Part shown: piece by piece, positions 1-64,000 of the stretch
Layout of the letters: each line of letters opens with the position of its first letter
Numbering within the stretch: position 1 is the first letter of the stretch
DNA from: Patescibacteria group bacterium
GTDB taxonomy: Bacteria; Patescibacteriota; Minisyncoccia; Phycocordibacterales; JBBTRF01
Direction: 5' to 3'
Assembly (NCBI GenBank): GCA_038065315.1
Contig: JBBTRF010000002.1
Location: 12,021 to 76,020 of the forward strand
Length of the DNA stretch: 64,000 nt
The notes under the pieces: generated by a model
The model's input: the letters and a program-made list of their open reading frames with translations, nothing else
Told to the model about the DNA's origin: nothing
Databases searched by the model: none
Position numbers and translations under genes: made by a program

Positions 1-48
1 TGAAGTCAGTGACGATTTCGGTGTTCCAGTTGAGGTATGACATGGTGA

Positions 49-969
49 TTATTTAAACAATAGATAAATACCAAGAAACATTACAACTGAGGAGAAACTT
101 CTTTGAATAAGGGTCTTTTTGGTAATGTCTTCCTGAATTAACTTGGGGAATACTAATGTGAGAATAATCCCCAGCACCAGAATGATAAAAGGTTGCAACC
201 CGTTTATTAGGGTTACCACAGCAAGAGGGGCACTTAGCGTTGCGAAGCTCATCAATAGTTTTGCACTTAAGTTCAAGAGTTCTCCCAGCACGTTCATGCT
301 AGGCACAATGAGGCGGTTCTTCTTGATCAGAGTAATAAATTCGATTCGATAGGGTTTGTAAAAAATAAGGAGACCTAGTCCAAATATACCTGCTCCCATG
401 TATTCCCAGAAACCGGTTGTCCAAAAGTTACCTTCTAAGGCGATCATTTTGAAGACAAGGTAATTTACGGCCACTCCAAGAGAAGCCAAACACATCAAGG
501 ACAGTGTCCGGATTTTTAGGGAAAAGCCCCTTTTTAGATCTAGTGATATGCCTATGGATCCAGCGATCACAATCAAGCCAGCAATTACTTGCTGAAAACT
601 TAGTTCTTCCTGAAGAAATATGAAGCCCAAAAAGTAGCTGAATACTGGAATTAGCTGATAAAGTGGCACGACTACGCTAGGGTCATCTTTTTGAAGTGCA
701 TATAGATAGGGGATGAAGGATGCTACTAGCATTGCCCCTGCTGTAACGATGATAAGAGCATGGCTGTAGCTAATAGAAAAAATATCTCCATGAATTAAGG
801 CAATTACTGCCGCAACTAGAAATCCAGTCATCCCTGTAAAGACTATGAGTGAACCAGCGCCGGTGATACTTGAAACAAGATAACGATTGATCACTATCTT
901 GTCGATGTAGTTCGCGATTGCCCAAAAGAGTGGTGCGAGAAGTGCGATAAAAACCCAATTCGTGTTCAT
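49..969 (-). CDS. EamA/DMT-family (drug/metabolite transporter) membrane protein
   Basis: 306 aa, about 10 predicted TM helices, duplicated EamA-like halves; typical DMT hydrophobic pattern. Confidence 0.65.
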   Translation of the reverse strand: MNTNWVFIALLAPLFWAIANYIDKIVINRYLVSSITGAGSLIVFTGMTGFLVAAVIALIHGDIFSISYSHALIIVTAGAMLVASFIPYLYALQKDDPSVVVPLYQLIPVFSYFLGFIFLQEELSFQQVIAGLIVIAGSIGISLDLKRGFSLKIRTLSLMCLASLGVAVNYLVFKMIALEGNFWTTGFWEYMGAGIFGLGLLIFYKPYRIEFITLIKKNRLIVPSMNVLGELLNLSAKLLMSFATLSAPLAVVTLINGLQPFIILVLGIILTLVFPKLIQEDITKKTLIQRSFSSVVMFLGIYLLFK

Positions 970-978
970 ATGTAAAAA

Positions 979-2109
979 TTAATGCATCGCCACCCACACG
1001 CCGATGACGACGAAGATGAGATGGATGATCCAGAAACGCATGATGGTCTTTTCTTCGCTCCACCCCTTCAGCTCGAAGTGGTGATGGATTGGTGCCATCT
1101 TGAAAATGCGTTTGCCAAACAGTGAGCGGACGGCGATCTGAATCAACACTGACAATGCTTCGACATAGAACATGAAGCCGAGCAGGGGCAGGACGATGAT
1201 GAGCTTCAGGACCAGCACGTTTATGGCCAATAGTGCGCCGAGACCGAGCGACCCGACGTCGCCCATTTGGAAACGCGCGGGCTTGATATTGAAATACGTG
1301 TAAGTGATGAGTGCGCCGGTGGTGGTGGCGTTGAGTACGGCCATCGAGCTGAAATCGTTGATCCAACTGAGCAGGGTGAGGGCGCCGAAAGTGGTGATGA
1401 GCATGCCGCCGGCAAGGCCGTCCATGCCGTCGGAGATATTTACCGCATTGGCAGTGAACATCACGGCAAAAATAATGAGCGGGATCAGCCAGAAGCCGAG
1501 ACTCAACGAGCCGTCGAATGGAATATTGATGACGCGCCAATTTTCACCGAGTTTGAAATAGATCCACCAAGCAGCCGCGGCACCGGCGAGGAATTGGAGC
1601 AGGAGTTTCTCGTGTACGTGCACTCCTTTGCCCGGATGGCGCGAAAGCATGGTCGCGGCGCGCTTGAAGATCTCCCAAGGTAGGATGACGATGAGCCAAA
1701 GTCGTACATACCAGAGCTTGTGCACACGAATGAGTGTGAGGGTTTGTGAGAGTTTGCGATTGCGGCGTTCGGTGCCGAAAATGTTGAGGAGATCATCGAT
1801 GCCGCCGAGTGCCGAAGAGAGGAGCATGACGCCGATCGGCATCCAGGTGAAGTGTCGATCCCAATTGAAAGTGAAAGTGATAAGGGCCACTGTTACGATC
1901 ACCAGCAAGCCGCCCATCACCGGCACACCCACTTTGTCGCGGCGAGATTCGAGTGCGAGTGATGGGTCGTATTGGCTTTGGCGGACGATCTTGTATTTAT
2001 ACAAAAAATGCGTGAGGAGCGGCGCCCACAGGAAGGCGAAAATACAGGCGCCGATAGCGAAACCAATCTGGTCCGAGAGACTGTTTTGCGCGATGCTCAG
2101 ATACTCCAT
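979..2109 (-). CDS. mraY: phospho-N-acetylmuramoyl-pentapeptide transferase (MraY/WecA polyprenyl-phosphate sugar-1-P transferase family)
   Basis: NAVNISDGMDGLAGG and PIHHHFELKGW motifs, MGG N-region, multi-TM. ORF extends to 2148 but MEYLSIAQ Met at 2109 fits MraY N-terminus better. Confidence 0.8.
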   Translation of the reverse strand: MEYLSIAQNSLSDQIGFAIGACIFAFLWAPLLTHFLYKYKIVRQSQYDPSLALESRRDKVGVPVMGGLLVIVTVALITFTFNWDRHFTWMPIGVMLLSSALGGIDDLLNIFGTERRNRKLSQTLTLIRVHKLWYVRLWLIVILPWEIFKRAATMLSRHPGKGVHVHEKLLLQFLAGAAAAWWIYFKLGENWRVINIPFDGSLSLGFWLIPLIIFAVMFTANAVNISDGMDGLAGGMLITTFGALTLLSWINDFSSMAVLNATTTGALITYTYFNIKPARFQMGDVGSLGLGALLAINVLVLKLIIVLPLLGFMFYVEALSVLIQIAVRSLFGKRIFKMAPIHHHFELKGWSEEKTIMRFWIIHLIFVVIGVWVAMH

Positions 2110-2169
2110 GGATAGGGAAAAGGATAGCACAAAATGGCTATTTTCCAAGGGTTTTTACAGGACGTAGCT

Positions 2170-2937
2170 CTAGAACCAATTCAAGCGCCGAAGCGAGGTG
2201 GTTTCGGCCTTCACGGCGCGACCATGGGTATAGTTTTCTACGCCAGCTTTGCCATGCTCTTCCCAAACCTGGTCGGCGAGCTTAATGAGAGGGTCGGTGA
2301 CAGTGATAGTGCCGGTGCGTACGCCGTGGCCGTACATACCGTCTGATGGCCAAGCAATAGAGTGGGTGTAGGTGAGGGTGGTGTGGGTCGTGGCTTTGTC
2401 GACGTGGGTGATGAGGATAATGTGGTCGAATGAGCGCGCGTCGGAGTTGTGGGTCATGACAATGAAGTCGCCCGCCTCTGCTTCGGCGAGGTCGACCTCG
2501 CGGCTATTGGTAGGCTGGGCAAAAGTGATGGCGCCGGCGTTTTGCGCGGGGCGGAGGCGGGCGACGAGTCGTCGCAAAAACGAACGATGATGAAACGAAA
2601 TGTGCGAATGCATCGCGCCTGCGCCCCGCGCTCGGCTCTCCGCATCGAGGACGTGATATACAAAACCGGAGCAGTCAATACCGAGATGGTGATCGACAAG
2701 GAATTTGGTTTTATCGGTCCATGAAATACTCGCAAGGTTCACTTTTTCTCGAATCGAAAATAGTTCAGCTTCTTCCACGATTTCTTCTGGCAAACCCTTG
2801 CCGGCGAGGGCACGCAGACCGGCGACCAACTTGTGTCGGCGATTGTTGTAGTACGGTGCCGGCACCTCGAGCGAGGGGAGGGAGAGGTACTGTTCGATGG
2901 CAGTACGAGCTGGAACACTCAATGTGTTGGATTGCAT
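2170..2937 (-). CDS. putative NlpC/P60 (C40)-like cysteine peptidase
   Basis: LGIDCSGFVYHV Cys motif with downstream conserved His (FDHIILITH); no other recognisable domain. Confidence 0.35.
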   Translation of the reverse strand: MQSNTLSVPARTAIEQYLSLPSLEVPAPYYNNRRHKLVAGLRALAGKGLPEEIVEEAELFSIREKVNLASISWTDKTKFLVDHHLGIDCSGFVYHVLDAESRARGAGAMHSHISFHHRSFLRRLVARLRPAQNAGAITFAQPTNSREVDLAEAEAGDFIVMTHNSDARSFDHIILITHVDKATTHTTLTYTHSIAWPSDGMYGHGVRTGTITVTDPLIKLADQVWEEHGKAGVENYTHGRAVKAETTSLRRLNWF

Positions 2938-4238
2938 AATGGTGAGTCGATTATACCTTTTTTGCTCTGGATGCGAAGCAGGTCACTATTCGGCTTGGTG
3001 TTGGCGTATTCAAGGACGGTGTAGCCTTCGGCGCGCAACGCTTCGGCTGTTTCGCGCACGAAATTCTGAGAATCCTTCAGTTTGGCGGCGATTGAGGCGG
3101 TGCGACGCTGGATCACTTGGCCGCCATCGCTGATTTTTTGCAGTTGTGCGTTATCGGCAATTTCACCAGTCAATGCCTCGAGGTGCGCTTCGAAGGTGGT
3201 GAGGATGGAGGCGGCAGAAGAGGTAGCGTCGGCGCCAGCGCCGCTTCTGCCACGTGCATCGTTCTGCAACTCTGATTCGAAAGTGGTCGAAGCTGGTTGG
3301 CGGGCGTTGATCTCGATGAGGTAGAAGCGCTGTGTGGATTCTTCGAGAATAGCGTCGATGCCGAAGAGACCTTTCCAGCCTAATGCTGCCAGGCGCGCGC
3401 CGCCGGCGCGCGCCATTTCCTCATACTGCTTGCGGAGCTCCGCCGAAAGTGCCGCCCCCTTTTTCCAGTCATTGCCCACTGTTGAAAAAGGAAGATCGGT
3501 GAACGGTGCGAGGCCGGTGATTTGATAGCTGATATTGCCGACGAGTGTCTTCGGTCGAGAAAAAGCGCCGAACAAACCGAAACCGTTTTTGAACATGCGC
3601 CTAATCGGTACCACGCAGTTGTTGCTCGTATACATTGATCCTTTCACGAATGGACTCATGCGCACCTCGCGCTGAGGGAATTGTCTTTGGATCTCAGCGA
3701 GCTGTTCGACGCTCTGCACCAACACAGTCCCTTCACCTGTATGCGCATGGGCAAATTGCAAGACAAAAGGTACGCCTTCCCATGCGAGCTCCATACAGAT
3801 GGCGAGGCGAGTGCCAGGGACTAGAAAGCGAGCCGCGGCGCCGAGCGAGGCGACCTGGGTTATCTTGTTTTCGAGGTGTTCAGCGAGCGAGGCGGAAGGG
3901 TTCAAAAGTCGCCAGCCTTTTTCGCGCACACAACGCTCGATCCGTGACGTATTTTTGAATACGACGATCGCTGGCTTCTTGCCATGCGCCTTTGCAATAT
4001 TTTTCACAAACGCTGAAGTAGCTGGATGCTCCAAAAGGTCAATTGTGTCGAGTTGCGCGCTACTACCTTTTGTCGCGATGTTCTCACTTCGCACAAGCAA
4101 CACCTGCTCAGGGTACTTTGCTTGTACTGCCTCAGCATACGGACTGACATTGGCGACAATATAATAGCCGGCCGGCAGGGAAGCGAAGCCGGTCGCGCGC
4201 TCGATATCACGGGTGACGTAGAGGGTCGGAGCCTTCAT
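2919..4238 (-). CDS. ATP-grasp domain protein (carboxylate-amine ligase family)
   Basis: 439 aa; ATP-grasp C-terminal signature GLFGIDAILEESTQRFYLIEINARQPAST; overlaps next gene by 19 nt (operon with C40-like gene and mraY). Confidence 0.55.
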   Translation of the reverse strand: MKAPTLYVTRDIERATGFASLPAGYYIVANVSPYAEAVQAKYPEQVLLVRSENIATKGSSAQLDTIDLLEHPATSAFVKNIAKAHGKKPAIVVFKNTSRIERCVREKGWRLLNPSASLAEHLENKITQVASLGAAARFLVPGTRLAICMELAWEGVPFVLQFAHAHTGEGTVLVQSVEQLAEIQRQFPQREVRMSPFVKGSMYTSNNCVVPIRRMFKNGFGLFGAFSRPKTLVGNISYQITGLAPFTDLPFSTVGNDWKKGAALSAELRKQYEEMARAGGARLAALGWKGLFGIDAILEESTQRFYLIEINARQPASTTFESELQNDARGRSGAGADATSSAASILTTFEAHLEALTGEIADNAQLQKISDGGQVIQRRTASIAAKLKDSQNFVRETAEALRAEGYTVLEYANTKPNSDLLRIQSKKGIIDSPLCNPTH

Positions 4239-4304
4239 GAAATTTTCAACAGTATAGCATAATACACAGCCTGGACTTGGCAGATTTCGTGATATGATGG
4301 GCGC

Positions 4305-4553
4305 ATGAAATTGAAGATCAGAATCATTTTTTCTTCAGCAGCGCTCACTCTTTTTCTCTTCTCACCGTTTTGCGGCATTCCCACAACCTGGAAATCGAAT
4401 CTCGCACTTTTGCTTTCATTGATTACGCTCCTCGCTACCTACCTTCTCCATCGGCAAATCCTCATCAGCTCTCTGCTTTCGAGGAAAGGAGAGCGGGTAA
4501 CTGAAACATATAGCGAGAATGGCATCCAACACAGTACTCATGTCGGTGCGTGA
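4305..4553 (+). CDS. small hydrophobic membrane protein (hypothetical)
   Basis: 82 aa, two TM-like stretches; overlaps start of next gene; no homology recognised. Confidence 0.25.
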   Translation: MKLKIRIIFSSAALTLFLFSPFCGIPTTWKSNLALLLSLITLLATYLLHRQILISSLLSRKGERVTETYSENGIQHSTHVGA

Positions 4554-5811
4554 TCGGTGGATCTTGGGCAGCATCATAGCCGCGCTCGTAATGGTTTTTG
4601 TGTTGGCGTTCGTCATTTTGCCAAAGGCTTATCCGGCATACGGGGAAGGGTTTGGTCCGCATCCGTGGGGCATTGGTTTGCCGACAGCGGAAGATTTACT
4701 CGTCCAGTCGCAGCGCGCTCAGGTACTCTCGACGTTTGGCGGAGAAAATGATCCGAATACCAAGGTCAAAGTGACGTATCTCGACACCCCGGAGCCGCTA
4801 AAAGGCATCTACATTACTAGCTGGATCGCGGGGACCAAAACGTTGCGCGACAAAGTGCTCGACCTCATCGACGCCACTGGAGTGAATGCGGTGGTGATCG
4901 ATATCAAAGATGCTACCGGCCACATTGCTTTCCCAGTGAACGATCCGGAGCTCAAGAAAGCAGGATCCGACAGTGCGCGTATTACCGATATCAACCAATT
5001 CATCCATGAATTGCACGAGCGCGATGTGTATGTCATTGGCCGTATCGCCGTATTCCAGGATCCGTTGTTGGCTGAACGATATCCGGCGATCTCTGTGAAG
5101 CGCGCTGACAAATTGTCAGCCTGGAAGGATCACAAGGGGATCGGTTGGGTGGATGCAGGCTCGAAGAAGGCTTGGGACTACACGATTGCTATTGCCAAAG
5201 AATCATATGCTCATGGTTTCGACGAATTAAATTTTGATTACGTTCGATTTCCTTCCGACGGTGACATGAACGATATCTATTTCCCCTATAGTGAAGGGAA
5301 GGTGAAAGCTGACGTGCTTGAGGCGTTTTTCGAGTACCTGCACCGCCGTCTCTCTGGTACCGGCATCGTCACTTCGGCAGACCTCTTCGGTATGACCACT
5401 ACCAACAAAGGTGATCTGAATATCGGGCAGGTATTGAATCGAGCTTTGCCATACTTCGACTACATTATGCCGATGGTATACCCGTCGCACTATCCGGCCG
5501 GTTTTTTGAATCTGAAAAGTCCGGCCGCCGAGCCGTATCAAGTGGTGAAATATTCGATGGAGATGGCGCGGGAGAAAGTTGTAGCCGCTCAGACGTTGGC
5601 GAGCACGACGCCGATGGCGCAGCTCCGTCCGTGGCTCCAAGATTTCGATCTCGGTGCTATGTATACTGCCGAATTGGTGCAGGCACAGATGAAGGCGGTG
5701 TATGATGCCGGACTCACTTCGTGGATTCTCTGGGACCCAAAAGTTCAATACACGAAAGGCGCGCTGCTCGCCGACAAGCTAGCTGTGGACAAGAAAAGGG
5801 CTGGCCATTGA
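4519..5811 (+). CDS. membrane-anchored putative glycoside-hydrolase-like TIM-barrel protein (pfam13200/GHL-type)
   Basis: 430 aa, N-terminal TM anchor, motifs GIYITSW, VIDIKD, FDELNFDYVRFP reminiscent of putative glycosyl hydrolase domain family. Confidence 0.45.
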   Translation: MASNTVLMSVRDRWILGSIIAALVMVFVLAFVILPKAYPAYGEGFGPHPWGIGLPTAEDLLVQSQRAQVLSTFGGENDPNTKVKVTYLDTPEPLKGIYITSWIAGTKTLRDKVLDLIDATGVNAVVIDIKDATGHIAFPVNDPELKKAGSDSARITDINQFIHELHERDVYVIGRIAVFQDPLLAERYPAISVKRADKLSAWKDHKGIGWVDAGSKKAWDYTIAIAKESYAHGFDELNFDYVRFPSDGDMNDIYFPYSEGKVKADVLEAFFEYLHRRLSGTGIVTSADLFGMTTTNKGDLNIGQVLNRALPYFDYIMPMVYPSHYPAGFLNLKSPAAEPYQVVKYSMEMAREKVVAAQTLASTTPMAQLRPWLQDFDLGAMYTAELVQAQMKAVYDAGLTSWILWDPKVQYTKGALLADKLAVDKKRAGH

Positions 5812-6219
5812 CAAACAGTCTAGGAGAGGTATAGAATTGTTATCCAGTGAGCGGATGGGGTTGGAGTTGAGGTGGCCTGGGTGGCTGGTCACTCCTGGCA
5901 TCGCGCTCTAGTAATTGTAGAAACAAGCTCGTTTATGACGAAGGCAACAGCAAAAGCCGGCCCGCAGAGTCCTGTGGGGAAACAGACGCAACCCAAAAAG
6001 CACGGTCTCGCGACCCTCGCGCAAATCCTCGGCAATTTTGCCGCCGATGCCCCGGTGCTCGAACCTGGGTCGCGTCAAGATCCCCGCAGTGTCGCTGGCC
6101 GGCTGTATGCCGGAAACGTCGCCCAGGCAGGTGCCTGAGGTCGAAGTCAACAAGCACCGCGTGTCCCCGTTTTGTGGGATGCGTCGGTGCTGTTTTTTTG
6201 ATATAATTCCCGTACGTAT

Positions 6220-8190
6220 ATGGATGAGAACAAAGTGACCTACTTTGCTCAGACTGACTCTCGCAACAAGAGGGTGCCTTTTGGTATTAAGCGCAAAGAT
6301 CGCACCCGACACATGTATGTTGTCGGCAAGACAGGTATGGGAAAATCGACGCTCCTCGAAAATATGGCAGTGCAGGATATCCAATCGGGCGAGGGTATCT
6401 GCTTCATCGATCCGCACGGCAAGACGGCCGATCTTCTGCTCGAGTATATTCCGGAATCGCGCAAAAAAGACGTAGTGTATTTTGCGCCGTTCGACCTCGA
6501 ACACCCGATCGCCTTCAATGTGATGGAAGATGTCGGTTTCGACAAGCGTCACTTGGTGTTGTCTGGCCTCATGAGCACCTTCAAGAAGATCTGGGAGGAT
6601 GCGTGGTCTGCGCGTATGGAATATATTTTGGGCAATACCATTTTGGCTTTGCTTGAATATCCGGGAGCGACGTTGCTCGGCGTGAACAGAATGTTTGCCG
6701 ACAAAGAGTATCGTCGTCGCGTGGTGGAAAATGTGAGTGACCCGGCCGTGAAGTCTTTCTGGAACGATGAATTCGCGAAGTACACGGAGAAATTTGCCGC
6801 GGAAGCGACGCCGGCGATCCAAAACAAGATCGGGCAGTTTACTGCCAACCCGCTGATCCGCAATATCATCGGTCAGCCGAACTCTTCTTTTGATCTGCGA
6901 AAGATGATGGATGAAAAGAAAATCTTCATCGTGAACCTATCGAAGGGACGAGTGGGCGAGTCGAATGCAAACCTGCTTGGCAGTATGTTGATCACCAAGA
7001 TCTATTTGGCGGCGATGTCGCGTGCCGACCTCACAGATAGCGATCTCAAAAAACATCCGAATTTCTATCTGTACGTGGATGAATTTCAGTCGTTTGCGAA
7101 CAAATCGTTTGCTGACATTCTTTCCGAGGCGCGAAAGTACAAATTGAACCTCACGATCGCTCACCAGTATATTGAACAGATGGAGGAAGAGGTGCGGGCC
7201 GCAGTGTTCGGCAACGTGGGTACGATGATCACCTTCCGTGTCGGTGCATATGATGCCGATGTGCTTGAAAAGGAATTCGCACCAAAGTTTTTGGCGGAAG
7301 ACCTTGTGAATCTTGGGTACATCCAGATCTACCTGAAATTGATGATCGACGGGATCAGTTCTCAGCCGTTTTCAGCCACCACATTGCCGCCCATCGCTCC
7401 GCCGGCGAAGAATATGAAGCAGGAGGTGATAGAGGCGTCTCGTGTGCTGTTCACTCGCCCGCGCGCCCAGGTGGAGGAGGAGATTAAACAATGGCATCAG
7501 CCGCTCAAGCCTGAGCCAAGGCCGGAGTCGAGACTGGAAGCGCGACCAAGTGAGGCGGTGAAGACGATTCTCACGCCGCGCAGCGAAACACGTACTGAAG
7601 TACGTCCTGAAACAAGACCTGCGTCGGTTCGTGCCGAGGTCCGTTCTGTCCCCGCCCCCGTGTCTGCTCCAGCGCCTGCCCCGGCTTCGGCGCCAGTTGC
7701 ACGAATCGCGCCCGTTGTTTCGACTCCGGTAGCTGTTGTGGCACCAGCCAAGCCGATTGGCTCCGCTACAACAATGGTCATCCCTGCACCGAAACCTGCA
7801 GCGATCCACCATGCCCCAGTGCCTTCGTCACCTTCATCGGCTTTTGCGGGACAGCTTCATCAGTCGCAAGCGAAACCAATCTCTCTGAGTCAACTTAAGT
7901 CAAAGACCACACCCGATTCTCAGACTGGTCCGCTCAAAGAGAACATCTCGGCTTTGCGCCAGGCGCTTGCGTCGGCGATGAAGAAGGATCCGAATGATAT
8001 TTCCAAGGCGGCACCGCGTCCTCTGGCGCCGCCGACTGTGGCCACATCTGTGGTGGCACCATCAGCTGCCCCCGTTCAGGTTGCGAAAAAAGAGCCGGTT
8101 GCTCCAATTGCTCCGAGTCATCGACCCGCACAGACCATACAAGAGATTCCGGAAAATGAACTCAGACGTCTGCTAGAAGTGGAGAAGTAG
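6220..8190 (+). CDS. P-loop ATPase of the VirD4/TraD coupling-protein / HerA-FtsK (DUF87, T4SS-DNA_transf) type with about 270-aa Pro/Ala-rich disordered C-terminal tail
   Basis: Walker A VVGKTGMGKST, Walker B LYVDEFQSF, TIAHQ sensor; C-terminal half low-complexity PAPVSAPAPAPASAP. Confidence 0.6.
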   Translation: MDENKVTYFAQTDSRNKRVPFGIKRKDRTRHMYVVGKTGMGKSTLLENMAVQDIQSGEGICFIDPHGKTADLLLEYIPESRKKDVVYFAPFDLEHPIAFNVMEDVGFDKRHLVLSGLMSTFKKIWEDAWSARMEYILGNTILALLEYPGATLLGVNRMFADKEYRRRVVENVSDPAVKSFWNDEFAKYTEKFAAEATPAIQNKIGQFTANPLIRNIIGQPNSSFDLRKMMDEKKIFIVNLSKGRVGESNANLLGSMLITKIYLAAMSRADLTDSDLKKHPNFYLYVDEFQSFANKSFADILSEARKYKLNLTIAHQYIEQMEEEVRAAVFGNVGTMITFRVGAYDADVLEKEFAPKFLAEDLVNLGYIQIYLKLMIDGISSQPFSATTLPPIAPPAKNMKQEVIEASRVLFTRPRAQVEEEIKQWHQPLKPEPRPESRLEARPSEAVKTILTPRSETRTEVRPETRPASVRAEVRSVPAPVSAPAPAPASAPVARIAPVVSTPVAVVAPAKPIGSATTMVIPAPKPAAIHHAPVPSSPSSAFAGQLHQSQAKPISLSQLKSKTTPDSQTGPLKENISALRQALASAMKKDPNDISKAAPRPLAPPTVATSVVAPSAAPVQVAKKEPVAPIAPSHRPAQTIQEIPENELRRLLEVEK

Positions 8191-8202
8191 AAGAATGTAA
8201 AA

Positions 8203-9681
8203 ATGAATATAAAGATATCGGTTGTTTTGGCACTCATCGTGTCAGCAGTTTTTCCTGTAGTCGCACAAGCAAAAATTGAATTTACCGAAGTGATGTATGA
8301 CCCAGCTGGGACGGATACTGGCAGGGAATGGATCGAGATTCACAATACCGGCAGTGCGCCGGTTGATGTGTCCGCGATGAAATTGTCCGAAGAAGGCGTA
8401 CAACATGTCTTGAAAGCGAGTGCGCTTGGCAGTGTGAGTACAGGTCTGCTCGATGCGGGGCAGTATGGGGTGATTGCGGATGATCCAGCGAAATTTTTGG
8501 TGGATTGGTCAACCTACTCCGGCCCGCTTTTTGACAGCAGTTTTTCGCTCAAAAATACCGGTGAGCCCATTGTGTTGCGCAGCAAGGATTTCGATGAAGA
8601 CAGTCTCGTGTTTGATCCGACAATCGGCGCAGCTGGTGACGGCAATTCGCTGCAGAGACAGATCTCTGCAGAAGGGGTAATGACGTGGGTCGTTGCTGTA
8701 CCGACGCCAGGTGGGGGTCTCAGTGTCGCTGATGTGAGTAGCACAAATGGTACAAGCGGCACAAGCAGCACGACTGATTCTCCACCGCCATCCGCCACTC
8801 CTGCTGCGGAAACCTCGAGTCCCGTTCAAGTATCGGCTGAAATGGCGACGCCTGTCGTCACGAAGAGTATTCCCGTGGAGCCACAAATCTTCTGCAAGAT
8901 CAGCGGAAAAAGCGAGGTGTTTGCTGGTGTCGAGACCGCTTTTTCCGCTCAGGGTCTCGGTTTGAAGAAACAGCCGTTGCAAAATGCTCGATACGTTTGG
9001 AATTTTGGCGATGGACAGACGAAAGAGGGACAGTACGTGTTGCACACGTATACGCAACCGGGGACGTACGATGTGTTTTTGGCTGCTGCGTCGGATGTGT
9101 ACTCCGCGAGTGATCGTTTGAAGGTGACGGTTCGCTCGCCCCAGCTCAGTGTCGCGCATTCGCAGGAGGTGTTGACGATCCTGAATCAAGACACTTCTTC
9201 GATTGATCTGTTTGGCCTGAAGATACACCAGGACGGCAGGAATGATTTCCTGTTTCCGGAGCATTCCACTTTGTCTGGTCGTGCGGAAATGAACATTGAC
9301 ACGAGTTTGTTTTCCATGGCGCATGCGGATGTGTCGCGAGCGAAAGAGCTGCCGATCACGTTGCAATATCTGAACGGTCGGGTGGTGGCGACTTCATCTG
9401 AACGAGAGATTTCGCCGACGGCCTCGGAGACGGTTGCAAAGGTCGTTCCGCCTAAAGAGACAAAAACGGTGACAAAGTCGACAAGGGCGGTGGCAAAGGT
9501 GGTAGCAAAACCGAAGGTGGCAGACAACGCTTCACAGACAATCGACCTCACGGCGAGCAGTAGTGAGGGGCAGATTATCGCGCTCGATACTACTGCGAAG
9601 GAGCGAAGGCTAAATTACTACGGTGCCACTATTGGCGTGCTAATACTGCTCGCTTTTGCCTGGTGGTACCTTTTGCGGTAA
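8203..9681 (+). CDS. secreted lamin-tail-domain (LTD) plus PKD-domain surface protein, C-terminal TM anchor
   Basis: signal peptide; EFTEVMYDPAGTDTGREWIEIHN LTD signature; WNFGDGQ...HTYTQPGTYDV PKD motif; C-terminal hydrophobic helix. Confidence 0.6.
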   Translation: MNIKISVVLALIVSAVFPVVAQAKIEFTEVMYDPAGTDTGREWIEIHNTGSAPVDVSAMKLSEEGVQHVLKASALGSVSTGLLDAGQYGVIADDPAKFLVDWSTYSGPLFDSSFSLKNTGEPIVLRSKDFDEDSLVFDPTIGAAGDGNSLQRQISAEGVMTWVVAVPTPGGGLSVADVSSTNGTSGTSSTTDSPPPSATPAAETSSPVQVSAEMATPVVTKSIPVEPQIFCKISGKSEVFAGVETAFSAQGLGLKKQPLQNARYVWNFGDGQTKEGQYVLHTYTQPGTYDVFLAAASDVYSASDRLKVTVRSPQLSVAHSQEVLTILNQDTSSIDLFGLKIHQDGRNDFLFPEHSTLSGRAEMNIDTSLFSMAHADVSRAKELPITLQYLNGRVVATSSEREISPTASETVAKVVPPKETKTVTKSTRAVAKVVAKPKVADNASQTIDLTASSSEGQIIALDTTAKERRLNYYGATIGVLILLAFAWWYLLR

Positions 9682-9695
9682 AATGGGCATAATCT

Positions 9696-10922
9696 ATGAA
9701 GCGAATCCTCATTTTTTCCCTTGTCTACTATCCGCGCTTCATTGGAGGGGCTGAGATTGCGATCAAGGAAATCACCGACCGAATTTTGCCTTCGGACATT
9801 GAATTCGATATGGTGACATTGCGGCTTGACAGGCGCCTCCCGAAATACGAGAAAATTGGCAATGTGAACGTGCACCGAGTTGGTTTTGCGGGAGATTGTG
9901 TCGACTCAGCGGATTCATTGAAGTTTCCGTTGAAATTGAACAAGTACTTGTTGCCATTTATTGGAGCGTGGAAGGCGCGACAATTGCATCGAGAGAAAGC
10001 ATACGATGCGACGTGGGCGATGATGGCCAACTATGCCGGCTTTGCAGGACTCTTCTTCAAGTGGTTGCGGCCGGAGGTGCCTTTTTTGCTCACCTTGCAA
10101 GAAGGCGATCCAATTCCGTATATTAAAAAGCGAGTGGGGTTGCTGTACCCAATCTTCCGACAGATCTTTGTGCGAGCCGATCAGGTGCAGGCGATTTCGC
10201 AATACCTTGCTGACTTTGCAACAGAGATGGGACACACGGGAAAAGTGGCAGTGGTGCCGAATGGTGTGGATGTGGAGCACTTTGCACATCGCGTGCCAGA
10301 CATTGAACTGACCGCGTTGAAGGACGCGCTGGGAAAGAAATATACCGATGAATTTTTGGTGACGACGTCACGACTGGTGGTGAAGAATGCGGTCGGGGAT
10401 ATTATTCGCGCGCTCGCGCTGTTGCCAGAACAGGTGAAATTACTCATTCTCGGTGTTGGCTATTTGGAAAATCAATTGCGTCAGCTCGCGCGCGAGCTCA
10501 AAGTCGCCGACCGCGTGCAATTTCTCGGCCACGTGTCGCACGTAGACATGCCAAAGTATCTTCACATCTCCGATGTCTTCGTGCGACCAGCGCTTTCCGA
10601 AGGGTTTGGTAATTCCTTCATTGAGGCTATGGCGGCTGGTATTCCGGTGATTGCCACGCCAGTGGGCGGCATCGTTGATTTCCTCACCTCTCCTGAACAG
10701 ACGGCGAAGATGGAAGCCGAGCGTGGCAAGTATGCAGCGAAGCCCGCAACCGGACTTTTCTGTCAGGTGGAGGATCCAAAGAGTATCGCTGTACAGGTGA
10801 AACGATTGGACGATCGACAGCTCCGTGATGTCTTGGTGCACAATGCCAAGGCGATGGTGGCCGAGAAGTATGATTGGTCGCTGGTCGCTCGCAACATGAA
10901 AGATTGGTTGGGCAAGGTATAA
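9696..10922 (+). CDS. glycosyltransferase family 4 (GT-B, RfaB-like)
   Basis: 408 aa; EGFGNSFIEAMAAGIPVIATPVGG E-X7-E motif. Confidence 0.8.
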   Translation: MKRILIFSLVYYPRFIGGAEIAIKEITDRILPSDIEFDMVTLRLDRRLPKYEKIGNVNVHRVGFAGDCVDSADSLKFPLKLNKYLLPFIGAWKARQLHREKAYDATWAMMANYAGFAGLFFKWLRPEVPFLLTLQEGDPIPYIKKRVGLLYPIFRQIFVRADQVQAISQYLADFATEMGHTGKVAVVPNGVDVEHFAHRVPDIELTALKDALGKKYTDEFLVTTSRLVVKNAVGDIIRALALLPEQVKLLILGVGYLENQLRQLARELKVADRVQFLGHVSHVDMPKYLHISDVFVRPALSEGFGNSFIEAMAAGIPVIATPVGGIVDFLTSPEQTAKMEAERGKYAAKPATGLFCQVEDPKSIAVQVKRLDDRQLRDVLVHNAKAMVAEKYDWSLVARNMKDWLGKV

Positions 10923-10923
10923 T

Positions 10924-12222
10924 ATGTCCATGAAGCGTTCCCAGCTCCCCGCGGTAGTGATGGTCTCGACCGATCTCTCTATTCTCAAAGAAGGGAGCCC
11001 GGCGCATCGCCGCATGCGTGAGTACGGTAATTTGTTTGCCGAATTGCACATTGTGCTGTTTACCCGACGTTTTGGAAAACGTGCGTCGAGAATGGGCGGG
11101 TCGAATGTGTCACGTGGCGTTCTTGTGCCCGCGACGATTCAGATCGGTCAGAATGTCTTGGTGCACAGCACACAATCGTGGAGTCGCTGGTGTTTTGTGC
11201 GGGATGGCGTGCGCGTGGGTCGCGCGGTGCTCGCGCGCCTGCTCAAGCGCACGCCGTCGAATCAGATCGTCATCTCCACACAGGATCCATTCGAGACCGG
11301 CTTGGTGGGGAAGCGACTCGCGGATAAGTTTGCCTTGGCGTTGCAGGTGCAGGTGCATACCGATTTTATGTCTCCGTATTTTTGTTGGCCAACATTCTCT
11401 TTCGTCGGCTTGTTGAATCGAATGCGTCGTCGCATTGCGCGCGCCGTGCTGGCGCGCGCTTCTTCGGTGCGAGTGGTTTCGGAGCGCATTAGAAAATCGC
11501 TCATGGGTTCTCATGTTTGGCACCCAGATCACATTCAAGTCTTGCCGATCTACGTCGACCCATTTGCCTGGGCGCTTTCGCAAGATGTACACGCTCGAGT
11601 GGGTGGCGAAAGGGAGGCAGATTGGGTACAGTTGCCGCATTGGGAAACGACAGGTTTGATGGCCTGCCGGCTCACCAAAGAGAAGCAGGTGGACCTCGCT
11701 TTACGGGCCTTTGCCAAGGCGGTCCGGGTGGCACCGAAAACAGGTCTTATTATCGCCGGGGAAGGCCCAGAAAGGCCCCACCTTGAGCGTTTGGCCCGTA
11801 AACTAGGAATTGAGCACCAGGTGCTTTTTGTAGGCTGGCAGAGGCGTTTATTGCCCTTCTTCCATTCGGCCGATTTTCTGCTTTCCACTTCGCTTTTCGA
11901 GGGGTATGGGATGACGATGGTGGAGGCGATGCTCGCCGGTATGCCGGTGATTTCCAGCGACACAGGTATTGCCGGCAGTCTGCTGATTGATGGTCGAAAT
12001 GGGTACGTGTTTCCATTGGGCGCAGGGAATGCGAAAGAAGCCGAAAATCAGCTCTTCACCAAAATGACCAAGCTCATCATGCATCCGGAATTGCGCGAAC
12101 AGTTTGGCGAGGCTGCTGCGCGCGATGCGCGCAAGCATGCCTACCCGAGCCACGGGGCGTATCTGAAGGCGTACCAAGAAGGCGTGCTGTCCGCGTTGAG
12201 TTCACGGGTTTCACGCGGCTAA
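10924..12222 (+). CDS. glycosyltransferase family 4
   Basis: 432 aa; EGYGMTMVEAMLAGMPVISSDTGI motif; start 1 nt after preceding stop. Confidence 0.75.
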   Translation: MSMKRSQLPAVVMVSTDLSILKEGSPAHRRMREYGNLFAELHIVLFTRRFGKRASRMGGSNVSRGVLVPATIQIGQNVLVHSTQSWSRWCFVRDGVRVGRAVLARLLKRTPSNQIVISTQDPFETGLVGKRLADKFALALQVQVHTDFMSPYFCWPTFSFVGLLNRMRRRIARAVLARASSVRVVSERIRKSLMGSHVWHPDHIQVLPIYVDPFAWALSQDVHARVGGEREADWVQLPHWETTGLMACRLTKEKQVDLALRAFAKAVRVAPKTGLIIAGEGPERPHLERLARKLGIEHQVLFVGWQRRLLPFFHSADFLLSTSLFEGYGMTMVEAMLAGMPVISSDTGIAGSLLIDGRNGYVFPLGAGNAKEAENQLFTKMTKLIMHPELREQFGEAAARDARKHAYPSHGAYLKAYQEGVLSALSSRVSRG

Positions 12223-12232
12223 TTTTTCTATC

Positions 12233-12658
12233 ATGCCTCCAACTCAACTTCCACTTCTTGAACGCTGTATGTTGGTTGTACGATATGGCATCGCCGGGGG
12301 CACTGCCGCGGCCATTGATGTCGGTTTTCTGTATGCACTGACGCATTACGCCGGTTGGTATTATCTATATGCCGCAGCATTCGCCTACACATGCTCTTTT
12401 TTTGCTCGGTTCTTCCTCCAAAAACATTTTGCATTCCGCGCCGCCGACACGAAGACAGTCGCTTTCGAATTTGGTAGCTACGCCGTTCTTTCCGGCTGGA
12501 GTGTGGTGGCGAGTTTCGGTCTCCTGAAGCTCTTTGTTGACGGCTTCGGTTGGTGGCCGGTATACTCGCAGGTCGCAGTGACGCTCCTCATTGCGGTGGT
12601 GAGCTTTTTTGTGTATCGTTTCGTTATCTTCAAGGCCAAGGGGGCGCCAAACGAATGA
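12233..12658 (+). CDS. GtrA-family small membrane protein (glycan flippase/translocase accessory)
   Basis: 141 aa, 4 TM, GtrA-like N-terminal pattern VRYGIAGGTAAAIDVGFLY; stop overlaps next ATG (ATGA). Confidence 0.6.
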   Translation: MPPTQLPLLERCMLVVRYGIAGGTAAAIDVGFLYALTHYAGWYYLYAAAFAYTCSFFARFFLQKHFAFRAADTKTVAFEFGSYAVLSGWSVVASFGLLKLFVDGFGWWPVYSQVAVTLLIAVVSFFVYRFVIFKAKGAPNE

Positions 12659-13701
12659 AACTCCTCATCATCACCCAAAAAGTCGATCAGAATGACCCGG
12701 TGCTTGGATTCATGCATGGTTGGCTACATGCCTTCGCCGAGCGATCGGAGAAGTTGACCGTGATCTGTCTCCAAAAAGGCGAGCATGCCTTACCGCCCAA
12801 TGTGCGAGTGCTGTCGCTTGGCAAAGAAAGTGGTGTGCCGCGCTGCGGGTATATTGCGAATTTTTTCCGCTATGCGTGGCAGTATCGTGCCGACCACGAT
12901 GCTGTGTTTGTTCATATGAATCAGGAATATTTGCTTCTCGGCGGCTGGCTCTGGAAATTGCTCGGCAAGAAATGCTTTATGTGGCGCAATCATCATTCGG
13001 GTGATTGGCGAACCCATCTGGCGGCGATGTTCTGTGGCGCAGTGTTTTGCACTTCGAAATATTCGTACACTGCGCGTTTCAAGAAGACCAAGCTGATGCC
13101 GGTGGGGATTGATACGGAAATTTTTAGGCCGACCTCATCGATTTCGTCCGGTGCGTCCTCGATGGTCAATCGAAACGTTCTTTTTCTTGCGCGCATGGCT
13201 CCGGTGAAGAAGCCGCACGTGCTCATTGAGGCTGTTTCGATGTTGGCAAAAAGAGGCGTGGCCGTGAAACTTGATTTGTATGGTGACCCGTTGCCGGCCG
13301 ATGTAGGATATTATGAAGGCTTGAAAGATATGGTGAAGCGCGAAGGGTTGGATGAGCAGGTGAAGTTTTTTGCAGGTATTCCAAATATGCAGACGGTCGC
13401 GGTGTATCAGTCGCATGACGTGTGCGTGAATTTGAGTTCGAGCGGGATGTACGACAAGACGATTTTTGAGGCGATGGCTTGTGGCAGCTTGGTGTTGGTA
13501 TCAAATCGCAACCTGGAAGGTGTGATTGATTCACGTTGTATATTCAAAGAAGGTGATGTTGCGGACTTGGCGGCAAAGCTATCTGCGTTGCTCAGTCTCA
13601 GTATTTCCGAACGGTCGAATATCATTGCGCGATTGAGGACTGTCGCGGAAGAAAACAATCTGAAGACCTTGGTGGGAAGGCTAATTACCGCGATGTCATG
13701 A
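12655..13701 (+). CDS. glycosyltransferase family 4
   Basis: MKLLIITQKVD N-terminus at 12655 (ORF opens at 12550); C-terminal FEAMACGSLVLVS GT-B motif. Confidence 0.7.
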   Translation: MKLLIITQKVDQNDPVLGFMHGWLHAFAERSEKLTVICLQKGEHALPPNVRVLSLGKESGVPRCGYIANFFRYAWQYRADHDAVFVHMNQEYLLLGGWLWKLLGKKCFMWRNHHSGDWRTHLAAMFCGAVFCTSKYSYTARFKKTKLMPVGIDTEIFRPTSSISSGASSMVNRNVLFLARMAPVKKPHVLIEAVSMLAKRGVAVKLDLYGDPLPADVGYYEGLKDMVKREGLDEQVKFFAGIPNMQTVAVYQSHDVCVNLSSSGMYDKTIFEAMACGSLVLVSNRNLEGVIDSRCIFKEGDVADLAAKLSALLSLSISERSNIIARLRTVAEENNLKTLVGRLITAMS

Positions 13702-14354
13702 TTGCCCCTTCTCACATTTCTCTGTTTTGGTATTTATTGAAGTCTGTGTCGAAAGGACAGAGCGTGTTGCGTGCGTTGATGAACCGGTCTCTGTCTGATG
13801 AGATAATCCGCAGGAAAGTGGTAGACGTTGGTGGTGGGCGACATCCGGATTATTTTTCTTTTTTGAAAAAAGAAGGAGATGTTTCAATTGAGGCGCTCGA
13901 TGCTTCGATCAGCAAGATTGATTTTGAAAAAGATGTGTTGCCGTACCCTACGGCTTCTGTGGATACGGTGATCTGTTGCAACGTTTTGGAGCACATCTAC
14001 CACTACATTTTTTTGACAGGAGAAATGCATCGGGTGTTGAAGCCGGGGGGCTCGTTGATAGGCTTCGTGCCTTTTTTGATAAACTATCATCCCGATCCGC
14101 ATGATTATTTTCGATACACCAAGGAATCGCTCGTGCGTATTTTTGGGGAGGCCGGTTTTTCCAAGGTGGCCGTGCGGGAGGTGGGTGCTGGACCGATCTT
14201 GCTGAATTTCAACAATATTGTGTTGTCGTTGCCGATTTTCTTGCGACCGCTTTTGCTGCCGTTCTATTATTGGGCCGATGTCATAGTCCTGGCGCTGCGG
14301 CCGGGTTTGCGTACACGCTATCCGATGGGGTATATTTTCGTTGCACATGCGTAA
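13698..14354 (+). CDS. class I SAM-dependent methyltransferase (Methyltransf_11-like)
   Basis: VVDVGGG motif I, ICCNVLEHI, VLKPGGSLIG post-II; ATGA overlap with upstream GT. Confidence 0.7.
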   Translation: MIAPSHISLFWYLLKSVSKGQSVLRALMNRSLSDEIIRRKVVDVGGGRHPDYFSFLKKEGDVSIEALDASISKIDFEKDVLPYPTASVDTVICCNVLEHIYHYIFLTGEMHRVLKPGGSLIGFVPFLINYHPDPHDYFRYTKESLVRIFGEAGFSKVAVREVGAGPILLNFNNIVLSLPIFLRPLLLPFYYWADVIVLALRPGLRTRYPMGYIFVAHA

Positions 14355-15558
14355 TCTTTTTCTCATTTTTCATGGGAGGTTTCCGAGCGAGAAGGCCGCG
14401 GCTTTGTTTGCCGCGAAGAGCGCCGAGGCGTTTGCTGGCCAGGGACTCGAGACCACCATCGTGGCGCCTCGACGCCTCGGCCGCTCGAAGCAGTCGGCCT
14501 CGGCCTTTTACGGCGTTCGTGCCACCTTCGGGGTCGAGTATCTACCCGTCATCGATCTATTTTGGTTGCCATTCGTAAACCGCTTTTCGACCACACGAAA
14601 AATAGCCTTCTTTGTCAGCTTCGCCAGCTTCAGCCTCTCGTGCACCTACTTTTTTGCCATCCGACTTGCCAAAAGAGCGACGCGTTCCGAGACCATACTC
14701 TTCTCAAATGAATGGCTGCCACTTTTGGCACTGTCCTTCCTCTCAAAAAACACATTCTACGAGATGCATGATTTTCCAGAGAGTGGCCATGCTTTCTTTG
14801 TCCGCTTTCTGTGCCGGATGCGCTGGGTATTGATCCATAATCGCTGGAAGTCCGAAAAAGCACAGAGCCTTTTCGGAATCGACTCGGAGAAAATCCTATG
14901 TCGGGCAAATGCCGTCGACATCACACAATTTGCGATACCGCTTTCGAAGGTCGAGGCTCGCAAGCAGCTGACTCAGGCACATCCATGGATCGCCGCTCTC
15001 GCACCAGATACAAAGCTGGTGATGTACACAGGACATCTCTATGGCTGGAAGGGAGTCGACACTCTCGCTGCTGCGAGCGCTCTGCTATCTCCTAATACAA
15101 AGACGATCTTTGTCGGCGGAACACCGGCTGATGTTGCATCTTTCAAACTTCGACACGCCGAAGTAATCTCGAACGGCAAGGTGGTGGTGATCGGTCACCG
15201 ACCTCACACCGAGATCCCTGTGTGGCAGAAGGCTGCCGATGTCCTGGTGCTCCCAAATACCGCGAAGGAAGATATCTCTAAATACTACACCTCGCCAATG
15301 AAGCTGTTTGAGTACATGGCGAGCAATCGGCCGATTGTTGCTTCGGATATTCCGTCTATCCGCGAGATTGCCGACGATCACTCAGTCCTTTTTGTACCCG
15401 CCGACGACGCAGAGGCACTCGCGAAAGGCATTTCCAGGATGATCGACGAACCAGCGCTTTCCAATAGTCTCGCAAGGGCCGCATTTGAGCAGGTGAAGGC
15501 AAATACATGGCAGGCCCGCGCCGCGGAGATTTGCGCTTTTGTCCATCGGCAGAAATAG
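14341..15558 (+). CDS. glycosyltransferase (GT4-like, GT-B fold)
   Basis: 405 aa; C-terminal KLFEYMASNRPIVASDIPSIREI donor-binding motif. Confidence 0.55.
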   Translation: MHMRNLFLIFHGRFPSEKAAALFAAKSAEAFAGQGLETTIVAPRRLGRSKQSASAFYGVRATFGVEYLPVIDLFWLPFVNRFSTTRKIAFFVSFASFSLSCTYFFAIRLAKRATRSETILFSNEWLPLLALSFLSKNTFYEMHDFPESGHAFFVRFLCRMRWVLIHNRWKSEKAQSLFGIDSEKILCRANAVDITQFAIPLSKVEARKQLTQAHPWIAALAPDTKLVMYTGHLYGWKGVDTLAAASALLSPNTKTIFVGGTPADVASFKLRHAEVISNGKVVVIGHRPHTEIPVWQKAADVLVLPNTAKEDISKYYTSPMKLFEYMASNRPIVASDIPSIREIADDHSVLFVPADDAEALAKGISRMIDEPALSNSLARAAFEQVKANTWQARAAEICAFVHRQK

Positions 15559-15582
15559 CGGAATAGCACAGGATACATTCAC

Positions 15583-17004
15583 ATGAAACTCACGCTAAAG
15601 AATTTTTTCAAAACATATCGCTGGGAGACCATCATTTTTGGTGTCGCTCTCGCGTTACGTCTCGTGCTATTTTTTGTGAACTTACAACACAATCAATACG
15701 CCTTGATCCCGACGATCCACGCCGACGATGGTTGGTATGAATTGAGTCAAAGTGCTTTGCGACAACACGGATTTCTTGGGGAAGTGGACCCGCCTTTCCG
15801 TGCCAACCCGCTACGACCACCGCTGTGGCCGTACCTCATCGCGCTCTTCGCCTTCGTATTCCAGAGTTACTGGGCAGTGGTTTTCATTGAGTTGATCGCC
15901 AGTGCTTGTATCCCGGTGTTCGGCTACCGACTCTGTCGGCAGGTCTTTTTGGGCAGTTTTTTGGCTGACGCCGATCGTGTCGCGAAATGGGTAAGCGTAG
16001 CGATGGTCGTTTCGCCATACCCCGTACTTCTTTCGTTTCTTTTGTATTCGGAAACGTGCTTCACTTTCTTCCTTCTTCTCGGACTTATTTTCTTGTTCCG
16101 ATTTTTCAAGGAGCAGAGTTGGCGTATGCTCGTCTGGTCGGCAGTGTTCCTCGGCTTGGCGACCTTGGTGAAGCCGACCATTCAGTATGTGCCGATCCTC
16201 GTGCCGCTTTTCATGCTCTGGTATTTTTGGCAGACGATGACGAAAAAGATAATTTGGCAGATGCTCGCCTTCGTCCTTGTCTTCATGGCAATCTTGATGC
16301 CATGGCTGGTACGAAACCGGGTTGAATTCGGCGTTTGGGGGATGAGTGCTCAGCCGGCATTCAACCTCGCGGTGTATCTGGCCCCGACTGTTCTGTCGAT
16401 CGACAACCGCACGAATTTTCAGACTGAGCTCGATGCTATTAGAAAGCGACCAGGGTTTGATGAAAACGGTATCACTTTGGTGACCAGCAAAACGTACGCC
16501 TCTGAAGCTCTTGCGACCATCTTCCAACATAAAACCGCCCTTGTACAATCTGTGGCGAACACGACCATCACCTTTTTCACCCACGACGGCATGCTCACTA
16601 TTTTGCAATATTCTGGAATTGTCGTGCCCAACATTCTCACCAAGCCTGCCTTGTGGCTGCTACTGCATGAGCCGCTGACCTTGCTGAAGGCAATCAGCCA
16701 CTACGCATTCTCTCCGGCGATCCTCATTCTCATCTTCCGCATTCTTTGGATAGTGATCACGGTATTCTTTCTCCGGGGCGCATATTCCGCGCTTGCACAA
16801 AAAGACAAAAACGGGAACCGCTCAGTCGCAGACAAAAAGCTCCTCGTACTTGCACTTTGTATCGTCCTGTACTTCATGGCCACCACCTCGATCAACGGAC
16901 TCGGCGTGAATGCCCGTTTTCGCGTACCGGTGGAGGTGTTCATCTTCATGTTCTCGTTCTATGGACTTTTTGAGGCAAGGCGTACTATACTGTCGAAACT
17001 ATGA
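15583..17004 (+). CDS. GT-C fold membrane glycosyltransferase (ArnT/PMT, GT39/GT83-like)
   Basis: 473 aa, about 11-13 TM helices, DDGWY-like extracytoplasmic loop motif near N-terminus. Confidence 0.55.
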   Translation: MKLTLKNFFKTYRWETIIFGVALALRLVLFFVNLQHNQYALIPTIHADDGWYELSQSALRQHGFLGEVDPPFRANPLRPPLWPYLIALFAFVFQSYWAVVFIELIASACIPVFGYRLCRQVFLGSFLADADRVAKWVSVAMVVSPYPVLLSFLLYSETCFTFFLLLGLIFLFRFFKEQSWRMLVWSAVFLGLATLVKPTIQYVPILVPLFMLWYFWQTMTKKIIWQMLAFVLVFMAILMPWLVRNRVEFGVWGMSAQPAFNLAVYLAPTVLSIDNRTNFQTELDAIRKRPGFDENGITLVTSKTYASEALATIFQHKTALVQSVANTTITFFTHDGMLTILQYSGIVVPNILTKPALWLLLHEPLTLLKAISHYAFSPAILILIFRILWIVITVFFLRGAYSALAQKDKNGNRSVADKKLLVLALCIVLYFMATTSINGLGVNARFRVPVEVFIFMFSFYGLFEARRTILSKL

Positions 17005-18668
17005 AATTGTCGATCATCATCCCGTGCTTCAATGAGAAGGCCACGATTCGTGAGATTCTGAAGCGAGTACAGAGTGTGCCGCTCGTGGGCTGGGAGAAGG
17101 AGGTCATTGTCGTCGACGATGCTTCGACCGACGGAACTGTCGATATTTTGAAGGATCTGTTGGCTAAAAAGGGCGAAACGCAGCCTGGTCTGAAGGTCTG
17201 TTTCCAATCAAAGAATGGCGGGAAAGGCAGTGCGGTGAAGCGCGGCATCGCCGAAGCGACCGGCGACTACCTGCTCATCCAAGATGCTGATCTCGAATAC
17301 AATCCGGCTGAGATTCCGAGCTTGCTCAAACTCATTGGCACCAAACTGCCTGATGGACGGATCGTGGATACAGTGTATGGGTCGCGTAACCTTTTTCACG
17401 TAGCACGCAAAGGCTTTTTGATCCCCCGCGCTGGTGTGTGGCTGATCACTAAATTAGTTGACCTCATGTACGGACAAAAGCTCACCGATGTCTGGACGTG
17501 CTACAAGCTCTTTCCAAAAGCGGCGGGGAAGTATTTTGTGGCCGGCGGCTTTGAATCGGAAATTGTCTTCACACTCGCAGCGATTCGCAAAGGATACGTG
17601 ATCGCCGAAGGGCCGATTTCCCACGCACCACGCGATGTGGAGCACGGCAAGAAGATCCGCTACCGAGATGGGGTTCACGCGATCATTGCCATTTTTTCTG
17701 ACCGACTGCTGCATCTCAGAAAGCCGGCTCATGAGAATGTGAAAAATATGGAGACGTACCAGGCGGCTCTGCGTGCACCGCACACATTGCAATCCCTTGC
17801 TTCGGAGGTTCTTGCGGCTACGGCTATTCAGGGTGAGCAAAAAGGTTTGCGCGCTGTCGACGGTACGTTTTTTCGTATCGATGAAGCCGGTCGGCCGCAT
17901 TTGATCGAGAAGGCAGTCTTTGAATTGAACGAAGACGAGCATGTCTCCGGGATCAACTGGCTGAAATCGTTTCTGAAACAGTTTCCGAAATTGTACTACG
18001 CTGTGTGGCAGGTGGTGTGTCCAGTGATGATGCTGAAAAATGGACCGTCCATCCTCTGGAAACATGTTGAGAAGATGAATGGTGGGAAGCCGTTGGTGAT
18101 CGATGTTGGATCCGGTCCGGAGCGTCTCGGCAAGGATCTGGTGAATCTCGACGTCTTTCCATTTCCTGAAGTGGATATTGTGTCTGACGCGACAGCTCTG
18201 CCTTTTGCGACTGGTTCTGTGGATGGGGCAGTGAGTGAGTCAGTGTTCGAACATGTGCCACGAGCTGATTTGGTGGCGAAAGAGATGGTGCGCGTGCTCA
18301 AGCCGGGCGGCTATTTCTATGTGAGTGCGCCGTTTATCCACCCATATCATGCTTCGCCGGACGACTTCAATCGCTGGACGGTGAGCGGTCTGAAATTCCT
18401 CTTTACCGATCCCGAGCGTATGGCTGGCATGGAGGTGGAGATTGTGGAAACCGGCGTGCGATCCGGCCCATGGAGCGCCCTTCTGCTGTTTTTGGCATAT
18501 TGGCTTGGAGTCCTATTCTCCTTCGGCTACAAGCCAATTGCACCACTTTTAGCCCATATCTTCATGATCCCGCTCGGTCTCCTGAAATATCTCGACTACT
18601 TCTTCATGGTGTGGCCAGGCGCCGATGCAGTGGCGACTCATTTGTATGTGATCGGGCGGAAGCGCTAG
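17001..18668 (+). CDS. bifunctional glycosyltransferase family 2 (DPM1-like) / SAM-dependent methyltransferase fusion
   Basis: N-term MKLSIIIPCFNE...VIVVDDASTDGT...LIQDADLEY (GT2); C-term VIDVGSGPER...VLKPGGYFYVSAPF (Methyltransf_11). Confidence 0.75.
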   Translation: MKLSIIIPCFNEKATIREILKRVQSVPLVGWEKEVIVVDDASTDGTVDILKDLLAKKGETQPGLKVCFQSKNGGKGSAVKRGIAEATGDYLLIQDADLEYNPAEIPSLLKLIGTKLPDGRIVDTVYGSRNLFHVARKGFLIPRAGVWLITKLVDLMYGQKLTDVWTCYKLFPKAAGKYFVAGGFESEIVFTLAAIRKGYVIAEGPISHAPRDVEHGKKIRYRDGVHAIIAIFSDRLLHLRKPAHENVKNMETYQAALRAPHTLQSLASEVLAATAIQGEQKGLRAVDGTFFRIDEAGRPHLIEKAVFELNEDEHVSGINWLKSFLKQFPKLYYAVWQVVCPVMMLKNGPSILWKHVEKMNGGKPLVIDVGSGPERLGKDLVNLDVFPFPEVDIVSDATALPFATGSVDGAVSESVFEHVPRADLVAKEMVRVLKPGGYFYVSAPFIHPYHASPDDFNRWTVSGLKFLFTDPERMAGMEVEIVETGVRSGPWSALLLFLAYWLGVLFSFGYKPIAPLLAHIFMIPLGLLKYLDYFFMVWPGADAVATHLYVIGRKR

Positions 18669-19588
18669 TAGTGGACCCAGGTGCAATATTTGTTGGGGAA
18701 GAAAGTGTTTTTTCCGGCATAGTATCCCCAATCGACTGGTTCGTTGGTCATCACGATGTGCGGAATGTTGCCGTAGTATGCCGCAAAGTCTCCGAAGGTG
18801 CTGTTGGAGCCAATCACGACATCGGCCTGGGCGAGCATGAAAAGATCCTCGACTGGTCCGTTTTTTGAGACGACAATGTTGAGACCGGCGAATACTGATT
18901 CATCGATCGGGCCGTCGGAGGCGATGACGAAACAGCTGTCTTTCGCGGCAGTACCGGCGTGCTGTAGGTATTCATTCAAGATTTCCCGTACTCGTTTCTG
19001 CTCGATGAAGTATGCGCCGTTCCGCCAAGTGCGATAGTCGCCTTGGCGGACATGTACCCCGACAATATTCTGATATCTTTGTCTGATTGGTGTCAGAAGA
19101 TCGTTCGCCGTTTTTTGGATTGAGGGCTTTGGCGCAAAATACGCTCGAATCTCATTTCGATATTTTTCCAAACCGACTGGGTTGCGGAAGAGCCAGCCGT
19201 CGAGGTATGAGCAATGTCCCGGCAAGGCCTCTTTCGATGTGGTCGGTGCAAGATAGAAGGGGATGTTGTCTGGATGCTCGTATGAAAAGATACGTTGCTT
19301 TTTGGTTAGAAACATTACGCGAGCATACCAAGAGTACGCTTTGCGCCAAAGTCGGCGACGGAAGGCGGTCTTGCGGCCGCGGTAGTCTTCAAAAGGGAGA
19401 AAAAAAGCCACTTTAAAAAGCCAATTGGGCGCCGCAGACATTTCAAAGCTACTGCCATATTCAAAAAAAGATGGGTTTTTGAGGTCGAGTCCGCGCTCCA
19501 GGCAGTATGCGTAGATGCTGGCGTAATTCCAGAGCTGGTTGGCGAGCTCGTTGCCGCCGGCCCCTATAATTGAGATTTTTTTAGACAT
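18665..19588 (-). CDS. glycosyltransferase family 11 (alpha-1,2-fucosyltransferase-like)
   Basis: HVRQGDY GT11 motif I; likely start MSKKISIIGAG at 19588 (ORF extends to 19885 with non-homologous N-extension); stop overlaps convergent GT2-MT stop (CTAG). Confidence 0.55.
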   Translation of the reverse strand: MSKKISIIGAGGNELANQLWNYASIYAYCLERGLDLKNPSFFEYGSSFEMSAAPNWLFKVAFFLPFEDYRGRKTAFRRRLWRKAYSWYARVMFLTKKQRIFSYEHPDNIPFYLAPTTSKEALPGHCSYLDGWLFRNPVGLEKYRNEIRAYFAPKPSIQKTANDLLTPIRQRYQNIVGVHVRQGDYRTWRNGAYFIEQKRVREILNEYLQHAGTAAKDSCFVIASDGPIDESVFAGLNIVVSKNGPVEDLFMLAQADVVIGSNSTFGDFAAYYGNIPHIVMTNEPVDWGYYAGKNTFFPNKYCTWVHY

Positions 19589-20372
19589 GTTTCGGACTCT
19601 TTTTGAAATGATAGAGACCGGTGCCAAAACCACGGGCTCGGTCGTACGTCTCATACATAGAGTCGCCGTAAATATATTTTTCTTCGACGACGACAAGGCC
19701 GGCAGCGAGTTCGAGCAGGTATTCGCGAGTGAAGGCCCGATGTGCGTTGAAATACACCTTGCTTTCACTGTCCACTGGCACGGTAAGGTACAGTGAGCCG
19801 CCTGGAGCGAGTACGCGAACCAGTTCTTTGAGTGCTTTTTCTGAACCGAGGGTATCGAGGGGATCTCCGTAGCGGCCGAGGCCAATATGTTCGATCACGC
19901 AAATAGAGCTGAGCGATGCAATCTCGCCGTCTTTGAAGGGGAGCTCAAGAATACTTCCTTTGACAAAAAAGAGTCCCGAAAGGGAAAGGGGAATTGGTCT
20001 AATGTCTACCATTGTTGTCGGCGTGAATTGTGAGATGATGCCGACCATGCTTGCTTGAGAACCAATGTCGTAGTGGTGGGACGGTTTCTGCTCAAAGATT
20101 TTTTTCGCACACCAGCAGCCTTGGAAAAAGTACACCGGGTCGAGGTGGTGGTTTGTCGTATTGTCGTAGATGCGAGGGTAGATGTCTTCGGTTTTCTGAA
20201 TGAACCGAGGGTTGATCGGGAGTTTTTGGAATGCTCGATACTCAGAAAGAAAACGGGACAATAATCTGAGTTTTGTGGCAAAAGAATACTTATTTTTTAG
20301 CGCGCGCAGGCAAACTACAGTCACCTTAAGCGGCGCCACTTTCTTGAGCGATTGTCGGAGGTTAAATGACAT
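19581..20372 (-). CDS. methyltransferase-fold protein (DUF268-like class I MTase)
   Basis: 263 aa; ICVIEHIGLGRYGDPLD and LAPGGSLYLTVP motifs; overlaps downstream gene by 8 nt. Confidence 0.4.
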   Translation of the reverse strand: MSFNLRQSLKKVAPLKVTVVCLRALKNKYSFATKLRLLSRFLSEYRAFQKLPINPRFIQKTEDIYPRIYDNTTNHHLDPVYFFQGCWCAKKIFEQKPSHHYDIGSQASMVGIISQFTPTTMVDIRPIPLSLSGLFFVKGSILELPFKDGEIASLSSICVIEHIGLGRYGDPLDTLGSEKALKELVRVLAPGGSLYLTVPVDSESKVYFNAHRAFTREYLLELAAGLVVVEEKYIYGDSMYETYDRARGFGTGLYHFKKSPKHV

Positions 20373-21264
20373 ACGAAGAGGCTTTTCTTTCTACAGGCTT
20401 TCCCTGTTCATCCAGTGCAATATAGTACAGATTCCGTTTTGGGAAAAGGGTGCGGTAGGTGAAAGAAAAGATTGGAGTGAAAAGTGGCGAGGATAATTTT
20501 GATCTCAACCAAAAGAACATCTTTACTTTTTTGTTGAGTGGGCCGGACTCTCGAGAAAGTGTTGCTTGTTCTTCTCTGTATTGTTTCATGTTGGTACTGA
20601 GTTGTCCGACGGAAGATCTGAATGAGCTTACTTCAGCATCGAGTGACCAAAGGGGGGTGACTTTTGCAAACTGTAGCCATAGAGAGTAGTCTCCAGCAAG
20701 CTTTAATGCAGGATCAATACCCCCAGCCTTATTCCACAACTCCTTACGCCAAAAGACGCTGTCTTGGTGGATGAAGTATGCGTTGCGGCCGTAGAACCCG
20801 CGAGCAATCCACTCTTGGTTGTATAGATAGCATCGTCCTCGTTCGGTAATGGCAGAGCGTTCGTCGATAAAAGACGTGATGCCTTTCAGCCAGAGAATGT
20901 CTGGGCGCGCAGAGAAGACAGCAGCGATTTTTTGGAAGGCGCCGGCGGCGTAGATGTCGTCGGCATTGATGTACGCGTAGACATCGCCGCCGGCGCGTGC
21001 GAACCCTTTGTTCACCGCATCATACATCCCAGCGTCTTTTTCCGATGCCCATTGCATCGTCACTTTTTTGCAGCGCGCCGGCACCAGACCCTCATCGACT
21101 TTTCGTTGCCATTCTTCCAGCAACGCGATAGTGCCGTCAGTGGATCCACCATCTTGCACGATATATTCGATTTCGAAATCTCCCGCTTGCGAAAGCACGC
21201 TCTCTATCGTTTCGGAGAGGAAGCGCTGACCGTTGTAGACGGGGGTGACGATGCTAAATTTCAT
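20362..21264 (-). CDS. glycosyltransferase family 2
   Basis: MKFSIVTPVYNGQRFL...IVQDGGSTDGT...YINADD motifs; start at 21264 (ORF opens at 21336). Confidence 0.75.
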   Translation of the reverse strand: MKFSIVTPVYNGQRFLSETIESVLSQAGDFEIEYIVQDGGSTDGTIALLEEWQRKVDEGLVPARCKKVTMQWASEKDAGMYDAVNKGFARAGGDVYAYINADDIYAAGAFQKIAAVFSARPDILWLKGITSFIDERSAITERGRCYLYNQEWIARGFYGRNAYFIHQDSVFWRKELWNKAGGIDPALKLAGDYSLWLQFAKVTPLWSLDAEVSSFRSSVGQLSTNMKQYREEQATLSRESGPLNKKVKMFFWLRSKLSSPLFTPIFSFTYRTLFPKRNLYYIALDEQGKPVERKASSYVI

Positions 21265-22079
21265 TTCTTCATCAGTCCGAGTGCGCGGAGGGCGCGCTTG
21301 ATGTAATACTTGGTGTAGCCGACGACGCGCGCCCAAGTCATCGGCGGCTTGTGCGTCTGCTGTGAGTCACTGAGAATCGTCCACGGCTTCTTCAGGATCG
21401 GCAATTTCCACTCGTCATTTTCTCGCGAGTAGCGATGCACGAACAATTTCTGTGTCGGATTTTCATACGGAAGGCAGTCGATGAGGAACATGAAAGACGA
21501 GTCAATCACGTGGATCTCTTTGGCTTTTTCGAACATCAGACAGTAGTCGATGATGTTTTCCGTAAATTGACGCTGCGGGCTGAACACTTCGAGGCCGGCG
21601 CCAATCTTGTCACGCTTGATAAGATATTGTCGAGGCAGGTCTTCGTGGATGAAGGCATAGTCGCCCTTCGGTGCCACTTTGTCGAACAACGCCTTTTCAC
21701 GTACAGGATCGCGCTCAATATGGAAGCTGTCCCATTTTTTCTCGAGCGGCACGCCGGCGAGGGAGTAGAATTGCTTTTCGAGCTGGCGACCGCCCCATTC
21801 GTCGAGGAATTCGAAACCAATCAGCCTCACTTCGTCGTAGTGGTCGGGACCGCTACCGTTGCCACTCTCGCTGGCGATGTATTGTCGAGCAAAGGCATCG
21901 TTACCCTGGATGATATTGAGGTTCTTGAGGTCACGATACATGAAGGCGACAGAAGGGTAGTTGTGGGGGTAGCAAAACAGCGCTACTTTGTCGTATTTTT
22001 GGCAATATTCACGCACGATGCCGTGACACATGAAGTGGTCTCCGAGCCCAAGATGGTGATACAAAATGACGCTAGACAT
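21261..22079 (-). CDS. hypothetical protein, possible glycosyltransferase-like (first gene of minus-strand sub-operon)
   Basis: 272 aa, ATGA overlap with GT2; no recognised family (LGLGDHFMC N-terminal motif). Confidence 0.4.
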   Translation of the reverse strand: MSSVILYHHLGLGDHFMCHGIVREYCQKYDKVALFCYPHNYPSVAFMYRDLKNLNIIQGNDAFARQYIASESGNGSGPDHYDEVRLIGFEFLDEWGGRQLEKQFYSLAGVPLEKKWDSFHIERDPVREKALFDKVAPKGDYAFIHEDLPRQYLIKRDKIGAGLEVFSPQRQFTENIIDYCLMFEKAKEIHVIDSSFMFLIDCLPYENPTQKLFVHRYSRENDEWKLPILKKPWTILSDSQQTHKPPMTWARVVGYTKYYIKRALRALGLMKK

Positions 22080-22151
22080 AGGGTGTTTGTTACGATAATA
22101 TGGCTCTATATCGGTCAGTATACCATATCTATTTTATCCTCATTAATTCCA

Positions 22152-23216
22152 ATGAAAGACGTCAAAAAAGCGATGAAAGCGGCCATACTCGAGACGATTG
22201 ACGCGCCGCTCGCTATCGGAAATGTCGAACTCACTGACCTCACTTCCGGCCAGGTATTGGTGAAGGTGCTGGTGAGTGGTATTTGCGGGGCGCAGCTGCA
22301 GGAAATCGCGGGGAATAAAGGCAATGCGAAATTCGTCCCGCATTTGTTGGGCCACGAAGGCTGCGGTATTGTCGAGGCACTTGGCCCAGATGTGACGCAT
22401 GTGAAGGTGGGCGACAAGGTGGTGATGCATTGGATGAAGGGTGACGGGATCGAAGCCGATTTTCCGACCTATATTTTGAATGGCAAAAAGATTCGCAGCG
22501 GCAAGGTGACCACTTTCAGTGAGTACTCGATTGTGTCGGAAAATCGGCTTACTGCTGTACCGCACGAGACGCCGAATGACCTCTGTGCGCTGCTGGGCTG
22601 CGGACTGTCGACTGCACTTGGTGTGATGGAGAACGAAGCGCAGGTGAAGCCGGGTGAGAGTGTGATGATTGTGGGCGCCGGCGGCTTGGGTCTCAATCTT
22701 TTGAACGCGGCGGTAATCGCCGGCGCCAAGCCCATCATTCTCGTCGACGTTCACGAAAGCAAGCGCAAGATGGCGGAGTCTCTCGGTGCACACCTATTCA
22801 TCAATTCAAAGGAGAAAGGTATCAAGGAAGAATTGACCGAAAAACTGAATCTGAAAGACGTGGATGTGATCGTCGACACTTCCGGCAACAAGCACGCAGT
22901 CGAAGCGACCCTTCCGCTGCTCGGCGGAAACGGTCGCTATATTTTCGTCGGTCAGCCGAAACCGGGCGAAACCATTGAGCTCAAAAATGCACACCACATG
23001 TTCGACGGAAAAGGGAAGACTATCAAGGCGACTCAGGGTGGAAAATTCAATCCGACAAAAGACATCCCGCGTTATTTGCAAATGCACAAGACCGGCGCAT
23101 TGAAAATCCACCATATCATTACGCATCGCATCAGCCTCGACAAGGTCAATGAAGCGATCGACATGGTGCGAGCGGGCCAGGCTGGACGAATTATTATTGA
23201 TATTTGTCCAAACTAA
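22152..23216 (+). CDS. zinc-dependent medium-chain alcohol dehydrogenase/reductase
   Basis: GHEGCGIVEALG zinc motif, GAGGLGLN Rossmann motif; start MKDVKK at 22152 (long ORF from 21435 is antisense read-through). Confidence 0.75.
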   Translation: MKDVKKAMKAAILETIDAPLAIGNVELTDLTSGQVLVKVLVSGICGAQLQEIAGNKGNAKFVPHLLGHEGCGIVEALGPDVTHVKVGDKVVMHWMKGDGIEADFPTYILNGKKIRSGKVTTFSEYSIVSENRLTAVPHETPNDLCALLGCGLSTALGVMENEAQVKPGESVMIVGAGGLGLNLLNAAVIAGAKPIILVDVHESKRKMAESLGAHLFINSKEKGIKEELTEKLNLKDVDVIVDTSGNKHAVEATLPLLGGNGRYIFVGQPKPGETIELKNAHHMFDGKGKTIKATQGGKFNPTKDIPRYLQMHKTGALKIHHIITHRISLDKVNEAIDMVRAGQAGRIIIDICPN

Positions 23217-23242
23217 CCCGCGTGACGCACACGAACACTAAA

Positions 23243-24205
23243 ATGTCTACATCCCTCCTCGACGCTTACAAAAAAATGCAGTTGATCCGCATCACTGAGC
23301 AAGAGATCGCGAACTTTTATTTGGCCAACAAGGTGATGAGCTTCGTGCATTTCTATGTCGGACAGGAAGCGGTCGCAACAGGCGTCTGCGCGGCGCTGGC
23401 GAGTGGCGACAAAGTGATGGGTAACCATCGTTCACACGGCCACTATTTGGCGAAGGGCGGCGACTTGAAACGCATGGTCTGCGAGTTGCTCGGCAAGGCG
23501 CACGGCTCGTCGAAAGGGAAGGGCGGTTCGATGCACATGATCGACAAGTCGGTGAACTTTGTCGGCTCCACCCCGATTCTCGGTAGCGTGGTACCACTCG
23601 CGTGCGGTGCGGCTTTTGAACAAAAATATAACAAGAAAAACGACCTCACCGTGTCGTTTGTCGGCGACGGTGCTTCCGAAGAGGGTGTGGTATACGAGAC
23701 GATCAATCTCGCCGCGCTTTTTAAACTCCCATATCTCATTGTGGTAGAGAATAATCTCTATTCGGTCAACTCGAAAATAAAAGACCGGCGCTCTGAAGGC
23801 TACAATGTCGAAAAGATCGTCACCGGCCTCGGCGCGCAGTATATGAAGGCTGACGGTAACGATCTCGAAGATGTGCTCGCAAAGGCAACCGCCGCCGTCG
23901 CGAAGATCCGCGCTGGCGGCGGACCAATGGTGCTCGAGTGCATCACTTATCGTCACATGGCCCACAGCGCGCCGCTCTTTGATGACGCTCAAGGTTATCG
24001 CGAAGAAGATCCGCTCGAAAAGCGCCTCGAGCGCGACCCAATCAAGCGCTTGAAGCAAACCTTGCTCACTGCGGGTACTTCCGAGGAGCAACTCGCCAAG
24101 ATCGAAAAGGAGACTCGAGATACCGTGCTCGCTGCAATCGCCTTCGCGAAGGATGCGCCATTTCCGGCGAAGGAGACTTTATATACTGACGTTTACGCGA
24201 AATAA
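23243..24205 (+). CDS. TPP-dependent dehydrogenase E1 component alpha subunit (PDH/acetoin-DH E1 alpha-like)
   Basis: YVGQEAVATGV, GNHRSHGHYLAKGGD, GKGGSMHM TPP-binding motifs. Confidence 0.75.
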   Translation: MSTSLLDAYKKMQLIRITEQEIANFYLANKVMSFVHFYVGQEAVATGVCAALASGDKVMGNHRSHGHYLAKGGDLKRMVCELLGKAHGSSKGKGGSMHMIDKSVNFVGSTPILGSVVPLACGAAFEQKYNKKNDLTVSFVGDGASEEGVVYETINLAALFKLPYLIVVENNLYSVNSKIKDRRSEGYNVEKIVTGLGAQYMKADGNDLEDVLAKATAAVAKIRAGGGPMVLECITYRHMAHSAPLFDDAQGYREEDPLEKRLERDPIKRLKQTLLTAGTSEEQLAKIEKETRDTVLAAIAFAKDAPFPAKETLYTDVYAK

Positions 24206-24208
24206 CTT

Positions 24209-25282
24209 TTGAATACTTGTATGCCCGAACGAATCATCAAATGCAACGACGCGATCAGGGAGGCCACCGACCAGATGATGGCCGCTGACCCAAGTGTGTT
24301 CGTGATCGGTCTCGGTGTCTCATACAAGAATGGCGCGGACGGGACCACTGCAGGGTTGAAAGCAAAGTATCCGGACCGCATCTTCGATGTTCCGGTCTCC
24401 GAAGCGGGATTCACTGGTATGGCAGTGGGTGCGGCGATCAGCGGCTTGCGCCCCGTCATTCATCATGGTCGCATCGAATTTGCACTGCTCGCCTCCGACT
24501 CGATCTTCACCCAAGCCGCAAAGTGGAACTATATGTTTGGCGGCGACAATCCGGTGCCGGCGGTCTTCCGCATTGCCATCGGCCGCGCCTGGGGCAATGG
24601 TCCGCAGCACACGCTCTCGACGTATTCTATGTTCGGCAATGTTCCCGGCTTGAAAGTGGTCATTCCATCGACGCCATACATGGCGAAGGGTCTACTGGTC
24701 TCTGCTTTGCGCGATCGCAGCCCGGTCGTCTTTCTCGAAACCCGCTATTCATACGGCATGAAGCAGCATGTGCCCGAAGAGCTATACGCCGAACCGCTCG
24801 ACAAGGCGAAAGTGTTTCGAACAGGGAAGAGTGTCACGGTCGTCGCGTATGGTGACGGTTTTGTTGGCGCGCTACAAGCCTGCGAATTGCTCAATGCGAG
24901 CGGCAACGGCACAGACGTTGCAGATATCGACCTGATCGATCTCGTGAGCATCAATCCTGTCGACCACGAGACCATCACTCGTTCGGTGCAGAAGACCGGA
25001 CATTTGTTGTGCATCGATACGACGATCGATTCATTTAGTGTTGGCTCGGAGATCATCGCAAAGGTGGCGCAGAACGGCGCGATCAGACTGAAAAAGGCGC
25101 CGGTCTCGCTCGCGTGTCCGAATGTTGCCTGTCCAACCTCGACTGCACTCACTGAAGGCTACTATCCGACCAAAGTGGACATCGCGAACGCTATTTTAGC
25201 CCTGCAAGGGAAGCCAGCGATCAAGTACGATCTTTCTTTTGACGATTTTCATACTCACGCCGCATTTGTGATCCAGGGTTAG
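24209..25282 (+). CDS. TPP-dependent dehydrogenase E1 component beta subunit (transketolase-like)
   Basis: 357 aa; transketolase pyrimidine-binding and C-terminal domains; follows alpha subunit after 3 nt. Confidence 0.75.
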   Translation: MNTCMPERIIKCNDAIREATDQMMAADPSVFVIGLGVSYKNGADGTTAGLKAKYPDRIFDVPVSEAGFTGMAVGAAISGLRPVIHHGRIEFALLASDSIFTQAAKWNYMFGGDNPVPAVFRIAIGRAWGNGPQHTLSTYSMFGNVPGLKVVIPSTPYMAKGLLVSALRDRSPVVFLETRYSYGMKQHVPEELYAEPLDKAKVFRTGKSVTVVAYGDGFVGALQACELLNASGNGTDVADIDLIDLVSINPVDHETITRSVQKTGHLLCIDTTIDSFSVGSEIIAKVAQNGAIRLKKAPVSLACPNVACPTSTALTEGYYPTKVDIANAILALQGKPAIKYDLSFDDFHTHAAFVIQG

Positions 25283-25343
25283 ATTGACGGAAAAGCTTCG
25301 AAAATAACGTCAAAAAGCCTTATAATTGGCCGCAAAATAGACA

Positions 25344-25372
25344 TTGACAGTAGCATTAAAATATGCTACAAT
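25344..25372 (+). promoter_or_regulatory. consensus sigma70 promoter (TTGACA-17-TACAAT) for EEP gene
   Basis: TTGACA 25344-25349, 17-nt spacer, TACAAT 25367-25372; AGGAGG RBS at 25474-25479, GTG start 25485. Confidence 0.55.
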
Positions 25373-25484
25373 TGAGACCGGTCAGGAAATGCCCTGTTTG
25401 GCATGTTCCGAATTTGAAAAAACAGCAGAAAACGCAATAAACCAGGCCCTAAACAGGCCGCAAACCTCTTGAAAGGAGGCCGCA

Positions 25485-26270
25485 GTGCAACGTCAACAGT
25501 TCAAGCTCATCACGCTCAACGTTGGTCGCGGACTTTCCGGCATCGACCGGATCATTACCTTCCTACGGGAGCAGCAGGCCGACGTGCTTTGCTTGCAAGA
25601 CATCAGCGCCGACCATATCGCCTCGTTCCCCGGAGTGTTCGGTCCGTCGATGCACTTCGTGCCGATGTGCCGCCACCACTTCAGGGGACTGGGCCATGTT
25701 CCGGTCGGCGTCGGCATTTTCTCCCGGTTTCCGCTCGCCAGCACCTCGGCGCATGCTTACGTCGGCAACATTCAGCCGGTCTTGGACATCGACGGCGTCA
25801 CCTACGGCGAAAATGGCGCTGCCGCTCCGACGGATCTGGATCTGGTCCGCAAGACCGAATCCCGCGTCGCCGTGTTCGCCAACGTCCAGTTACCCGACAA
25901 CGTTCAAGTCCGGGTTGGCACTACGCACGGGGTTTGGACTCCGGGCGGAAAAGCGGACGAGCATCAACGCAAGGCTACGCGCCTGCTGCGCAACTGCATG
26001 AATGAGCAACTGATTGACGGTGGCCTGATAGCCGGCGATTTCAACGCTGCCACTGGCGGCGAGATCTACGGCATTATTGCCGGCTCGGAGCACTATCAGA
26101 GCGTTATGCCGGGCAGCATCACCAACACCGTTGACTGGGAAGTTCGCGGCAAGAAAGGCCCGGAACTTGTCGTGGATCACGTCTTCGCCGCGCATGTCGC
26201 CGTTCCGGAAGTGGCTGCACACTTCGGTGTGAGTGATCATGCCGCGCTCTCGGCCATTGTCCGGGTGTAG
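25485..26270 (+). CDS. endonuclease/exonuclease/phosphatase (EEP) family protein
   Basis: 261 aa; EEP-like motifs LCLQD, GTTH, SDHAAL; GTG start with strong SD; markedly GC-richer than neighbours. Confidence 0.6.
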   Translation: MQRQQFKLITLNVGRGLSGIDRIITFLREQQADVLCLQDISADHIASFPGVFGPSMHFVPMCRHHFRGLGHVPVGVGIFSRFPLASTSAHAYVGNIQPVLDIDGVTYGENGAAAPTDLDLVRKTESRVAVFANVQLPDNVQVRVGTTHGVWTPGGKADEHQRKATRLLRNCMNEQLIDGGLIAGDFNAATGGEIYGIIAGSEHYQSVMPGSITNTVDWEVRGKKGPELVVDHVFAAHVAVPEVAAHFGVSDHAALSAIVRV

Positions 26271-26354
26271 CGGATTACTCGAAATAACAAGTGATACTTC
26301 GCAACTTCCTCGCGCCATCCGTGGCCGAGGGAGTTTTTTCTTGTAGACATTTTG

Positions 26355-28361
26355 CTACTTCCGCCACAGATACAGAGCAATCGGGAAGCAGTAACTATTT
26401 TTGAATGTTTCGGCGACTTGGAAATTAAAATCGCGATCAGCGCCGCGGCCCATGAAAGATGGCCAGACCCGGTTTTTGAGCTTTCTGAATTGGACCTTTT
26501 CTATCACTTCGCGCTTGAACATTGGACTGTTGCCCGCGCCTGGGTAGGGCGCCAGGTTGCCAAAGAAGAGCTTGTTCAGTACGCGGAGACGTTTGTAGTG
26601 AAAATGAATCGCGCTATTTACATACGTCGAGACTTTTGCAACCAACCCTTTTGCTTTCTGTGACAACGTGTAAATCTCTTTAGGTCCAAGGATTTTTCCG
26701 TCAATTTTGTATTCCGCTTTCGTCCCCAGGAGCTCTTCTCTGAACGGGACACACTCAGTAGTGATGTGCATCGCGCCATGCTTGGTGAGCAGATCGTGTT
26801 GAACCTCCAGTCGGTTCAATAGGGAGGCATCATCGCCGTCCTGGAAGGTGATGAGTTCGCCACGAGCCTTGGTGAAGCCAAAGTTTCGCGCAGCATAGCC
26901 TGCGTTGGTGTTGCGTTTCAGTATCGGATCGATGCGCTCGGTGTCGTTGCCGGGTAGTGAGTAATAAGCGACTCGCGGATCTTCTTTCGCGACGTCCTCG
27001 ACAATCTTTTTGGTGTTGTCGGCGCTGTTGTCGTCCACAACGATGACTTCAAGATGTGTGTATGTTTGTTGGAGGATTGAATCAATCGCTGTTTTGATCG
27101 TCTCGGCGTTGTTGTGTGCAGGGATGATGACAGAGATGAGCGGATTTGTTGCGGGGCGTAGTATGTCGTCGATAAAATGTCCGTAAGCGGAAGAAAAATG
27201 CTCTTTCGTATGGTGTTCCCGAGCATACATCCAGGTGTTGTGAGCCAATGTGCTGAGCTGCTCCGGTGCAGTCTGTGCGATTTTTTTCGCCTGTGCGCGG
27301 ATCGATTCAATGGTCGGCTCCTCCAAAATGATTGCCGGGGCTTTCTCAGCAAGACCTGTTTGTCTGGTGACAATCGGGAAGACTCCAGCATGCATTGCCT
27401 GTATCACGGCACCGGAAGTACCCTCAGAGGCTGAAGGGTAAATGAGGGTTGCGCATTTATTAGCGATGGCAATGAATGTCGTGTCGCCGACGGTCATTGT
27501 GCCAGCCTTGTCCATCTTTGGTCGTGGATAGCAAGTGATATTCGGTAAGGCGAGTTCGGTTGCATAGACTGCTTGGAACGTTGTTTCAGCGGCGGTGGGG
27601 CCGATGATATGTAAATGCAGTTCCGGCATGGTGGAGAAAGCTTCTATTACCAAATCGAGTCCCTTTAGGATAGCCCCACCGCCGCTGAAGAAGAGAAAGT
27701 GCTTTCGCGCTTCGGCAAAATCTTTTCCGCCCGCCTCGCCAATCTCGGAAGCTTCAAATGTCTGTGCGACGGATATAGGAATGTGGCGAATCGGTTTATT
27801 GAATCGAGCAAATGTTGCGTAAACAGTGTCGTTGCCGAAGCCTTCAAGGAAGTCTGCATAAGCAGGATTTTCAGCACCGGTCTCGACGCGCCGAGCTGGC
27901 AGAATGATACCGCGTCGCTGTTTGAGTTCGGCGAGACGCTTCGCTTCAGCGGCGTTTTGAAAACCGCTCTCCGACGAAGTGATGTGCATTACTTTTTTGC
28001 ATGAAGCAGGAAGGAGGGAGGTGCCTGCGAGGCCGGCAGTACACCATCGCTCCAGATTTTGCCGCACATCGACGACGGCATCATATTGTTTGCGCGGAAC
28101 AAAAGACGTATTTGAGGCATTGATCACGTCGACATCATATCCTCGAACTGAAAACAGCCGAGCAATTTCAGAGCATTCCCAATAGTTGGTGTGTGGGTCG
28201 GTGAATCGCTGCCAAGGGAGAAGGGTGAAGGGGCCGGTGAGATATGAGAGGAGAACTCGACCTTTTTTTGTCGACTGGCCACCTGTCTTTTCGCGTGTCG
28301 CCGGCACATGCACTACTCCATGTAGCTTGTTTGAGACTTTGTTTTTGAGAGTGCCGATCAT
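26355..28361 (-). CDS. bifunctional glycosyltransferase (N-terminal GT-B/GT4-like domain + C-terminal GT2 domain)
   Basis: N-half GTSGAVIQAMHAGVFPIVT; C-half LISVIIPAHNNAETI...VIVVDDNSADNT...FQDGDD; start MIGTLK at 28361 (ORF opens 28556 with R/S-rich junk). Confidence 0.65.
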   Translation of the reverse strand: MIGTLKNKVSNKLHGVVHVPATREKTGGQSTKKGRVLLSYLTGPFTLLPWQRFTDPHTNYWECSEIARLFSVRGYDVDVINASNTSFVPRKQYDAVVDVRQNLERWCTAGLAGTSLLPASCKKVMHITSSESGFQNAAEAKRLAELKQRRGIILPARRVETGAENPAYADFLEGFGNDTVYATFARFNKPIRHIPISVAQTFEASEIGEAGGKDFAEARKHFLFFSGGGAILKGLDLVIEAFSTMPELHLHIIGPTAAETTFQAVYATELALPNITCYPRPKMDKAGTMTVGDTTFIAIANKCATLIYPSASEGTSGAVIQAMHAGVFPIVTRQTGLAEKAPAIILEEPTIESIRAQAKKIAQTAPEQLSTLAHNTWMYAREHHTKEHFSSAYGHFIDDILRPATNPLISVIIPAHNNAETIKTAIDSILQQTYTHLEVIVVDDNSADNTKKIVEDVAKEDPRVAYYSLPGNDTERIDPILKRNTNAGYAARNFGFTKARGELITFQDGDDASLLNRLEVQHDLLTKHGAMHITTECVPFREELLGTKAEYKIDGKILGPKEIYTLSQKAKGLVAKVSTYVNSAIHFHYKRLRVLNKLFFGNLAPYPGAGNSPMFKREVIEKVQFRKLKNRVWPSFMGRGADRDFNFQVAETFKNSYCFPIALYLWRK

Positions 28362-28365
28362 GCGA

Positions 28366-29133
28366 TTACTTCGCCGCCTTCTTGATGAACAGCGCGAGGT
28401 CGAGCGTATCCGCCTGCTCAGTTTTTGTGATCGTGAATGGTCCTTCGAATGGTCCGTTGACGCAATTCCACTCCACTTCGCCGTGCTTTCGGGTGATCGC
28501 ATCCAATTCAGCAAATGTCCACTCGCGCAAATGCCAATAATTCTTCGGCGTGCCATCGGCCTTGGTGTACTCTGGTCGCTTGTTCGGTGTAGTCAAGAAG
28601 ACGCCGCGCTTCGAGACACGCAACACTTCGTCGAGGAAGCGATGGTAGTCCTCCACGTGCTCCAACACTTCCACACAGGTGATCATGTCAAAATAATTGT
28701 CAGGATAGTCGAGTTTATAGCCATCGTACAAAGAGAGTTTTTTCAACTTTGGATGCTTGCCGGCAAGTACGCGTTGGCAATAGTCGTAGGCTTTCTTATC
28801 GACATCGGCGCCATACACCTCAGTCGCTTTGTTCCCCAAAAGCACCAGTCCATAGCCGGTGCCAAATCCGACATCGAGCACACGGTCGCCCTCCTTCACA
28901 TAATTATTGAGGGCACGAAAATACACCTCGATCTGGCACGGTGGAATGATTCCTTCGATTCCCGAGACAGCCGAGTATTCCTTCGGATCGGTCTTTTTCG
29001 ACGTGTTAAAAACCAGGCCAACCGAACTCGCCGTTTTCACCGGCATGATCCGGAATCCGAGCGTGCTGTCTAGACAATTATTGACTGCTTTTAGGGTTTT
29101 TTTGATCATATAAATAGGAGCCAATTTTATCAC
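28366..29133 (-). CDS. class I SAM-dependent methyltransferase
   Basis: VLDVGFGTGYG motif I, ITCVEVLEHV, SKRGVFLTTPN. Confidence 0.7.
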   Translation of the reverse strand: MIKLAPIYMIKKTLKAVNNCLDSTLGFRIMPVKTASSVGLVFNTSKKTDPKEYSAVSGIEGIIPPCQIEVYFRALNNYVKEGDRVLDVGFGTGYGLVLLGNKATEVYGADVDKKAYDYCQRVLAGKHPKLKKLSLYDGYKLDYPDNYFDMITCVEVLEHVEDYHRFLDEVLRVSKRGVFLTTPNKRPEYTKADGTPKNYWHLREWTFAELDAITRKHGEVEWNCVNGPFEGPFTITKTEQADTLDLALFIKKAAK

Positions 29134-30140
29134 GCCTTTTTTCGGGTCACAAGGCGGTAGAGTTTTTTCAGTAATTCGCTCTTCACCGCGATCGCGATGA
29201 CTGTTTTCTTCAGGCTAAATGGCTCTGGACGAAAACTCCGTTCGTAAAAGGCTCGGTCGTATTCCATCCCGGCCGCTACCGCGCCTTCGGCAGTTGCCGG
29301 ATGAACGATAGCTCCATCCGCGTAGAGATCATGTGTCGCTAGGTGCTGGTTGCTGCCGCCCGAATGCGTCCCTTCTGAGCCGATATTGGATACCAGATTT
29401 TTGCGAGGGATGATACAAAAGCCGCCACTCCTCAGACAGGCATACAGCCACTGCACGTCCCAGGTGTTTGTCTTTCCGGATACGATGTCGTCAAAGAGAC
29501 GTTCCATATGATTTCTCATATATTTCTGATCTTCCGGATATAGCTCGTTCAGCATCTTTATGTCTCCCGAGTCGCTCTTGTTTCTTGTTGCTCTTTCCCA
29601 ATCCTTCATCTGCACATCATACTGCTGCCATGCTCGGCGCCATGTCGCCCAGCCCCAGATCGGAAAGTATTTTGAAAATGCGTAGTCGGTCTCGATGTGC
29701 ACATCTGGCAGAAAATTGTCGCCAGAGATCATCATCACTCGCTCATCCGATCGATACCGCTTGAGCATCTCTCCTGCGAAACGAAAGAAAGACGGGTGGG
29801 GTAGACAGTCGTCTTCGAGGATAATCCCTTCTTCGACGTGTTCAAAAAACCAATTCAATCCCGAGGAGATACGCTCTTTCAGGCCAAGGTTTTTTTCGGC
29901 GTAATTGCGACGGACTTCGCATGGCCAGTCAATCTCCGTATCTGCAACGATCGCTCTTGTTTCTTCGCAGAGGGCTGACTCGGCCGGGGTGCGTGGACCA
30001 TCTGCAATAATGAAGAGCTGTCGAGGCTTTGCCTGGCGGATTTGCTCGAATACCTTGCGAGTGTATTCCGGGCGATTGAAGATGAGAAAGGCAATCGGCA
30101 AGGTCGATAGGTTTGGCGTGTTGATATTAGTCTGCGACAT
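29130..30140 (-). CDS. GT-A-fold nucleotide-diphospho-sugar transferase-like protein (HlpA-like)
   Basis: FIIADGP...ILEDDCL...WGWATW pattern; start MSQTNI at 30140 avoids 83-nt overlap with asnB. Confidence 0.35.
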   Translation of the reverse strand: MSQTNINTPNLSTLPIAFLIFNRPEYTRKVFEQIRQAKPRQLFIIADGPRTPAESALCEETRAIVADTEIDWPCEVRRNYAEKNLGLKERISSGLNWFFEHVEEGIILEDDCLPHPSFFRFAGEMLKRYRSDERVMMISGDNFLPDVHIETDYAFSKYFPIWGWATWRRAWQQYDVQMKDWERATRNKSDSGDIKMLNELYPEDQKYMRNHMERLFDDIVSGKTNTWDVQWLYACLRSGGFCIIPRKNLVSNIGSEGTHSGGSNQHLATHDLYADGAIVHPATAEGAVAAGMEYDRAFYERSFRPEPFSLKKTVIAIAVKSELLKKLYRLVTRKKA

Positions 30141-31953
30141 GGTATTTTTTGTGAGACTGTAGCCAGATTTCCAGGCAGTACAGTACCCAGATCTTGTAAT
30201 GATATTCATCTTTACCCTCGACGTAGAATCGGTGAAGCAATGCCTCGACCGCTTCTTTGTTCATCATTGAAAAGATCTCCGCCTTTGGGTCGGATAGCGT
30301 CTTCTCCACTTCGGTTTTAAATGCGCCTTCTCTTAGCCATTTCTTCACCGGTGCACCAAAGCCTTGCTTGCGACGATGAACGAATTCCTGCGGCATCACC
30401 TCGCCGAGCAGGTCCTTGAGGATGCGTTTGTATGTCGATCCATCGGTTTTGTATTCATCGGGTAGGTTGTACACGAATTCCGCCAGCTTGTGGTCGAGGA
30501 AGGGCGAGCGCACTTCGAGTGAGTTCATCATGCCGGCTCGGTCGGCTTTCACCAAAAGGAGGCCAGGGAGGTAGGTGGTGAGGTCGAAGAGGTTGATCTT
30601 TCGGGCGGATGAGAGGGTCGAATGCGCGACTTGTGTATTGATGATACCGCCACCTTCATTGCTGCTGCCAGGTTGTTTCTTCCACAGTCGTCTTTTTTCA
30701 GATGAACTGAATACGCTGATTGCTCGTATGTATCCAGCAAATGGGCTCAGAAATACTTTCTCAATAAAATTCTTTCGGTACGACAGATGCTTGTGTCGAG
30801 TGTACCAACCATAGCCCAGGAAGAGTTCGTCTGCGCCGTCACCAGAAAGTGCCACCTTCACTTTCTCAGCGGTAGAGCGGGAGAGAAGAAACTGAGGGAA
30901 GTCCGATGAGTCGGCGTGTGGTTCGTCAAAATATGCGAGGGCACTACGGAGCTCGCCAACAGCGTCATCTTTGGCTTGTAGGGGGTAATGTTCGGTACCG
31001 ATCTTCTGAGAAGCCTCGAGGGCGAAGGGGAGTTCGTTGATATAGTTTTGGTACCCGATTGAAAAAGTCTTGATTGGGGTCTTGGAAAAAGATTGTGCGA
31101 GGTGGGTGACCAGCGTGGAGTCTACGCCGCCAGAGAGGAAGGAACCGATCTCTACGTCGGCGATCATGCGCTTGCGCACTGCATCGGTGAGTAGTCTTCG
31201 GACGCCCTCCTTTGCCTCAGCGTATGTCAGTGTTTTTGTGTCGGTTCCGTTCGGTACGGTTTTTTCAAGTTTCCAGTACTGAGAAATCACCAAACGATCT
31301 TCAGTGTTTGTATTCTGAAAATCCAAAGTTGCACAAGACGCCGGTGGTAAGGTGTAAATATTTTTGTAGGTAGTTTTCCATGGCGGGATGTACATCAAGG
31401 TGAGATAGTCGTCGATGGCGGCTGGATTGAGTACGCCCTTTATTTTCCCCGATGCGAAGATTGCCTTGATTTCTGAGGCGAATATCAACGCACCGTTTTG
31501 GTCGTACGCATAATATAATGGCTTTTTCCCAAATCGATCTCGTGCCAAAAAAAGCTGCTGCTTTTCATCATCCCAAATAGCGAAAGCAAACATGCCGTCG
31601 AGATGTTTCGGACACTCAGCCCCGTATTCTTGGTAGGCTTTCAAAATCACCTCGGTGTCTGAATTGGTCGAGAAAGTATGACCTTTTTTTTGAAGCACAC
31701 TGCGCAGCTCGCGATAATTATAGATCTCGCCGTTGAAAGTTACGGTGAGGTTATTTGCGTTGTCCCGCATCGGCTGATGTCCGCCAGAAAGATCGATGAT
31801 CGAGAGTCGTGTTTGCGCTAGGACACATCGGTTGTATCGCGCGATCCCCTTGTCGTCTGGACCTCTCTTGGCTAGTGTGTCGAGCATCGAGCCGAGCATT
31901 CGGTCGTCGTATGTCTCAATGTTTGCGCCGGTAATGCCCAGGATTCCGCACAT
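30127..31953 (-). CDS. asnB: asparagine synthetase (glutamine-hydrolysing), WbpS-type amidotransferase
   Basis: MCGILGI N-terminal nucleophile Cys2, SGGVDST PP-loop. Confidence 0.85.
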   Translation of the reverse strand: MCGILGITGANIETYDDRMLGSMLDTLAKRGPDDKGIARYNRCVLAQTRLSIIDLSGGHQPMRDNANNLTVTFNGEIYNYRELRSVLQKKGHTFSTNSDTEVILKAYQEYGAECPKHLDGMFAFAIWDDEKQQLFLARDRFGKKPLYYAYDQNGALIFASEIKAIFASGKIKGVLNPAAIDDYLTLMYIPPWKTTYKNIYTLPPASCATLDFQNTNTEDRLVISQYWKLEKTVPNGTDTKTLTYAEAKEGVRRLLTDAVRKRMIADVEIGSFLSGGVDSTLVTHLAQSFSKTPIKTFSIGYQNYINELPFALEASQKIGTEHYPLQAKDDAVGELRSALAYFDEPHADSSDFPQFLLSRSTAEKVKVALSGDGADELFLGYGWYTRHKHLSYRKNFIEKVFLSPFAGYIRAISVFSSSEKRRLWKKQPGSSNEGGGIINTQVAHSTLSSARKINLFDLTTYLPGLLLVKADRAGMMNSLEVRSPFLDHKLAEFVYNLPDEYKTDGSTYKRILKDLLGEVMPQEFVHRRKQGFGAPVKKWLREGAFKTEVEKTLSDPKAEIFSMMNKEAVEALLHRFYVEGKDEYHYKIWVLYCLEIWLQSHKKYHVAD

Positions 31954-31977
31954 AATAATAGTTGATTAAATAAAAAA

Positions 31978-33240
31978 TTACGGGTGCTGGGTGAATCTAA
32001 AGTCGAACAGCACCTTGCTTGGTACTGGCGGCAGCCGCTTGGTGCGATAGAAGCCGGCATTGTCGACGTTGATGACCGCAGCGTCGACAACAACATCGAG
32101 GATCTCGGAGTTCAGGCTATCGGTGGCCATGAAGAGGTCAAGTAGGTACTCACCAGTTTCCAAGTTGAAATGTTTGATCTCTACTTCGATCATGCCTTTT
32201 CCGGGTTTGAGTTCGATCTTCTGATCGAGGACAGAGTTGGTGATATTCGACAGGTCTTCGCCTTTCGCATTTTTGATGCCGATGGATACTTTTGCATTCA
32301 CGTACGGCGTAATCGTTTTATTCACATAGCCGATGGCGAGTCGCAGTAAATGCTTCTCTTGGTCCATCTCGATGACTTCGCACGAGTTGAAGCGTACAAA
32401 GCCGCTGCCCTTGCGATCTGTGCGTGCGCCGAGGTCAGAGTCGCTCATTTCTTTTCGAGTGTGTAGGTAGAAATCAATGACCTCTTTTGTGTTGCCGACC
32501 ATCTTTACTCGGCCGCCATCAATCAGCACACATTTGGTACAGAGCTTTTCGACGGCCGCCATGTTGTGGCTCACGAAGAGGATGGTTCGGCCGGTTTCCT
32601 TCACCACTTCTTCCATTTTGCCAAGACACTTCTTTTGGAATTCCGCATCACCAACAGCCAACACTTCATCCACAAGCAGAATGTCGGGCTCCATGTGTGC
32701 TGCGACGGAGAACGCCAGGCGTACGTACATGCCGCTCGAGTAATATCGCACTGGCGTGTCGAGGAATTTTTCTACGCCGGAGAAGGCGACGATGGCATCG
32801 AACTTCTGCGAGATTTCTTTCCGAGTCATGCCCAAGATCGCTCCGTTTAGATAGATATTTTCTCGGCCGGTGAGTTCAGGGTGAAAGCCTGTGCCCACTT
32901 CGAGGAGGGAAGCCACTCGTCCGCGCATGATGATCTCGCCTTCAGTCGGCGGGGTGATACCGGTGAGGATTTTCAAGAGAGTGGATTTGCCGGCGCCGTT
33001 CGAACCGATGATACCGATAATCTCACCTTTGTTGATTGATAAATCCACCTCCCGGAGCGCCCAAAAGGCTTCCTTGGTATCTATTCCCATTGCCGTTTTT
33101 GCTTTGTGTGCGGCAAAGCGGAAAGGATTTTTAAAAATATTTGCCAGAACGTCGCGCAGTGCAATGTAACCGCCCGCGCTGTGGCTGATGGTGTACTTCT
33201 TGCCGATTCCCTTGATTTCGATGATTGGTTGCATGGTCAT
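31978..33240 (-). CDS. wzt: O-antigen/teichoic-acid export ABC transporter ATP-binding protein with C-terminal glycan-binding extension (Wzt/TagH-like)
   Basis: GSNGAGKSTLLK Walker A, LSGG-like signature YSSGMYVRLAFS, Walker B ILLVDE; about 170-aa C-terminal beta-rich extra domain. Confidence 0.8.
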   Translation of the reverse strand: MTMQPIIEIKGIGKKYTISHSAGGYIALRDVLANIFKNPFRFAAHKAKTAMGIDTKEAFWALREVDLSINKGEIIGIIGSNGAGKSTLLKILTGITPPTEGEIIMRGRVASLLEVGTGFHPELTGRENIYLNGAILGMTRKEISQKFDAIVAFSGVEKFLDTPVRYYSSGMYVRLAFSVAAHMEPDILLVDEVLAVGDAEFQKKCLGKMEEVVKETGRTILFVSHNMAAVEKLCTKCVLIDGGRVKMVGNTKEVIDFYLHTRKEMSDSDLGARTDRKGSGFVRFNSCEVIEMDQEKHLLRLAIGYVNKTITPYVNAKVSIGIKNAKGEDLSNITNSVLDQKIELKPGKGMIEVEIKHFNLETGEYLLDLFMATDSLNSEILDVVVDAAVINVDNAGFYRTKRLPPVPSKVLFDFRFTQHP

Positions 33241-33256
33241 GTGTTTTGGATGGCGA

Positions 33257-34093
33257 CTAGATCACGTCGGCAAAGTAGCGCTCGACCTTTTTGAAATATA
33301 CGGTACCGATCACGAGGAGCACGAGGCAGGCAGCGAAAGAGATTGACACCAACTCCCAATTGATGGGCGCTGTGCCCAACAAAGTTGCGCGTGCTGTTTG
33401 GATGACACCCATCATCGGGTTGAGTGCGAGTAGCCAGGAGTATTTTCCAGCAATACTCGCTGGATAGATAACCGGTGTCACAAAGAGGAGGGTTTGAATG
33501 AAAAAGGGCAACACGAAACGCACATCGCGATACTTCACGTTGATCGCCGCGAGGAAGAGCCCGCCGCCGACCGCGGCCATAAAGGTGATGATGAGTAAGA
33601 GTGGAATCACGGCAATACTTGCAAGCTCCGGCACGTATCCGTAGTAGATCATCATGCCGGCGAGAATAAAAGCGGCAATGGCGAAGTCGACGAATTTGGT
33701 GGTCACTGAAGAGAGCGGCAGAATCAAGCGTGGAAAATACACTTTGGTGATGATGGCCTGGTTTGAAATGAGTACGTTGCTTGTGTCGCTCAGTGCGCCA
33801 GAGAAGAATTGCCAGAAGAGTAGGCCAACATACACGAAGATTGGGTAAGGGACGTTGTCAGAAGGGATTTGAGCCAGTGTGCCGAAGAAGACGCTAAACA
33901 CCACCATCGTAATGAACGGCTGGAAGATCGCCCAGAGTGCACCGATTGCTGTCTGCTTGTAGCGCACCTTCAGGTCGCGCCACGTGAAGAAAGCAAGGAG
34001 CTCGCGATAATTCCAAACCTCACGAAAATCATAAAGGCTAAATGTCTTTTTTGGCCGAATGATATTTTCGATGGTCTCTGTTGAGGTGGGCAT
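33257..34093 (-). CDS. wzm: ABC-2 type polysaccharide export permease (Wzm/TagG-like)
   Basis: 278 aa, 6 TM, N-terminal WNYRELLAFFTWRDLKVRYKQTAIGALW ABC-2 signature. Confidence 0.8.
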   Translation of the reverse strand: MPTSTETIENIIRPKKTFSLYDFREVWNYRELLAFFTWRDLKVRYKQTAIGALWAIFQPFITMVVFSVFFGTLAQIPSDNVPYPIFVYVGLLFWQFFSGALSDTSNVLISNQAIITKVYFPRLILPLSSVTTKFVDFAIAAFILAGMMIYYGYVPELASIAVIPLLLIITFMAAVGGGLFLAAINVKYRDVRFVLPFFIQTLLFVTPVIYPASIAGKYSWLLALNPMMGVIQTARATLLGTAPINWELVSISFAACLVLLVIGTVYFKKVERYFADVI

Positions 34094-34123
34094 GGTGAAG
34101 AGATGGGACTGAATTCTAGAATA

Positions 34124-34444
34124 TTACCACTTATTAATCTTCTTCACGACCTTCTTCTTCGCGCTCAAATACGTGCGGACGGCTTCACGCTCGAGTTCTG
34201 GAGAGACGAGGCGAAGGATTTCTTTGCCGAGAATACGGTACTGGCCACCCACTTTGTTGGCACGCAACAGGCCGCGTTTTAGGAGGCGCTTGATCGTGCT
34301 CTCGCTGATGCGCAGGATGTCCTGCGTTTCGTTGGTGGTATAGATGCCGAGCGGCGCAACTTCCGTAATACCGCTTGCGACAGAGGTGTTTTGGGTCAGT
34401 CGATTCATGAAGTACATAGTAGCAGAAAAGTCAAAAGGTGTCAA
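34124..34444 (-). CDS. helix-turn-helix (excisionase/MerR-like) DNA-binding protein
   Basis: 106 aa; YTTNETQDILRISESTIKRLLKRGLL HTH, Lys-rich C-terminal tail. Confidence 0.5.
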   Translation of the reverse strand: MTPFDFSATMYFMNRLTQNTSVASGITEVAPLGIYTTNETQDILRISESTIKRLLKRGLLRANKVGGQYRILGKEILRLVSPELEREAVRTYLSAKKKVVKKINKW

Positions 34445-34543
34445 AATGTGTCATGTGGATAATCGTCGGCGGGGTCGGCGCCGCCTATCGGTGCGTGATG
34501 GTTCCCAAAAGGGTGGCACCTTCGGCTTCAGTGCGGTATAGTT

Positions 34544-36802
34544 ATGCCCATGAATACTGAATATATTGCAAAATGGGTGGCTCGCGCAGGCATGTTCCTG
34601 CTTCTGATCGTACCTTTCGTCGTGGCCGATGGCATGCTCTTCCCGAATTCCTTCTTTCCATTTATCACCGGCAAAGCTTTCGTTTTTCGTTTTTTGGTGG
34701 AAGTGATTCTTGCGGCATGGCTCGTCCTCGCCTTTGTCGATGAACAATATCGCCCGCGCTCGTCCTGGATCGCGCGGGCTGTCGGCGTCTTCATCCTCGT
34801 CATGTTCATTGCCGACCTCGGCAGTGAAAATCCGTTCAAAAGTTTCTGGTCCAACTTCGAGCGCATGGAAGGCTTCGTCACGCTCATTCACCTCGGCGCC
34901 CTTTTCCTTGTGGCCGGTTCGCTGCTCAAAACCGAGGCTTTGTGGAACCGTTTCTGGCAGAGCTCTCTCGTGGCGAGCGTGCTCATGGCGGCGTACGGCC
35001 TGTTTCAGCTCGAGGGTTGGGCGTTGATTCATCAGGGCAGTACGCGCCTCGATGCGTCACTTGGTAATTCCGCCTATCTCGCGGCCTACATGATTTTCCA
35101 CGTGTTCATTGCGCTTTTCCTCTTGCTTCGCTACGTAAAAAAATACGCCGGCACTTCTCAGTGGTCGGCTTGGTTGCCTTCGCTCTATGGTGCAGCTGCC
35201 TTGCTCGACCTCACCGTCCTATATCACACCGCTACTCGTGGCGCCCTCATCGGTACCGCTCTTGGACTTACAGTGATCGCTGTTGGCTTGGCGGCTTTTG
35301 AAAAGGAACAGAAAGTCCTCCGCAATATCGGTATTGGTGCGCTCATTGCGATTGTGTTGGGTATCAGCGCCCTCTTCATTGGCAAAAATAGCGATTTCGT
35401 GAAGAAGAGCGAAGTACTTTCGCGTTTCAGCAGCTTGGCGACCTTCGATGTTTCCTCGATCGCGCAGGGCGAAGGGAAGTCCCGATTCAAGATTTGGAAT
35501 ATGGCCTGGGAAGGCGTGAAGGAGCGTCCGATTCTTGGTTGGGGACAGGAGAGTTTTAATTACCTTTTCTACAAACACTACTCCCCGGAGATGTATGACC
35601 AAGAGCCATGGTTCGACCGTGCGCACAATGTGTTTCTCGATTGGCTGGTGGCCGGCGGCTTTCTTGGCTTGCTATCATATCTCGCGATATTTGCTGCGCT
35701 CATTACGCTGGTCTGGAAAAAGCACATGCCATTCAGCTTGCCGGAACGGCTGACACTCATAGCTTTGGTGGTCGCATATTTTATCCACAATATTTTCGTG
35801 TTTGATCAGCTCGTGAGCTACCTCTACTTCTTCCTCGTGCTCGCGTACATCCACGCGCTGTATCATCACACTCGCGAGGGGCAGGGCGAGACGAAGGTCG
35901 GGATCTGGTGGAAGGCACATCGCCAAACGCTCGAAGATGCCGGCGTGCCTGTGGTGCTCGTACTGTTTGTTGCGGTCGTCTGGGCGGTGAATTGGAGCGG
36001 CTTCGCGCAGGCGACTCGTCTCATCGATGCCATCTCTCCACAAAAAGAGGGGTTGGCAAAAAATATCGAAATGTTTAAGGATGTTCTCGACCGTCGATCG
36101 ATGGGGTTGTATGAATCTCGCGAACGCCTTGCTGAAATAGCGGTGCAGATGAGCCGTGCAAATGTCGATCAGCTGCAGAAGACAGAAGTATTCAATTTGG
36201 CATATGCTGAACTCAAGAAGCAGCTCGAAGAGACTCCAAATGATGTGCGCTATCTCTACTTCGTGTCTTCTTTCTTGTCGTCGTACCAGCGATATTCAGA
36301 GGCTTTGCCACACGCGCTAAAAGCGGTGGAATTGTCGCCAAAGAAACAGATGTTGTTGATAAATCTCGGCGGTATTTATCTCAATATCGGGCAGGTAAAG
36401 GAAGCCTTGGCGGCATACAAGACGGCGTTCGACCTTGCTCCAAAATATGAAGAAGCACGATTGTCGTATGCGGTCGCAGCGGTATATGCAGGTGACGAGG
36501 CGTTGCAGAAACAGTTGCTCGAGCCGGTATACGGCACAACGCTCATGACTGATCAACGTTTCTTGCAGGCATATGTTAATACAAAACAGCCGCAAAAGGC
36601 GATTCGTGCGCTCAGCGCGTTGGTTGCAGCTACGGTGCCAGATGATTTGCAACTTCGGCTCAAGCTCGCTTCGTTGTATTTGCAGACTGGCGACAAGGCC
36701 GGAGCGATTGTCCAGGTGAAAAGGGCTGGCGAACTGCATCCGGAATTTGCTCAGGAAGTGCCGGCGTATTTGAAGGAGATTGCGAACTACAAAGGGAATT
36801 AG
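34544..36802 (+). CDS. O-antigen-ligase-like (Wzy_C) membrane protein fused to C-terminal TPR repeats
   Basis: 752 aa; about 10-12 TM N-half with ligase-type large periplasmic loop; C-terminal about 250 aa with TPR-like A/L/Y periodicity. Confidence 0.6.
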   Translation: MPMNTEYIAKWVARAGMFLLLIVPFVVADGMLFPNSFFPFITGKAFVFRFLVEVILAAWLVLAFVDEQYRPRSSWIARAVGVFILVMFIADLGSENPFKSFWSNFERMEGFVTLIHLGALFLVAGSLLKTEALWNRFWQSSLVASVLMAAYGLFQLEGWALIHQGSTRLDASLGNSAYLAAYMIFHVFIALFLLLRYVKKYAGTSQWSAWLPSLYGAAALLDLTVLYHTATRGALIGTALGLTVIAVGLAAFEKEQKVLRNIGIGALIAIVLGISALFIGKNSDFVKKSEVLSRFSSLATFDVSSIAQGEGKSRFKIWNMAWEGVKERPILGWGQESFNYLFYKHYSPEMYDQEPWFDRAHNVFLDWLVAGGFLGLLSYLAIFAALITLVWKKHMPFSLPERLTLIALVVAYFIHNIFVFDQLVSYLYFFLVLAYIHALYHHTREGQGETKVGIWWKAHRQTLEDAGVPVVLVLFVAVVWAVNWSGFAQATRLIDAISPQKEGLAKNIEMFKDVLDRRSMGLYESRERLAEIAVQMSRANVDQLQKTEVFNLAYAELKKQLEETPNDVRYLYFVSSFLSSYQRYSEALPHALKAVELSPKKQMLLINLGGIYLNIGQVKEALAAYKTAFDLAPKYEEARLSYAVAAVYAGDEALQKQLLEPVYGTTLMTDQRFLQAYVNTKQPQKAIRALSALVAATVPDDLQLRLKLASLYLQTGDKAGAIVQVKRAGELHPEFAQEVPAYLKEIANYKGN

Positions 36803-36819
36803 GCGGTCGCTACAGGTGG

Positions 36820-36847
36820 TTGCACCCGCCGAGGCCGGTGGTATAAT
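36820..36847 (+). promoter_or_regulatory. sigma70-like promoter (TTGCAC-16-TATAAT)
   Basis: TTGCAC 36820-36825, TATAAT 36842-36847. Confidence 0.4.
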
Positions 36848-36853
36848 AGACAG

Positions 36854-36929
36854 GTGAGTGACTGACAACCTGTTGGACACCCAAAAAATGTATACGTGAG
36901 TCCCCGCCTTGGCGGGGTTTCGCGTTTTT
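36854..36929 (+). ncRNA. candidate small RNA or attenuator leader (promoter + about 75 nt + intrinsic terminator) upstream of murB
   Basis: predicted TSS about 36854; internal hairpin ACAGGT-N12-ACCTGT (36850-36873); terminator hairpin CCCCGCC-TT-GGCGGGG 36902-36917 followed by TTTCGCGTTTTT. Confidence 0.35.
36902..36929 (+). terminator. Rho-independent terminator
   Basis: 7-bp GC stem CCCCGCC/GGCGGGG, 2-nt loop, U-tract. Confidence 0.6.
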
Positions 36930-37082
36930 GGCCGGCGCGGTATGATAGGAGGGCGGGCCTTTCTCGGCCTGTTGTGTCCGGCGATGGTGAGCGGCTGCAC
37001 TCACATAATACATTACATTTGGAGCCGACTCCGCTCACCATCACTCGACGCAACGTATCTACCGCCCACGTTTTATTCTGAC

Positions 37083-38141
37083 ATGATCGCGATCCAAAAA
37101 AACGTTCCTTTGAGCAGCCTGACAACGTTTCGCGTTGGCGGTGACGCTGCATATTTCTGTGAAGTGCGGACGCCGGTGGAGCTTGCGGAAGCATCGGCGC
37201 TGTTTGTGAAGAACCGGCAAACGTATGGCAGTTTTTTCATCCTCGGCGAAGGTTCGAATACGCTCGCACTCGACGGTGGCTATGCTGGTCTCGCGGTCCG
37301 CGTGCTGATCAAGGGCGTGAAGTGGAAAGAGATTGTCGATGCTGCTGCGTGCGACAAGGTGGAGGTGGTGTCCGGCGGCGGGGAGCACTGGGATGATCTT
37401 GTTGGACTCACTGTGGGCAAGGGCTATTATGGCTTGGAAAATTTGTCGGGGATTCCTGGGACGGTCGGTGCCGCGCCAGTACAAAATATCGGCGCGTATG
37501 GTGCGGAGGTGAAGGATTGCATTTCTTTTGTTGAAGCGTTTCACTTTGAGACCGGTGAGACGCGGATGTTTACGCCCGAAGAGTGCTGTTTCGGGTATCG
37601 GGACAGTTTTTTCAAGAGTGTTGAGGGCCGCTTGTGGGTGATCACGAAGGTAGGTTTTTTGCTCGACAAAAAAGGCCGCGTCAATATTGGCTACAAGGAT
37701 CTGAAGACGCGATTTACTGAGCGATATTCGAGCCAAGTGTCGCTCGCGGAGGTGCGCGATGCTGTTTTGGAGATTCGCAAGCAAAAGTTGCCGGATATTT
37801 CGCTGCTTGGTACGGCCGGTTCGTTTTTCAAAAATCCAATCATCCGCGCGGAGCTGTACAAGGAGCTGCAGGAGGAGTATCCGGCCATGCCGGGCTTTGT
37901 GGAGAGTGATGGGCGAGTGAAAGTGCCGCTGGCGTGGGTGCTCGACAACGTGTGTGGGCTGAAGGGATGGAAAAATGCGAATGGCCGCGTCGGACTCTAC
38001 GAAAAGCAGCCGCTCGCGCTGGTGAATTTTGGCGGCGCGACGGCTGCCGAAGTGGCCGACGCGGCCGAAATGGTCGCCCTGGCCGTGAAAGAGAAGACCG
38101 GTATCGAGATCGAGTGGGAAGTGCAAAAGCTTGGGGCGTAG
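37083..38141 (+). CDS. murB: UDP-N-acetylenolpyruvoylglucosamine reductase
   Basis: LSSLTTFRVGGDAAYF FAD-binding N-terminus, MurB C-terminal domain; start MIAIQK at 37083 (TTG-initiated ORF extension from 36909 not homologous). Confidence 0.75.
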   Translation: MIAIQKNVPLSSLTTFRVGGDAAYFCEVRTPVELAEASALFVKNRQTYGSFFILGEGSNTLALDGGYAGLAVRVLIKGVKWKEIVDAAACDKVEVVSGGGEHWDDLVGLTVGKGYYGLENLSGIPGTVGAAPVQNIGAYGAEVKDCISFVEAFHFETGETRMFTPEECCFGYRDSFFKSVEGRLWVITKVGFLLDKKGRVNIGYKDLKTRFTERYSSQVSLAEVRDAVLEIRKQKLPDISLLGTAGSFFKNPIIRAELYKELQEEYPAMPGFVESDGRVKVPLAWVLDNVCGLKGWKNANGRVGLYEKQPLALVNFGGATAAEVADAAEMVALAVKEKTGIEIEWEVQKLGA

Positions 38142-38313
38142 TCTTCGGTACTTCGTCGTCAGGTGCTATCAACAAGTTGCTATTGATTTTTTATATGTTA
38201 GGTGTACGCTGATAAGTAGGTTTTTCATCCAAGGTTTCCGGCGCTGTTCGCCTCGAGCGAATTAAGCAGTGCTTGAAGGAGGCTGAAGGTGATGAACAAC
38301 GAAAGGCACACCA

Positions 38314-38697
38314 GTGAAAGTCAATCAGTGGACATTGGGCATCGCGGCTGCAGGCGTCATCGCCTTCGCCACGCTCTGCTCGATCGCAGGCAAGTCTGAT
38401 CCGCCGGCACAAGTTGTCATCGGTCAGTCATCGCAAACGGAAATCATCGCGCAGTCCGACACCCTGGCCGAGGACATCTCGCCGCCACGCGTCGCTGTTG
38501 CCATCCAAAACGACGCCGTTGGCACCATCGCCAAGACCGACTCGAGCGCGTTCACTGAGAAGGAGGTGGTTGTCTTCGGACCGAAACTTGCCGGTGGTGT
38601 CGTCATTTCCAGCTTCGGCACCGCCTACTACGCCACTGTCGCGCACCTACATCCGCGCGTCTTGGCGATCCCGACTGCCGCCGCCGTGGTCGTCTAG
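38314..38697 (+). CDS. small secreted/lipoprotein-like hypothetical protein
   Basis: 127 aa, GTG start, signal-peptide-like N-terminus; Ala/Val/Thr-rich; weak coding evidence. Confidence 0.25.
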   Translation: MKVNQWTLGIAAAGVIAFATLCSIAGKSDPPAQVVIGQSSQTEIIAQSDTLAEDISPPRVAVAIQNDAVGTIAKTDSSAFTEKEVVVFGPKLAGGVVISSFGTAYYATVAHLHPRVLAIPTAAAVVV

Positions 38698-38837
38698 GTT
38701 TACAAGTTCACAGAAGTCATCTGAGCCTCGCGCTCAGGACCCCCCCGTACGGCTCACGCTGTGCGGGGCGGTTTTCTTTCATTTTTTCACGGAAAACCTA
38801 CCGAAAAAGGCCTCAATATGCTACTATTGTCCGACCA

Positions 38838-41402
38838 ATGAAACCGAGCTTCTTAGAGCGATTTGGCAAGCTATTTGGCGACGAGAACGAAAAGGCCTTG
38901 AAGAAGGTGCGTCCTTTGCTGCCCAAAATCAACGCTTTGGAGCCGGAAATACAGAAGTTGACCGATGTGCAGCTGAAAGCGAAAACTGCCGAATTTAAGG
39001 CACGGATCGCCGCGGGCACCACACTCGATGCACTTTTGCCCGAAGCTTTTGCCGTGGTTCGCGAAGCGTCGCGCCGTACCCTCGGCCAACGACATTTTGA
39101 TGTGCAGCTGGTGGGTGGTGCGATCATCCATGGCGGTGGTATTGCCGAGATGCGTACCGGCGAGGGCAAGACCTTGGTGGCGACCTTGCCTGCGTACCTT
39201 AATGCCCTCGCCGGTAAAGGAGTTCACGTGGTGACCGTGAACGACTACCTCTCGCGCCGCGACGCGGTATGGATGGGTAAAATCTATTCCTTCCTCGGCT
39301 TGTCGGTGAGCGTGCTCAATCATGAAGCGTCGTATTTGTATGATCCAGCGCATGTTGCACCGACACAGACTGAGGCAGAAGCGTTCGAGAAAAAGGAAAC
39401 CGAGCAAGGATTTTTCAAGGTGGTGCACGAATTCATGCGCCCATGCAGTCGCCGCGATGCGTACCTTGCCGACATCACCTACGGCACCAACCACGAATTC
39501 GGCTTCGACTATCTGCGCGACAATATCGAGTATGAGTCAAAAATGCTTCGTCAACGCCCACCGGCCTGCGCCATTGTCGACGAGATCGACTCTATTTTGA
39601 TCGACGAAGCGCGCACGCCACTCATCATTTCTGCACCAGCGCGCGACTCCGGAGAAATGTATGCGCAATTTGCGAAGATTGCTGCGACGCTTGAGCAAGA
39701 GACCGACTACACTGTCGACGAAAAATTCCATTCCATCGCTCTCACCGATGCAGGCATCACCAAGGCCGAGAAGGCGATTGGTGTCGACAATATCTATACA
39801 GAAAAAGGTATTGCGTATGTGCACCATCTCGAGACTGCGGTGCGGGCGAAGGCGCTGTATCATCGCGAGAAGGAGTATGTGGTGAAGGAGGGCGAGGTCA
39901 TGATCGTGGACGAATTCACCGGTCGTCTCCAGCCAGGCCGCCGTTGGTCGGAGGGGTTGCATCAAGCTGTTGAGGCGAAGGAAGGTGTGAAGGTGCAGCA
40001 GGAATCGCGCACGTATGCGTCGATCACGTATCAGAACCTATTTCGATTGTACCCAAAGCTTTCTGGTATGACGGGCACCGCGCTCACCTCGAAAGAAGAA
40101 TTTTTTAAAGTGTACGGCCTTGAGACGGTTTCGATTCCGACGCACCGCGAGATCACGCGAAAGGATCACAACGACCAGATTTTCCAAACCGAGGCGGGAA
40201 AATTTCAGGCCATCGCTCGCAAGGTGAAGGAGCTCAATACCAAGGGCCAGCCGGTGCTCATCGGTACTGTGTCTATTGAGAAAAACCAGCTCTTGTCGGC
40301 TTTTTTGAAGCAGGAGGGTGTGAAGCATGAATTGCTGAATGCGAAGCCCGAATACGCGGAGCGAGAGGGCGAGATCGTGGCGCAGGCGGGCAAGCGCGGT
40401 GCAGTCACCATCTCGACCAACATGGCCGGCCGAGGCGTGGATATCAAATTGGGCGGTGCGACTGCCACTCCAGCTGAATACGAAGAGGTGAAGGCGCTCG
40501 GTGGGTTGTTTGTGCTCGGTACCGAACGCCACGAGGCACGACGCATCGACAATCAGCTTCGAGGTCGTGCTGGCCGACAGGGTGACCCGGGTGACACGCA
40601 ATTTTTCGTGTCGCTCGAGGACAATTTGATGCGTATTTTTGCTTCGGATACCGTGAAAAAGATGATGGGCCGATTGAACATTCCCGATGATCAGGCAATC
40701 GAAAATATCATTATCACCAAATCGCTCGAAAGCGCGCAGACCAAGATCGAAGGTTTCCATTTTGACGCGCGAAAGCAGGTGCTCGAGTACGACGATGTGT
40801 TGAATCTCCAGCGATTGAGTATTTATGAAAAGCGCCGCAAGGTGCTGCTTGGCACGCAGGCCGATGTTGATGCCGCCCTCGACCAATATGTGGTTGAATC
40901 CGGATCCGTCGAATTGGCTGAGGCAATCCGCAAAGTGATCGCTGAGAAGCGCGAGAAGCTCGGCGAAGCAGAATTTTATGCCACTATCCGCCGCCTGCTT
41001 TTACAATCGACCGACCTTTTCTGGGTGGAGCATCTTGAAGCGATGGACTATATTCGCTCGAGCGTACGTTTGCGTGCGTATGGTCAGCGTGATCCGCTCG
41101 TGGAATACAAGAAGGAAGGTTTGTTGCTTTTCAAGCGCATGGAGCAAAGTGCTCGCGAGCAGGTGTTGAAACTCCTCCCAAACATTGGCGCCGGTGCCTT
41201 TGTTGCCGACGAAAAAGCGATGCGCGAGACGCAGAAGAAGATGCACTTGATCAGCGGCGACGAGTCCGCACCTGCCAACGCTGCTGGCTCGGCAAACTCT
41301 GGCAAGGTCGCTATTGGCGACGGCACCTTCGCTAAGGTCGGCCGAAACGACGATTGTCCTTGCGGTTCAGGGAAGAAGTACAAGAAGTGTCATGGTGCGT
41401 AA
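38838..41402 (+). CDS. secA: preprotein translocase ATPase SecA
   Basis: 854 aa; DEAD-motor, PPXD, HWD and C-terminal zinc-finger CPCGSGKKYKKCHG. Confidence 0.9.
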   Translation: MKPSFLERFGKLFGDENEKALKKVRPLLPKINALEPEIQKLTDVQLKAKTAEFKARIAAGTTLDALLPEAFAVVREASRRTLGQRHFDVQLVGGAIIHGGGIAEMRTGEGKTLVATLPAYLNALAGKGVHVVTVNDYLSRRDAVWMGKIYSFLGLSVSVLNHEASYLYDPAHVAPTQTEAEAFEKKETEQGFFKVVHEFMRPCSRRDAYLADITYGTNHEFGFDYLRDNIEYESKMLRQRPPACAIVDEIDSILIDEARTPLIISAPARDSGEMYAQFAKIAATLEQETDYTVDEKFHSIALTDAGITKAEKAIGVDNIYTEKGIAYVHHLETAVRAKALYHREKEYVVKEGEVMIVDEFTGRLQPGRRWSEGLHQAVEAKEGVKVQQESRTYASITYQNLFRLYPKLSGMTGTALTSKEEFFKVYGLETVSIPTHREITRKDHNDQIFQTEAGKFQAIARKVKELNTKGQPVLIGTVSIEKNQLLSAFLKQEGVKHELLNAKPEYAEREGEIVAQAGKRGAVTISTNMAGRGVDIKLGGATATPAEYEEVKALGGLFVLGTERHEARRIDNQLRGRAGRQGDPGDTQFFVSLEDNLMRIFASDTVKKMMGRLNIPDDQAIENIIITKSLESAQTKIEGFHFDARKQVLEYDDVLNLQRLSIYEKRRKVLLGTQADVDAALDQYVVESGSVELAEAIRKVIAEKREKLGEAEFYATIRRLLLQSTDLFWVEHLEAMDYIRSSVRLRAYGQRDPLVEYKKEGLLLFKRMEQSAREQVLKLLPNIGAGAFVADEKAMRETQKKMHLISGDESAPANAAGSANSGKVAIGDGTFAKVGRNDDCPCGSGKKYKKCHGA

Positions 41403-41574
41403 GAGAGTCATAAATGGTAAGCCAACACTCCTGCCCGGCGGCCGCTCGCTCGAGCACTTGTCGCATTTTTGGTGTGCGGCGTGCAAGAAGTGGTGGAGTA
41501 TTGGCGACGCACCGATAAAGCGCGTACAATGGTACTGTCCGTGGTGCGGGGTGGCGAATAGCTATAAAAAGTAA
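41392..41574 (+). CDS. small 4-Cys zinc-ribbon protein (hypothetical)
   Basis: 60 aa, CAACKK...CPWC; overlaps secA 3' end by 11 nt and its stop overlaps cls ATG (TAATG). Confidence 0.3.
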   Translation: MVRKRVINGKPTLLPGGRSLEHLSHFWCAACKKWWSIGDAPIKRVQWYCPWCGVANSYKK

Positions 41575-42659
41575 TGTCTGAACAAACTCACGACTGGAAA
41601 TTCTATCTCACCTCCGCGGAGGCGTGGGAGGGGATGCTCGCGGCTTGTGAGGCGGCAAAGACCGCGATCGATTTTGAGGAGTTTATTTTTGAAAATGATG
41701 CGATCGGTGCGCGCTTTGCGGACGTGCTTTCCCGCAAAGCGCGCGAAGGAGTGCGTGTTCGCCTGCTTCTCGATATGGTGGGCAGCATTTTTCTGCTCGG
41801 CGCGCCGATCGTGAATCAAATGCGCGACGCAGGTGTCGAGGTGGTCTTTTTCAGCCCCGTCCGCCCTTGGAAATTTCTCCGATTCAAAGTCTGGCTGCTG
41901 CGCGACCATCGCAAGCTCATGGTGGTGGATCGTCATGTCGGTTTTGTCGGCGGCGTCTGTATTGGCGATGCTTTTGCACATTGGCGCGATACCCAGGTAC
42001 GGATCGAGGGGAATATCGTGGTGCATCTACAAGAAGCTTTTGATCATATGTGGTGGACAGGGAAGAAGGATTCAGAAAAAGTCTTTCGTTTTCCGGAGCA
42101 TCGCACGACCGAAGATGGTTTCCGCTTGCTCACCAATGCGCCCCATGCGCGCCAGCGTTTTATCAACTCCACCTTTGTCGACGTGATGCGCAATGCGAAA
42201 CGTTCCCTCTACCTCACCACGCCGTATTTCGTGCCCGATCGAAAATTCTTCCGCGTGTTGCGCCTCGCGGCTCGCCGTGGCACCGATGTGCGCCTGTTGG
42301 TACCGGAGAAATCCGATCATCCGTATGTCGATCTCGCTTCGAATGCCCACTTCCGAAAAGCCTTGAAATCCGGCGTGCGCATCTATCGGTATCCGAAGGT
42401 GATGATCCATGCCAAGACGATGGTGGTGGACGACGAATGGTGTTCGGTTGGCAGTGCAAACCTCGATAACCTCAGTTCTTTTTCCAATTATGAACTAAAT
42501 CTCACCTCGACCGACCGGCGATTTGTCGAAGAGCTCCGTAACCAATTTTTGGGCGATATCGCCGGCGCAAAAGAGGTGAAAGCTGAAGAGTGGAGGAACC
42601 GTCCAGGTATTCTGAAAGTCCTCGAAGGCATCTGTTTGCCGTTCGGTCGGTTTTTTTAG
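41574..42659 (+). CDS. cls: phospholipase D family protein / cardiolipin synthase-like (two HKD motifs)
   Basis: HRKLMVVD (HKD 1) and HAKTMVVDDEWCSVGSANLD (HKD 2). Confidence 0.75.
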   Translation: MSEQTHDWKFYLTSAEAWEGMLAACEAAKTAIDFEEFIFENDAIGARFADVLSRKAREGVRVRLLLDMVGSIFLLGAPIVNQMRDAGVEVVFFSPVRPWKFLRFKVWLLRDHRKLMVVDRHVGFVGGVCIGDAFAHWRDTQVRIEGNIVVHLQEAFDHMWWTGKKDSEKVFRFPEHRTTEDGFRLLTNAPHARQRFINSTFVDVMRNAKRSLYLTTPYFVPDRKFFRVLRLAARRGTDVRLLVPEKSDHPYVDLASNAHFRKALKSGVRIYRYPKVMIHAKTMVVDDEWCSVGSANLDNLSSFSNYELNLTSTDRRFVEELRNQFLGDIAGAKEVKAEEWRNRPGILKVLEGICLPFGRFF

Positions 42660-42841
42660 CTTCCCGCCAAGGGGAAACTGACCTGAACAGGGGGGCGGCG
42701 CAGTGAAAAAGAGTACCCGCGGATTTTTCATACTTTTCTCATACTTTCGTATGAAAAATCCGCACCTACGCAAAAACGCCTCGCCGCCCAGTCCCATTTT
42801 GATACTCACGGCCTACTCGTCAAAACTTTTTTGCTCACTGA

Positions 42842-44227
<1,386 letters not shown>

Positions 44228-44250
44228 ACTAGAAGGGGCTTTTTAGGCGC

Positions 44251-44278
44251 TTGCATTTATTTTTGGCTGTCCTATAAT
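44251..44278 (+). promoter_or_regulatory. near-consensus sigma70 promoter (TTGCAT-16-TATAAT) whose predicted TSS coincides with first tandem repeat
   Basis: TTGCAT 44251-44256, TATAAT 44273-44278; +1 predicted about 44285. Confidence 0.5.
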
Positions 44279-44284
44279 TAGTCC

Positions 44285-44448
44285 ACTCTAGCCGTAAATC
44301 CGGCTCCCGAGATTCCTCCCAGCGATGGGATGTTTCGCCAAGCGTTTCGCAACAAGGCCTTCACCTTTTACTTCAGGCATCTTGCGACAACGTAACTCTA
44401 GCCGTAAATCCGGCTCCCGAGATTCCTCCCAGCGATGGGAGGTTTCGC
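44285..44448. repeat. tandem direct repeat, 2 x 54 bp, period 110 bp
   Basis: directly visible in sequence; single t/g difference at unit position 47. Confidence 0.85.
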
Positions 44449-44454
44449 TTTTAT
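44285..44454 (+). ncRNA. candidate about 170-nt small RNA composed of two 54-nt structured direct repeats, ending in intrinsic terminator
   Basis: repeat 1 44285-44338, repeat 2 44395-44448 (53/54 identical); each unit folds AGCCG-uaaauc-CGGCU and CCUCCCA-GCGA-UGGGAGG (GNRA loop); repeat-2 hairpin is perfect and followed by UUUCGCUUUUAU. Confidence 0.4.
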
Positions 44455-44849
44455 AGGCTTCTACGCACTTTCTCTAAGAGTTGTTGAAAAGGGGCCGGTT
44501 CCATTCTCCACATTATTCTCGAAAGTCTTCGAGCACTTATCGTTCTCAGTTGAGAAAAAATAATGCCGTAGTAAATTCCGTCATGGGTGTGTCCATATAT
44601 GTACTGCCCATCTCTCTCCTTGCTTGTTGTCGGAGCGATAAGGAGCTTGTCTCTATTGTACTTCTTCAACACAATTACCGGTCTTTCAAATTTTTCATGT
44701 TTTCCATCTTCTTCTCTCCCGATATTCACCCCTAGACTAGCCCACCACACCTCGCCCTCCTTGAACGGTGTAAAAATTTCAGTTGCGTCCAACGTTTTCT
44801 TTATCGTATTCCACCTGTCGAAATCTTTTTTGTATCCTAGGTCGTCCAT
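44451..44849 (-). CDS. PemK/MazF-family endoribonuclease toxin (orphan; no adjacent protein antitoxin)
   Basis: 132 aa; GEVWWASLGVN...ERPVIVLKKY...LLIAPTTSK...IFSQLRTISARRL matches MazF/PemK core motifs. Confidence 0.5.
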   Translation of the reverse strand: MDDLGYKKDFDRWNTIKKTLDATEIFTPFKEGEVWWASLGVNIGREEDGKHEKFERPVIVLKKYNRDKLLIAPTTSKERDGQYIYGHTHDGIYYGIIFSQLRTISARRLSRIMWRMEPAPFQQLLEKVRRSL

Positions 44850-44920
44850 CTATTCAGCTTAGCAAAACACCGATAGAGAAACTGCCAAGAAAGGTTCAAG
44901 AAATCCCTAATTTCTGATAA

Positions 44921-44959
44921 AGAAAAAATAAAACCCGACGACAAATACTTGTCGTCGGG
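44921..44959 (-). terminator. Rho-independent terminator of GNAT gene
   Basis: 11-bp stem CCCGACGACAA/TTGTCGTCGGG with 4-nt loop, followed on minus strand by U-rich tract. Confidence 0.6.
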
Positions 44960-44965
44960 TTCGCC

Positions 44966-45538
44966 TCAAATGACGCCGGTCTTCTGATACTTCTTCCACA
45001 GCGGCAGCCAGCTTTCGCGAAACACCGCGAGCCAGATCTCGTCGTAGAAAACGCCATCCCGGAAGAACTGCGCCTTGCGACGAGCTTCTTCCCGATATCC
45101 GCACTTTTCGCTGTAACGCTTGCTCCGCCCGTTGAAGGCGAGCACGTTTGAGCTGATCTTGCGGAGTCCAAGGCGATTGAAGGCGTAGTCGAGCATCAGC
45201 ATCTTCGCTTCGCTGCCGTAACCCTTGCCCAAGTACTCCTTTTCTCCGATCATCGCGCCAGTGGTCGCGGTTCCGTTGATCCAATTGATCTGATGGATTG
45301 CCATCACGCCGATCGCCTTGCCGTTTTTGGTGGTAAGGATGAAGACGACATCGGTTTGCTTTTGTTCGGATACGCGCTCAAGCCATTTCTCTTCGTCCTT
45401 TTCCAACATCGGGAAATTGACCGCAAGGTAGTGATTTACTTCGGGGTCGTTGATCCAGCGCAAAAGAAGAGGGAGGTCTTTTTTGAGCGGGGGACGCAGA
45501 TTAACTTTTCGTCCAGCACGGAATACGAGTGTTTTCAT
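44966..45538 (-). CDS. GNAT-family N-acetyltransferase (RimJ/RimL-like)
   Basis: MKTLVFRAGRKVNLRPPLKKDLPLLLRWINDPEV N-terminus, GNAT acetyl-CoA motif KGYGSEA; start at 45538. Confidence 0.7.
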   Translation of the reverse strand: MKTLVFRAGRKVNLRPPLKKDLPLLLRWINDPEVNHYLAVNFPMLEKDEEKWLERVSEQKQTDVVFILTTKNGKAIGVMAIHQINWINGTATTGAMIGEKEYLGKGYGSEAKMLMLDYAFNRLGLRKISSNVLAFNGRSKRYSEKCGYREEARRKAQFFRDGVFYDEIWLAVFRESWLPLWKKYQKTGVI

Positions 45539-45892
45539 GGGATGTGTTTTTTGCAATGAACTACACGGCCGCAAGATCGCTCTTGCTTTTCGAACCGTAC
45601 TGAACGCGGAACAGAAAATCCCGACTTTCGTTCAGTCGGGATTTGTCTAAATAGTATTGGAGTCAGCGATTACTGATTACAATAGGGATTTACACACATT
45701 GCGACTGAATAAAACGGGCTGTCGGTGTCCTTTCGGGACGCGACGAAGACGCCATAGAGGGTGGCGTTTGGTCCGATATTCATATGTTCGCATGGGTAAT
45801 GCATGAGAGTATAATAGCACGGGTGTAAAATAAAGTCAAATACTTTACATACATTAAAAACCATGTTACGGTGGGTCCAGAAAGCTTGAATT

Positions 45893-46291
45893 ATGCCGAC
45901 ACTATACTCACTATCGACCACCATTCCTTTAGATGCCAACGGTAACCCAATAGGCGAAAGTGCCCCAACAACAGCAGAGATCCTCGCGACATCTGGTCTA
46001 CTCCATCTGTTTCTGGGCAGTAGGTTTCTGGTGGAGGACGATGGCGGAGTCCGGAGAGTTCAGGTTGACGAAATGCTGACATTTCCCCTGACTGACACGG
46101 TCAATTTTCACCCAAAAAGTGCGTGCCCTCAATTACTACTCCTTGCGAACCTGGTTCCATTACGGGAAGCCGAGCCAGCGATTGCGGACAGAGAGGCAAG
46201 AACATTTTGTCTCTGCGGAGTCTGTGTTGTATCACAGCAACAATTGAATTTTTACTTCCAAGAGGGAAGACTCAAAGTCCGCATCAGTTGA
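45893..46291 (+). CDS. hypothetical ORF in protein-poor region (doubtful)
   Basis: 132 aa, ends just before intrinsic terminator at 46310-46344; no homology, weak RBS. Confidence 0.15.
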   Translation: MPTLYSLSTTIPLDANGNPIGESAPTTAEILATSGLLHLFLGSRFLVEDDGGVRRVQVDEMLTFPLTDTVNFHPKSACPQLLLLANLVPLREAEPAIADREARTFCLCGVCVVSQQQLNFYFQEGRLKVRIS

Positions 46292-46309
46292 AGGGTTTGT
46301 GTCGAACCA

Positions 46310-46344
46310 CTCCTTGCCCCAGGCAGGAGCGGTTTTTTATTTAC
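46310..46344 (+). terminator. Rho-independent terminator
   Basis: bulged 8-bp stem CTCCTtGCC/GGCAGGAG followed by GTTTTTTATTT. Confidence 0.5.
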
Positions 46345-46455
46345 CTGGATCCTGTGCTTCCGAAGGGATGGATCGGGGTCGTGCAGGATTTTCAGACAAA
46401 GAAAAAACCGCGTGGCGCACTGGGCGTCACGCGGTTCGAGAGTGTCAGTCAGGCT

Positions 46456-46863
46456 TTACTTTTTCATGTCTTCATCAGGGATCAATTCAGCGGTCTGGAG
46501 ACACATGGGTGAATCGAAGCAGAAGTAGGTTCCGTCCTTGGACCGACCGAAGCTGGTGAGCCAGACAGTCACCCTGTCGCCAACCTGTAGCGGCTTGCCG
46601 CTGAAGGCGAGGGGGCGGTAGGTGGGGTCGCCGTCGGTCCAGACTTCGACCTGATACAGTCCGTGATATTCCACGACTCGGGTCACCGTACCGGTCTGGA
46701 CCTTTGGCCCGTAGATCGGAACAGACTTGGCGATGAGGCGGATCTCTTGTGAGGATTTGTCATCCGGTGCGAAATGCGCCCAGGCAATGAGAGTCAACAC
46801 CGCGGCGATAAAAATGCAACCGAACCGGGTGACAGAGCGGAATTCTTTGTCGAGAGTCTTCAT
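46456..46863 (-). CDS. small membrane-anchored hypothetical protein
   Basis: about 135 aa from MKTLDK; one N-terminal TM helix, beta-rich ectodomain. Confidence 0.35.
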   Translation of the reverse strand: MKTLDKEFRSVTRFGCIFIAAVLTLIAWAHFAPDDKSSQEIRLIAKSVPIYGPKVQTGTVTRVVEYHGLYQVEVWTDGDPTYRPLAFSGKPLQVGDRVTVWLTSFGRSKDGTYFCFDSPMCLQTAELIPDEDMKK

Positions 46864-47103
46864 GTGTGGAGTGCAAATGAACCGATACATACTGAGGGTA
46901 TGCGCCTTGTCGGGGTGATGGATTACTCTGCATCAACACCCTAACGCTGGTAGTATTATAGCACGCAATATGGCAAAAAGTCAAGGTCTGGGAAATGGCT
47001 CAGATGAAGGTTATTTTGCGCCAAAGAGAAAGAAAAAAGCGCGCAACCGGAGTTGCGCGCTTTGCGTATGTTTGGCCGTTTCCGACCTTTTGAGAAGCCG
47101 TAT

Positions 47104-48135
47104 TCACACCCGAAACGTATCGGCCTCGCGGGCGAAGCAGAGCTTGGTGCCGGGGAAAGCCTCGGCAAACTCCGCCTGCATTTCGGCTTCGAACTTGCGG
47201 AGGTCCGCATCAGGCCGGCTCGGATCGTGATGGCCGACGAGGATCGTGCCCGGCACGACTTCGCATTGGCTGAGTGCGGCGCGGAGCATGCCTGGTGTCG
47301 AGTGACCCCAACCTTTGCGGCTCATGGCCGGTCCACCGGCGATGCCTGCTTGGCCAGCATGCTCTTCGTCGCGATACTGCACATCGACATAGAGAATGGC
47401 AGCACCGGAGACAAACTTCGCGTATTCAGCACGATGAGTTTCGTCGGACAACTCCTCGTCGGTGGTGACGACCACGTCTCCGTGAGGGAGAGCGATGCGG
47501 AAGCCGGCGGCTTGGCCGGGATGATTCAGCGGCAAGGTCTTCACCGAGACATCGCCGACCTGCAGCGAGCTGCCAAGGGCGAATTCCTGGATCGAGTGCG
47601 TGATGCCGAAGGTCGCGGGCGAGACGGGCCAGGTGTCGGGCGAGAAGTCGCCAGCAAGCACTTCACGGAAGGAGCGGCCTGGCAGGATCGGCGTGTGGAT
47701 CGAGCGCACGTAGCCGTTCTTGAACAGCATGGTGTTGCTCTGGACTCCCGCACGATGATCCATGTGGAAGTGTGTCTGGAGACCGTTCACGCCGGTGACC
47801 TGGCGCTCGCGGAAGAACTCCGCGACGCGGGGGACGCCGGTGCCGTTATCGATGAAGATCCCCATGCCACCTGGCAGGACGATCCCGAGGGCCGTCGTGT
47901 TGGTGCCGAATTCGGTCCGAAACGAGTGCGGTCCGACCGGAGCTTCGTCCGCGATCGGGCCGGAGCTCATTGGGCCTATCGGGCCGCCATTGATTTTCAC
48001 AGCCGGTGCAGGGCTAGTGCCGCCGCAGCCGCCGATGAAGAAGAACGCGGTTTCCGATTGCGTGAGCGCCGGGAAGGGCGGGGCCGATACGCTGACGGTG
48101 GGGGCGAGACTGTTTACTGAGGCATTGGTGTTCAT
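47104..48135 (-). CDS. secreted MBL-fold metallo-hydrolase
   Basis: HFHMDH (HxHxDH) motif, downstream His/Asp ligands, signal-peptide/lipobox-like FFFIGGCGG; GC-rich; start MNTNAS at 48135 with AAGGA RBS. Confidence 0.6.
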   Translation of the reverse strand: MNTNASVNSLAPTVSVSAPPFPALTQSETAFFFIGGCGGTSPAPAVKINGGPIGPMSSGPIADEAPVGPHSFRTEFGTNTTALGIVLPGGMGIFIDNGTGVPRVAEFFRERQVTGVNGLQTHFHMDHRAGVQSNTMLFKNGYVRSIHTPILPGRSFREVLAGDFSPDTWPVSPATFGITHSIQEFALGSSLQVGDVSVKTLPLNHPGQAAGFRIALPHGDVVVTTDEELSDETHRAEYAKFVSGAAILYVDVQYRDEEHAGQAGIAGGPAMSRKGWGHSTPGMLRAALSQCEVVPGTILVGHHDPSRPDADLRKFEAEMQAEFAEAFPGTKLCFAREADTFRV

Positions 48136-48253
48136 ATGGTTTCCTTTCAATGAGCAACGGCGCGAGGGTTATTAGGTAGTATGTATTTGCTGAAACTCGC
48201 GCCGTTGTTCTGGGGTCATCGTATCGCCGAAGGGCAAGTGGCACAATACATTT

Positions 48254-48270
48254 TGTCGAATAATTCGACA
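48254..48270. promoter_or_regulatory. perfect palindrome TGTCGAAT-A-ATTCGACA overlapping -35 of trmB promoter (candidate operator)
   Basis: 8-bp arms, 1-nt spacer; extended -10 TGCTAGAAT at 48285-48293; ATG at 48300 implies near-leaderless mRNA. Confidence 0.4.
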
Positions 48271-48299
48271 GAAAATTGTGATGGTGCTAGAATAGCCTT

Positions 48300-49037
48300 A
48301 TGGCAACAGAACCATTGCAACTCATCAAAAACCTCGGCCTTTCGGACAAGGCAGCAAAAGTGTACCTGGCATGCCTTGAGCTCGGCGAGGCAACGGTCCA
48401 AGACCTCGCCCGCCGAGCAAAACTCAAGCGCACCACTATCTACTACACCCTCGAAGAGCTCAAAGATATTGGCGCAATTTTCCAGACCAAGCGCAATAAA
48501 AAGATCTATTTTCTTCCCGAAGAGCCGGCGAATCTGCTGAAGCATGTGCGCGAGCGCGTGTGGGATGTCGAGCGTTCCATCCATGTACTCGAAGAAAAGA
48601 AGCACGCCATCTTCCGCAAGCCACGCCTGTATTTTCTCTATGGCCCGAGCGGTTTCAAGCATGTCTGGGACATGATCTTTCAATCGAAACAAAAAGAATA
48701 TCGCATCCTCACCGAAGGTGTGAATTTTCTCGATTTCGTGAAGGAGCGCTATATCCTCGACGAGATCATCAAGAACAAAAAGAAGCTTGGCATCTCGAGC
48801 AAGCAGCTTATCGTCGATTCCGAATACGCCCGCGAGATTGTGGAAAAGGATCCGCAGGAAAATCGCCGCTCAAAGATCCTGCCGGCCAAGTATCAACTGC
48901 CATTTACTGAGGTGATCACCAAAGAATTCGTCGCTTTCATTTCGCCGCGCTGGGACAACACGCTTTTTGTCGTGGAAAACGAAGCCTTTGCGCAGACCCG
49001 CCTGGCGGCATTTGAGATGTTGTGGGAGAAGATGTAG
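48300..49037 (+). CDS. TrmB-family HTH transcriptional regulator
   Basis: N-terminal IKNLGLSDKAAKVYLACLELGEATVQDLARRAKLKRTTIYYTLEEL wHTH typical of TrmB. Confidence 0.6.
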   Translation: MATEPLQLIKNLGLSDKAAKVYLACLELGEATVQDLARRAKLKRTTIYYTLEELKDIGAIFQTKRNKKIYFLPEEPANLLKHVRERVWDVERSIHVLEEKKHAIFRKPRLYFLYGPSGFKHVWDMIFQSKQKEYRILTEGVNFLDFVKERYILDEIIKNKKKLGISSKQLIVDSEYAREIVEKDPQENRRSKILPAKYQLPFTEVITKEFVAFISPRWDNTLFVVENEAFAQTRLAAFEMLWEKM

Positions 49038-49150
49038 CGAAAGAAGAAAGTGAAAGAAAAATACGAATAAAGAAAAACGCGCGGAGCTTGGGGGCTCCGC
49101 GCGTCTGCGTTGGTTGTCGAGTGACGATCGATGATGTGTCGCTCCTGGCG

Positions 49151-50236
49151 TCAACTCTCCTTCTCGTCTTTGTCCGTCGCGCGGCGCAACTTCTCGCGGA
49201 GGCCAGGGTAGCGTTTGAGCAATCCCGCAAGATCCCCTCCTTCTGGACCGGACAAGACACCTTCAAGCACAAGGACGTTTTCAGATCCAGACTCATCATC
49301 CTTGCTGCAGGCCACCAAGTGCCAACCGTCTCGGAGGGCAATCGAGTCACTGCGCTCATCGAGCGGATCCATGTGAGCGTCGCGCATCATGGCCCAGGCC
49401 AAGTTGCGGACGATCCGCTCTTGGCGTTCGAGAATTTTGTTCTCGCCCTGCATGCCGTTTTTCGCCCTTTCGAGCTCCCGCAAAAGGGCCTTGCCTTGTG
49501 TGGGGTTATCGGCCAGATTTTCGAGCACTTCAGCGAAGGCTCGGAGGGCTGCGGCTTGGCAGCGGAACGATTGGCACTTGAGTTTGTCGGCCAACCGCCA
49601 GAGCCCTTTGATGCGGCCATCGGTGATGACGGCGATCTTGTCGTCCCCAGATTCCACCTCGCAGCCGAGGTTGTCGTCATCCGGACCTGAACTGTCATCC
49701 GCACCAGACCGCATGAATTGGATGAGTTCGAACATGGTCATCCGGACCTGATGCTCAGGTTTCGTCACGAACGGGTCGGCTTCTGCTGCAGCAGCTGGTG
49801 ACAGGATCTGCCAGGACTCGTCCATGCCGAGGCTCTTGCATGTCGTCAATCCAGGCACTTCCCACCGCGCCATTTCAAAGAAGAGCTGATAAAGCACGTT
49901 GGCTTGATTGGCCCAGTGATCGAAAGAGCGTTGGAACTTTTGGCAATCAACTGTGGTGTGGGTAGCCTTGCCATGAATGGCTGCATGTTGAGCCTCCAGC
50001 TCGGCGAGCATCTCCTTCAGGCTGAAGCTAAGTGTCAGCAGGCCCTGGCTGAATGGCAGCTTGATCTGCCCCCTCGGAATCCAGTCATCACCAAACTTCG
50101 GGATTTTTGCGGGGAAGGGGAGCTGTGCGTTGCTGTCGAGGGCGGCTACATTTGCTAGGAGGCCCATTAAGGCTCCCTTGGTCATCGGACGGGTGGGTGT
50201 TGTCGTCATAGATGTGTCGATGTGCACTGCGTTCAC
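49151..50236 (-). CDS. hypothetical protein, no recognisable domain (GC-rich island)
   Basis: 361 aa, acidic, alpha-helical composition; long clean ORF with antisense frames closed. Confidence 0.4.
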   Translation of the reverse strand: MNAVHIDTSMTTTPTRPMTKGALMGLLANVAALDSNAQLPFPAKIPKFGDDWIPRGQIKLPFSQGLLTLSFSLKEMLAELEAQHAAIHGKATHTTVDCQKFQRSFDHWANQANVLYQLFFEMARWEVPGLTTCKSLGMDESWQILSPAAAAEADPFVTKPEHQVRMTMFELIQFMRSGADDSSGPDDDNLGCEVESGDDKIAVITDGRIKGLWRLADKLKCQSFRCQAAALRAFAEVLENLADNPTQGKALLRELERAKNGMQGENKILERQERIVRNLAWAMMRDAHMDPLDERSDSIALRDGWHLVACSKDDESGSENVLVLEGVLSGPEGGDLAGLLKRYPGLREKLRRATDKDEKES

Positions 50237-50347
50237 TGCCTGAATTGGCAGGGAGCAACGTTGTATTGTCCGCTCAACATACTACACATTTTCTACAAGC
50301 TGTCAATACTAGAAAGATGTTGCAAATACAGGGTACAATAGCGCTCT

Positions 50348-51973
50348 ATGGCCAAAAAATCGAACACTGCTTTGAGGTCGCAGATCACCCTCATCATCCT
50401 CGACGGCTGGGGTCATCGAGAGGATGCAGAGCACAATGCAATTGCCGCCGCGAAGACGCCGAATTTTACGCGTCTTTGGAAAAACTCGCCGCACGCACTG
50501 CTTCAGGCGAGCGGCGCACATGTTGGCTTGCCGGATGGCCAGATGGGAAATAGCGAGATCGGCCACACCACCATTGGCGCCGGCAAGGTGATCGACACTG
50601 AGCTTGTGCGCATCGGCAAGGCGATCCGCACAGGTGAATTCGACAACAATCCGGCCTTCCTCGCATTGTTTGATCATGTCAAAAAACATCGTTCGACGCT
50701 CCATGTGCAGGGCTTGCTTTCGGACGGCGGCGTACACAGCCACCAGGAGCACCTCTACGCTTTTCTGAAAGCCGCAAAAAAACACGGCGTCACACGTATT
50801 GCTATTCACGCCTTCACTGACGGTCGCGATACGGCGCCGCAGAGCGCGGCGAAATATTTGAAAGATCTTGAAAAAGTCCTCGCCGAGGTCGGTGTCGGCT
50901 TTATCGCCACTGTTTCTGGCCGCTTCTATGCGATGGACCGCGACAACAATTGGGACCGTCTCGCCAAAGCCGAGCAGGCGATGTTTGAATGCAAGGGCAA
51001 TGTCTGCACGGTGAGCAGCGACAAAACCGTATCGGCACACGTGGAGGCGCTGTACAAGCAGGGCAAGCTTGACGAGCATCTAGAGCCGATTGTGTGTATT
51101 GGTCTTGGTGTCGACGGGGCCGAGGTTGCAGGACCTGGCACGAATGGCTGTGCCATCCAGGACAACGACGCCGTGCTTTTCTTCAACTTCCGCGCCGACC
51201 GCGCCCGCATGCTGTCGCAGAAAATGCTCGAGAAGCAGGCGAAGAATAATGTGTGCTTTGCGACGTTCACCGAGTATTCGACTGAATTCAAGTGTCTCGT
51301 GGCGTTTCCGCCGGCGACCATCGAGACGACGCTCGCCGGCGAGATCTCTAAGGCCGGTCTGACCCAGGCGCACATTGCGGAAACAGAAAAATTCCCACAC
51401 GCCACCTACTTTTTGAATGGCGGCCGCGAGGAGCCGTATGCTGGCGAGCGACATATCATGCTCGCGAGCCGCAAGGATGTGCCGACACACGACCTCGCAC
51501 CAAAGATGCGCGCGGAGGCGATCGCCGACAAAGCGATCGAAGAAATCGCAGCAGGTACTGATTTTATTTTCATAAACTTCGCCAATCCCGACATGGTGGG
51601 GCATACAGCCAATGTCCCCGCGATCATTGAGGCAATAGAAGAGACCGACACGCAGCTTGGTCGGGTGATGGATGCGATCGTCGTTCGTGCTGCCAAGGCG
51701 GGCACTACGAATCTTGCGTTCATCACCGCCGATCACGGCAATGCGGAGGTGAATATCGACCCGATCACCGGCACCAAACACACTTCGCACACGCTCAGCC
51801 CGGTGCCGGCGATTTTGTCGGGCAGCGTGGCAAAGGAGGACGGGGCGGCTCAGAGCGTCGCCGCAACTTTGCCACAAATCCACAACGGTGGCCTCTCCGA
51901 TATTGCTCCGACCATCCTCGCGTTGCTACATCTTCCACAGCCTGCGACCATGACAGGAAAAAGTCTGTTATAA
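50348..51973 (+). CDS. gpmI: 2,3-bisphosphoglycerate-independent phosphoglycerate mutase
   Basis: ILDGWG, GNSEIGH, ADHGNAE metal-site motifs. Confidence 0.85.
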   Translation: MAKKSNTALRSQITLIILDGWGHREDAEHNAIAAAKTPNFTRLWKNSPHALLQASGAHVGLPDGQMGNSEIGHTTIGAGKVIDTELVRIGKAIRTGEFDNNPAFLALFDHVKKHRSTLHVQGLLSDGGVHSHQEHLYAFLKAAKKHGVTRIAIHAFTDGRDTAPQSAAKYLKDLEKVLAEVGVGFIATVSGRFYAMDRDNNWDRLAKAEQAMFECKGNVCTVSSDKTVSAHVEALYKQGKLDEHLEPIVCIGLGVDGAEVAGPGTNGCAIQDNDAVLFFNFRADRARMLSQKMLEKQAKNNVCFATFTEYSTEFKCLVAFPPATIETTLAGEISKAGLTQAHIAETEKFPHATYFLNGGREEPYAGERHIMLASRKDVPTHDLAPKMRAEAIADKAIEEIAAGTDFIFINFANPDMVGHTANVPAIIEAIEETDTQLGRVMDAIVVRAAKAGTTNLAFITADHGNAEVNIDPITGTKHTSHTLSPVPAILSGSVAKEDGAAQSVAATLPQIHNGGLSDIAPTILALLHLPQPATMTGKSLL

Positions 51974-51980
51974 TCTGTAC

Positions 51981-53036
51981 ATGTCGATACAAGTGCCGAA
52001 TCGTCTGCAGCTTAATTTCTTTTACGTTTTTCTCTTTGTCATTTCGGTTACGTGTGTGTTGATTTTCTTGCCGTACGTGAGCGCGCTTTTCTTGGCACTT
52101 GTGCTGTCGGTCATCTTTAACCCGCTCTATCAGCGAATTCACAAGTACACCTTCAAGACAAATAGCCTGGCCTCATTTATCACGGTACTCATCGTGTCGG
52201 TGCTCATCTTGGTACCGCTCGGCTTCTTGGTGTATTTCCTTTTTCAAGAAGTGAAGGCCGTCTACGGATACTTCACCGACGGTGGTGGCAGTGTGGTGTG
52301 GGCAGACTATCTTGGTCGCGGACAAATGTTTCTCGGGAATATTTTGCCGGACAATTTGGTGCCAGAGACTACTATCGGCGACTTGGAAAATTACCTCAAC
52401 AATTTCTATCAATGGGTCGGAGCTCATTTTCAGACGATTTTCAACAACGCCGTGAGTGTCGCCGGCAACCTCTTTGTCTTTATTCTCGCTCTGTATTTCT
52501 TCTTCCGCGATGGCGATAAATTCAGAAAGATGATCCTCCGTTTGTCGCCGCTCAACGACAAGCACGATGAGACGATTTTGAAAAAAATGGCGGTTTCGGT
52601 CAACTCGGTGGTGAAGGGGTCACTCCTAGTAGCGGTGCTGCAGGGCCTGCTCACCAGCCTCGGTTTCTGGATGTTTGGCGTGCCATCGCCGGTGCTGTGG
52701 GGTATGGTGACCGTACTCGTTTCTTTGGTCCCGGGCGTTGGTACGGCGATCACTATTATTCCCGCTGCCTTGTTCATTGCGCTATCCGAAGGGATGCTGC
52801 CCGCAGCCGGCCTTTTGGCCTGGGGGGTGCTCATTGTCGGTACGATGGACAATTTCCTCCGACCGCTCATTATCGAGCGCGGTATTCCGATCCATCCGTT
52901 TCTCATCTTGCTCTCGGTGTTTGGCGGTCTCGGTCTTTTCGGGGCGATCGGCTTCCTTGTTGGTCCGATCATTCTCAGCTTGCTTTTCGTACTCATGGAG
53001 ATTTATTCGGACGTGGTGTCGCCAAAGGAAAGCTAG
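51981..53036 (+). CDS. AI-2E family transporter (UPF0118/PerM)
   Basis: 351 aa, 8 TM, characteristic GxxxPxxG-rich C-terminal helices. Confidence 0.7.
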   Translation: MSIQVPNRLQLNFFYVFLFVISVTCVLIFLPYVSALFLALVLSVIFNPLYQRIHKYTFKTNSLASFITVLIVSVLILVPLGFLVYFLFQEVKAVYGYFTDGGGSVVWADYLGRGQMFLGNILPDNLVPETTIGDLENYLNNFYQWVGAHFQTIFNNAVSVAGNLFVFILALYFFFRDGDKFRKMILRLSPLNDKHDETILKKMAVSVNSVVKGSLLVAVLQGLLTSLGFWMFGVPSPVLWGMVTVLVSLVPGVGTAITIIPAALFIALSEGMLPAAGLLAWGVLIVGTMDNFLRPLIIERGIPIHPFLILLSVFGGLGLFGAIGFLVGPIILSLLFVLMEIYSDVVSPKES

Positions 53037-53074
53037 CTGGACGGACCCCATGCTCAGTGTGTTATATTGAGTAG

Positions 53075-53983
53075 ATGAAATGGTTTCAAACAACTCGCAT
53101 TGTCACACATAGTGGCAGCTTTCATCCCGACGATTTATTGGCGGTCGCTACACTTCGTGCTGTGCTGAAAAAGCGTGGCGTGAGCCGTGTGAAATTGGTA
53201 CGTACCCGCGAACAATCGGAAATTGCGAAGGCGGATTTTGTCGTGGATGTTGGTGGGGAATATGATCCGTCGCACAATCGTTTCGATCACCATCAGGCGG
53301 CCGGTGCTGGTGCTCGTGCAAACGGTATTCCGTACGCTTCTTTTGGTTTGGTGTGGAAAGCTTTTGGTGTTGAGCTGTGCGGTTCGGAAAAAGTTGCCGC
53401 AGTCATTGACGGTGAATTGGTGCAGGTGGTGGATGCGATCGACAATGGTGTGGAGATTTGCTCTTCGGTCATTGGCGACGTGCACCCATACACCTTCGGT
53501 CACGCACTTTCATCTTTTTTGCCGAGCTGGAAAGAGCTCGCGGATACGAAGGTGACCGCCGACACGGCTTTTGCTAAGGCGCTCGTGTTTGCCGAGGCAG
53601 TGCTGACGCGTGAGATTGCACGTGCGAAAGATGCCGAAGAAGGTCGTGCGAATGTTGAAAAAGCGTATCGTGATGCCGAAGACAAGCGCGTCGTCGTACT
53701 TGATCAATCATATGTATGGGGCGACGTGCTTCGAGTGTATCCAGAACCGCTCTACGTGATCTATCCGCAAGGCGCCGACAAATGGCATGTGAAAGCCGTT
53801 CGAAATGATCCGAATTCGTTCAAAAATCGCCGGGATCTCCCGACGACATGGGCAGGGAAGCGTGATGCCGAATTCGCTCAGTTGACCGGCGTCGCCGACG
53901 CGCTCTTTTGCCACAAAAATCTCTTCTTGGCAGTGGCGGGGTCGCTGGAAGGGGCCAAAAAGCTGGCAAAACTGGCCATTTAA
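53075..53983 (+). CDS. MYG1/UPF0160 family metal-dependent hydrolase
   Basis: N-terminal THSGSFHPDDLLAVATL and DHHQ motifs. Confidence 0.6.
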   Translation: MKWFQTTRIVTHSGSFHPDDLLAVATLRAVLKKRGVSRVKLVRTREQSEIAKADFVVDVGGEYDPSHNRFDHHQAAGAGARANGIPYASFGLVWKAFGVELCGSEKVAAVIDGELVQVVDAIDNGVEICSSVIGDVHPYTFGHALSSFLPSWKELADTKVTADTAFAKALVFAEAVLTREIARAKDAEEGRANVEKAYRDAEDKRVVVLDQSYVWGDVLRVYPEPLYVIYPQGADKWHVKAVRNDPNSFKNRRDLPTTWAGKRDAEFAQLTGVADALFCHKNLFLAVAGSLEGAKKLAKLAI

Positions 53984-53989
53984 GCGTTT

Positions 53990-55045
53990 TTGACGTATAG
54001 TGTTGAAACTATGGCCTTTATAGACGATATTGTCATCCATTTGAAGGCCGGCGACGGCGGTCACGGCGTAGTGCGTTGGCGTGCGGAAAAGGGTAAGCCA
54101 AAGGCCGGTGCGGCAGGCGGCAACGGTGGTCATGGCGGCTCGGTGTTTTTGCATGCGATTCGCGATATCGGCGTGCTGGTTCGCTATGCCACCGAGAAGA
54201 AATTTTCTGCTGAAAACGGCCTTTCTGGCATGAAAAAGAGTATGGATGGTCGTGGTGGCAAGGACCTCCACCTTGATATTCCTCTCGGTTCGATTGTCAC
54301 CAATATGACGACCGGCGACGTGTATCAATTTCTGAAAGATGGCGAGGAGATCTGTGTACTCGATGGTGGCCGCGGCGGCTTGGGCAACGAATATTTCAAA
54401 TCATCGACCAACGTCACGCCGCTCCAGCAGACCGACGGCAAAAAGGGGCAGGAGGCGGATTTTCATATCGAATTGCAGCTCATTGTGGACGCTGGATTTG
54501 CCGGGTTTCCGAATGCCGGCAAATCCAGCCTGTTGAACGCGCTCACGAATGCTCGCGCGAAAGTGGCGAGCTATCAGTTCACCACACTAGAACCAAACCT
54601 CGGCGATTTCTACGGCTTTATTTTGGCGGACATTCCAGGACTCATCGAGGGTGCCTCTGAAGGCAAGGGTCTCGGACACAAATTTTTGCGACACATCGCC
54701 CGCACCAAGCTCGTGTTCCATTGCATCTCACTTGAGAATGAAGATATTATGAAGGCGTACAAAACCATTCGCGGCGAGCTCGAGGCATACAGTCCTGAGT
54801 TGGCTGAGAAAAAAGAAATTATTATTTTGACCAAGACCGACGTGCTCACTCCTGAGCAGGTGGACGCTGCGGTGAAAAAGATGAAAAAGCTCAAGAAGGA
54901 TGTGCTCACAGTGACCATTGCCGATGATGCTTCGGTGAAGACGTTTGCCGACAAGCTCGTGGCGATTTTGCGTGCTGAAGAAAAGGCGTTTGCTACTGCG
55001 GCAGAAAAAGCCGCGCTCGAAAGTGAAGGCGAGTTCAAGTTATAG
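53990..55045 (+). CDS. obg: GTPase Obg/CgtA
   Basis: Gly-rich Obg fold N-domain (GGNGGHGGSV), G1 GFPNAGKSS, G3 DIPG, G4 TKTD. Confidence 0.85.
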   Translation: MTYSVETMAFIDDIVIHLKAGDGGHGVVRWRAEKGKPKAGAAGGNGGHGGSVFLHAIRDIGVLVRYATEKKFSAENGLSGMKKSMDGRGGKDLHLDIPLGSIVTNMTTGDVYQFLKDGEEICVLDGGRGGLGNEYFKSSTNVTPLQQTDGKKGQEADFHIELQLIVDAGFAGFPNAGKSSLLNALTNARAKVASYQFTTLEPNLGDFYGFILADIPGLIEGASEGKGLGHKFLRHIARTKLVFHCISLENEDIMKAYKTIRGELEAYSPELAEKKEIIILTKTDVLTPEQVDAAVKKMKKLKKDVLTVTIADDASVKTFADKLVAILRAEEKAFATAAEKAALESEGEFKL

Positions 55046-55144
55046 GGCTAAAATAGGGCTCTAAATATGGTTATACACAGCTGGCTTGCTATACTGGGTA
55101 TATTCGTGTATTATTGGGTATAGTTGGTATATAACCAATCACGT

Positions 55145-56215
55145 ATGGAAGAAAATCGCCTCAACAAAAGAATACCACTGTCGCAAGACATCCTGGCTAG
55201 AATTTCTAAAATAGACCAATTCCAGGGTCTTTGGCAGGGCAGTCTTCGTCTTAGCCCGCAGATCCTCGGGCGTCTTAAGGCGTTCGTGATTATCACCTCA
55301 ACAGGTGCCTCGACTCGTATCGAGGGAGCTAAAATGACGGACGAAGAAATCGCTCGCTTTTTGCGCGGTCTTAAAAATCAACCTCCAAAAGGTCGCGATC
55401 AGGAAGAAGTGGCCGGTTATGCCGATCTCATCGCTCGTGTTTTTGATAATTGGAAAACCATCAAGCTCACTGAGGGTTGGATACAGCAATTCCACACCAT
55501 CCTTCTCCAGTTCTCAGAGAAAGACAAAATGCATAAGGGCAAATACAAAGATGGCGACAATACAGTCGTAATGGAGAACGACAAAAAGGAAAATGTTGTG
55601 CTATTTAATCCTACTCATTCGTATCTCGTAAAAGCAGAAATGCTCGCGGCAACCGAGTGGGCAAATGGGCAACTTCAAAGTCGCCAAATCCACCCAATCT
55701 TAGTGATCGCAAATTTCATCTTTGAATTTTTGGCTATTCACCCATTCTCGGATGGTAACGGGCGAGTCAGCCGCGCTCTCACCAATCTTCTGCTCCTTCA
55801 GGCGGGATACAGTTATGTGCCGTATGTATCGCTCGACGAGATCATCGAGCAGACTAAGGTTGATTATTATCTCGCGTTACGCGCAACACAAAAGAACCAT
55901 GGAACTGACCGTGAAGATGTTGCGCCGTGGGTCGACTATTTCCTCACCGCTCTCACCGAACAGACCGAGCGAGCTCGCAAGATCGTGAGCGATGATCAGC
56001 CAGAAAAACTTCTCTCTGAAAAACAAAAAGAGGTCTATCAACTATTCACCGAAGATACAGAAAAGGGCAAGGAAATAGGGGTAGCTGAAATGGTCAGGCT
56101 TCTTAACGGCAGAATTGAAAGAGAAACTATCAAGCAGGCATTGTCCCGCTTGGTGAAATTGAAGCTCCTTGAACGGGTCGGACAAGGGAGGGGGACGCGA
56201 TACGTAAAAATCTAA
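55145..56215 (+). CDS. Fic/DOC family protein (class II, N-terminal inhibitory helix) with C-terminal wHTH
   Basis: HPFSDGNGRVSRAL Fic motif; N-terminal STRIEG matches [ST]xxxE[GN] auto-inhibition motif. Confidence 0.75.
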   Translation: MEENRLNKRIPLSQDILARISKIDQFQGLWQGSLRLSPQILGRLKAFVIITSTGASTRIEGAKMTDEEIARFLRGLKNQPPKGRDQEEVAGYADLIARVFDNWKTIKLTEGWIQQFHTILLQFSEKDKMHKGKYKDGDNTVVMENDKKENVVLFNPTHSYLVKAEMLAATEWANGQLQSRQIHPILVIANFIFEFLAIHPFSDGNGRVSRALTNLLLLQAGYSYVPYVSLDEIIEQTKVDYYLALRATQKNHGTDREDVAPWVDYFLTALTEQTERARKIVSDDQPEKLLSEKQKEVYQLFTEDTEKGKEIGVAEMVRLLNGRIERETIKQALSRLVKLKLLERVGQGRGTRYVKI

Positions 56216-56263
56216 GAGTGATCAAGAAAGGCGAAATTATCAGAGATATGAGAGAATAGTGGT

Positions 56264-57784
56264 ATGACGAAGTATATTCCCACAATCGGCTTGGAGATAC
56301 ATGCAGAGCTCGCGACTCGGACGAAGATGTTTTGTGCCTGCGCGAACAATACCGACGAAAAAATACCAAATACGAATGTCTGCCCGGTGTGCATGGGACA
56401 TCCAGGGACTTTGCCAGTGATCAACAAGCAGGCCGTGAAGCTCGTGCTCAAAATGGGTGCGGCGGCTGGTGGCAAGCTCGCGGATTTTACCGAATTTGAC
56501 CGCAAGAATTATTTTTATCCCGACATTCCGAAGGGGTATCAGATCAGCCAATACAAATATCCGCTCGTGCAGGGTGGGGAGATTGATGGTGTGGCATTGA
56601 CCCGTATTCATCTTGAGGAAGATACGGCGAAGTCGACTCACGACACTGGTGCGGACAGTTTGGTGGATTTCAATCGTGCCGGCCTGCCGCTCATGGAATT
56701 GGTCACGGAACCGGTGATCCATGATGCGCAGACCGCTTCTCGTTTCGCGAAAGAATTGCAGCTCCTCCTCCAGAGCCTCGGTGCTGGCGAAGCCAACATG
56801 GAGAAAGGCGAGATGCGTGTGGAAGCGAATATCTCCATTGCTCCAGAGGGTGCGACCAAATTCGGCACGAAAGTGGAGGTGAAAAATCTCAACTCGTTTC
56901 GAGCAGTGGAGCGTGCTATCGCGTACGAAATCGCGAGACATACGAAGATCCTTGATGCAGCCGAGCGCGCAAAGAGCGAGGGTGGCGCGGCGTCTGTCTC
57001 GGCTACTGCAGAAAAGATCGTCCAAGAAACCCGTGGTTGGGACGAAAAAACGCAGTCGACATTTTCCCAGCGCGCCAAGGAGGATTCTCACGATTATCGT
57101 TATTTCCCTGACCCAGACCTACCGAAGCTGTACATCAGCGAGATCTCAGAATTTTCTCTCGCGACCCTCAAGGCTGAGTTGCCGGAATTGCCGTGGCAAA
57201 AGCGCGAGCGGTATCAAAAGGTGTACGGTCTCACGCCAAAAGAGGCAGAGATGCTGGTCGGCAGTCCAGAGGTCGGCGCGTATTTTGAAGCGATCTTGGC
57301 CGGCTTGGCTGCCAATGGCACGGCCACGTCGGGTGCGGTTGATCCAAAGAGCGTGAAGCTTGCGGCGAACTATCTTCTTTCCGACTACATCGGCTTGCTT
57401 AAGGCGGCCGCAGTGGAGGGTGAAATCTCGGTCGAAATGTTGGCAAAGATTGCGCCGACCGCTTTCTCCGAGCTGCTGCAAATGATCGCCAATGGAAAGC
57501 TTTCTTCACGCGCGGCAAAAGATATTATTGCCATCATGTATGCCGAAGGCGGTACTCCGCAGGTGATCGCCGATGCACGCGGCCTTATCCAGAAAAATGA
57601 CGAAGGCGAGCTCAAAAAAATCATGGCGGAAGTCATCGCTCAAAATGCCAAAGCCGTCGCCGATTATCGAGCTGGCAAAGCCGCGGCTCTGCAGTCTTTG
57701 GTGGGGCAGGGTATGAAGGCGACAAAAGGCGGCGCGAATCCTGAGATCCTGAAGAAAATAACTCTCGAATTACTCGGCGCCTAG
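56264..57784 (+). CDS. gatB: aspartyl/glutamyl-tRNA(Asn/Gln) amidotransferase subunit B
   Basis: IGLEIHAEL, CPVCMGHPGTLP, YqeY-like C-terminal domain. Confidence 0.9.
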   Translation: MTKYIPTIGLEIHAELATRTKMFCACANNTDEKIPNTNVCPVCMGHPGTLPVINKQAVKLVLKMGAAAGGKLADFTEFDRKNYFYPDIPKGYQISQYKYPLVQGGEIDGVALTRIHLEEDTAKSTHDTGADSLVDFNRAGLPLMELVTEPVIHDAQTASRFAKELQLLLQSLGAGEANMEKGEMRVEANISIAPEGATKFGTKVEVKNLNSFRAVERAIAYEIARHTKILDAAERAKSEGGAASVSATAEKIVQETRGWDEKTQSTFSQRAKEDSHDYRYFPDPDLPKLYISEISEFSLATLKAELPELPWQKRERYQKVYGLTPKEAEMLVGSPEVGAYFEAILAGLAANGTATSGAVDPKSVKLAANYLLSDYIGLLKAAAVEGEISVEMLAKIAPTAFSELLQMIANGKLSSRAAKDIIAIMYAEGGTPQVIADARGLIQKNDEGELKKIMAEVIAQNAKAVADYRAGKAAALQSLVGQGMKATKGGANPEILKKITLELLGA

Positions 57785-57826
57785 AGTACGACTTATCCCC
57801 ACATTTTGGCCTAAATAAAAGGCGAT

Positions 57827-58339
57827 TTGCGATATAATGACACTAATCAGCATTTAGCCTTTATATCATCCATGACCAGCAAATTCAGCCATTTTGCAGC
57901 AGTCGGACTCCTCGTGGCAGCGGGCTATTCGCTCTCACTCGGTGTCGATGGACGTCAGCAGATAGTCGCGATGTCTGAGGTGGTTGCAGATGTTGCTTCA
58001 GGCGCTGTTGGGCAAGTTGCCGACGTTTCCAAAGACGTCTTGGCCACGGCGAAGCATCTTTCGTTCGCCAACATCTACAACGCCTTCGGTATACTCACCG
58101 GTGCGGTAGAGAATGTTGAAGTGGAGCGATCCGCCGCAGCTGTCTCGCAGGTGTTGGTGGTGACAGAGGCAGACGCCGCTTTATCCGACGAAGAGCAACA
58201 AGCTCTCATTCAAGATTCATTTTCTGATACCGTGAAGGTGGTGCCGGATGCTACAAAAAAATCCGGGACGATTATCCCGGTGTTCCGAGGGGTTGAAGGT
58301 GAAAAGTATTTGTATGTCGCGGTGCCAGTGAAGAAGTAG
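57827..58339 (+). CDS. hypothetical secreted/membrane-anchored protein
   Basis: 170 aa, N-terminal hydrophobic segment; no homology. Confidence 0.3.
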   Translation: MRYNDTNQHLAFISSMTSKFSHFAAVGLLVAAGYSLSLGVDGRQQIVAMSEVVADVASGAVGQVADVSKDVLATAKHLSFANIYNAFGILTGAVENVEVERSAAAVSQVLVVTEADAALSDEEQQALIQDSFSDTVKVVPDATKKSGTIIPVFRGVEGEKYLYVAVPVKK

Positions 58340-58365
58340 GAGGTTTTATTCCACGAAAACATTTA

Positions 58366-59049
58366 ATGATCAAAACATCAACACAGACAATCACAGCTCT
58401 CTCCAGAACGCTAGCACTTGCGCTCATCGGTAGCTTGCTCGCACTTGCGCTATTTCCGGCGATCGAACCATCATTCCTCGTCGCCGCTACGGCAACGGAT
58501 GAAGTCGTGGTGACGTTGAATGTGGGTGCCGGTATCTCGATCACTTCGCCGGCCGACGCCACGATGAGCACCACTATCGGCATCTCGACGACAAAAGCCA
58601 TCGCCACTACGACGTGGAATGTGAAGACCAACAATGCTGCCGGCTATACATTGGCTCTGAAATCCGCTACGTCTTCGACCCCGGCCATGAAGCAAGATTC
58701 CGACAACACCAAGGTCATCGCGGATAACACCGCCGGTGTCACCACGCCAGCTTTGTGGGGTAGTATGGGTGCAAACACTGCTGAATTCGGCTATAGCGGT
58801 TACGGTACGGATGTCACTACGGCAACATATGGCTCGGATAGTAGTTGTGGTGCAACGAGTACACCATCTACGGCTCTGAAATACACATCTTTGCGCACTA
58901 CCGACCGCACATTGGCTTCGCGTTCTTCCACCACGACAGCCGCTGGTGTAGATACTGTCGCCTGCTATGCAGTCGAACAAGGCAGCAACTTCTTCATCGC
59001 TTCCGGAACGTATACCGCCACCGTCACTGCGACTGCTACCACACAATAA
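58366..59049 (+). CDS. WxL-domain-like secreted surface protein (CscB/C-like)
   Basis: signal peptide; Thr/Ser/Ala-rich beta protein with TTWNVKT and C-terminal ...ATVTATATTQ; paralogous to 60058-60813. Confidence 0.45.
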   Translation: MIKTSTQTITALSRTLALALIGSLLALALFPAIEPSFLVAATATDEVVVTLNVGAGISITSPADATMSTTIGISTTKAIATTTWNVKTNNAAGYTLALKSATSSTPAMKQDSDNTKVIADNTAGVTTPALWGSMGANTAEFGYSGYGTDVTTATYGSDSSCGATSTPSTALKYTSLRTTDRTLASRSSTTTAAGVDTVACYAVEQGSNFFIASGTYTATVTATATTQ

Positions 59050-59054
59050 ACACC

Positions 59055-60047
59055 ATGCCCAAGACCACGAGAAAAATTTCCGCTCTCATTTTTCTCCCGC
59101 TCATTGCGACCGCGGTCTTCTTTTCCGTGCCGTTTTTGGCAGAGGCCGCCGTTTCGCCGTTTCAGATCAGTGCGGTCAATGTTGAGCCTGTTGGGGACTT
59201 CGTGCTCGAGCCGGGGAAGATCGACGTGTATCTCGAGCCGGGGGAGACGGTGACACGCACGATTTTTGTCACCAATCGCAATCCACGCAAGATCAATTTT
59301 AGGATCGAGACCGAGGATATTGAAGGAAATCGCGATCCGATCAATCCTGTGACATTGCTTGGCGAAGCTAAAGGTCCGTATCCATTCAAAGATGCGTTGT
59401 TGCCGGCGGTTACGGAATTCGAGCTCGATTTCGGACAGAAGATCGCTATTCCGATCCAGATCAAGATCCCGCTCAACGCTTCTCCAGGCGGCCACTACGC
59501 GGCGGTAATCATTTCCAACGCGCCGAGCAAATTGCAAAAGGATGTTGGCGGTGCGCGTGTCATCTCTCGGCTCGGCGCCTTGTTCTTTGTGCGCGTGAAG
59601 GGCGAAGTGAAAGAAGAAGGGCAGTTGAAGGAAGTGCGTATTGCCGGACCCCAGCAGCTGTTTTATGAAAAAGGCCCTTCAACATTTGAAGTCTTGTTTG
59701 AAAATACCGGTACGGTGCACCTTGTGCCATATGGACGTCTGCGCGTCACCAACCTCTTCGGAGAAACCATCAGTGAAGTGCCGGTCGATGCATATTTTTC
59801 TCTGCCGAGTTCGCTCCGCTATCGTGAGGTGGAATGGCAGCCGGGTTTTCTGCTCGGCAGATATACGGCGAGTGTGGAGCTCTATCGCGGATACAAAAAC
59901 TCCAATGACATCAGCGATACCCAAACCGTTTCATTTTGGGTGATTCCGAAAATGTTACTGCTAGAAATATTCATTGTACTTCTTTTGATTGTCCTGGCGA
60001 TTCGCTACGTTGTCACTCATTTTGAATTCCGAAAACGCAAGGAATAA
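59055..60047 (+). CDS. DUF916/DUF3324-like cell-surface protein with C-terminal TM anchor (CscA-like)
   Basis: signal peptide, beta-rich ectodomain, C-terminal LLLEIFIVLLLIVLAI TM + RKRKE stop-transfer; sits between two WxL-like genes as in Csc loci. Confidence 0.45.
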   Translation: MPKTTRKISALIFLPLIATAVFFSVPFLAEAAVSPFQISAVNVEPVGDFVLEPGKIDVYLEPGETVTRTIFVTNRNPRKINFRIETEDIEGNRDPINPVTLLGEAKGPYPFKDALLPAVTEFELDFGQKIAIPIQIKIPLNASPGGHYAAVIISNAPSKLQKDVGGARVISRLGALFFVRVKGEVKEEGQLKEVRIAGPQQLFYEKGPSTFEVLFENTGTVHLVPYGRLRVTNLFGETISEVPVDAYFSLPSSLRYREVEWQPGFLLGRYTASVELYRGYKNSNDISDTQTVSFWVIPKMLLLEIFIVLLLIVLAIRYVVTHFEFRKRKE

Positions 60048-60057
60048 TAAGGCTTTT

Positions 60058-60813
60058 ATGAGGAATATCACTATTCTCATCCTTAGCATCGGCACGATTT
60101 TTTCCGCACTGCCGGCGAATGTTTTTTCCGCCGTAATGAGTAGCGGTAATTATCAGATCGAGCGCGACTCACTGAATATTGGCGGACTGGATTCGCAAAG
60201 TGCAAGCTACGCTAGTCAAGACACGATCGGCGAGGTGGGGAGTGGGCGTTCCTCGAGTGCCTCCTATGCCGTGAATGGTGGATACCAACAAATGGCCGAC
60301 TCCAGCATCTCGATCACTAGTCCGTCCGATGTCACGATGGAGGCCGTGAGCGGCTTCAGTGGCGGTACGAGTAATGGGTCAACGACGTGGCGGGTGACGA
60401 CAGACAATTCGACAGGATATTCGCTTTCCGTGCGGTCCGCGGCATCACCGGCCATGGTCGGGCAGCTGAATGGTAGTTTTATTCCGAATTATACCCCCGC
60501 GACCTCAGATCCGGACTTTGCTTTCTCTGTAGGCTCGAGCGCTTCGGTGTTTGCATACACCCCAGAAGGGACACATGTGGTACAGAGATTTTTAGACAAC
60601 GGTTCGGCTTGCAACACAGGGAGCGGCACGACGGCCGATGCCTGTTGGGATGCCTTCAGCACGAGCAATGTGCAAGTGGCGAGCAGTGCGTCTGCCAATA
60701 CGCCATCCGGGACTGATACGACGATCAAATACCGTGTCGGTATCGGTGCTTCGCGCTTCCAAGACTCCGGCGTGTATGAGGCGACTATCATCGTGACGGC
60801 AACGACGTTATAA
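60058..60813 (+). CDS. WxL-domain-like secreted surface protein (paralog)
   Basis: signal peptide; TTWRVTTDNSTGYSLSVRSA and C-terminal ...ATIIVTATTL parallel the 58366 protein. Confidence 0.45.
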   Translation: MRNITILILSIGTIFSALPANVFSAVMSSGNYQIERDSLNIGGLDSQSASYASQDTIGEVGSGRSSSASYAVNGGYQQMADSSISITSPSDVTMEAVSGFSGGTSNGSTTWRVTTDNSTGYSLSVRSAASPAMVGQLNGSFIPNYTPATSDPDFAFSVGSSASVFAYTPEGTHVVQRFLDNGSACNTGSGTTADACWDAFSTSNVQVASSASANTPSGTDTTIKYRVGIGASRFQDSGVYEATIIVTATTL

Positions 60814-60814
60814 T

Positions 60815-62290
60815 ATGACAATGACACAGTCCGTGTTTTCCGACTTCGGCTTGCGCCACGTTGCTTTCGCGAGCGTGCTTGTTTTTGTGATCTCTTGCAA
60901 GGTACTTGCGGCGACTGCCGCTGATTCCGTGCAGGTTCAATTGCTGGTCGACAACGGTACGTCGACAAGCACCACCACTTCAGATACCGCTACGTCGTCC
61001 TCGTCCTCATCTTCGGCGAGTTCTTTTTTCGCCAACGGCATGCCGAACGGACCGCTCTCGCCGGCGGTAAACCAAAGCGAATTACCGTCGCTGCTCGATG
61101 GGAATGTGCTGGTCTCTGCCGGACAATCGCCAAATACGCGCACAGTATTCCAATGGAAAACATCCGCGCCGACGTCAGCGGTATTTGAGTGGGGCGAGAC
61201 CGCTTTTTATGAAATGGGGAGGGTGAGTTTGCCCATAAATATGGCTCAGAATAAGGATAATTTTGGGTATCTGTACCAAGAAGCCGTGCCGGGTTTTGTG
61301 CCAGGAAAAACGTACTTATACCGCCTGACGGTGCGGGATGAAAATGGGCGAGTGTCCGGGTATCAGGGCACCTATGCGGTGCCTGTCGAGCCGGAACGTA
61401 TCTTGCCGGAAAATGTTTCGGCCGTGGTTCTTAAGCCGGTGTCGACGCCGACTGAAAGACAAATTCTCATCCAATGGGAAAATCCTGATGCAGAAGATTT
61501 TTCCGAAGTGCGTGTAGTGCGATCGCCATTCGGTTTTCCGAAAGATCCGCTCGACGGTCGAGTAGTGTATGAAGGTGGGGCGGAAAATGTCACCGATGCA
61601 TTTGCGGTTGGAGATGTCAGTGAATATTTTTATACGATTTTCGCGAAACGAAAAGATGGGACGTATTCGTCCGGCGCCGTCGCGACGACACGCGGTTTGT
61701 TTGGCGGTGCGACAGCGCCGGACAGGCCGAGTCGCTCTGCACAATCAGTGGCTGATCTAGCGGCGCTCGCCGCCGCTGATTTTTCGGTGACGCTGTATGA
61801 CGCCAACGGCGGCGAGCTCGTCCACAGGCTCTCCGAGACCGGTCTTGTTGTGGTGGCGGGGGAGAGGATTACCATTTCCGCACCGTATGAGAAATTCCCC
61901 GAAGTCCTGAAGACCATTTTGGTGCATATCACGCCGTCGAGATCGGCCCCGGAAGCTATTCCGAATGCTGCCGGTCCGGCTAACAGCACCATGAGTTTTC
62001 TCCTCAGTGTCAATGCGGCAAGTACGGCTTATGAAGCGACTTTTTTGGCGCCGAGTGAAAGCGGCAGTCACGATGTCGAGGTAAAAATTCTTGACTATCA
62101 CTCTGATATATTACGAAATATCACCGCACAAGACGCCTTGAACGTGAAAAAGCCGGAAACGAATTTACGAAATGTCCTGAAAAATGCAAAAAGTCAATTT
62201 AAAAGTGTGGAAAAACCCTTAGTATTAGCCATTTTTATCACCCTGATTCTCCTGACCCTTGCGCTCCGCAAAATAGTGAGGTTTTTTTAG
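60815..62290 (+). CDS. secreted Ser/Thr-rich surface protein with FN3/PAP-N-like beta domains and C-terminal TM anchor
   Basis: 491 aa, signal peptide, poly-Ser stretch, C-terminal LVLAIFITLILLTLAL. Confidence 0.4.
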   Translation: MTMTQSVFSDFGLRHVAFASVLVFVISCKVLAATAADSVQVQLLVDNGTSTSTTTSDTATSSSSSSSASSFFANGMPNGPLSPAVNQSELPSLLDGNVLVSAGQSPNTRTVFQWKTSAPTSAVFEWGETAFYEMGRVSLPINMAQNKDNFGYLYQEAVPGFVPGKTYLYRLTVRDENGRVSGYQGTYAVPVEPERILPENVSAVVLKPVSTPTERQILIQWENPDAEDFSEVRVVRSPFGFPKDPLDGRVVYEGGAENVTDAFAVGDVSEYFYTIFAKRKDGTYSSGAVATTRGLFGGATAPDRPSRSAQSVADLAALAAADFSVTLYDANGGELVHRLSETGLVVVAGERITISAPYEKFPEVLKTILVHITPSRSAPEAIPNAAGPANSTMSFLLSVNAASTAYEATFLAPSESGSHDVEVKILDYHSDILRNITAQDALNVKKPETNLRNVLKNAKSQFKSVEKPLVLAIFITLILLTLALRKIVRFF

Positions 62291-62372
62291 AAAACAGCCA
62301 TAATAATCCACAGTCTGAATCGGCAAAATACTGCTAAAATAAAGGCTAATCGGGCGGAAACGACGATTCGCA

Positions 62373-64000
62373 ATGAAGCGTGTTTTTCACACAATTTCTG
62401 CTGTTGCAAAAAAAGCTTTCACGCTCTTTTTCCTACTCAATTTTGTCTTCTCGCCGACCTTCGAAAATATCCTCCTCAGCTCGAATCTCAGCGCTCCTTT
62501 GGCGGCCCGCATCGCTGAAGCCGCCTTCAACCAGCAGATCAACTACCAAGGCAAGCTCACCGACACATCCAACGTGTCTGTGTCAAACGGTTCGTACAAT
62601 ATCGAGTTCAAGTTGTACACGGCGCTCACTGGCGGCACGGCGATCTGGACCGAGACCTGGTGTAAGGGTACTTCGTGTTCCGGTACTGGTACGGACAGCC
62701 GTATCACCGTCACGAGCGGCCTGTTCAGCACCATGCTCGGCAGCACCACAGCACTCACCAGTGTCGACTTCAATCAGCCGCTCTACCTCAGCATCAACAT
62801 CGGCGGTTCCGCGAGCACTCCGACCTGGGACGGTGAAATGTCGCCGCGAAAAATTCTCGGTGCCGTGCCAGCCGCTTTCCAGGCCAAGCAACTCAACGGC
62901 TTGAACGACACGCAATTCCTCCGCACCGACGCAAACAACTCCACCTCCACCGCGAGTGCGTTCATCACCCTCACGCAGTCGGGCGCCGGCAATATTTTGA
63001 ATCTCGTCGGACAAAGCTCCGCGAGCGTCTTCACAGCGCTCTCGAGTGGCAACGTCGGCATCGGCACCACTTCTCCCGGCCAGAAATTGAGCGTGGCGGG
63101 TGACATTTTGGGGAACAATATTATCGGGAGTTATTTCACCGGCACCTCAACAACAGCCTCGACTCTCGCAGGCGCCTTCACCTCGTCTGGTATTGTCACT
63201 GGCTCTGCACTCGTCGCAAGCTCTGCTTCGGCAACCTCGACTTTTGCCGGTGGACTTGCGATCGAGACTTCGGGACTTGTCTATGACTACTCGACGAACA
63301 ATGTGGGTATCGGGACGGCGAGTCCAGGGTATAAGCTTGATATAAGTGGAACCACCCATATTACCGGAGATGTTACTCTTGATTCTCGCCTTATGATGCC
63401 AGGGGCGGCCGCAACCTTACCAGCTAACTCAATCGGTCTTCAAGATGGAGCGGGTCTTTACAGTAAATACAATGGTGGCTCCTCTCCTCTTTTGATAGCT
63501 GGGTATTCCAGTAACATTCTCCAAATTGGAGAAAGTGGTTATCAAATAAATTCCCCAGGCTCTTCGTTCACACTTACTGGTAGTTTTGCTTCAGGAGCTG
63601 GAAATGATAATGATGCAGCGTATGGAATGGGAGCAGGAAATGACGGTATGTATTTACCTACCACTAACGAAATAGGATTCACAACCCAGAATACAGAAAA
63701 AGTGAGAATTACCGCCGCAGGCAACGTCGGCATCGGCACCACTTCTCCCGGCCAAAAGTTGAGCGTCGCCGGAGACATTTTGGGGAACAATATTATCGGG
63801 AGTTATTTTACGGCGACTTCCACGACCGCCACCTCAAACATCGCAGGCCTCCTCACCGTCACTGGCCTCACCACACTTGGCAACGCTTCCACAACCCAGA
63901 TTGGCTCGACGGGAAATGCATATTTTGCAACGGGTGGTTCTGGGGCAGTGGGAATTGGGACGACGACTAATTTCAGTAGCTTCAAGTTGCTTGTCAAAGC
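62373..64000 (+). CDS. large secreted tail-fibre-repeat protein (GIGTTSPGxKLxVAG repeats), 3'-truncated by window edge
   Basis: own translation from ATG 62373 gives open frame to 64000 (not in ORF track because unterminated); signal peptide; repeated NVGIGTTSPGQKLSVAGDILGNNIIGSYFT units. Confidence 0.5.
   Translation, partial: MKRVFHTISAVAKKAFTLFFLLNFVFSPTFENILLSSNLSAPLAARIAEAAFNQQINYQGKLTDTSNVSVSNGSYNIEFKLYTALTGGTAIWTETWCKGTSCSGTGTDSRITVTSGLFSTMLGSTTALTSVDFNQPLYLSINIGGSASTPTWDGEMSPRKILGAVPAAFQAKQLNGLNDTQFLRTDANNSTSTASAFITLTQSGAGNILNLVGQSSASVFTALSSGNVGIGTTSPGQKLSVAGDILGNNIIGSYFTGTSTTASTLAGAFTSSGIVTGSALVASSASATSTFAGGLAIETSGLVYDYSTNNVGIGTASPGYKLDISGTTHITGDVTLDSRLMMPGAAATLPANSIGLQDGAGLYSKYNGGSSPLLIAGYSSNILQIGESGYQINSPGSSFTLTGSFASGAGNDNDAAYGMGAGNDGMYLPTTNEIGFTTQNTEKVRITAAGNVGIGTTSPGQKLSVAGDILGNNIIGSYFTATSTTATSNIAGLLTVTGLTTLGNASTTQIGSTGNAYFATGGSGAVGIGTTTNFSSFKLLVK

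Follow-up and report, generated by a model that had tools for sequence, protein, structure and literature searches.

A predicted small RNA gene and a co-evolving hairpin in the murB leader of Candidate Phyla Radiation bacteria

The region between an O-antigen-ligase gene and murB was analysed within a window of 64 kb, this being the whole stretch of DNA under study, and its features are collected in table 1. Comparisons were made with approximately 90 murB loci from Parcubacteria-type genomes of the Candidate Phyla Radiation (CPR) and from metagenomes. As these loci were gathered via MurB, copies of the leader in front of other genes were findable only inside the 64-kb window. Two covariance models were used, R1 for the murB leader and R2 for the small RNA (sRNA), and each matched exactly once in the window, R1 on the plus strand and R2 at 36851–36932 with 76 bits. 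The two Pfam domains of the encoded protein agreed with the naming of the gene as murB in the initial annotation, and the alignment of the MurB N-terminus to relatives starts at residue 1–2. The fold z-score was −4.2 for the whole region and −3.5 for the sRNA. The sRNA and leader blocks were 98–100% identical in two relatives, L001 and L002, with diverging flanks and MurB identities of only 88% and 74%; the sRNA block of 81 nt was 100% identical to that of L002.

Table 1. Features of the region from the O-antigen-ligase gene to murB, in window coordinates.
Feature	Position	Strand	Remarks
Upstream O-antigen-ligase gene	ends 36802		first terminator 3' of the gene is the 36902–36929 hairpin
sRNA −35 box TTGCAC	36820–36825	+	read in the sequence
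sRNA extended −10 box TGgTATAAT	36839–36847	+	TG at 36839–40, TATAAT at 36842–36847
sRNA gene, ~76 nt	36854–36929	+	GUGAGU to end of U-tract; ends predicted
sRNA segment A, GUGAGUGA	36854–36861	+	5'-terminal pairing segment
sRNA 5' hairpin	36862–36879	+	variable sequence; weak in this lineage
sRNA segment B, CCCAAAAAAUGUAU	36880–36893	+	single-stranded pairing segment
sRNA intrinsic terminator	36895–36929	+	stem CGUGAGU-CCCCGC / GCGGGG-UUUCGCG, loop CUUG, then U5
murB promoter −10 box TATGAT	36941–36946	+
murB 5'-UTR hairpin, ~85 nt	36967–37055	+	R1, 80 bits
Stem P1	36972–36984 / 37043–37053	+	lower stem of murB leader hairpin
P2 5' arm, GATGGTGAGCGG	36983–36994	+	12-bp inverted repeat
Apical region of murB leader hairpin	36995–37030	+
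Leader segment A', GCACUCAC	36997–37004	+	predicted target of sRNA 5' end
Leader segment B', AUACAUUACAUUUGG	37008–37022	+	apical loop; predicted target of sRNA segment B
P2 3' arm, CCGCTCACCATC	37031–37042	+	12-bp inverted repeat
murB CDS	37083–38141	+	352 aa; Pfam MurB_C and FAD_binding_4

The promoter proposed in the initial annotation, TTGCAC and TATAAT separated by a spacer of 16 nt, was found where it had been placed, and both of its boxes are conserved in 24 relatives. Of 24 related sRNA genes, 23 have an equally spaced TTGNNN box, commonly TTGACN or TTGCAN, and the −10 box reads TATAAT, TATACT or TATAGT in the relatives and ends 6–7 nt before an invariant GUGAGU. The predicted promoter is kept in the 24 relatives also where the gene is inverted or displaced, and the upstream gene of L001 and L002 has its stop codon within the −10 box. 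Equally present was the GC hairpin with a U-tract at 36902–36929, which consists of a core CCCCGCC-TT-GGCGGGG (36902–36917) followed by TTTCGCGTTTTT up to 36929. Its stem and a YUUUGCGUUU tail (UUUGCGUU; UUUGCGUUU) are conserved, with compensatory changes in five of the eight pairs. The upstream O-antigen-ligase gene may share this terminator, a possibility compatible with the sRNA reading.

A minimum-free-energy hairpin directly after GUGAGU was predicted in most of the 24 sRNAs and was conserved neither in sequence nor in length. Folding of a MAFFT alignment of 22 sRNA sequences with RNAalifold gave the terminator helix only, the 5' hairpin being missed because its length varies too much to align; the same alignment fold of 22 sequences contained no conserved antiterminator-type helix competing with the terminator. 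A consensus scan for promoters and terminators was unusable as support because neither the sRNA promoter nor the sRNA terminator appeared in its list. By consensus scoring the −35 box matches at only three of six positions and the U-tract is interrupted (UUUCGCGUUUUU), and four promoter-like sites were observed in the region versus 3.0 expected. The promoter and the terminator, though unremarkable taken alone, were judged to be real because they are conserved in relatives.

Matches to R2 were obtained in 25 related loci. The tandem arrangement on the same strand was the commonest (21 of 25 loci), and in L011, L027 and L062/L063 (three to four relatives) the sRNA lies on the strand opposite murB. 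The distance between sRNA and leader ranged from 11 to 908 nt and is 34 nt in this window; where the sRNA lies upstream on the same strand, as in the window and most relatives, it is 11–60 nt from the leader. In L023 an ORF of 316 aa stands between the two. No sRNA was found in the available DNA of the leader-bearing loci L006, L015, L021, L030, L054, L058, L064 and L070, most of which are limited by contig ends, so that co-occurrence of sRNA and leader need not be strict. A weak R2 match in L021 was judged to be false. On sequence comparison, the independent promoter and terminator signals and the variable orientation define the predicted sRNA as a separate gene, in agreement with the free-standing sRNA that the initial annotation had offered as one of its two explanations. 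The conservation upstream of murB that it had proposed to look for among relatives was found as well, for the sRNA in the 25 loci above and for the leader in approximately 35.

The murB gene appears to have a promoter of its own, as a TATAAT/TATACT-like box ends approximately 5–10 nt before P1 in nearly all of 33 leader loci; in the lineage of this window an extra small hairpin (approximately 36953–36971) is inserted between the −10 box and P1. R1 matched in the related loci with 75–90 bits on the plus strand versus 20–35 bits on the minus strand, and every plus-strand match immediately preceded murB in the same orientation. The inverted repeat noted initially is present as described, a perfect repeat of 12 bp with a 36-nt loop, whose end is separated by 40 nt from the murB start codon (ATG, 37083); it is not a curiosity of its own and forms P2, the middle stem of the conserved hairpin. 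The arms of P2 covary (GGUGAGCGG/CCGCUCACC versus GGUUAACGG/CCGUUAACC and GGCCGGCGG/CCGCCGGCY). Across the leader alignment 94.9% of cells were paired, versus 35–46% when the partners were slid, and compensatory (double) changes were seen in 15 of 25 pairs, a level reached in none of 500 shuffles. G-U pairs are frequent in the hairpin and, together with the strand asymmetry of the R1 scores, support an RNA structure on the sense strand. The comparative data thus show the leader to fold, as predicted, into this structure on the murB strand.

Within the apical region, ACUCAC is invariant in 27 aligned leaders, and in the free leader A' is predicted to pair with UUGGAG. UUGGAG is itself invariant, even in lineages where the sRNA leaves GGAG unpaired; its invariance points to a further constraint from a protein, a ligand or tertiary structure, which pairing with the sRNA does not explain. 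It was also considered as the Shine-Dalgarno sequence of a leader peptide and rejected, no start codon following it in any lineage. The murB start lies 0–8 nt past P1 in about half of the loci, and in L018, L019 and L033 a GGAGG or GGGGG Shine-Dalgarno sequence falls within the 3' strand of P1. Occlusion of the start by the hairpin is not universal, since a spacer of 27 nt separates the two in the lineage of this window. An in-frame ATG at 36984, with no intervening stop, could have indicated a small peptide or an N-terminal extension of murB; this was rejected because the leader loop of relatives contains stops and indels of lengths not divisible by three, and because the arms covary as RNA. 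The same ATG is a trap for gene callers, by which murB may be wrongly extended over the RNA element.

Two segments of the sRNA are complementary to the apex of the leader hairpin, a relation, like their co-evolution, that was absent from the initial annotation. In helix A, the sRNA 5' end GUGAGUGA is complementary to GCACUCAC of the leader over 7–8 bp in all 24 genomes, and four or more independent compensatory changes were seen. At position 7, A:U replaces G:C twice independently, once in the L009 clade and once in L017, and two more compensatory changes occur in L033, where AUGAGUGU pairs with ACACUCAU. In helix B, CCCAAAAAAUGUAU of the sRNA is complementary to AUACAUU..UUUGG of the leader, with an RNAduplex energy against the leader loop of −10.1 kcal/mol in the window. 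At least eight distinct matching sequence states of helix B were found among the genomes: AUACAUU/AAUGUAU, AGACAU/AUGUCU, AGUCAUU/AAUGACU and AGAUAUUCAUUUU/AAAAUGAAUAUCU, and further UUGAAC/GUUCAA, AGACUUU/AAAGUCU, UCAUUC/GAAUGA and UUACAUUGUAG/CUACAAUGUAA. With segment B delimited by a fixed 3' trim, the mean energy of helix B was −13.2 kcal/mol for cognate versus −8.8 kcal/mol for non-cognate combinations (0 of 20 000 permutations as good), and the cognate sum for 12 representatives was −168 versus −102 ± 9.5 (0 of 50 000 as good), counts that overstate significance because related sequences are non-independent. The MurB tree places several independent changes in the pairing segments. Complementarity is limited to 8 nt and about 12–18 nt, and the sRNA gene and the leader do not overlap. 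By motif scan, the murB leader was the only site of the window with A' followed by B'; in a target scan of the window with the full sRNA in RNAduplex the murB leader did not stand out, the structured parts giving spurious duplexes. These comparisons show that the predicted sRNA and leader co-evolve to base-pair with each other in a group of uncultured, ultra-small bacteria.

Known RNA families were searched with Rfam 15, a check suggested in the initial annotation, and no match at the gathering threshold was obtained in the whole window or in 20 related loci. An E-value scan of 36600–37300 returned only sub-threshold Rfam matches (rnk leader, RsmY and mir-667), which were driven by the terminator. 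RF01772 (Pseudomonas rnk leader) and RF00195 (RsmY) scored 23 and 20 bits versus cut-offs of 55 and 57, and in both the alignment comprised the GC-rich terminator hairpin and U-tract alone, the GGA motifs of RsmY not being meaningfully aligned. A search for tRNA and tmRNA found none. Nothing relevant to a CPR or Patescibacteria sRNA, or to a murB leader motif, turned up in literature searches. Neither the sRNA nor the murB leader hairpin thus matches an Rfam 15 family, and both are previously undescribed in the literature searched.

Very probably, two distinct transcription units acting in concert occupy the interval upstream of murB. One would be a free-standing sRNA of approximately 76 nt, bounded by the extended −10 promoter and an intrinsic terminator of its own, and the other the murB mRNA, starting from its own promoter just upstream of the long 5' hairpin. 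The linked, trans-acting sRNA would most likely control murB post-transcriptionally, by remodelling the apex of the hairpin. The single-stranded middle of the sRNA would pair with the apical loop of the leader as helix B, and its extreme 5' end would take A' as helix A, displacing UUGGAG from its local pairing with ACUCAC at the tip of the hairpin. B and B' are predicted to be open (mean unpaired probability 0.68 and 0.53, versus 0.27 for the rest of each RNA) and A and A' to be partly paired in the free RNAs (unpaired 0.34 and 0.28), as would suit an initial contact through the loop followed by strand exchange. Since the two RNAs carry their pairing segments in the same 5'-to-3' order, one continuous duplex is impossible; helices A and B cross topologically, and the linker between A' and B' is only 3 nt in this window. 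A four-way junction, with the lower leader stem, helix A, the 5' hairpin of the sRNA and helix B as its arms, would be the best picture of the complex; sequence comparison supports two covarying intermolecular helices and retained intramolecular stems.

The lower stem of 20 bp, which covers the ribosome-binding region in many relatives, would stay intact in this complex, and a simple freeing of the ribosome-binding site is unsupported because the sRNA leaves P1 untouched. A few nucleotides at most would separate the start of the leader hairpin from the predicted 5' end of the murB mRNA. Most likely, docking of the sRNA would alter the action of a double-strand-specific or 5'-end-dependent nuclease on the 5' hairpin, and with it the stability or the translation of murB mRNA. 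For the lineage of this window, with its start codon 27 nt past the hairpin, we lean slightly, at little better than even chances, towards repression by destabilization; processing-dependent activation is more plausible in relatives whose hairpin buries the start region.

The other explanation offered in the initial annotation was an attenuator or riboswitch-like leader, in which transcripts would stop at 36902–36929 and read through into murB only with an antiterminator. The position of the sRNA on the same strand, 11–60 nt upstream of the leader in the window and most relatives, accords with such a leader, and the interrupted U-tract (UUUCGCGUUUUU) makes some read-through plausible; yet the distance of the element can reach 908 nt, a conserved −10 box belongs to the murB leader itself, the alignment fold contains no conserved antiterminator pairing beside the terminator, and no Rfam riboswitch or leader family matched. 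An attenuator is contradicted also because the element occupies the opposite strand in three to four relatives (L011, L027 and L062/L063) and is separated from the leader by a gene in L023, and we consider it highly improbable. Pairing of A with A' and of B with B' could instead occur in cis, inside one read-through transcript, where it would set the fold of the leader and leave the short RNA as a by-product. The prevalence of the tandem same-strand order (21 of 25 loci), the 34 nt between the elements in the window and the imperfect terminator tail would all suit this; against it, pairing in cis is impossible in the inverted lineages and in L023, where the complementarity is nevertheless kept, and the strong conserved promoter and terminator suggest that the short RNA is the selected product. 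As a full explanation, cis pairing therefore seems unlikely to us. It could coexist with trans action in the tandem lineages.

A different emphasis would make the hairpin primarily a riboswitch, a protein-binding element or a stability element, to which the sRNA is accessory or unrelated and the complementarity secondary. The invariance of ACUCAC, UUGGAGC and several internal-loop nucleotides exceeds what pairing with the sRNA would demand, and the hairpin stands at the predicted 5' end in the manner of known stabilizer hairpins. Covariation in two intermolecular helices, with multiple independent changes, is hard to explain without pairing, though, and no known riboswitch family matches; this account appears quite unlikely. 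It is not exclusive of sRNA action, as a protein or a ligand could act on the sRNA–leader complex. The plainest account, which the initial annotation had itself named as a counter-reading, has the terminator serve the O-antigen-ligase gene only and TATAAT arise by chance, to which the 12-bp repeat may be added as a DNA operator. The hairpin is indeed the first terminator after the gene ending at 36802, and promoter-like matches are no commoner than chance. The sRNA block recurs, however, in many relatives, in different upstream contexts and in both orientations; the repeat arms covary rather than being conserved, the loop length is variable, and the many G-U pairs would be A-C mismatches on the other strand, on which the R1 score is far lower. 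Such a locus without special function is already contradicted by the comparative data and may be regarded as extremely improbable.

Control of murB by a dedicated trans-acting sRNA, as preferred here, can be set beside known systems. CopA and CopT, the antisense pair that controls replication of plasmid R1, are said to have been described by Kolb et al. in 2000 as forming an extended kissing complex with a four-way junction. Like CopA, the predicted sRNA would be a short RNA with its own (constitutive) promoter and terminator that would dock on the apical loop of a target leader hairpin; as in CopA/CopT, two intermolecular helices would form, lower stems would persist in a four-helix junction, here a predicted one, and double-strand-specific cleavage could follow. 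CopA, being encoded in cis, shows full complementarity to its target, whereas this sRNA is trans-encoded, adjacent or inverted, and has two short pairing segments; the opposite-strand encoding and full complementarity that define CopA/CopT were not found for it. The ends of the sRNA would occupy the place of the CopA loop, giving a topology circularly permuted relative to the extended kissing complex, and the target is a chromosomal housekeeping gene rather than a plasmid replication gene.

The sRNAs DsrA, RprA and ArcZ activate rpoS by an anti-antisense opening of an inhibitory 5'-UTR hairpin and depend on Hfq. The murB system is similar to rpoS in its long 5'-UTR hairpin over the translation start (in many relatives) and in the predicted pairing of a trans sRNA within that hairpin; DsrA, RprA and ArcZ target the strand by which the ribosome-binding site is sequestered and directly open the stem, whereas this sRNA would take the apical loop and leave the occluding stem intact. 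Another sRNA, PmaR of Agrobacterium tumefaciens, binds the murB 5' UTR and raises the stability of murB mRNA; it has many targets, binds murB weakly in vitro and is not encoded beside murB (PMC6234868). In common with PmaR, the present sRNA would be a trans sRNA aimed at the murB 5' UTR away from the start codon, linking riboregulation with peptidoglycan synthesis. The effect of PmaR is one on transcript stability (PMC6234868), and an effect on stability may apply here. No sequence or structural similarity exists between the two, and this sRNA, unlike PmaR, appears to be dedicated to murB and is genetically linked to it, its pairing being supported by covariation.

A more far-reaching form of the mechanism, which we put forward tentatively and hold to be rather doubtful, is an obligatory two-piece RNA switch. 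Strand exchange by the sRNA and the leader would build the four-way junction as a nuclease substrate or as a protein or ligand site, GAGU:ACUC (sRNA) and CUC:GAG (leader) would swap partners, and murB would be silent without the sRNA where its start is buried. If this were true, one small RNA would gate cell-wall synthesis in genome-reduced, host-dependent bacteria; the switch would be the first riboregulator defined in the CPR, and would represent a natural, permuted junction of the CopA/CopT kind acting in trans on a chromosomal gene.

Bacteria of the CPR have tiny genomes and few recognizable transcription factors, and we know of no characterized regulatory small RNAs among them. With the sRNA and its predicted murB target, these bacteria offer a specific and testable example of how an essential gene for peptidoglycan could be controlled after transcription. 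The pair is defined purely from sequence, yet shows unusually strong intermolecular covariation. Pairing at two sites in the same order to the apex of a hairpin would be an unusual binding geometry, and one that could inform the evolution of RNA–RNA recognition without Hfq-type chaperones. R1 and R2 could be used to annotate both RNAs in hundreds of genomes, and the co-evolved pair points to a dedicated RNA control of cell-wall synthesis in these bacteria.

The TTGCAC-16-TATAAT promoter, the GC hairpin with its U-tract and the perfect 12-bp inverted repeat, all described upstream of murB in the initial annotation, are each present at the coordinates given there (see table). By themselves these features are weak evidence. 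In a consensus promoter/terminator scan both signals went unlisted and promoter-like sites were not in excess, and no Rfam, tRNA or tmRNA match to the interval was obtained. Fold z-scores against shuffles were −3.5 for 36855–36932 and −4.2 for 36855–37090. Comparison of related murB loci (handles L001, L002 and so on) establishes, at the level of sequence, a dedicated sRNA linked genetically to murB, RNA structure at the 5′ end of murB, and predicted direct pairing between that end and the sRNA.

Features of the murB upstream interval and its flanks (window positions)
Feature	Position	Remarks
O-antigen-ligase (Wzy_C) + TPR protein gene, 752 aa	ends 36802	left-hand flank of interval
sRNA −35, TTGCAC	36820–36825	16-nt spacer to −10
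sRNA −10, TATAAT	36842–36847	TG in front (extended −10)
Segment A, sRNA nt 1–8, GUGAGURC	36854–36861	GUGAGUGA in window
Segment B, sRNA unpaired middle, CCCAAAAAAUGUAU	36880–36893	
GC hairpin of sRNA terminator	36902–36917	tail TTTCGCGTTTTT
murB −10 box, window lineage, TATGAT	36941–36946	
Perfect 12-bp inverted repeat	36983–36994 / 37031–37042	36-nt loop
Segment A′, leader GYACUCAC	36997–37004	partner of sRNA nt 1–8
Segment B′, leader apical loop AUACAUU..UUUGG	37008–37022	partner of segment B
murB	ATG 37083	right-hand flank of interval
secA		further 3′ of murB

Related loci were gathered through MurB (at least 12 genome loci and at least 80 metagenome loci), so that the taxonomic range is that of the sample, and sRNA targets or leader copies at other genes were detectable only inside the window. 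The relatives come from metagenome-assembled genomes classed as Parcubacteria or Candidatus Taylorbacteria, with a Saccharibacteria label from an automated pipeline on some; all belong to the Candidate Phyla Radiation. The intergenic region was aligned with the close relatives L001 (MurB 88% identical) and L002 (74%). Two blocks of about 80 nt were 98–100% identical (block 1, about 36852–36932; block 2, about 36970–37049), with divergence at the 3′ end of the upstream gene, in the spacers and at the murB start. Leader conservation upstream of murB, a check proposed in the initial annotation, was borne out by this identity and by a covariance model, whose copies in about 35 MurB-gathered loci lay always immediately 5′ of murB.

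Block 1, the sRNA gene, was searched by pattern and then by covariance model, giving one copy in the window (36851–36932, 76 bits) and copies in 25 related loci. Every copy carries two promoter boxes: the −35 is commonly TTGACN or TTGCAN, and the −10, which is TATAAT or TATACT and often has a TG, ends 6–7 nt before an invariant GUGAGU. By its invariance and spacing, GUGAGU is the predicted sRNA 5′ end. Downstream of it come a hairpin that varies, an A-rich segment that is mostly unpaired, and a long terminator with compensatory changes in the stem and a conserved YUUUGCGUUU tail. Promoter, leader and terminator had been read either as an attenuator or riboswitch-like leader or as a free-standing sRNA. 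In L011, L027 and L062/L063 the sRNA gene and murB lie on opposite strands, the distance of the sRNA gene from the leader ranges from 11 to 908 nt, and in L023 the two are separated by a 316-aa ORF encoded on the other strand. On account of this orientation, distance and intervening ORF, an attenuator is excluded as the general mechanism for block 1; a free-standing sRNA is supported by the gene's own promoter and terminator and with its variable orientation and distance. The sRNA terminator may also end upstream-gene transcripts. In L001 and L002 the stop codon of the upstream gene falls within the sRNA −10 box. In the minimum-energy fold the A-run of segment B (36880–36888) pairs with the terminator U-tract (36925–36929), giving the terminator a bidirectional look; in the window lineage, such pairing may leave segment B partly masked in the unbound sRNA.

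For block 2, the murB leader, 27 upstream regions were aligned with MAFFT without fitting to structure. RNAalifold returned a single long hairpin composed of lower stem P1 and middle stem P2 (18 pairs), P3 (2 bp) and an apical 5-bp ACUCAC:UUGGAG, in which ACUCAC is invariant in the aligned leaders. Standard pairs made up 94.9% of cells in this alignment, two-sided changes were present in 15 of 25 pairs, none of 500 column shuffles reached any of five measures, and pairing fell to 35–46% when partners were slid by 1–3 columns. The 12-bp inverted repeat is real and is not a stand-alone element, being stem P2 of this conserved hairpin with covarying arms (GGUGAGCGG/CCGCUCACC, GGUUAACGG/CCGUUAACC, GGCCGGCGG/CCGCCGGCY and GGCGACGG/CCGUCGCC). 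A DNA palindrome was rejected as its explanation, because G–U pairs are frequent in the leader stems and the leader model scores 75–90 bits on the plus strand versus 20–35 bits on the minus strand; it is RNA on the murB strand that is selected. The invariance of UUGGAGC exceeds the needs of pairing, so that a protein or ligand may also take part. Across the 64-kb window the leader model had a single match (36967–37055, 80 bits).

A TATAAT/TATACT-like box ends about 5–10 nt 5′ of P1 in almost every leader locus, and the hairpin is therefore placed at or near the murB mRNA 5′ end. P1 begins within a few nt of the predicted transcription start in most other relatives; in the window lineage a small additional hairpin is inserted between the murB −10 box and P1 (window 36953–36971, GGGCGGGCC..GGCCUG), and L001 has a different, longer insertion there (L001 2821–2867). 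The murB start codon lies 0–8 nt past P1 in about half of loci, with the Shine–Dalgarno inside the P1 3′ strand in L018, L019 and L033, and 21–49 nt downstream of P1 in the window and its closest relatives. An ATG at 36984, within the hairpin, is in the murB frame with no stop up to 37083 (36984–37082), and a mechanical ORF over the leader opens already at 36909; gene callers could lengthen murB by at least 33 codons across the RNA element, a stretch in which relatives carry stops and indels that break the frame. The 700-nt murB–secA gap contains a small ORF (38314–38697, 127 aa, signal-peptide-like N-terminus) with GGAGG upstream and an alternative ATG at 38293, followed by a good intrinsic terminator (38743–38768).

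The sRNA and the murB leader are complementary in segments A:A′ (helix A) and B:B′ (helix B), and their covariation indicates that they co-evolve to pair. Helix A comprises 7–8 bp in 24 of 24 genomes. Its position 7 is G:C in one genome set and A:U in another; a MurB neighbour-joining tree places the origin of A:U once in the L009/L023 clade and again, independently, in L017. Pairing of AUGAGUGU with ACACUCAU in L033 adds two further compensatory changes. The intermolecular pair (23 Watson–Crick and 1 G–U of 24) fits better than its intramolecular rival in P3 (16 C–G, 5 U–A, 4 U–G and 2 unpaired). ACUCAU replaces ACUCAC in two leaders only, L021 (1410–1501) and L033 (278–368). The L033 sRNA 5′ end carries the matching AUGAGU; no sRNA was found in the 1.5 kb examined of L021, and an AUGAGUGC-type sRNA is predicted and should lie elsewhere in that genome.

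The leader loop differs between lineages and segment B changes in step, in at least eight matching states. Mean helix-B energies (RNAduplex) were −13.2 kcal/mol for cognate versus −8.8 kcal/mol for non-cognate pairs, and the mean z-score against shuffled loops was −3.3. Cognate energies were equalled in 0 of 20,000 random re-pairings, and in a set of 12 that represent distinct sequence types the cognate sum was −168 versus −102 ± 9.5 (0 of 50,000 as good); these permutations treat related sequences as independent, and the MurB tree has several independent compensatory events. The own leader ranked top for 8 of the 12 sRNAs. The murB leader is the sole window site with A′ followed by B′. Both motifs occur at one other site, 15573–15593, in reversed order, ATACATT (complement of sRNA AAUGUAU) lying 3–9 nt before the start codon (ATG) of an ORF that resembles a membrane protein, with ACTCAC just inside this ORF; several 7-mer matches per 128 kb are expected by chance, and this double motif is probably a coincidence.

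In the free RNAs, accessibility is highest for segments B and B′ (unpaired probability 0.68 and 0.53, versus 0.27 elsewhere); A and A′ (0.34 and 0.28) are partly held in local helices, GAGU pairing with an internal ACUC in L009-type sRNAs and ACUCAC with UUGGAG in all leaders. This difference suggests that loop contact by B:B′ would come first, partner exchange then yielding A:A′. A and B occur in the same 5′-to-3′ order on both RNAs, and a single continuous duplex therefore cannot form. We infer a four-way junction of the lower leader stem, helix A, the sRNA 5′ hairpin and helix B, in which a leader linker would bridge A and B at their far ends, a linker so short (3 nt in the window) that the two helices may not coexist. 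The nearest precedent is the CopA/CopT extended kissing complex, relative to which the present junction would be circularly permuted, the sRNA ends sitting where CopA has its loop. A second GUGAGU at the sRNA terminator foot (36896–36901) is confined to the window, L001 and L002 (GUAAG or CAAAG in other lineages). In this lineage only, it would permit, with AAUGUAU, an alternative contiguous duplex with ACUCAC-AUA-AUACAUU, at the price of opening the terminator base.

We infer the consequence of pairing for murB as follows. Since the 20-bp P1–P2 stem is left intact and the hairpin folds at about −38 kcal/mol on average, the sRNA does not act simply by exposing the ribosome-binding region. All lineages share a 5′-terminal hairpin whose apex is predicted to be remodelled by the sRNA. 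Most economically, docking would alter nuclease handling of this hairpin, either by an RNase III-type enzyme that attacks the enlarged double-stranded complex or by a decay enzyme that depends on the 5′ end, and thereby change murB mRNA stability or translation. Processing-dependent activation is plausible in lineages whose start region is buried in P1 (L008, L018, L019, L023 and L033); for the window lineage we lean slightly towards repression, the sign not being decidable by sequence. The Agrobacterium sRNA PmaR, which binds the murB 5′ UTR and stabilises the mRNA, is a functional analogue, unrelated in sequence and without linkage to murB (PMC6234868).

An Rfam/Infernal scan, suggested in the initial annotation, matched no Rfam 15 family to sRNA or leader in the window and 20 relatives, and a full-text literature search on CPR/Patescibacteria/Parcubacteria small RNAs and the murB leader motif returned nothing relevant. 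The principle of a base-pairing sRNA acting at a 5′ UTR is already well known; new are the RNA family and its host group, the tight linkage of the sRNA to one housekeeping target, and the predicted two-site, same-order pairing onto a hairpin apex.

Follow-up and report, generated by a model that had tools for sequence, protein, structure and literature searches.

A small structured RNA gene converging on an orphan PemK/MazF-fold toxin gene: a candidate RNA antitoxin centered on Patescibacteria

The database label "type II PemK/MazF toxin" implies that a protein antitoxin is missing wherever such a gene stands alone. At the locus described here, located within a 64-kb stretch of DNA that was analyzed as a whole (the window), an orphan toxin gene of this kind is met tail to tail by a promoter and two copies of a structured repeat. 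The question posed by these two small, clonable parts is whether a MazF-fold enzyme can be neutralized by an RNA and, if so, whether by antisense or by binding. It is raised in the Patescibacteria, whose tiny genomes are poor in characterized regulators.

A duplicated small-RNA gene facing an orphan toxin gene

In order of coordinates, the locus comprises the following features.

44251 to 44278, + strand: predicted small-RNA promoter, with TTGCAT at 44251 to 44256, 16 nt, and TATAAT at 44273 to 44278 (sequence reading, orthologue comparison)
44285 to 44338, + strand: RNA unit 1 (repeat family D1, fold, partial covariance-model match)
44290 to 44294 paired with 44301 to 44305, + strand: hairpin 1 of unit 1 (fold)
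44307 to 44312, + strand: CCGAGA motif of unit 1
44315 to 44332, + strand: hairpin 2 of unit 1, 44315 to 44321 paired with 44326 to 44332 and weakened by U at 44331 (fold)
44339 to 44394, + strand: inter-unit spacer of 56 nt, with a putative relic -35 box, TTGCGA (44382 to 44387), and no -10 box
44395 to 44453, + strand: RNA unit 2 (terminator scan, models R1 and R2)
44400 to 44404 paired with 44411 to 44415, + strand: hairpin 1 of unit 2
44417 to 44422, + strand: CCGAGA motif of unit 2
44425 to 44442, + strand: terminator hairpin of unit 2 with a GCGA loop, its tail UUUCGCUUUUA overlapping the toxin stop codon (terminator scan)
44451 to 44849, - strand: orphan PemK/MazF-fold toxin gene, 132 aa (Pfam, profile, fold model)
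44850 to 44930, - strand: 5' region of the toxin gene, with no ORF and only weak promoter-like hexamers (ORF list, terminator scan)
44931 to 44962: terminator of the upstream GNAT gene (terminator scan)

Using a repeat search, two direct repeats (44285 to 44338 and 44395 to 44448) were found to be identical at 53 of 54 positions with a period of 110, and recomputing the identity and the spacing upheld the preliminary description, which had claimed two 54-nt repeats. The sole mismatch is a T at 44331 in unit 1 against a G at 44441 in unit 2; the latter base perfects hairpin 2, as had been proposed, by completing a 7-bp stem. RNA folding also recovered the two hairpins claimed for each repeat, with the GCGA loop on hairpin 2 of unit 2. 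The terminator scan placed this hairpin at 44425 to 44442, followed by TTTCGCTTTT, and the U-tract (44443 to 44453) overlaps the stop codon of the convergent toxin gene (44451 to 44453), so that scan and coordinates agree with the earlier claim of an intrinsic terminator reaching that codon.

From the position of the promoter, transcription is predicted to start at approximately 44285. The promoter had been called near consensus, which suits its perfect -10 box but is generous for the -35 box, as only 3 of its 6 positions agree with TTGACA; the program promoter scan did not list the TTGCAT-16-TATAAT arrangement. Two orthologous loci, L003 and L001, have the same promoter layout, and a sigma70-like promoter matching at least 9 of 12 positions was found at the equivalent place in 61 of 71 family RNA genes, compared with 5.8% of control windows. 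In the window, unit 1 has retained its promoter and has a damaged terminator, while unit 2 has lost the -10 box and has a perfect terminator. As unit 1 has no U-tract downstream, read-through into unit 2 is expected, and the presence of a promoter only on unit 1 and of an intact terminator only on unit 2 predicts a single two-unit transcript of approximately 170 nt.

The RNA unit is single in most relatives, including L001, a 68%-identical orthologue, and the tandem repeat arose by lineage-specific duplication of one small-RNA gene of approximately 60 nt, laid out as a promoter, a short GC hairpin, CCGAG, a variable covarying hairpin, and UCG with a U-tract. The 56-nt spacer is approximately 90% conserved in L003, and comparison with this spacer and with the promoter of L001 (TCTTGCGTC...TATAAT) suggests that TTGCGA in the spacer is the relic of a promoter. 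The terminator stem of unit 2 differs in L003, where it is longer and fully paired. A tRNA or tmRNA origin of the repeat was rejected, as ARAGORN found none (0 in 64 kb).

On the opposite strand, the toxin ORF matched Pfam PF02452 (E 8e-7), and this family, PemK_toxin, was the sole one returned at E values up to 1. A profile match to B. subtilis EndoA/MazF (4MDX; E 1e-7) aligned R56 and T75 of the toxin with R25 and T48 of the B. subtilis protein, and the best Foldseek matches of the AlphaFold model (pLDDT 79) were the MazF structures of S. aureus and B. subtilis, in accordance with the original assignment of the convergent gene to the MazF/PemK family. With the catalytic-equivalent Arg and Thr kept, the active site is intact. 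The toxin also carries a subfamily-specific N-terminal helix extension with an invariant tryptophan (W13), and the GC content of its gene is approximately 40 to 43%, compared with approximately 53% in the flanks.

No ORF is present at 44850 to 44930, and the earlier statement that the toxin lacks an upstream protein antitoxin gene stands; the distance to the neighbor's terminator, given as 65 nt, was incorrect and measures approximately 71 to 81 nt from the toxin start to the tail or stem of the GNAT terminator. All-against-all clustering of upstream ORFs from 74 loci revealed no family common to more than 2 of them, and the downstream ORFs of the 74 loci yielded no genuine conserved family, a downstream "conserved ORF" cluster being merely the translated RNA of six close relatives. 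A protein antitoxin beside the toxin, whether up- or downstream, was thus rejected because clustering of the flanking ORFs found nothing shared; such an antitoxin could be encoded elsewhere. The terminator of the enolase gene is weak, and the locus is best explained as a two-gene cassette inserted at the 3' end of this gene.

Conservation of the RNA and its linkage to the toxin

Covariance model R1 matched unit 2 of the window with 38.2 bits (E 4e-8), while its match to unit 1 was partial (44293 to 44337, 15.5 bits). Model R2, which was built without the window's lineage, matched 44387 to 44455 (27.4 bits, E 1e-5), its only match in the 64 kb with filters off. In the alignment, 91% of cells at paired positions were paired, compared with 74% after shuffling, and compensatory changes were present in 10 of 13 pairs. 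The covariation score was 0.46 versus 0.17 for shuffled alignments (none of 500 shuffles reached 0.46), with slid controls at 0.08 to 0.15. G-U pairs outnumbered A-C pairs by 39 to 10, which fixes the RNA strand. The family has invariant GAG and CG, a GGCC hairpin, and a covarying hairpin 2, and the segments conserved across toxins that are just 38 to 50% identical are hairpin 1, CCGAG, and UCG. The argument that conservation is higher in the RNA than in the toxin gene was abandoned, as nucleotide identity was 0.58 for the 5' part of the RNA and 0.65 for the gene.

No Rfam family matched the window region, any of 22 family loci, or pVir. RF02913 (pemK motif), whose likeness lies in its name, taken from pemK genes, was absent from the window and the 22 family members even at E values up to 10. 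RF02898 (AaHKsRNA20) gave a weak, subthreshold alignment to L077 (24.8 bits; gathering score, 43), with AAAU-GCC...GC, CCGAG, and a terminator common to it and the canonical form of the RNA, and this match was not reproduced on nine other members or the window. As RF02913 never matched and RF02898 was irreproducible, the RNA family is not represented in Rfam 15; a covariance model for a new family with strong covariation is ready.

A covariance search for the unit beside mazF/pemK homologues, proposed as a check in the preliminary description, was positive. Among 81 loci encoding homologous toxins (38 to 70% identity, mostly from Patescibacteria), R1 matched 74, and several of the 7 loci without a model match bear a visibly related variant. 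In R1-positive loci the RNA is always on the strand opposite to the toxin and abuts its stop codon; its 3' end lies -5 to +2 nt from the toxin stop in approximately 45 of 62 loci, and it overlaps the toxin ORF by 22 to 120 nt in 12 of the 62. Over 475 kb, R1 produced no further matches save tandem or nearby extra copies. In the reverse direction, pattern matches from metagenomes fell into two groups when rescored with the model, with 16 loci at 47 bits or more and the rest at 26 bits or less, and 14 of these 16 true RNA matches have a convergent toxin 31 to 147 nt away.

Two copies of the RNA (L091 and L141) are toxin-less, and distal duplicate copies in L020, L043, and L060 keep the motif together with promoters and terminators of their own. 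The RNA is kept between enolase and toxin in the orthologues L001 and L003; between loci in general, the gene on the promoter side varies. The association is far beyond chance, as the element keeps its synteny in orthologues and is conserved, with covariation, in approximately 90 independent loci, and the two search directions together (74 of 81 and 14 of 16) bear out the description of a promoter-driven, terminated structured RNA tightly and reciprocally linked to an orphan toxin.

A profile search for the toxin subfamily returned 1,577 protein clusters at E values up to 0.001, and the family is dominant in Patescibacteria; an Aggregatibacter homologue was not found among the best 120 matches. 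A phage origin was rejected, as no true motif was present among 16 viral-contig pattern matches, and phage-borne homologues of the toxin were found only in Campylobacter prophages.

How the RNA may act on the toxin

The RNA is quite likely the functional partner or antitoxin of the toxin. In the explanation that we prefer, one strand encodes a predicted-active MazF/PemK-fold endoribonuclease without a protein antitoxin, and the opposite strand holds a small-RNA gene starting approximately 60 to 170 nt past the toxin stop and pointing back at the toxin. The encoded RNA comprises an unpaired 5' leader, a short GC hairpin, CCGAG, a covarying terminator hairpin, and a U-tract reaching into the toxin stop codon; with the gene duplicated in tandem here, one transcript of approximately 170 nt would carry two units. 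As no terminator for the toxin mRNA precedes the RNA gene, this mRNA would read through it, as suggested by the lack of a U-tract on the toxin strand, in which case its 3' end would be fully complementary to the small RNA. At the window the tail of the RNA reaches over the stop codon of the toxin gene, and the wider antisense overlap rests on this presumed read-through of the toxin mRNA. A duplex with the abundant small RNA could then lead to degradation of the toxin mRNA or to its silencing. We infer that the RNA neutralizes the toxin. That it does so by antisense and not through binding to the protein is plausible, if a little short of probable, and the RNA-antitoxin/MazF-toxin cassette explanation overall, which is a compromise between the claims of partnership and of antisense, is rated as moderately likely.

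An RNA acting purely by cis-antisense could do without conservation of its primary sequence or fold. The conservation of hairpin 1, CCGAG, and UCG speaks against antisense, as does the retention of the motif in the distal copies and in the toxin-less loci. Antisense action in trans on the 5' untranslated region or ribosome-binding site of the toxin was rejected on comparing cognate with noncognate energies, as cognate RNAduplex pairing with the toxin 5' region was no better than noncognate pairing (mean rank 29 of 63, P = 0.17). In view of this null result, a 17-nt likeness (D2) between the repeat and 44716 to 44732 inside the toxin ORF was treated as chance.

The preferred cis-antisense (type I-like) mechanism draws on the one reported for a probable homologue, cjrA/cjpT on pVir. 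In passages of PMC10470494 and PMC7826846 that cite Shen et al. (2016, Mol Microbiol 101:909) as the source for cjrA/cjpT, CjrA is given as the antisense RNA antitoxin of a type I system on pVir of C. jejuni 81-176. The RNA antitoxin on this plasmid was demonstrated experimentally. A single toxin is annotated on pVir, a PemK/MazF protein (CDS 30634 to 31038), and hhalign aligned the window toxin subfamily to it with 99.3% probability (E 2e-20) over 123 columns that include the N-terminal extension. CjpT would be this PemK-like protein; cluster names for the toxin homologues contained no "CjpT" label. A little-known Campylobacter system is probably the one experimental precedent for the RNA/toxin module. 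Using R1 with filters off, no match was found at the pVir, Nitratiruptor, or Helicobacter loci, and Rfam gave none on the pVir RNA. The Campylobacterota relatives keep the convergent geometry and not the RNA sequence, suggesting that overlap geometry outweighs a fixed protein-binding motif.

Alternatively, the folded RNA may bind the MazF-fold protein as a pseudo-substrate or inhibitor and block the RNase site, as in type III systems; duplication would then raise the RNA dose, and the toxin may process the two-unit precursor. This mechanism is possible, if rather doubtful. It would account for the conservation of sequence and structure (GAG, CG, the GGCC hairpin, and hairpin 2) where cis-antisense needs none, for the retention of the motif in L020, L043, L060, and two toxin-less loci, and for the absence of any cognate preference in pairing with the 5' region of the toxin. 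The toxin itself is an endoribonuclease that binds RNA and has the same superfold as ToxN-type toxins, and its N-terminal helix with the invariant Trp could be an RNA-binding add-on. However, the convergent RNAs of unrelated sequence that accompany homologous toxins in Campylobacterota are harder to explain by binding, conservation of the 5' part of the RNA does not exceed that of the toxin gene (0.58 versus 0.65), the closest experimental precedent is classed as type I, and both a ToxN family toxin and an upstream same-strand repeat array are absent. Extended to an unrecognized toxin-antitoxin class of at least 1,500 protein clusters, centered on Patescibacteria/CPR, in which a MazF-fold RNase is inhibited by a directly bound, single-unit pseudo-substrate RNA of approximately 60 nt, the proposal is unlikely; if it is true, the type III systems would gain a fourth family, structurally unrelated to the others, and a true MazF would for the first time have a known RNA inhibitor.

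A role other than that of antitoxin is improbable. Here the RNA gene would be part of a shared 3'-end module, in which convergent terminators of the toxin gene and its neighbor and an unrelated small RNA or antisense promoter travel with the toxin. Hairpin 2 with its U-tract is a classical terminator, the enolase gene's own terminator is weak, and the toxin strand has AUUUGU after hairpin 1, which could be a weak terminator and would then explain part of the conservation of the ACAAAU leader. A terminator, however, needs neither a strong promoter 60 nt upstream nor CCGAG nor a conserved first hairpin; as the neighbor on the promoter side differs from locus to locus, the RNA does not serve one particular neighbor gene; and the toxin would be left without an immunity factor in hundreds of genomes.

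The reading of the repeats as a by-product of a mobile element (att site or target-site duplication) or as a small-protein gene, with which the low GC content of the toxin gene relative to its flanks and a 43-aa ORF spanning the spacer (44325 to 44456, + strand) would agree, is effectively refuted by the comparative data, as both repeats are on one side of the toxin instead of flanking it, most relatives (among them the orthologue L001) have a single unit, the reading frame is unconserved across the family while the base pairs covary, and the downstream "conserved ORF" is translated RNA in six close relatives.

Comparison with known toxin-antitoxin systems

The data indicate that, instead of a protein antitoxin, a whole toxin subfamily travels with a conserved small RNA, from which re-annotation of hundreds of "orphan" toxins follows, and an obscure Campylobacter plasmid-addiction system is linked to a widespread cassette.

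The locus is not a ToxIN-family type III system. It resembles type III systems (ToxIN, CptIN, and TenpIN) in having an endoribonuclease with a Kid/MazF-like superfold, a noncoding RNA, and no protein antitoxin, and in carrying the RNA in more than one direct-repeat copy in the window genome. In type III systems the toxin protein processes the RNA and is bound directly by it; the antitoxin is a tandem short-repeat array that precedes the toxin gene on its own strand, with a terminator between them, and ToxN-type toxins share the superfold of MazF. The window toxin, in contrast, belongs to the PemK/MazF family and not to ToxN/AbiQ, according to Pfam and to its best structural matches, which are all MazF, and PADLOC returned nothing. 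Type III arrays are made of contiguous 34- to 45-nt repeats upstream on the same strand, whereas the window RNA is convergent, downstream, and interrupted by a 56-nt spacer. The preliminary description had noted that the geometry differs from canonical ToxIN, correctly so, as the RNA gene follows the toxin gene and is read from the other strand. Its title had offered a type III-like or antisense module, and the antisense wording proved the better half; the analogy to ToxI-type tandem repeats did not hold, the unit being single in most relatives and the toxin having a canonical MazF fold.

The convergent sharing of 3' ends and terminators is the same as in 3'-overlapping type I systems, namely, txpA/RatA and bsrG/SR4 of B. 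subtilis and par RNA I/RNA II of E. faecalis, which pair a strong RNA promoter with a weak toxin promoter. The toxins of these systems are small hydrophobic membrane peptides, as is usual for type I (SymE and RalR are exceptions), whereas the window toxin is a 132-aa soluble MazF-fold RNase. Type I antisense RNAs are also not conserved structured motifs over phylum-level distances, unlike the conserved and structured window RNA. With type II MazEF/PemIK systems the locus shares the toxin fold and the catalytic Arg and Thr, differing from them in the lack of a MazE/PemI gene and in the extra N-terminal helix on the toxin.

The pVir toxin is like the window toxin in its subfamily, in its W-containing N-terminal extension, and in having no protein antitoxin gene, and it too faces a convergent promoter-plus-hairpin RNA gene that ends at the toxin stop codon. 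The pVir RNA shows no detectable likeness to the window RNA in sequence or structure, only the geometry being common to both, and it is longer, with three hairpins and no U-tract. Compared with cjrA, the window RNA belongs to a separate motif family that is found mostly in Patescibacteria and is duplicated in the window.

The RNA gene and its duplication in the window

The window locus is a conserved cassette of a small RNA and a MazF-family toxin, the RNA side of which is duplicated in the window genome. It is made up as follows.

Features of the locus in the window
42899-44227, + strand: enolase gene, with a 223-nt gap 3' of the gene
44251-44278: promoter 5' of the repeats (TTGCAT, 16 nt, TATAAT)
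44285-44338 and 44395-44448: 54-nt direct repeats in the gap (RNA units 1 and 2), 53/54 identical, period 110 nt
44425-44442: second stem of unit 2, then TTTCGCTTTT, identified as a terminator by the terminator scan
44451-44849, - strand: toxin ORF, 132 aa, beyond the gap
44931-44962: terminator of the GNAT acetyltransferase gene, next after the toxin ORF

The repeats, hairpins, promoter, terminator and convergent ORF of the preliminary description were accurate when checked by sequence, repeat, fold and terminator analyses. Folding gave two hairpins per repeat unit, and at the sole difference between the repeats (U at 44331 versus G at 44441) the G completes the second stem of unit 2, the U-tract of which overlaps the toxin stop codon (44451-53). 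The promoter has a perfect -10 and was absent from the tool's promoter scan because its -35 matches only three of six consensus positions. As unit 1 lacks a U-tract and unit 2 lacks a -10, one transcript with both units is predicted. A stretch of ~900 nt downstream of the GNAT gene (45540-46450) has a lower GC content (45-49%), contains only short overlapping ORFs and gave no Rfam match at E ≤ 10; its hairpin at 45616-45644 is a weak chance match to STnc250. ARAGORN found zero tRNA or tmRNA genes in the whole 64-kb window (1-64000).

L007, from a 0.1-um metagenome of Hainich groundwater, is identical to the window locus. Loci L001 to L006 carry toxins in the same position, tail-to-tail with enolase, which are 70% (L003 to L006) or 68% (L001 and L002, GCA_037130265.1) identical to that of the window, and the gene on the toxin 5' side varies among them. 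L003 has the two-unit layout of the window, with another, longer, perfectly paired stem (CCCCUCAGCGCC-AAA-GGCGCUGAGGGG) in the unit 2 terminator, whereas L001 has a single RNA unit, which has a promoter of its own (TTGCGT-17-TATAAT) and a U7 terminator; thus, the conserved object is a single small-RNA gene. The "tandem repeat" in the window is a lineage-specific duplication of one such gene. The spacer between the window units retains a relic -35, and independent tandem duplications of the RNA gene are present in L020, L043 and L060.

The RNA family and its linkage to the toxin

A pattern scan using one genome per species identified at least 582 loci encoding toxin relatives; the 80 retained (38-68% identity) come almost entirely from Patescibacteria/CPR metagenome-assembled genomes. 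When 260 nt past each toxin stop codon were read, a family RNA gene was found in almost all loci. It starts with a strong promoter (TTGACA-16/17-TATACT), continues approximately as ACAAAUGGCC-loop-GGCC-(N)-CCGAG-A and then a GC hairpin whose sequence varies, and ends in UCG plus a U-tract, finishing at the complement of the toxin stop codon. Sigma70-like promoters of at least 9/12 precede 61 of 71 RNA copies, compared with 5.8% of control windows. In an alignment of 41 RNA units (A2), 91% of cells were paired versus 74% when shuffled, and compensatory changes were present in 10 of 13 pairs; the covariation score was 0.46 versus 0.17 for shuffled alignments, none of 500 shuffles reaching 0.46, with slid controls at 0.08-0.15. 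G-U pairs outnumbered A-C in the RNA alignment (39 versus 10), which places the structure on the opposite strand to the toxin.

Tandem U-U mismatches at the base of hairpin 2 (GAUU...UUUC; window 44313-14/44333-34 and 44423-24/44443-44; columns 64/144 and 65/143 of alignment A3) recur in ~15 of 80 family members of different lineages, the window included, and may be a conserved noncanonical element rather than noise. A variant class of the RNA (L045, L060, L064, L069, L078, L080, L082 and L085, ~2870-2960 in each) has the form ACAAAUUGCC-loop-GGCAC-GA-hairpin and then an A-rich tail, without CCGAG or a U-tract; the toxin ORF of these loci is 10-15 codons longer and enters the RNA gene, so the variant RNA is antisense to coding sequence. 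Several variant RNAs were missed by the covariance model R1.

A covariance search for the unit beside mazF/pemK homologues, as suggested in the preliminary description, was positive: R1 matched at 74 of 81 toxin loci, always on the strand opposite the toxin and, except for a few extra or displaced copies, at the toxin 3' end, and its matches in the 64-kb window were the two units only. Because W2, the window's own entry, and L001 had been in the R1 seed alignment, model R2 was built without the window's lineage. With filters off, it had a sole match in the window (44387-44455, 27.4 bits, E ~1e-5) and matched L001 at 37 bits. In the reverse direction, 120 loci found with a degenerate RNA pattern in a metagenome collection were rescored with R1 and proved bimodal, with 16 at 47 bits or more and the remainder, chance pattern matches, at 26 bits or less. 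A convergent toxin homologue lay 31-147 nt away in 14 of the 16. At L091 (9797-10394) the RNA (47.8 bits, with promoter) is convergent with an unrelated 145-aa ORF instead of a PemK toxin; this ORF has no Pfam match and is separated from the RNA by a second hairpin-plus-U-tract element. The toxin may have been swapped here. The intact, toxin-less RNA gene of L141 (1-400, 57.8 bits) adjoins a 45-aa ORF and a tRNA gene and is thus an orphan antitoxin-like RNA. The true motif was present in none of 16 viral-contig pattern matches.

The toxin had been described as an orphan lacking an upstream protein antitoxin, and clustering agreed: among all ORFs within 450 nt upstream or starting within 600 nt downstream of the toxin, no family was common to more than two to three of 74 distinct loci. 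One conserved downstream cluster was spurious and consisted of translations of the RNA from six close relatives. Upstream ORFs of 390-680 aa in L021, L039, L060 and L064 either overlap the toxin start by 4 nt or stop just short of it (~2480-2501); those of L039 and L060 start with a MerR-like helix-turn-helix and resemble a type I restriction-modification methylase subunit. Some copies of the cassette lie within defence or R-M surroundings.

The toxin and its relatives in Campylobacterota

PemK_toxin was the sole Pfam match of the toxin (E 8e-7), and NCBIfam and PADLOC gave none. The family profile matched B. subtilis EndoA/MazF (4MDX, E 1e-7); in the alignment, R56 (invariant) and T75 of the toxin correspond to the catalytic residues Arg25 and Thr48 of that enzyme. 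The AlphaFold model (pLDDT 79) matches solved MazF structures of S. aureus, B. subtilis, B. cereus, M. tuberculosis and E. coli, with no ToxN-type structure among the 50 matches listed; the toxin carries an additional helix at its N terminus (residues 4-22), which includes an invariant Trp. Its GC content (~40-43% versus ~53% in the flanks) points to horizontal acquisition.

Using tblastn, the toxin subfamily was also found on Campylobacterota plasmids and prophages. The member on pVir of C. jejuni 81-176 is the sole annotated toxin of that plasmid (hhalign to the family, 99.3%), and a convergent promoter-plus-hairpin RNA lies at its stop codon. Convergent RNA genes beside PemK-like toxins were located at L224 (pVir 31040-31130), L225 (1582-1660), L226 (1585-1665) and L228 (1295-1400), which represent Campylobacter, Nitratiruptor and Helicobacter plasmids and the CJIE4 prophage. 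These RNAs comprise a promoter and then two to three hairpins, the last resembling UUGCCC(C/U)G-loop-C(G/A)GGG, and end 2-5 nt from the toxin stop or just inside the toxin. On the Nitratiruptor plasmid (L225), the toxin strand carries a further ORF of 62 aa (1655-1843) 3' of the toxin, which begins right where the RNA promoter lies. Its ribbon-helix-helix matches are weak (E ~0.02-0.05), and its product could serve in plasmid copy control or, in that lineage, as a protein antitoxin.

Possible action of the RNA and comparison with known systems

The RNA 3' end falls -5 to +2 nt from the toxin stop in ~45 of 62 loci, and in 12 the RNA extends 22-120 nt into the ORF. Read on the toxin strand, the shared hairpin has UCUCGG after it in place of a U-tract; thus, the toxin mRNA should read through the RNA gene, and it would carry a fully complementary 3' end by which to pair with the RNA. 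Antisense action of this kind, the geometry of which is that of 3'-overlapping type I systems, is our leading, if tentative, reading. Pairing with the toxin 5' region found no support, as cognate duplex energies were not better than noncognate ones (p = 0.17). Direct binding of the RNA to the toxin protein, ranked second, seems rather unlikely: it would fit the conservation of hairpin 1, CCGAG and UCG and the fact that distal duplicates and toxin-less loci have kept the motif, but the convergent RNAs of the homologous Campylobacterota toxins have sequences unrelated to that of the Patescibacteria RNA, and the RNA 5' part is not more conserved than the toxin gene (0.58 versus 0.65). A non-antitoxin role of the RNA is improbable.

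No Rfam 15 family matched the RNA, and the pemK motif (RF02913) never appeared. RF02898 (Aggregatibacter sRNA 20) gave a subthreshold match to L077 2886-2954 (24.8 bits; gathering score, 43), with AAAU-GCC, CCGAG and the terminator in common, which was not reproduced on nine other family members or the window. The literature searched yielded no description of the Patescibacteria RNA motif or of a CPR bacterial MazF with an RNA antitoxin; within Rfam 15 and this literature, the family is undescribed.

The cassette is more general than had been seen in the preliminary description. The type III-like (ToxIN) reading proposed there was not upheld: two defining features were looked for and both were lacking, which places the window system outside the ToxIN-type type III families. 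On pVir, a type I system is described in which the antisense sRNA CjrA serves as RNA antitoxin (PMC10470494; PMC7826846; both citing Shen et al. 2016). Its partner CjpT is probably the PemK-like pVir protein. The cassette is best filed under the RNA-antitoxin theme as a variant, with cjrA/cjpT as its nearest precedent.

What the first reader, a model, noticed from the sequence alone, without database searches (positions are those of the whole stretch)
44451..44849. Orphan PemK/MazF-like endoribonuclease with no antitoxin ORF
Core MazF motifs are present, but the gene is bounded upstream by the GNAT terminator and downstream by the repeat RNA. No small upstream ORF exists in any frame, which is unusual for type II modules.
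Basis: partly seen in the sequence, partly recalled or inferred. Interest (0 to 1): 0.5.

Follow-up and report, generated by a model that had tools for sequence, protein, structure and literature searches.

The report
MazF-like toxin with RNA partner
The "orphan" MazF-like toxin gene is real and has no protein antitoxin, but it is paired with a conserved small RNA gene on the opposite strand; this pairing recurs in about 140 related loci and probably marks a large, little-described family of toxin / RNA-antitoxin modules.

Summary
The ORF at 44451-44849 (-) is a genuine PemK/MazF-fold protein: it passes the Pfam cut-off, its model has the MazF fold, the catalytic Arg and Thr align, and pN/pS is about 0.2. 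No conserved protein-antitoxin ORF exists here or in 160 homologous loci. It is not an orphan, though. The first copy has a promoter (TTGCAT-16-TATAAT, +1 at 44285). The second copy has a terminator whose U-tract overlaps the toxin stop codon. A covariance model finds the same RNA, always antisense-oriented and abutting the toxin stop, in about 66/80 genome loci and 36/80 independent metagenome loci. Covariation is strong, and G-U pairs identify the transcribed strand. A second sequence class covers most remaining loci. In a distant homologue on C. jejuni plasmid pVir, the TSS I predicted from sequence (31119, -) is the published start of the Northern-validated 77-nt sRNA CJpv3. No Rfam family matches. 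Best reading: a toxin / RNA-antitoxin module. Whether the RNA binds the toxin (type III-like) or pairs with its mRNA (type I-like) is unresolved. Novelty: a new variant of a known kind.

The parts
44451..44849 (-). Toxin gene: 132-aa PemK/MazF-fold protein with a family-specific N-terminal helix (KDFDRWNxxKK, invariant W13, near-invariant K17)
   Evidence: ORF. Pfam PF02452, 29.6 bits against a 23.1 cut-off. Family profile against PDB: B. subtilis MazF 4mdx, E=1e-7; R56 aligns with catalytic R25 and T75 with T48. AF2 model pLDDT 79; Foldseek finds MazF structures, E=2.7e-6, TM about 0.7. pN/pS about 0.2 against orthologues.
44856..44864 (-). Putative extended -10 element of the toxin promoter (TGcTAAGCT), ending 6 nt before the ATG, so the mRNA is predicted to be leaderless; no Shine-Dalgarno sequence
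   Evidence: Read from the sequence. Across the family, TAnnnT ends 5-9 nt before the ATG in 67/136 loci against 14/136 in a control window, and an SD-like motif occurs in only 3/136. This is inferred, not shown.
44865..44915 (-). Conserved T-rich upstream region (TTTCTTGAAC..TTTCTTGGCA..TTTCTCTATCG), shared with orthologues L001 and L003 although their upstream genes differ
   Evidence: Function unknown (promoter or operator?).
44251..44278 (+). Promoter of the small RNA: TTGCAT (44251-56), 16-nt spacer, TATAAT (44273-78); predicted +1 at 44285
   Evidence: Read from the sequence. The same element is present in L001 (TTGCGT-17-TATAAT) and L003. Family-wide, TTGAC-N16-19-TAnnnT occurs on the opposite strand near the toxin stop in 115/144 loci, against 5/144 on the toxin strand. 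The tool's stricter consensus scan did not call this site because its -35 matches only 3 of 6 positions.
44285..44342 (+). Small RNA unit 1: 5' tail, hairpin AGCCG/CGGCU, CCCGAGA linker, hairpin CCUCCC/GGGAUG. The terminator is weakened by a stem mismatch and a broken U-tract (UUUCGCC).
   Evidence: Direct repeat. Covariance model hit at 44278-44342, 23.6 bits, E=3e-3. Fold.
44343..44394 (+). Spacer between the two units. It is about 91% identical to L003 although neutral sites are saturated, it is predicted to form a hairpin, and no promoter for unit 2 is recognisable in it.
   Evidence: Function unexplained.
44395..44452 (+). Small RNA unit 2 with an intact intrinsic terminator (CCTCCCAGCGATGGGAGG at 44425-44442, then TTTCGCTTTT). 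The U-tract overlaps the toxin stop codon (44451-44453).
   Evidence: Covariance model hit at 44388-44457, 43.5 bits, E=3e-9. The terminator scan finds it on the + strand. Fold -23 kcal/mol, z=-3.5.
44931..44962 (-). Terminator of the upstream GNAT gene (a boundary, not part of the module)

Best explanation
This is a two-component toxin / RNA-antitoxin module. The toxin is a MazF-fold endoribonuclease, probably translated from a leaderless mRNA. Its partner is a ~57-nt small RNA with its own strong sigma-70-type promoter. The RNA is transcribed towards the toxin gene and terminates on the toxin stop codon. In this window it is duplicated in tandem. The RNA keeps the toxin harmless. I favour direct binding of the RNA to the toxin protein (type III-like in mechanism). 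In that model the conserved unpaired 5'-ACAAAU (ACUCU in this window) and CCGAG segments are read by the MazF RNA groove and the family-specific N-terminal helix. Antisense pairing with the toxin mRNA 3' end could add to this. Shown: both genes exist, the RNA structure and its strand, the genetic linkage, and expression of the equivalent RNA in C. jejuni. Inferred: toxicity, neutralisation, and the mode of neutralisation.
For: The toxin is MazF-like and its catalytic residues are kept.

No conserved protein partner exists. Of 80 loci, 36 have no same-strand ORF ending within 60 nt upstream, 23 have a large unrelated gene there, and 21 have small non-homologous ORFs without antitoxin domains.

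The RNA is strongly supported:
- The covariance model gives 79 hits, all on the strand opposite the toxin. About 66/80 genome loci carry one at the stop codon.
- In those hits, 91.3% of cells are paired, 11/11 pairs show compensatory changes, and there are 130 double-change cells against 34 in shuffles.
- On the RNA strand there are 64 G-U pairs against 11 A-C pairs.
- In an independent metagenome set there are 40 hits, all on the opposite strand, with 94.2% of cells paired.
- The promoter signature occurs in 115/144 loci on the opposite strand against 5/144 on the toxin strand.
- Flanking genes differ between loci, so the RNA travels with the toxin.

The RNA is nearly invariant between the window, L001 and L003, although enolase dS exceeds 1 and the toxin is only 68-70% identical. 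In L003 hairpin 1 is replaced by a different perfect stem.

Some RNA genes remain after toxin loss. One sits next to a toxin C-terminal remnant in L044, and one abuts an unrelated gene in L142.

In the full-length homologue pVir0047 (hhalign 99.5%), I predicted a TSS at about 31119(-). That is the published TSS, with a dRNA-seq step height of 16164 against 28 for the toxin TSS. The RNA is CJpv3, 77 nt, 31119-31043, detected on Northern blot (PMC3656092 Tables S5 and S12).

For protein binding specifically:
- The unpaired G-A-G is invariant in 68/68 RNAs, and the 5' tail is conserved across toxins only about 40% identical. A purely cis-antisense RNA would not need this.
- In the clade L043/L090 and L070 the RNA gene is upstream and divergent, does not overlap the predicted toxin transcript, and shows no complementarity above shuffles.
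Against: - No experiment here shows toxicity, neutralisation or RNA-protein contact.
- The near-universal convergent, stop-codon-abutting arrangement is what cis-antisense (type I) regulation predicts. Nothing requires it for a protein-binding RNA.
- In several loci the toxin ORF runs 20-70 nt into the RNA gene.
- The divergent-clade argument rests on predicted promoters and on two lineages.
- The RNA antitoxin described on pVir (cjrA) is called type I in the literature (PMC10470494). I could not verify that it is CJpv3.
- The Campylobacter RNA does not match the covariance model, so RNA homology across phyla is not shown.
Confidence: 0.45

Rival explanations
1. Type I-like module. The convergent small RNA is a cis-antisense RNA that pairs with the 3' end or 3' UTR of the toxin mRNA, which reads through the RNA gene. 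The pairing triggers degradation (for example by RNase III) or blocks expression. No RNA-protein contact is needed.
For: The orientation is convergent and the RNA overlaps the stop codon in the great majority of about 140 loci. There is no terminator on the toxin strand between the stop and the RNA gene, and some loci have one just beyond it. In some loci the toxin ORF extends into the RNA gene. There is precedent for 3'-overlapping type I antitoxins in B. subtilis (SR4, SR5, SR6; PMC5848175 abstract). The RNA antitoxin cjrA on pVir is described as antisense and type I. A leaderless toxin mRNA leaves the 3' end as the only RNA handle.
Against: Strong primary-sequence conservation of unpaired nucleotides across very divergent toxins is unnecessary for a cis-encoded antisense RNA. 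The divergent, non-overlapping arrangement in L090/L043 and L070 shows no complementarity above chance. The toxin is a 132-aa soluble RNase fold, not a small membrane peptide.
Confidence: 0.3
2. The RNA and the protein are functionally linked, but the RNA is not an antitoxin. It could be a dedicated substrate, a cofactor of a ribonucleoprotein, or a regulator of something else, and the protein need not be a growth-inhibiting toxin.
For: Linkage and conservation show partnership only. The family has an extra conserved N-terminal helix that canonical MazF lacks. No toxicity data exist.
Against: The catalytic Arg and Thr of MazF are kept. The distribution is patchy and mobile, includes plasmids and prophages, and some genomes carry several copies. 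RNA genes are retained next to toxin remnants. The RNA is in large excess over the toxin mRNA in C. jejuni. All of these are typical of toxin-antitoxin modules.
Confidence: 0.1
3. One reading: a truly solitary toxin. The downstream repeats would be an unrelated element, such as a terminator, a repeat or an sRNA of the enolase locus.
For: The element contains a terminator hairpin, and enolase is the neighbour in the three closest loci.
Against: The same RNA follows the toxin in about 140 loci with unrelated neighbours, has its own promoter, and shows covariation in a second hairpin that termination does not need.
Confidence: 0.05
4. Classical type II system whose protein antitoxin was missed, because it is either a very small ORF or encoded elsewhere in the genome.
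For: NCBI annotates the family as a 'type II toxin-antitoxin system PemK/MazF family toxin'.
Against: No conserved ORF is found upstream or downstream in 80 loci, and the upstream small ORFs are non-homologous and lack antitoxin domains. The 30-aa ORF in the spacer is absent from L001 and frameshifted in L003. An antitoxin encoded in trans cannot be excluded from a 64-kb window.
Confidence: 0.05

Closest known systems
CJpv3 sRNA / CJJ81176_pVir0047 on Campylobacter jejuni 81-176 plasmid pVir; possibly the cjrA/cjpT system of Shen et al. 2016 (identity not verified)
   Same: pVir0047 is a full-length member of the same toxin subfamily, including the N-terminal F-D-x-W-N-x-x-K-K helix (hhalign 99.5%, E=3.6e-22). 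It has a convergent, abundant small RNA with its own promoter and a terminator hairpin ending 5 nt past the toxin stop. The TSS at 31119 and the 77-nt length are confirmed by dRNA-seq and Northern blot. It has no protein antitoxin gene.
   Different: The RNA sequence and number of hairpins differ. The covariance model does not recognise it, so RNA homology is unproven. The toxin is only about 30% identical. Dugar et al. listed the sRNA without a function. Whether cjrA/cjpT (pmid 27291507, not held) is this pair is from memory only.
Type III toxin-antitoxin systems (ToxIN, CptIN, TenpIN)
   Same: A protein endoribonuclease toxin and an RNA antitoxin. ToxN has a fold related to Kid/MazF (established knowledge; reviews PMC5086642, PMC3401426). 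This window has tandem RNA repeats. The proposed mechanism is direct RNA-protein inhibition.
   Different: The toxin here is a bona fide PF02452 MazF, not a member of the ToxN/AbiQ, CptN or TenpN families, and it has no PADLOC hit. The RNA lies downstream on the opposite strand with its own promoter and terminator, and it is single-copy in most loci. In type III systems it is an upstream same-strand repeat array processed by the toxin.
Type I toxin-antitoxin systems with 3'-overlapping antisense RNAs (e.g. B. subtilis bsrG/SR4, yonT/SR6), and the non-peptide type I toxins SymE and RalR
   Same: A convergent cis-encoded small RNA that overlaps the toxin 3' end. The RNA is in large excess over the toxin mRNA.
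   Different: The toxin is a 132-aa soluble MazF-fold RNase, not a hydrophobic peptide of under 60 aa. The RNA sequence is conserved across phylum-level distances. One clade has the RNA in a non-overlapping position.
Canonical type II MazEF / PemIK / Kid-Kis
   Same: Toxin fold, catalytic Arg and Thr, size, and Pfam family.
   Different: There is no MazE/PemI gene. The protein has an extra N-terminal helix. The mRNA is predicted to be leaderless. The partner is an RNA.

Membership tests
PemK/MazF toxin family (Pfam PF02452) | Profile match above the curated cut-off, over the whole domain | tested here: met
   29.6 bits against 23.1; profile positions 1-108 of 109. 29 of 35 homologues carry PF02452.
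PemK/MazF toxin family (Pfam PF02452) | MazF/Kid SH3-like barrel fold | tested here: met
   AF2 model pLDDT 79. The top 50 Foldseek PDB matches listed are MazF-family toxins (S. aureus, B. subtilis, M. tuberculosis and E. coli MazF; B. anthracis MoxT), TM about 0.6-0.78.
PemK/MazF toxin family (Pfam PF02452) | Catalytic Arg and Thr/Ser (B. subtilis MazF R25, T48) | tested here: met
   R56 is invariant in the family and aligns with R25. The P-x-T-T motif aligns with T48.
PemK/MazF toxin family (Pfam PF02452) | Endoribonuclease activity and growth inhibition | not testable with these tools
   Needs expression and cleavage assays.
Type II MazEF-type operon | Adjacent, co-oriented small protein antitoxin gene (MazE/PemI/AbrB/RHH type) | tested here: not met
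   None in the window. None conserved in 80 loci. No antitoxin domains in the candidate small ORFs.
Type III TA (ToxIN/CptIN/TenpIN) | Toxin of the ToxN/AbiQ, CptN or TenpN family | tested here: not met
   Only PF02452 is hit. There are no PADLOC or NCBIfam hits. The fold matches are MazF, not ToxN.
Type III TA (ToxIN/CptIN/TenpIN) | Antitoxin is a tandem repeat array upstream of the toxin on the same strand, separated from it by a terminator | tested here: not met
   The RNA is downstream on the opposite strand. It is single-copy in most loci and present in two copies here.
Type III TA (ToxIN/CptIN/TenpIN) | RNA binds and inhibits the toxin protein | not testable with these tools
   Only indirect support: conserved unpaired nucleotides and a non-overlapping clade.
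Type I TA | Antitoxin RNA is complementary to the toxin mRNA | tested here: inconclusive
   The RNA 3' end overlaps the stop codon by 2-7 nt in most loci and by 20-70 nt in some. The 3' end of the toxin mRNA is unknown. In L090 and L070 there is no overlap and no complementarity above shuffles.
Type I TA | Small hydrophobic toxin peptide (usual, not universal) | tested here: not met
   132-aa soluble MazF fold.
Any described RNA family (Rfam 15) | Covariance-model match | tested here: not met
   Nothing at E<=1 except chance terminator-like hits, in the window region and in 12 related loci. Nothing in the whole window at gathering thresholds.
CJpv3 / pVir0047-type module | Toxin homology over full length, including the N-terminal helix | tested here: met
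   hhalign 99.5%, E=3.6e-22, residues 8-136.
CJpv3 / pVir0047-type module | Homologous small RNA | tested here: not met
   The covariance model gives no hit on L087 or L088. Only the architecture (promoter, hairpins, terminator at the stop codon) is shared.

The most novel reading that the evidence does not exclude
A large subfamily of bona fide MazF/PemK toxins has replaced the MazE protein with a stand-alone, convergently transcribed ~55-60-nt small RNA. More than 584 hits were found in species-representative genomes, mostly Patescibacteria, and members also occur on Campylobacterota plasmids and prophages. In this reading the RNA inhibits the toxin by direct binding. That would be a new class of RNA-antitoxin system: type III in mechanism, but with a different toxin family, gene order, strand and RNA.
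Probability: 0.4. Interest if true: 0.85.

Novelty: new variant of a known kind. Interest (0 to 1): 0.68.

Why it matters
Databases and NCBI annotation label these genes as type II toxins, and TA finders would report them as solitary toxins. If the RNA is the antitoxin, several things follow:
- A whole branch of the best-studied toxin superfamily works with a different class of antidote.
- Hundreds of "orphan" MazF genes in Patescibacteria are explained.
- A new structured RNA family, absent from Rfam, is defined.
- A compact MazF-RNA pair becomes available to test how an RNA can silence a MazF active site.
- The abundant but unexplained C. jejuni pVir sRNA CJpv3 gets a candidate function.

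Tried and rejected
- NCBIfam and PADLOC scans of the toxin gave no hits.
- A single-sequence phmmer search against PDB gave only chance hits. The family profile was needed.
- Rfam searches of the locus, of 12 related loci and of the whole window found nothing.
- An exact-motif search for the window's RNA core found it only in the close orthologues. The family became visible only after reading the downstream regions.
- Upstream small ORFs as antitoxins were rejected. The 30-aa ORF in the spacer and the 42-aa ORF antisense to the toxin 3' end were rejected because they are not conserved in L001 or L003.
- A CRISPR-like mini-array or MITE reading of the two repeats was rejected because each unit matches the family RNA model.
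- An RNA on the toxin strand (a 3' UTR element) was rejected on G-U against A-C counts (64 against 11) and on promoter orientation.
- A promoter for unit 2 inside the spacer was not found.
- A complementary site for CCGAG in the toxin 5' region was not found.
- The covariance model was run on the Campylobacter and Nitratiruptor plasmids without a hit.
No paper describing a MazF-family toxin with an RNA antitoxin was found. Shen et al. 2016 is not held, so the identity of cjpT remains unverified.

Full report
**Observation.** The ORF at 44451-44849 on the minus strand encodes 132 aa. It matches Pfam PemK_toxin across the full domain and above the curated cut-off: 29.6 against 23.1 bits, E=8.4e-7. 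NCBIfam and PADLOC give nothing. Upstream lies the terminator of a GNAT gene (minus strand, 44962-44931). Downstream, a 54-nt sequence occurs twice, at 44285-44338 and 44395-44448, 98% identical, and nowhere else in the window. The only upstream ORF (35 aa, TTG start) runs through the GNAT terminator, is broken by a stop codon in orthologue L001, and has no domain hit.

**The protein.**
- Thirty-five homologues were found, most carrying PF02452. NCBI names them "type II toxin-antitoxin system PemK/MazF family toxin".
- Their alignment (A1) shows a family-specific N-terminal helix, KDFDRWNxxKK, with invariant W13 and near-invariant K17. This helix is absent from canonical MazF. The core is invariant: G-x-N-x-G-x-E-x-x-G-K...R-P-V and P-x-T-T.
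- The family profile finds B. subtilis MazF (4mdx, E=1e-7), S. aureus, M. tuberculosis and E. coli MazF, and Kid. R56 aligns with the catalytic R25, and the first Thr of P-x-T-T aligns with T48.
- An AlphaFold2 model (pLDDT 79) has an N-terminal helix, a beta-barrel and a C-terminal helix. By Foldseek its best matches are MazF-family toxin structures, TM 0.6-0.78.
- Against two orthologues, pN is 0.17-0.19 and pS is 0.76-0.93. The gene is therefore under purifying selection. It changes about six times faster at non-synonymous sites than the neighbouring enolase, whose pN is 0.03.
- The enolase places the host in Patescibacteria (Parcubacteria group), with 74-79% identity to such MAGs.

**The partner.** Orthologous loci keep the toxin next to a convergent enolase, but their upstream genes differ: GNAT here, MFS in L001, iPGM in L003. 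Right after the stop codon, L001 has one copy and L003 two copies of the same element. The flanks are almost unchanged, but in one L003 copy the hairpin is replaced by a different perfect 12-bp stem.

It showed a conserved element after nearly every stop codon. Its reverse complement reads as follows:
- a promoter, TTGACa-N17-(TGn)TAtAcT;
- about 7 nt later, ACAAAU;
- a short hairpin (GGCC-loop-GGCC);
- the linker nCCGAG;
- a GC-rich hairpin followed by a U-rich tail that ends on the toxin stop codon.

A covariance model built from 46 sequences gave 79 hits in 467 kb. Every hit is on the strand opposite the toxin, and about 66 of the 80 loci have one at the stop codon. The window scores 43.5 bits (44388-44457) and 23.6 bits (44278-44342).

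The structure is supported by covariation. In these hits 91.3% of cells are paired, all 11 pairs show compensatory changes, and there are 130 double-change cells against 34±5 in shuffles. Slid controls reach only 35-60% paired. G-U pairs outnumber A-C pairs 64 to 11 on this strand, which identifies it as the transcribed strand. The unpaired G-A-G is invariant in 68/68 sequences.

An independent set of 80 metagenome loci gave 40 more hits, all on the opposite strand, with 94.2% of cells paired and 8/11 pairs compensatory. Thirty-six of these loci (seven of which also gave a hit) carry a second sequence class, AUAAACGGCUUCGGCCUCG-hairpin-UCAGA-A-rich tail, with the same promoter and position. 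By eye, most of the remaining loci carry related variants.

Over 144 non-identical loci, a TTGAC-N16-19-TAnnnT signature lies on the opposite strand near the stop in 115, and on the toxin strand in 5. No Rfam family matches.

**In the window.** On the plus strand the promoter is TTGCAT (44251-56), a 16-nt spacer, then TATAAT (44273-78). This places +1 at 44285, exactly the first base of repeat unit 1. Unit 1 has a weakened terminator. Unit 2 has no recognisable promoter but has an intact terminator (44425-44442 plus TTTCGCTTTT), found by the scan tool on the plus strand, and its U-tract overlaps the toxin stop codon. The two units are therefore probably made as one ~170-nt transcript in addition to a ~57-nt one. 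The spacer is about 91% identical to L003 although neutral sites are saturated, and this is unexplained.

**Experimental anchor.** tblastn found distant homologues on Campylobacter, Helicobacter and Nitratiruptor plasmids and on Campylobacter CJIE4 prophages. The C. jejuni 81-176 pVir gene pVir0047 (30634-31038) is a full-length family member (hhalign 99.5%). From its sequence I predicted a convergent RNA with TTGATT-N17-TATAAT, a TSS near 31119(-), and a terminator hairpin abutting the stop.

The dRNA-seq tables of Dugar et al. 2013 list a TSS at 31119(-) with step height 16164, against 28 for the toxin TSS. They also list the sRNA CJpv3, 31119-31043, 77 nt, detected on Northern blot (PMC3656092 Tables S5 and S12). 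The covariance model does not hit this RNA, so only the architecture is shared.

An RNA antitoxin, cjrA, with a protein toxin, cjpT, has been reported on pVir (Shen et al. 2016, cited in PMC10470494 and PMC7826846). That paper is not held, and I could not establish whether it is this pair. Another candidate on pVir is CJpv2, which lies opposite small hydrophobic ORFs.

**No protein antitoxin.** Upstream of the toxin in the 80 genome loci:
- 36 have no same-strand ORF ending within 60 nt;
- 23 have a large unrelated gene;
- 21 have small, mutually unrelated ORFs, mostly with non-ATG starts. One of them is ribosomal protein L33, and none has an antitoxin domain.

**Mechanism.** The data show a tight, mobile two-gene partnership with typical TA features:
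- several copies in some genomes;
- carriage on plasmids and prophages;
- a fast-evolving toxin;
- RNA genes retained beside a 14-codon toxin remnant (L044) or beside an unrelated gene (L142).

Two modes of neutralisation fit. Antisense (type I-like) action is suggested by the nearly universal convergent, stop-overlapping position, and by the absence of a toxin-strand terminator before the RNA gene.

Direct binding (type III-like) is suggested by two observations. First, unpaired nucleotides stay conserved across toxins only about 40% identical, which a cis-antisense RNA does not need. Second, in the clade L043/L090 and L070 the RNA gene lies upstream and divergent. In L090 the order is nusG, secE, sRNA, then the toxin on the other strand. 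There is no downstream copy, and there is no complementarity to the toxin mRNA above shuffled controls.

The toxin mRNA seems leaderless. A -10 box ends 5-9 nt before the ATG in 67/136 loci against 14/136 in a control window, and SD-like motifs occur in only 3/136. If so, the upstream RNA gene in that clade would not overlap the toxin transcript. I favour direct binding (0.45) over antisense action (0.30). Both could operate.

**Comparison and novelty.** The toxin is a member of PF02452. It fails the defining operon feature of type II MazEF. The module works like an RNA-antitoxin system, but it fails the defining features of type III (toxin family, upstream same-strand repeat array). It also departs from typical type I systems, because the toxin is a soluble RNase and the RNA sequence is conserved. 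The closest described thing is the CJpv3/pVir0047 pair. That pair was reported only as an sRNA next to a hypothetical protein, unless it is cjrA/cjpT. I rate the finding a new variant of a known kind. Its extent in Patescibacteria and the RNA family itself appear undescribed in the sources I could search.

Noticed in passing
window 44500-44950: The toxin gene has clearly lower G+C (0.39-0.43) than its neighbours (about 0.53). It also diverges far faster than the adjacent enolase: 68-70% against 94-95% protein identity to the same relatives.
   Followed up: partly
window 44850-44864, and 136 related loci: The toxin genes lack Shine-Dalgarno sequences (3/136), and about half have a -10-like hexamer ending 5-9 nt before the ATG. 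This suggests leaderless mRNAs.
   Followed up: partly
window 44343-44394; L003 4459-4514: The 56-nt spacer between the two RNA units is about 91% conserved between lineages whose synonymous sites are saturated. It is predicted to form its own hairpin. L001 has a single unit and no spacer.
   Followed up: partly
L104-L169 (36 loci, e.g. L163 1718-1784): A second sequence class of the convergent RNA (AUAAACGGCUUCGGCCUCG-hairpin-UCAGA-A-rich-GCGGUUA) lacks CCGAG and lacks a U-tract after the hairpin. How it terminates is unclear.
   Followed up: partly
L090 1284-1359 (= L043 1-34); L070 34-106: In one toxin clade the RNA gene is upstream of the toxin and divergent from it. In L090 it lies between secE and the toxin. 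There is no RNA gene downstream.
   Followed up: yes
L044 3039-3103; L142 1400-1461; L093 2147-2219 and 2740-2803: Extra or orphan copies of the RNA gene exist. One follows a 14-codon remnant of a toxin C-terminus, and one abuts the stop codon of an unrelated 457-aa gene. L093 has three hits.
   Followed up: partly
L087 (C. jejuni pVir 31043-31119); L088 (Nitratiruptor plasmid about 1885-1945): Campylobacterota homologues have the same promoter-hairpins-terminator architecture opposite the toxin stop. In pVir this is the published, Northern-validated sRNA CJpv3, for which Dugar et al. list no function.
   Followed up: yes
window 44865-44915; L001 3925-3990; L043/L090, L052, L065, L080 upstream regions: A T-rich motif (TTTCTTTATCG / TTTCTTGAAC) recurs upstream of toxin genes from distant lineages. 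It could be a promoter or operator element.
   Followed up: no
window 45575-46455: About 880 nt between the GNAT gene and the next clear gene contain no convincing ORF (only a 132-aa ORF at 45893-46291) and no Rfam hit. I did not examine this region further.
   Followed up: no
window 1-64000: No tRNA genes (ARAGORN) and no Rfam family at gathering threshold were found anywhere in the 64-kb window.
   Followed up: no
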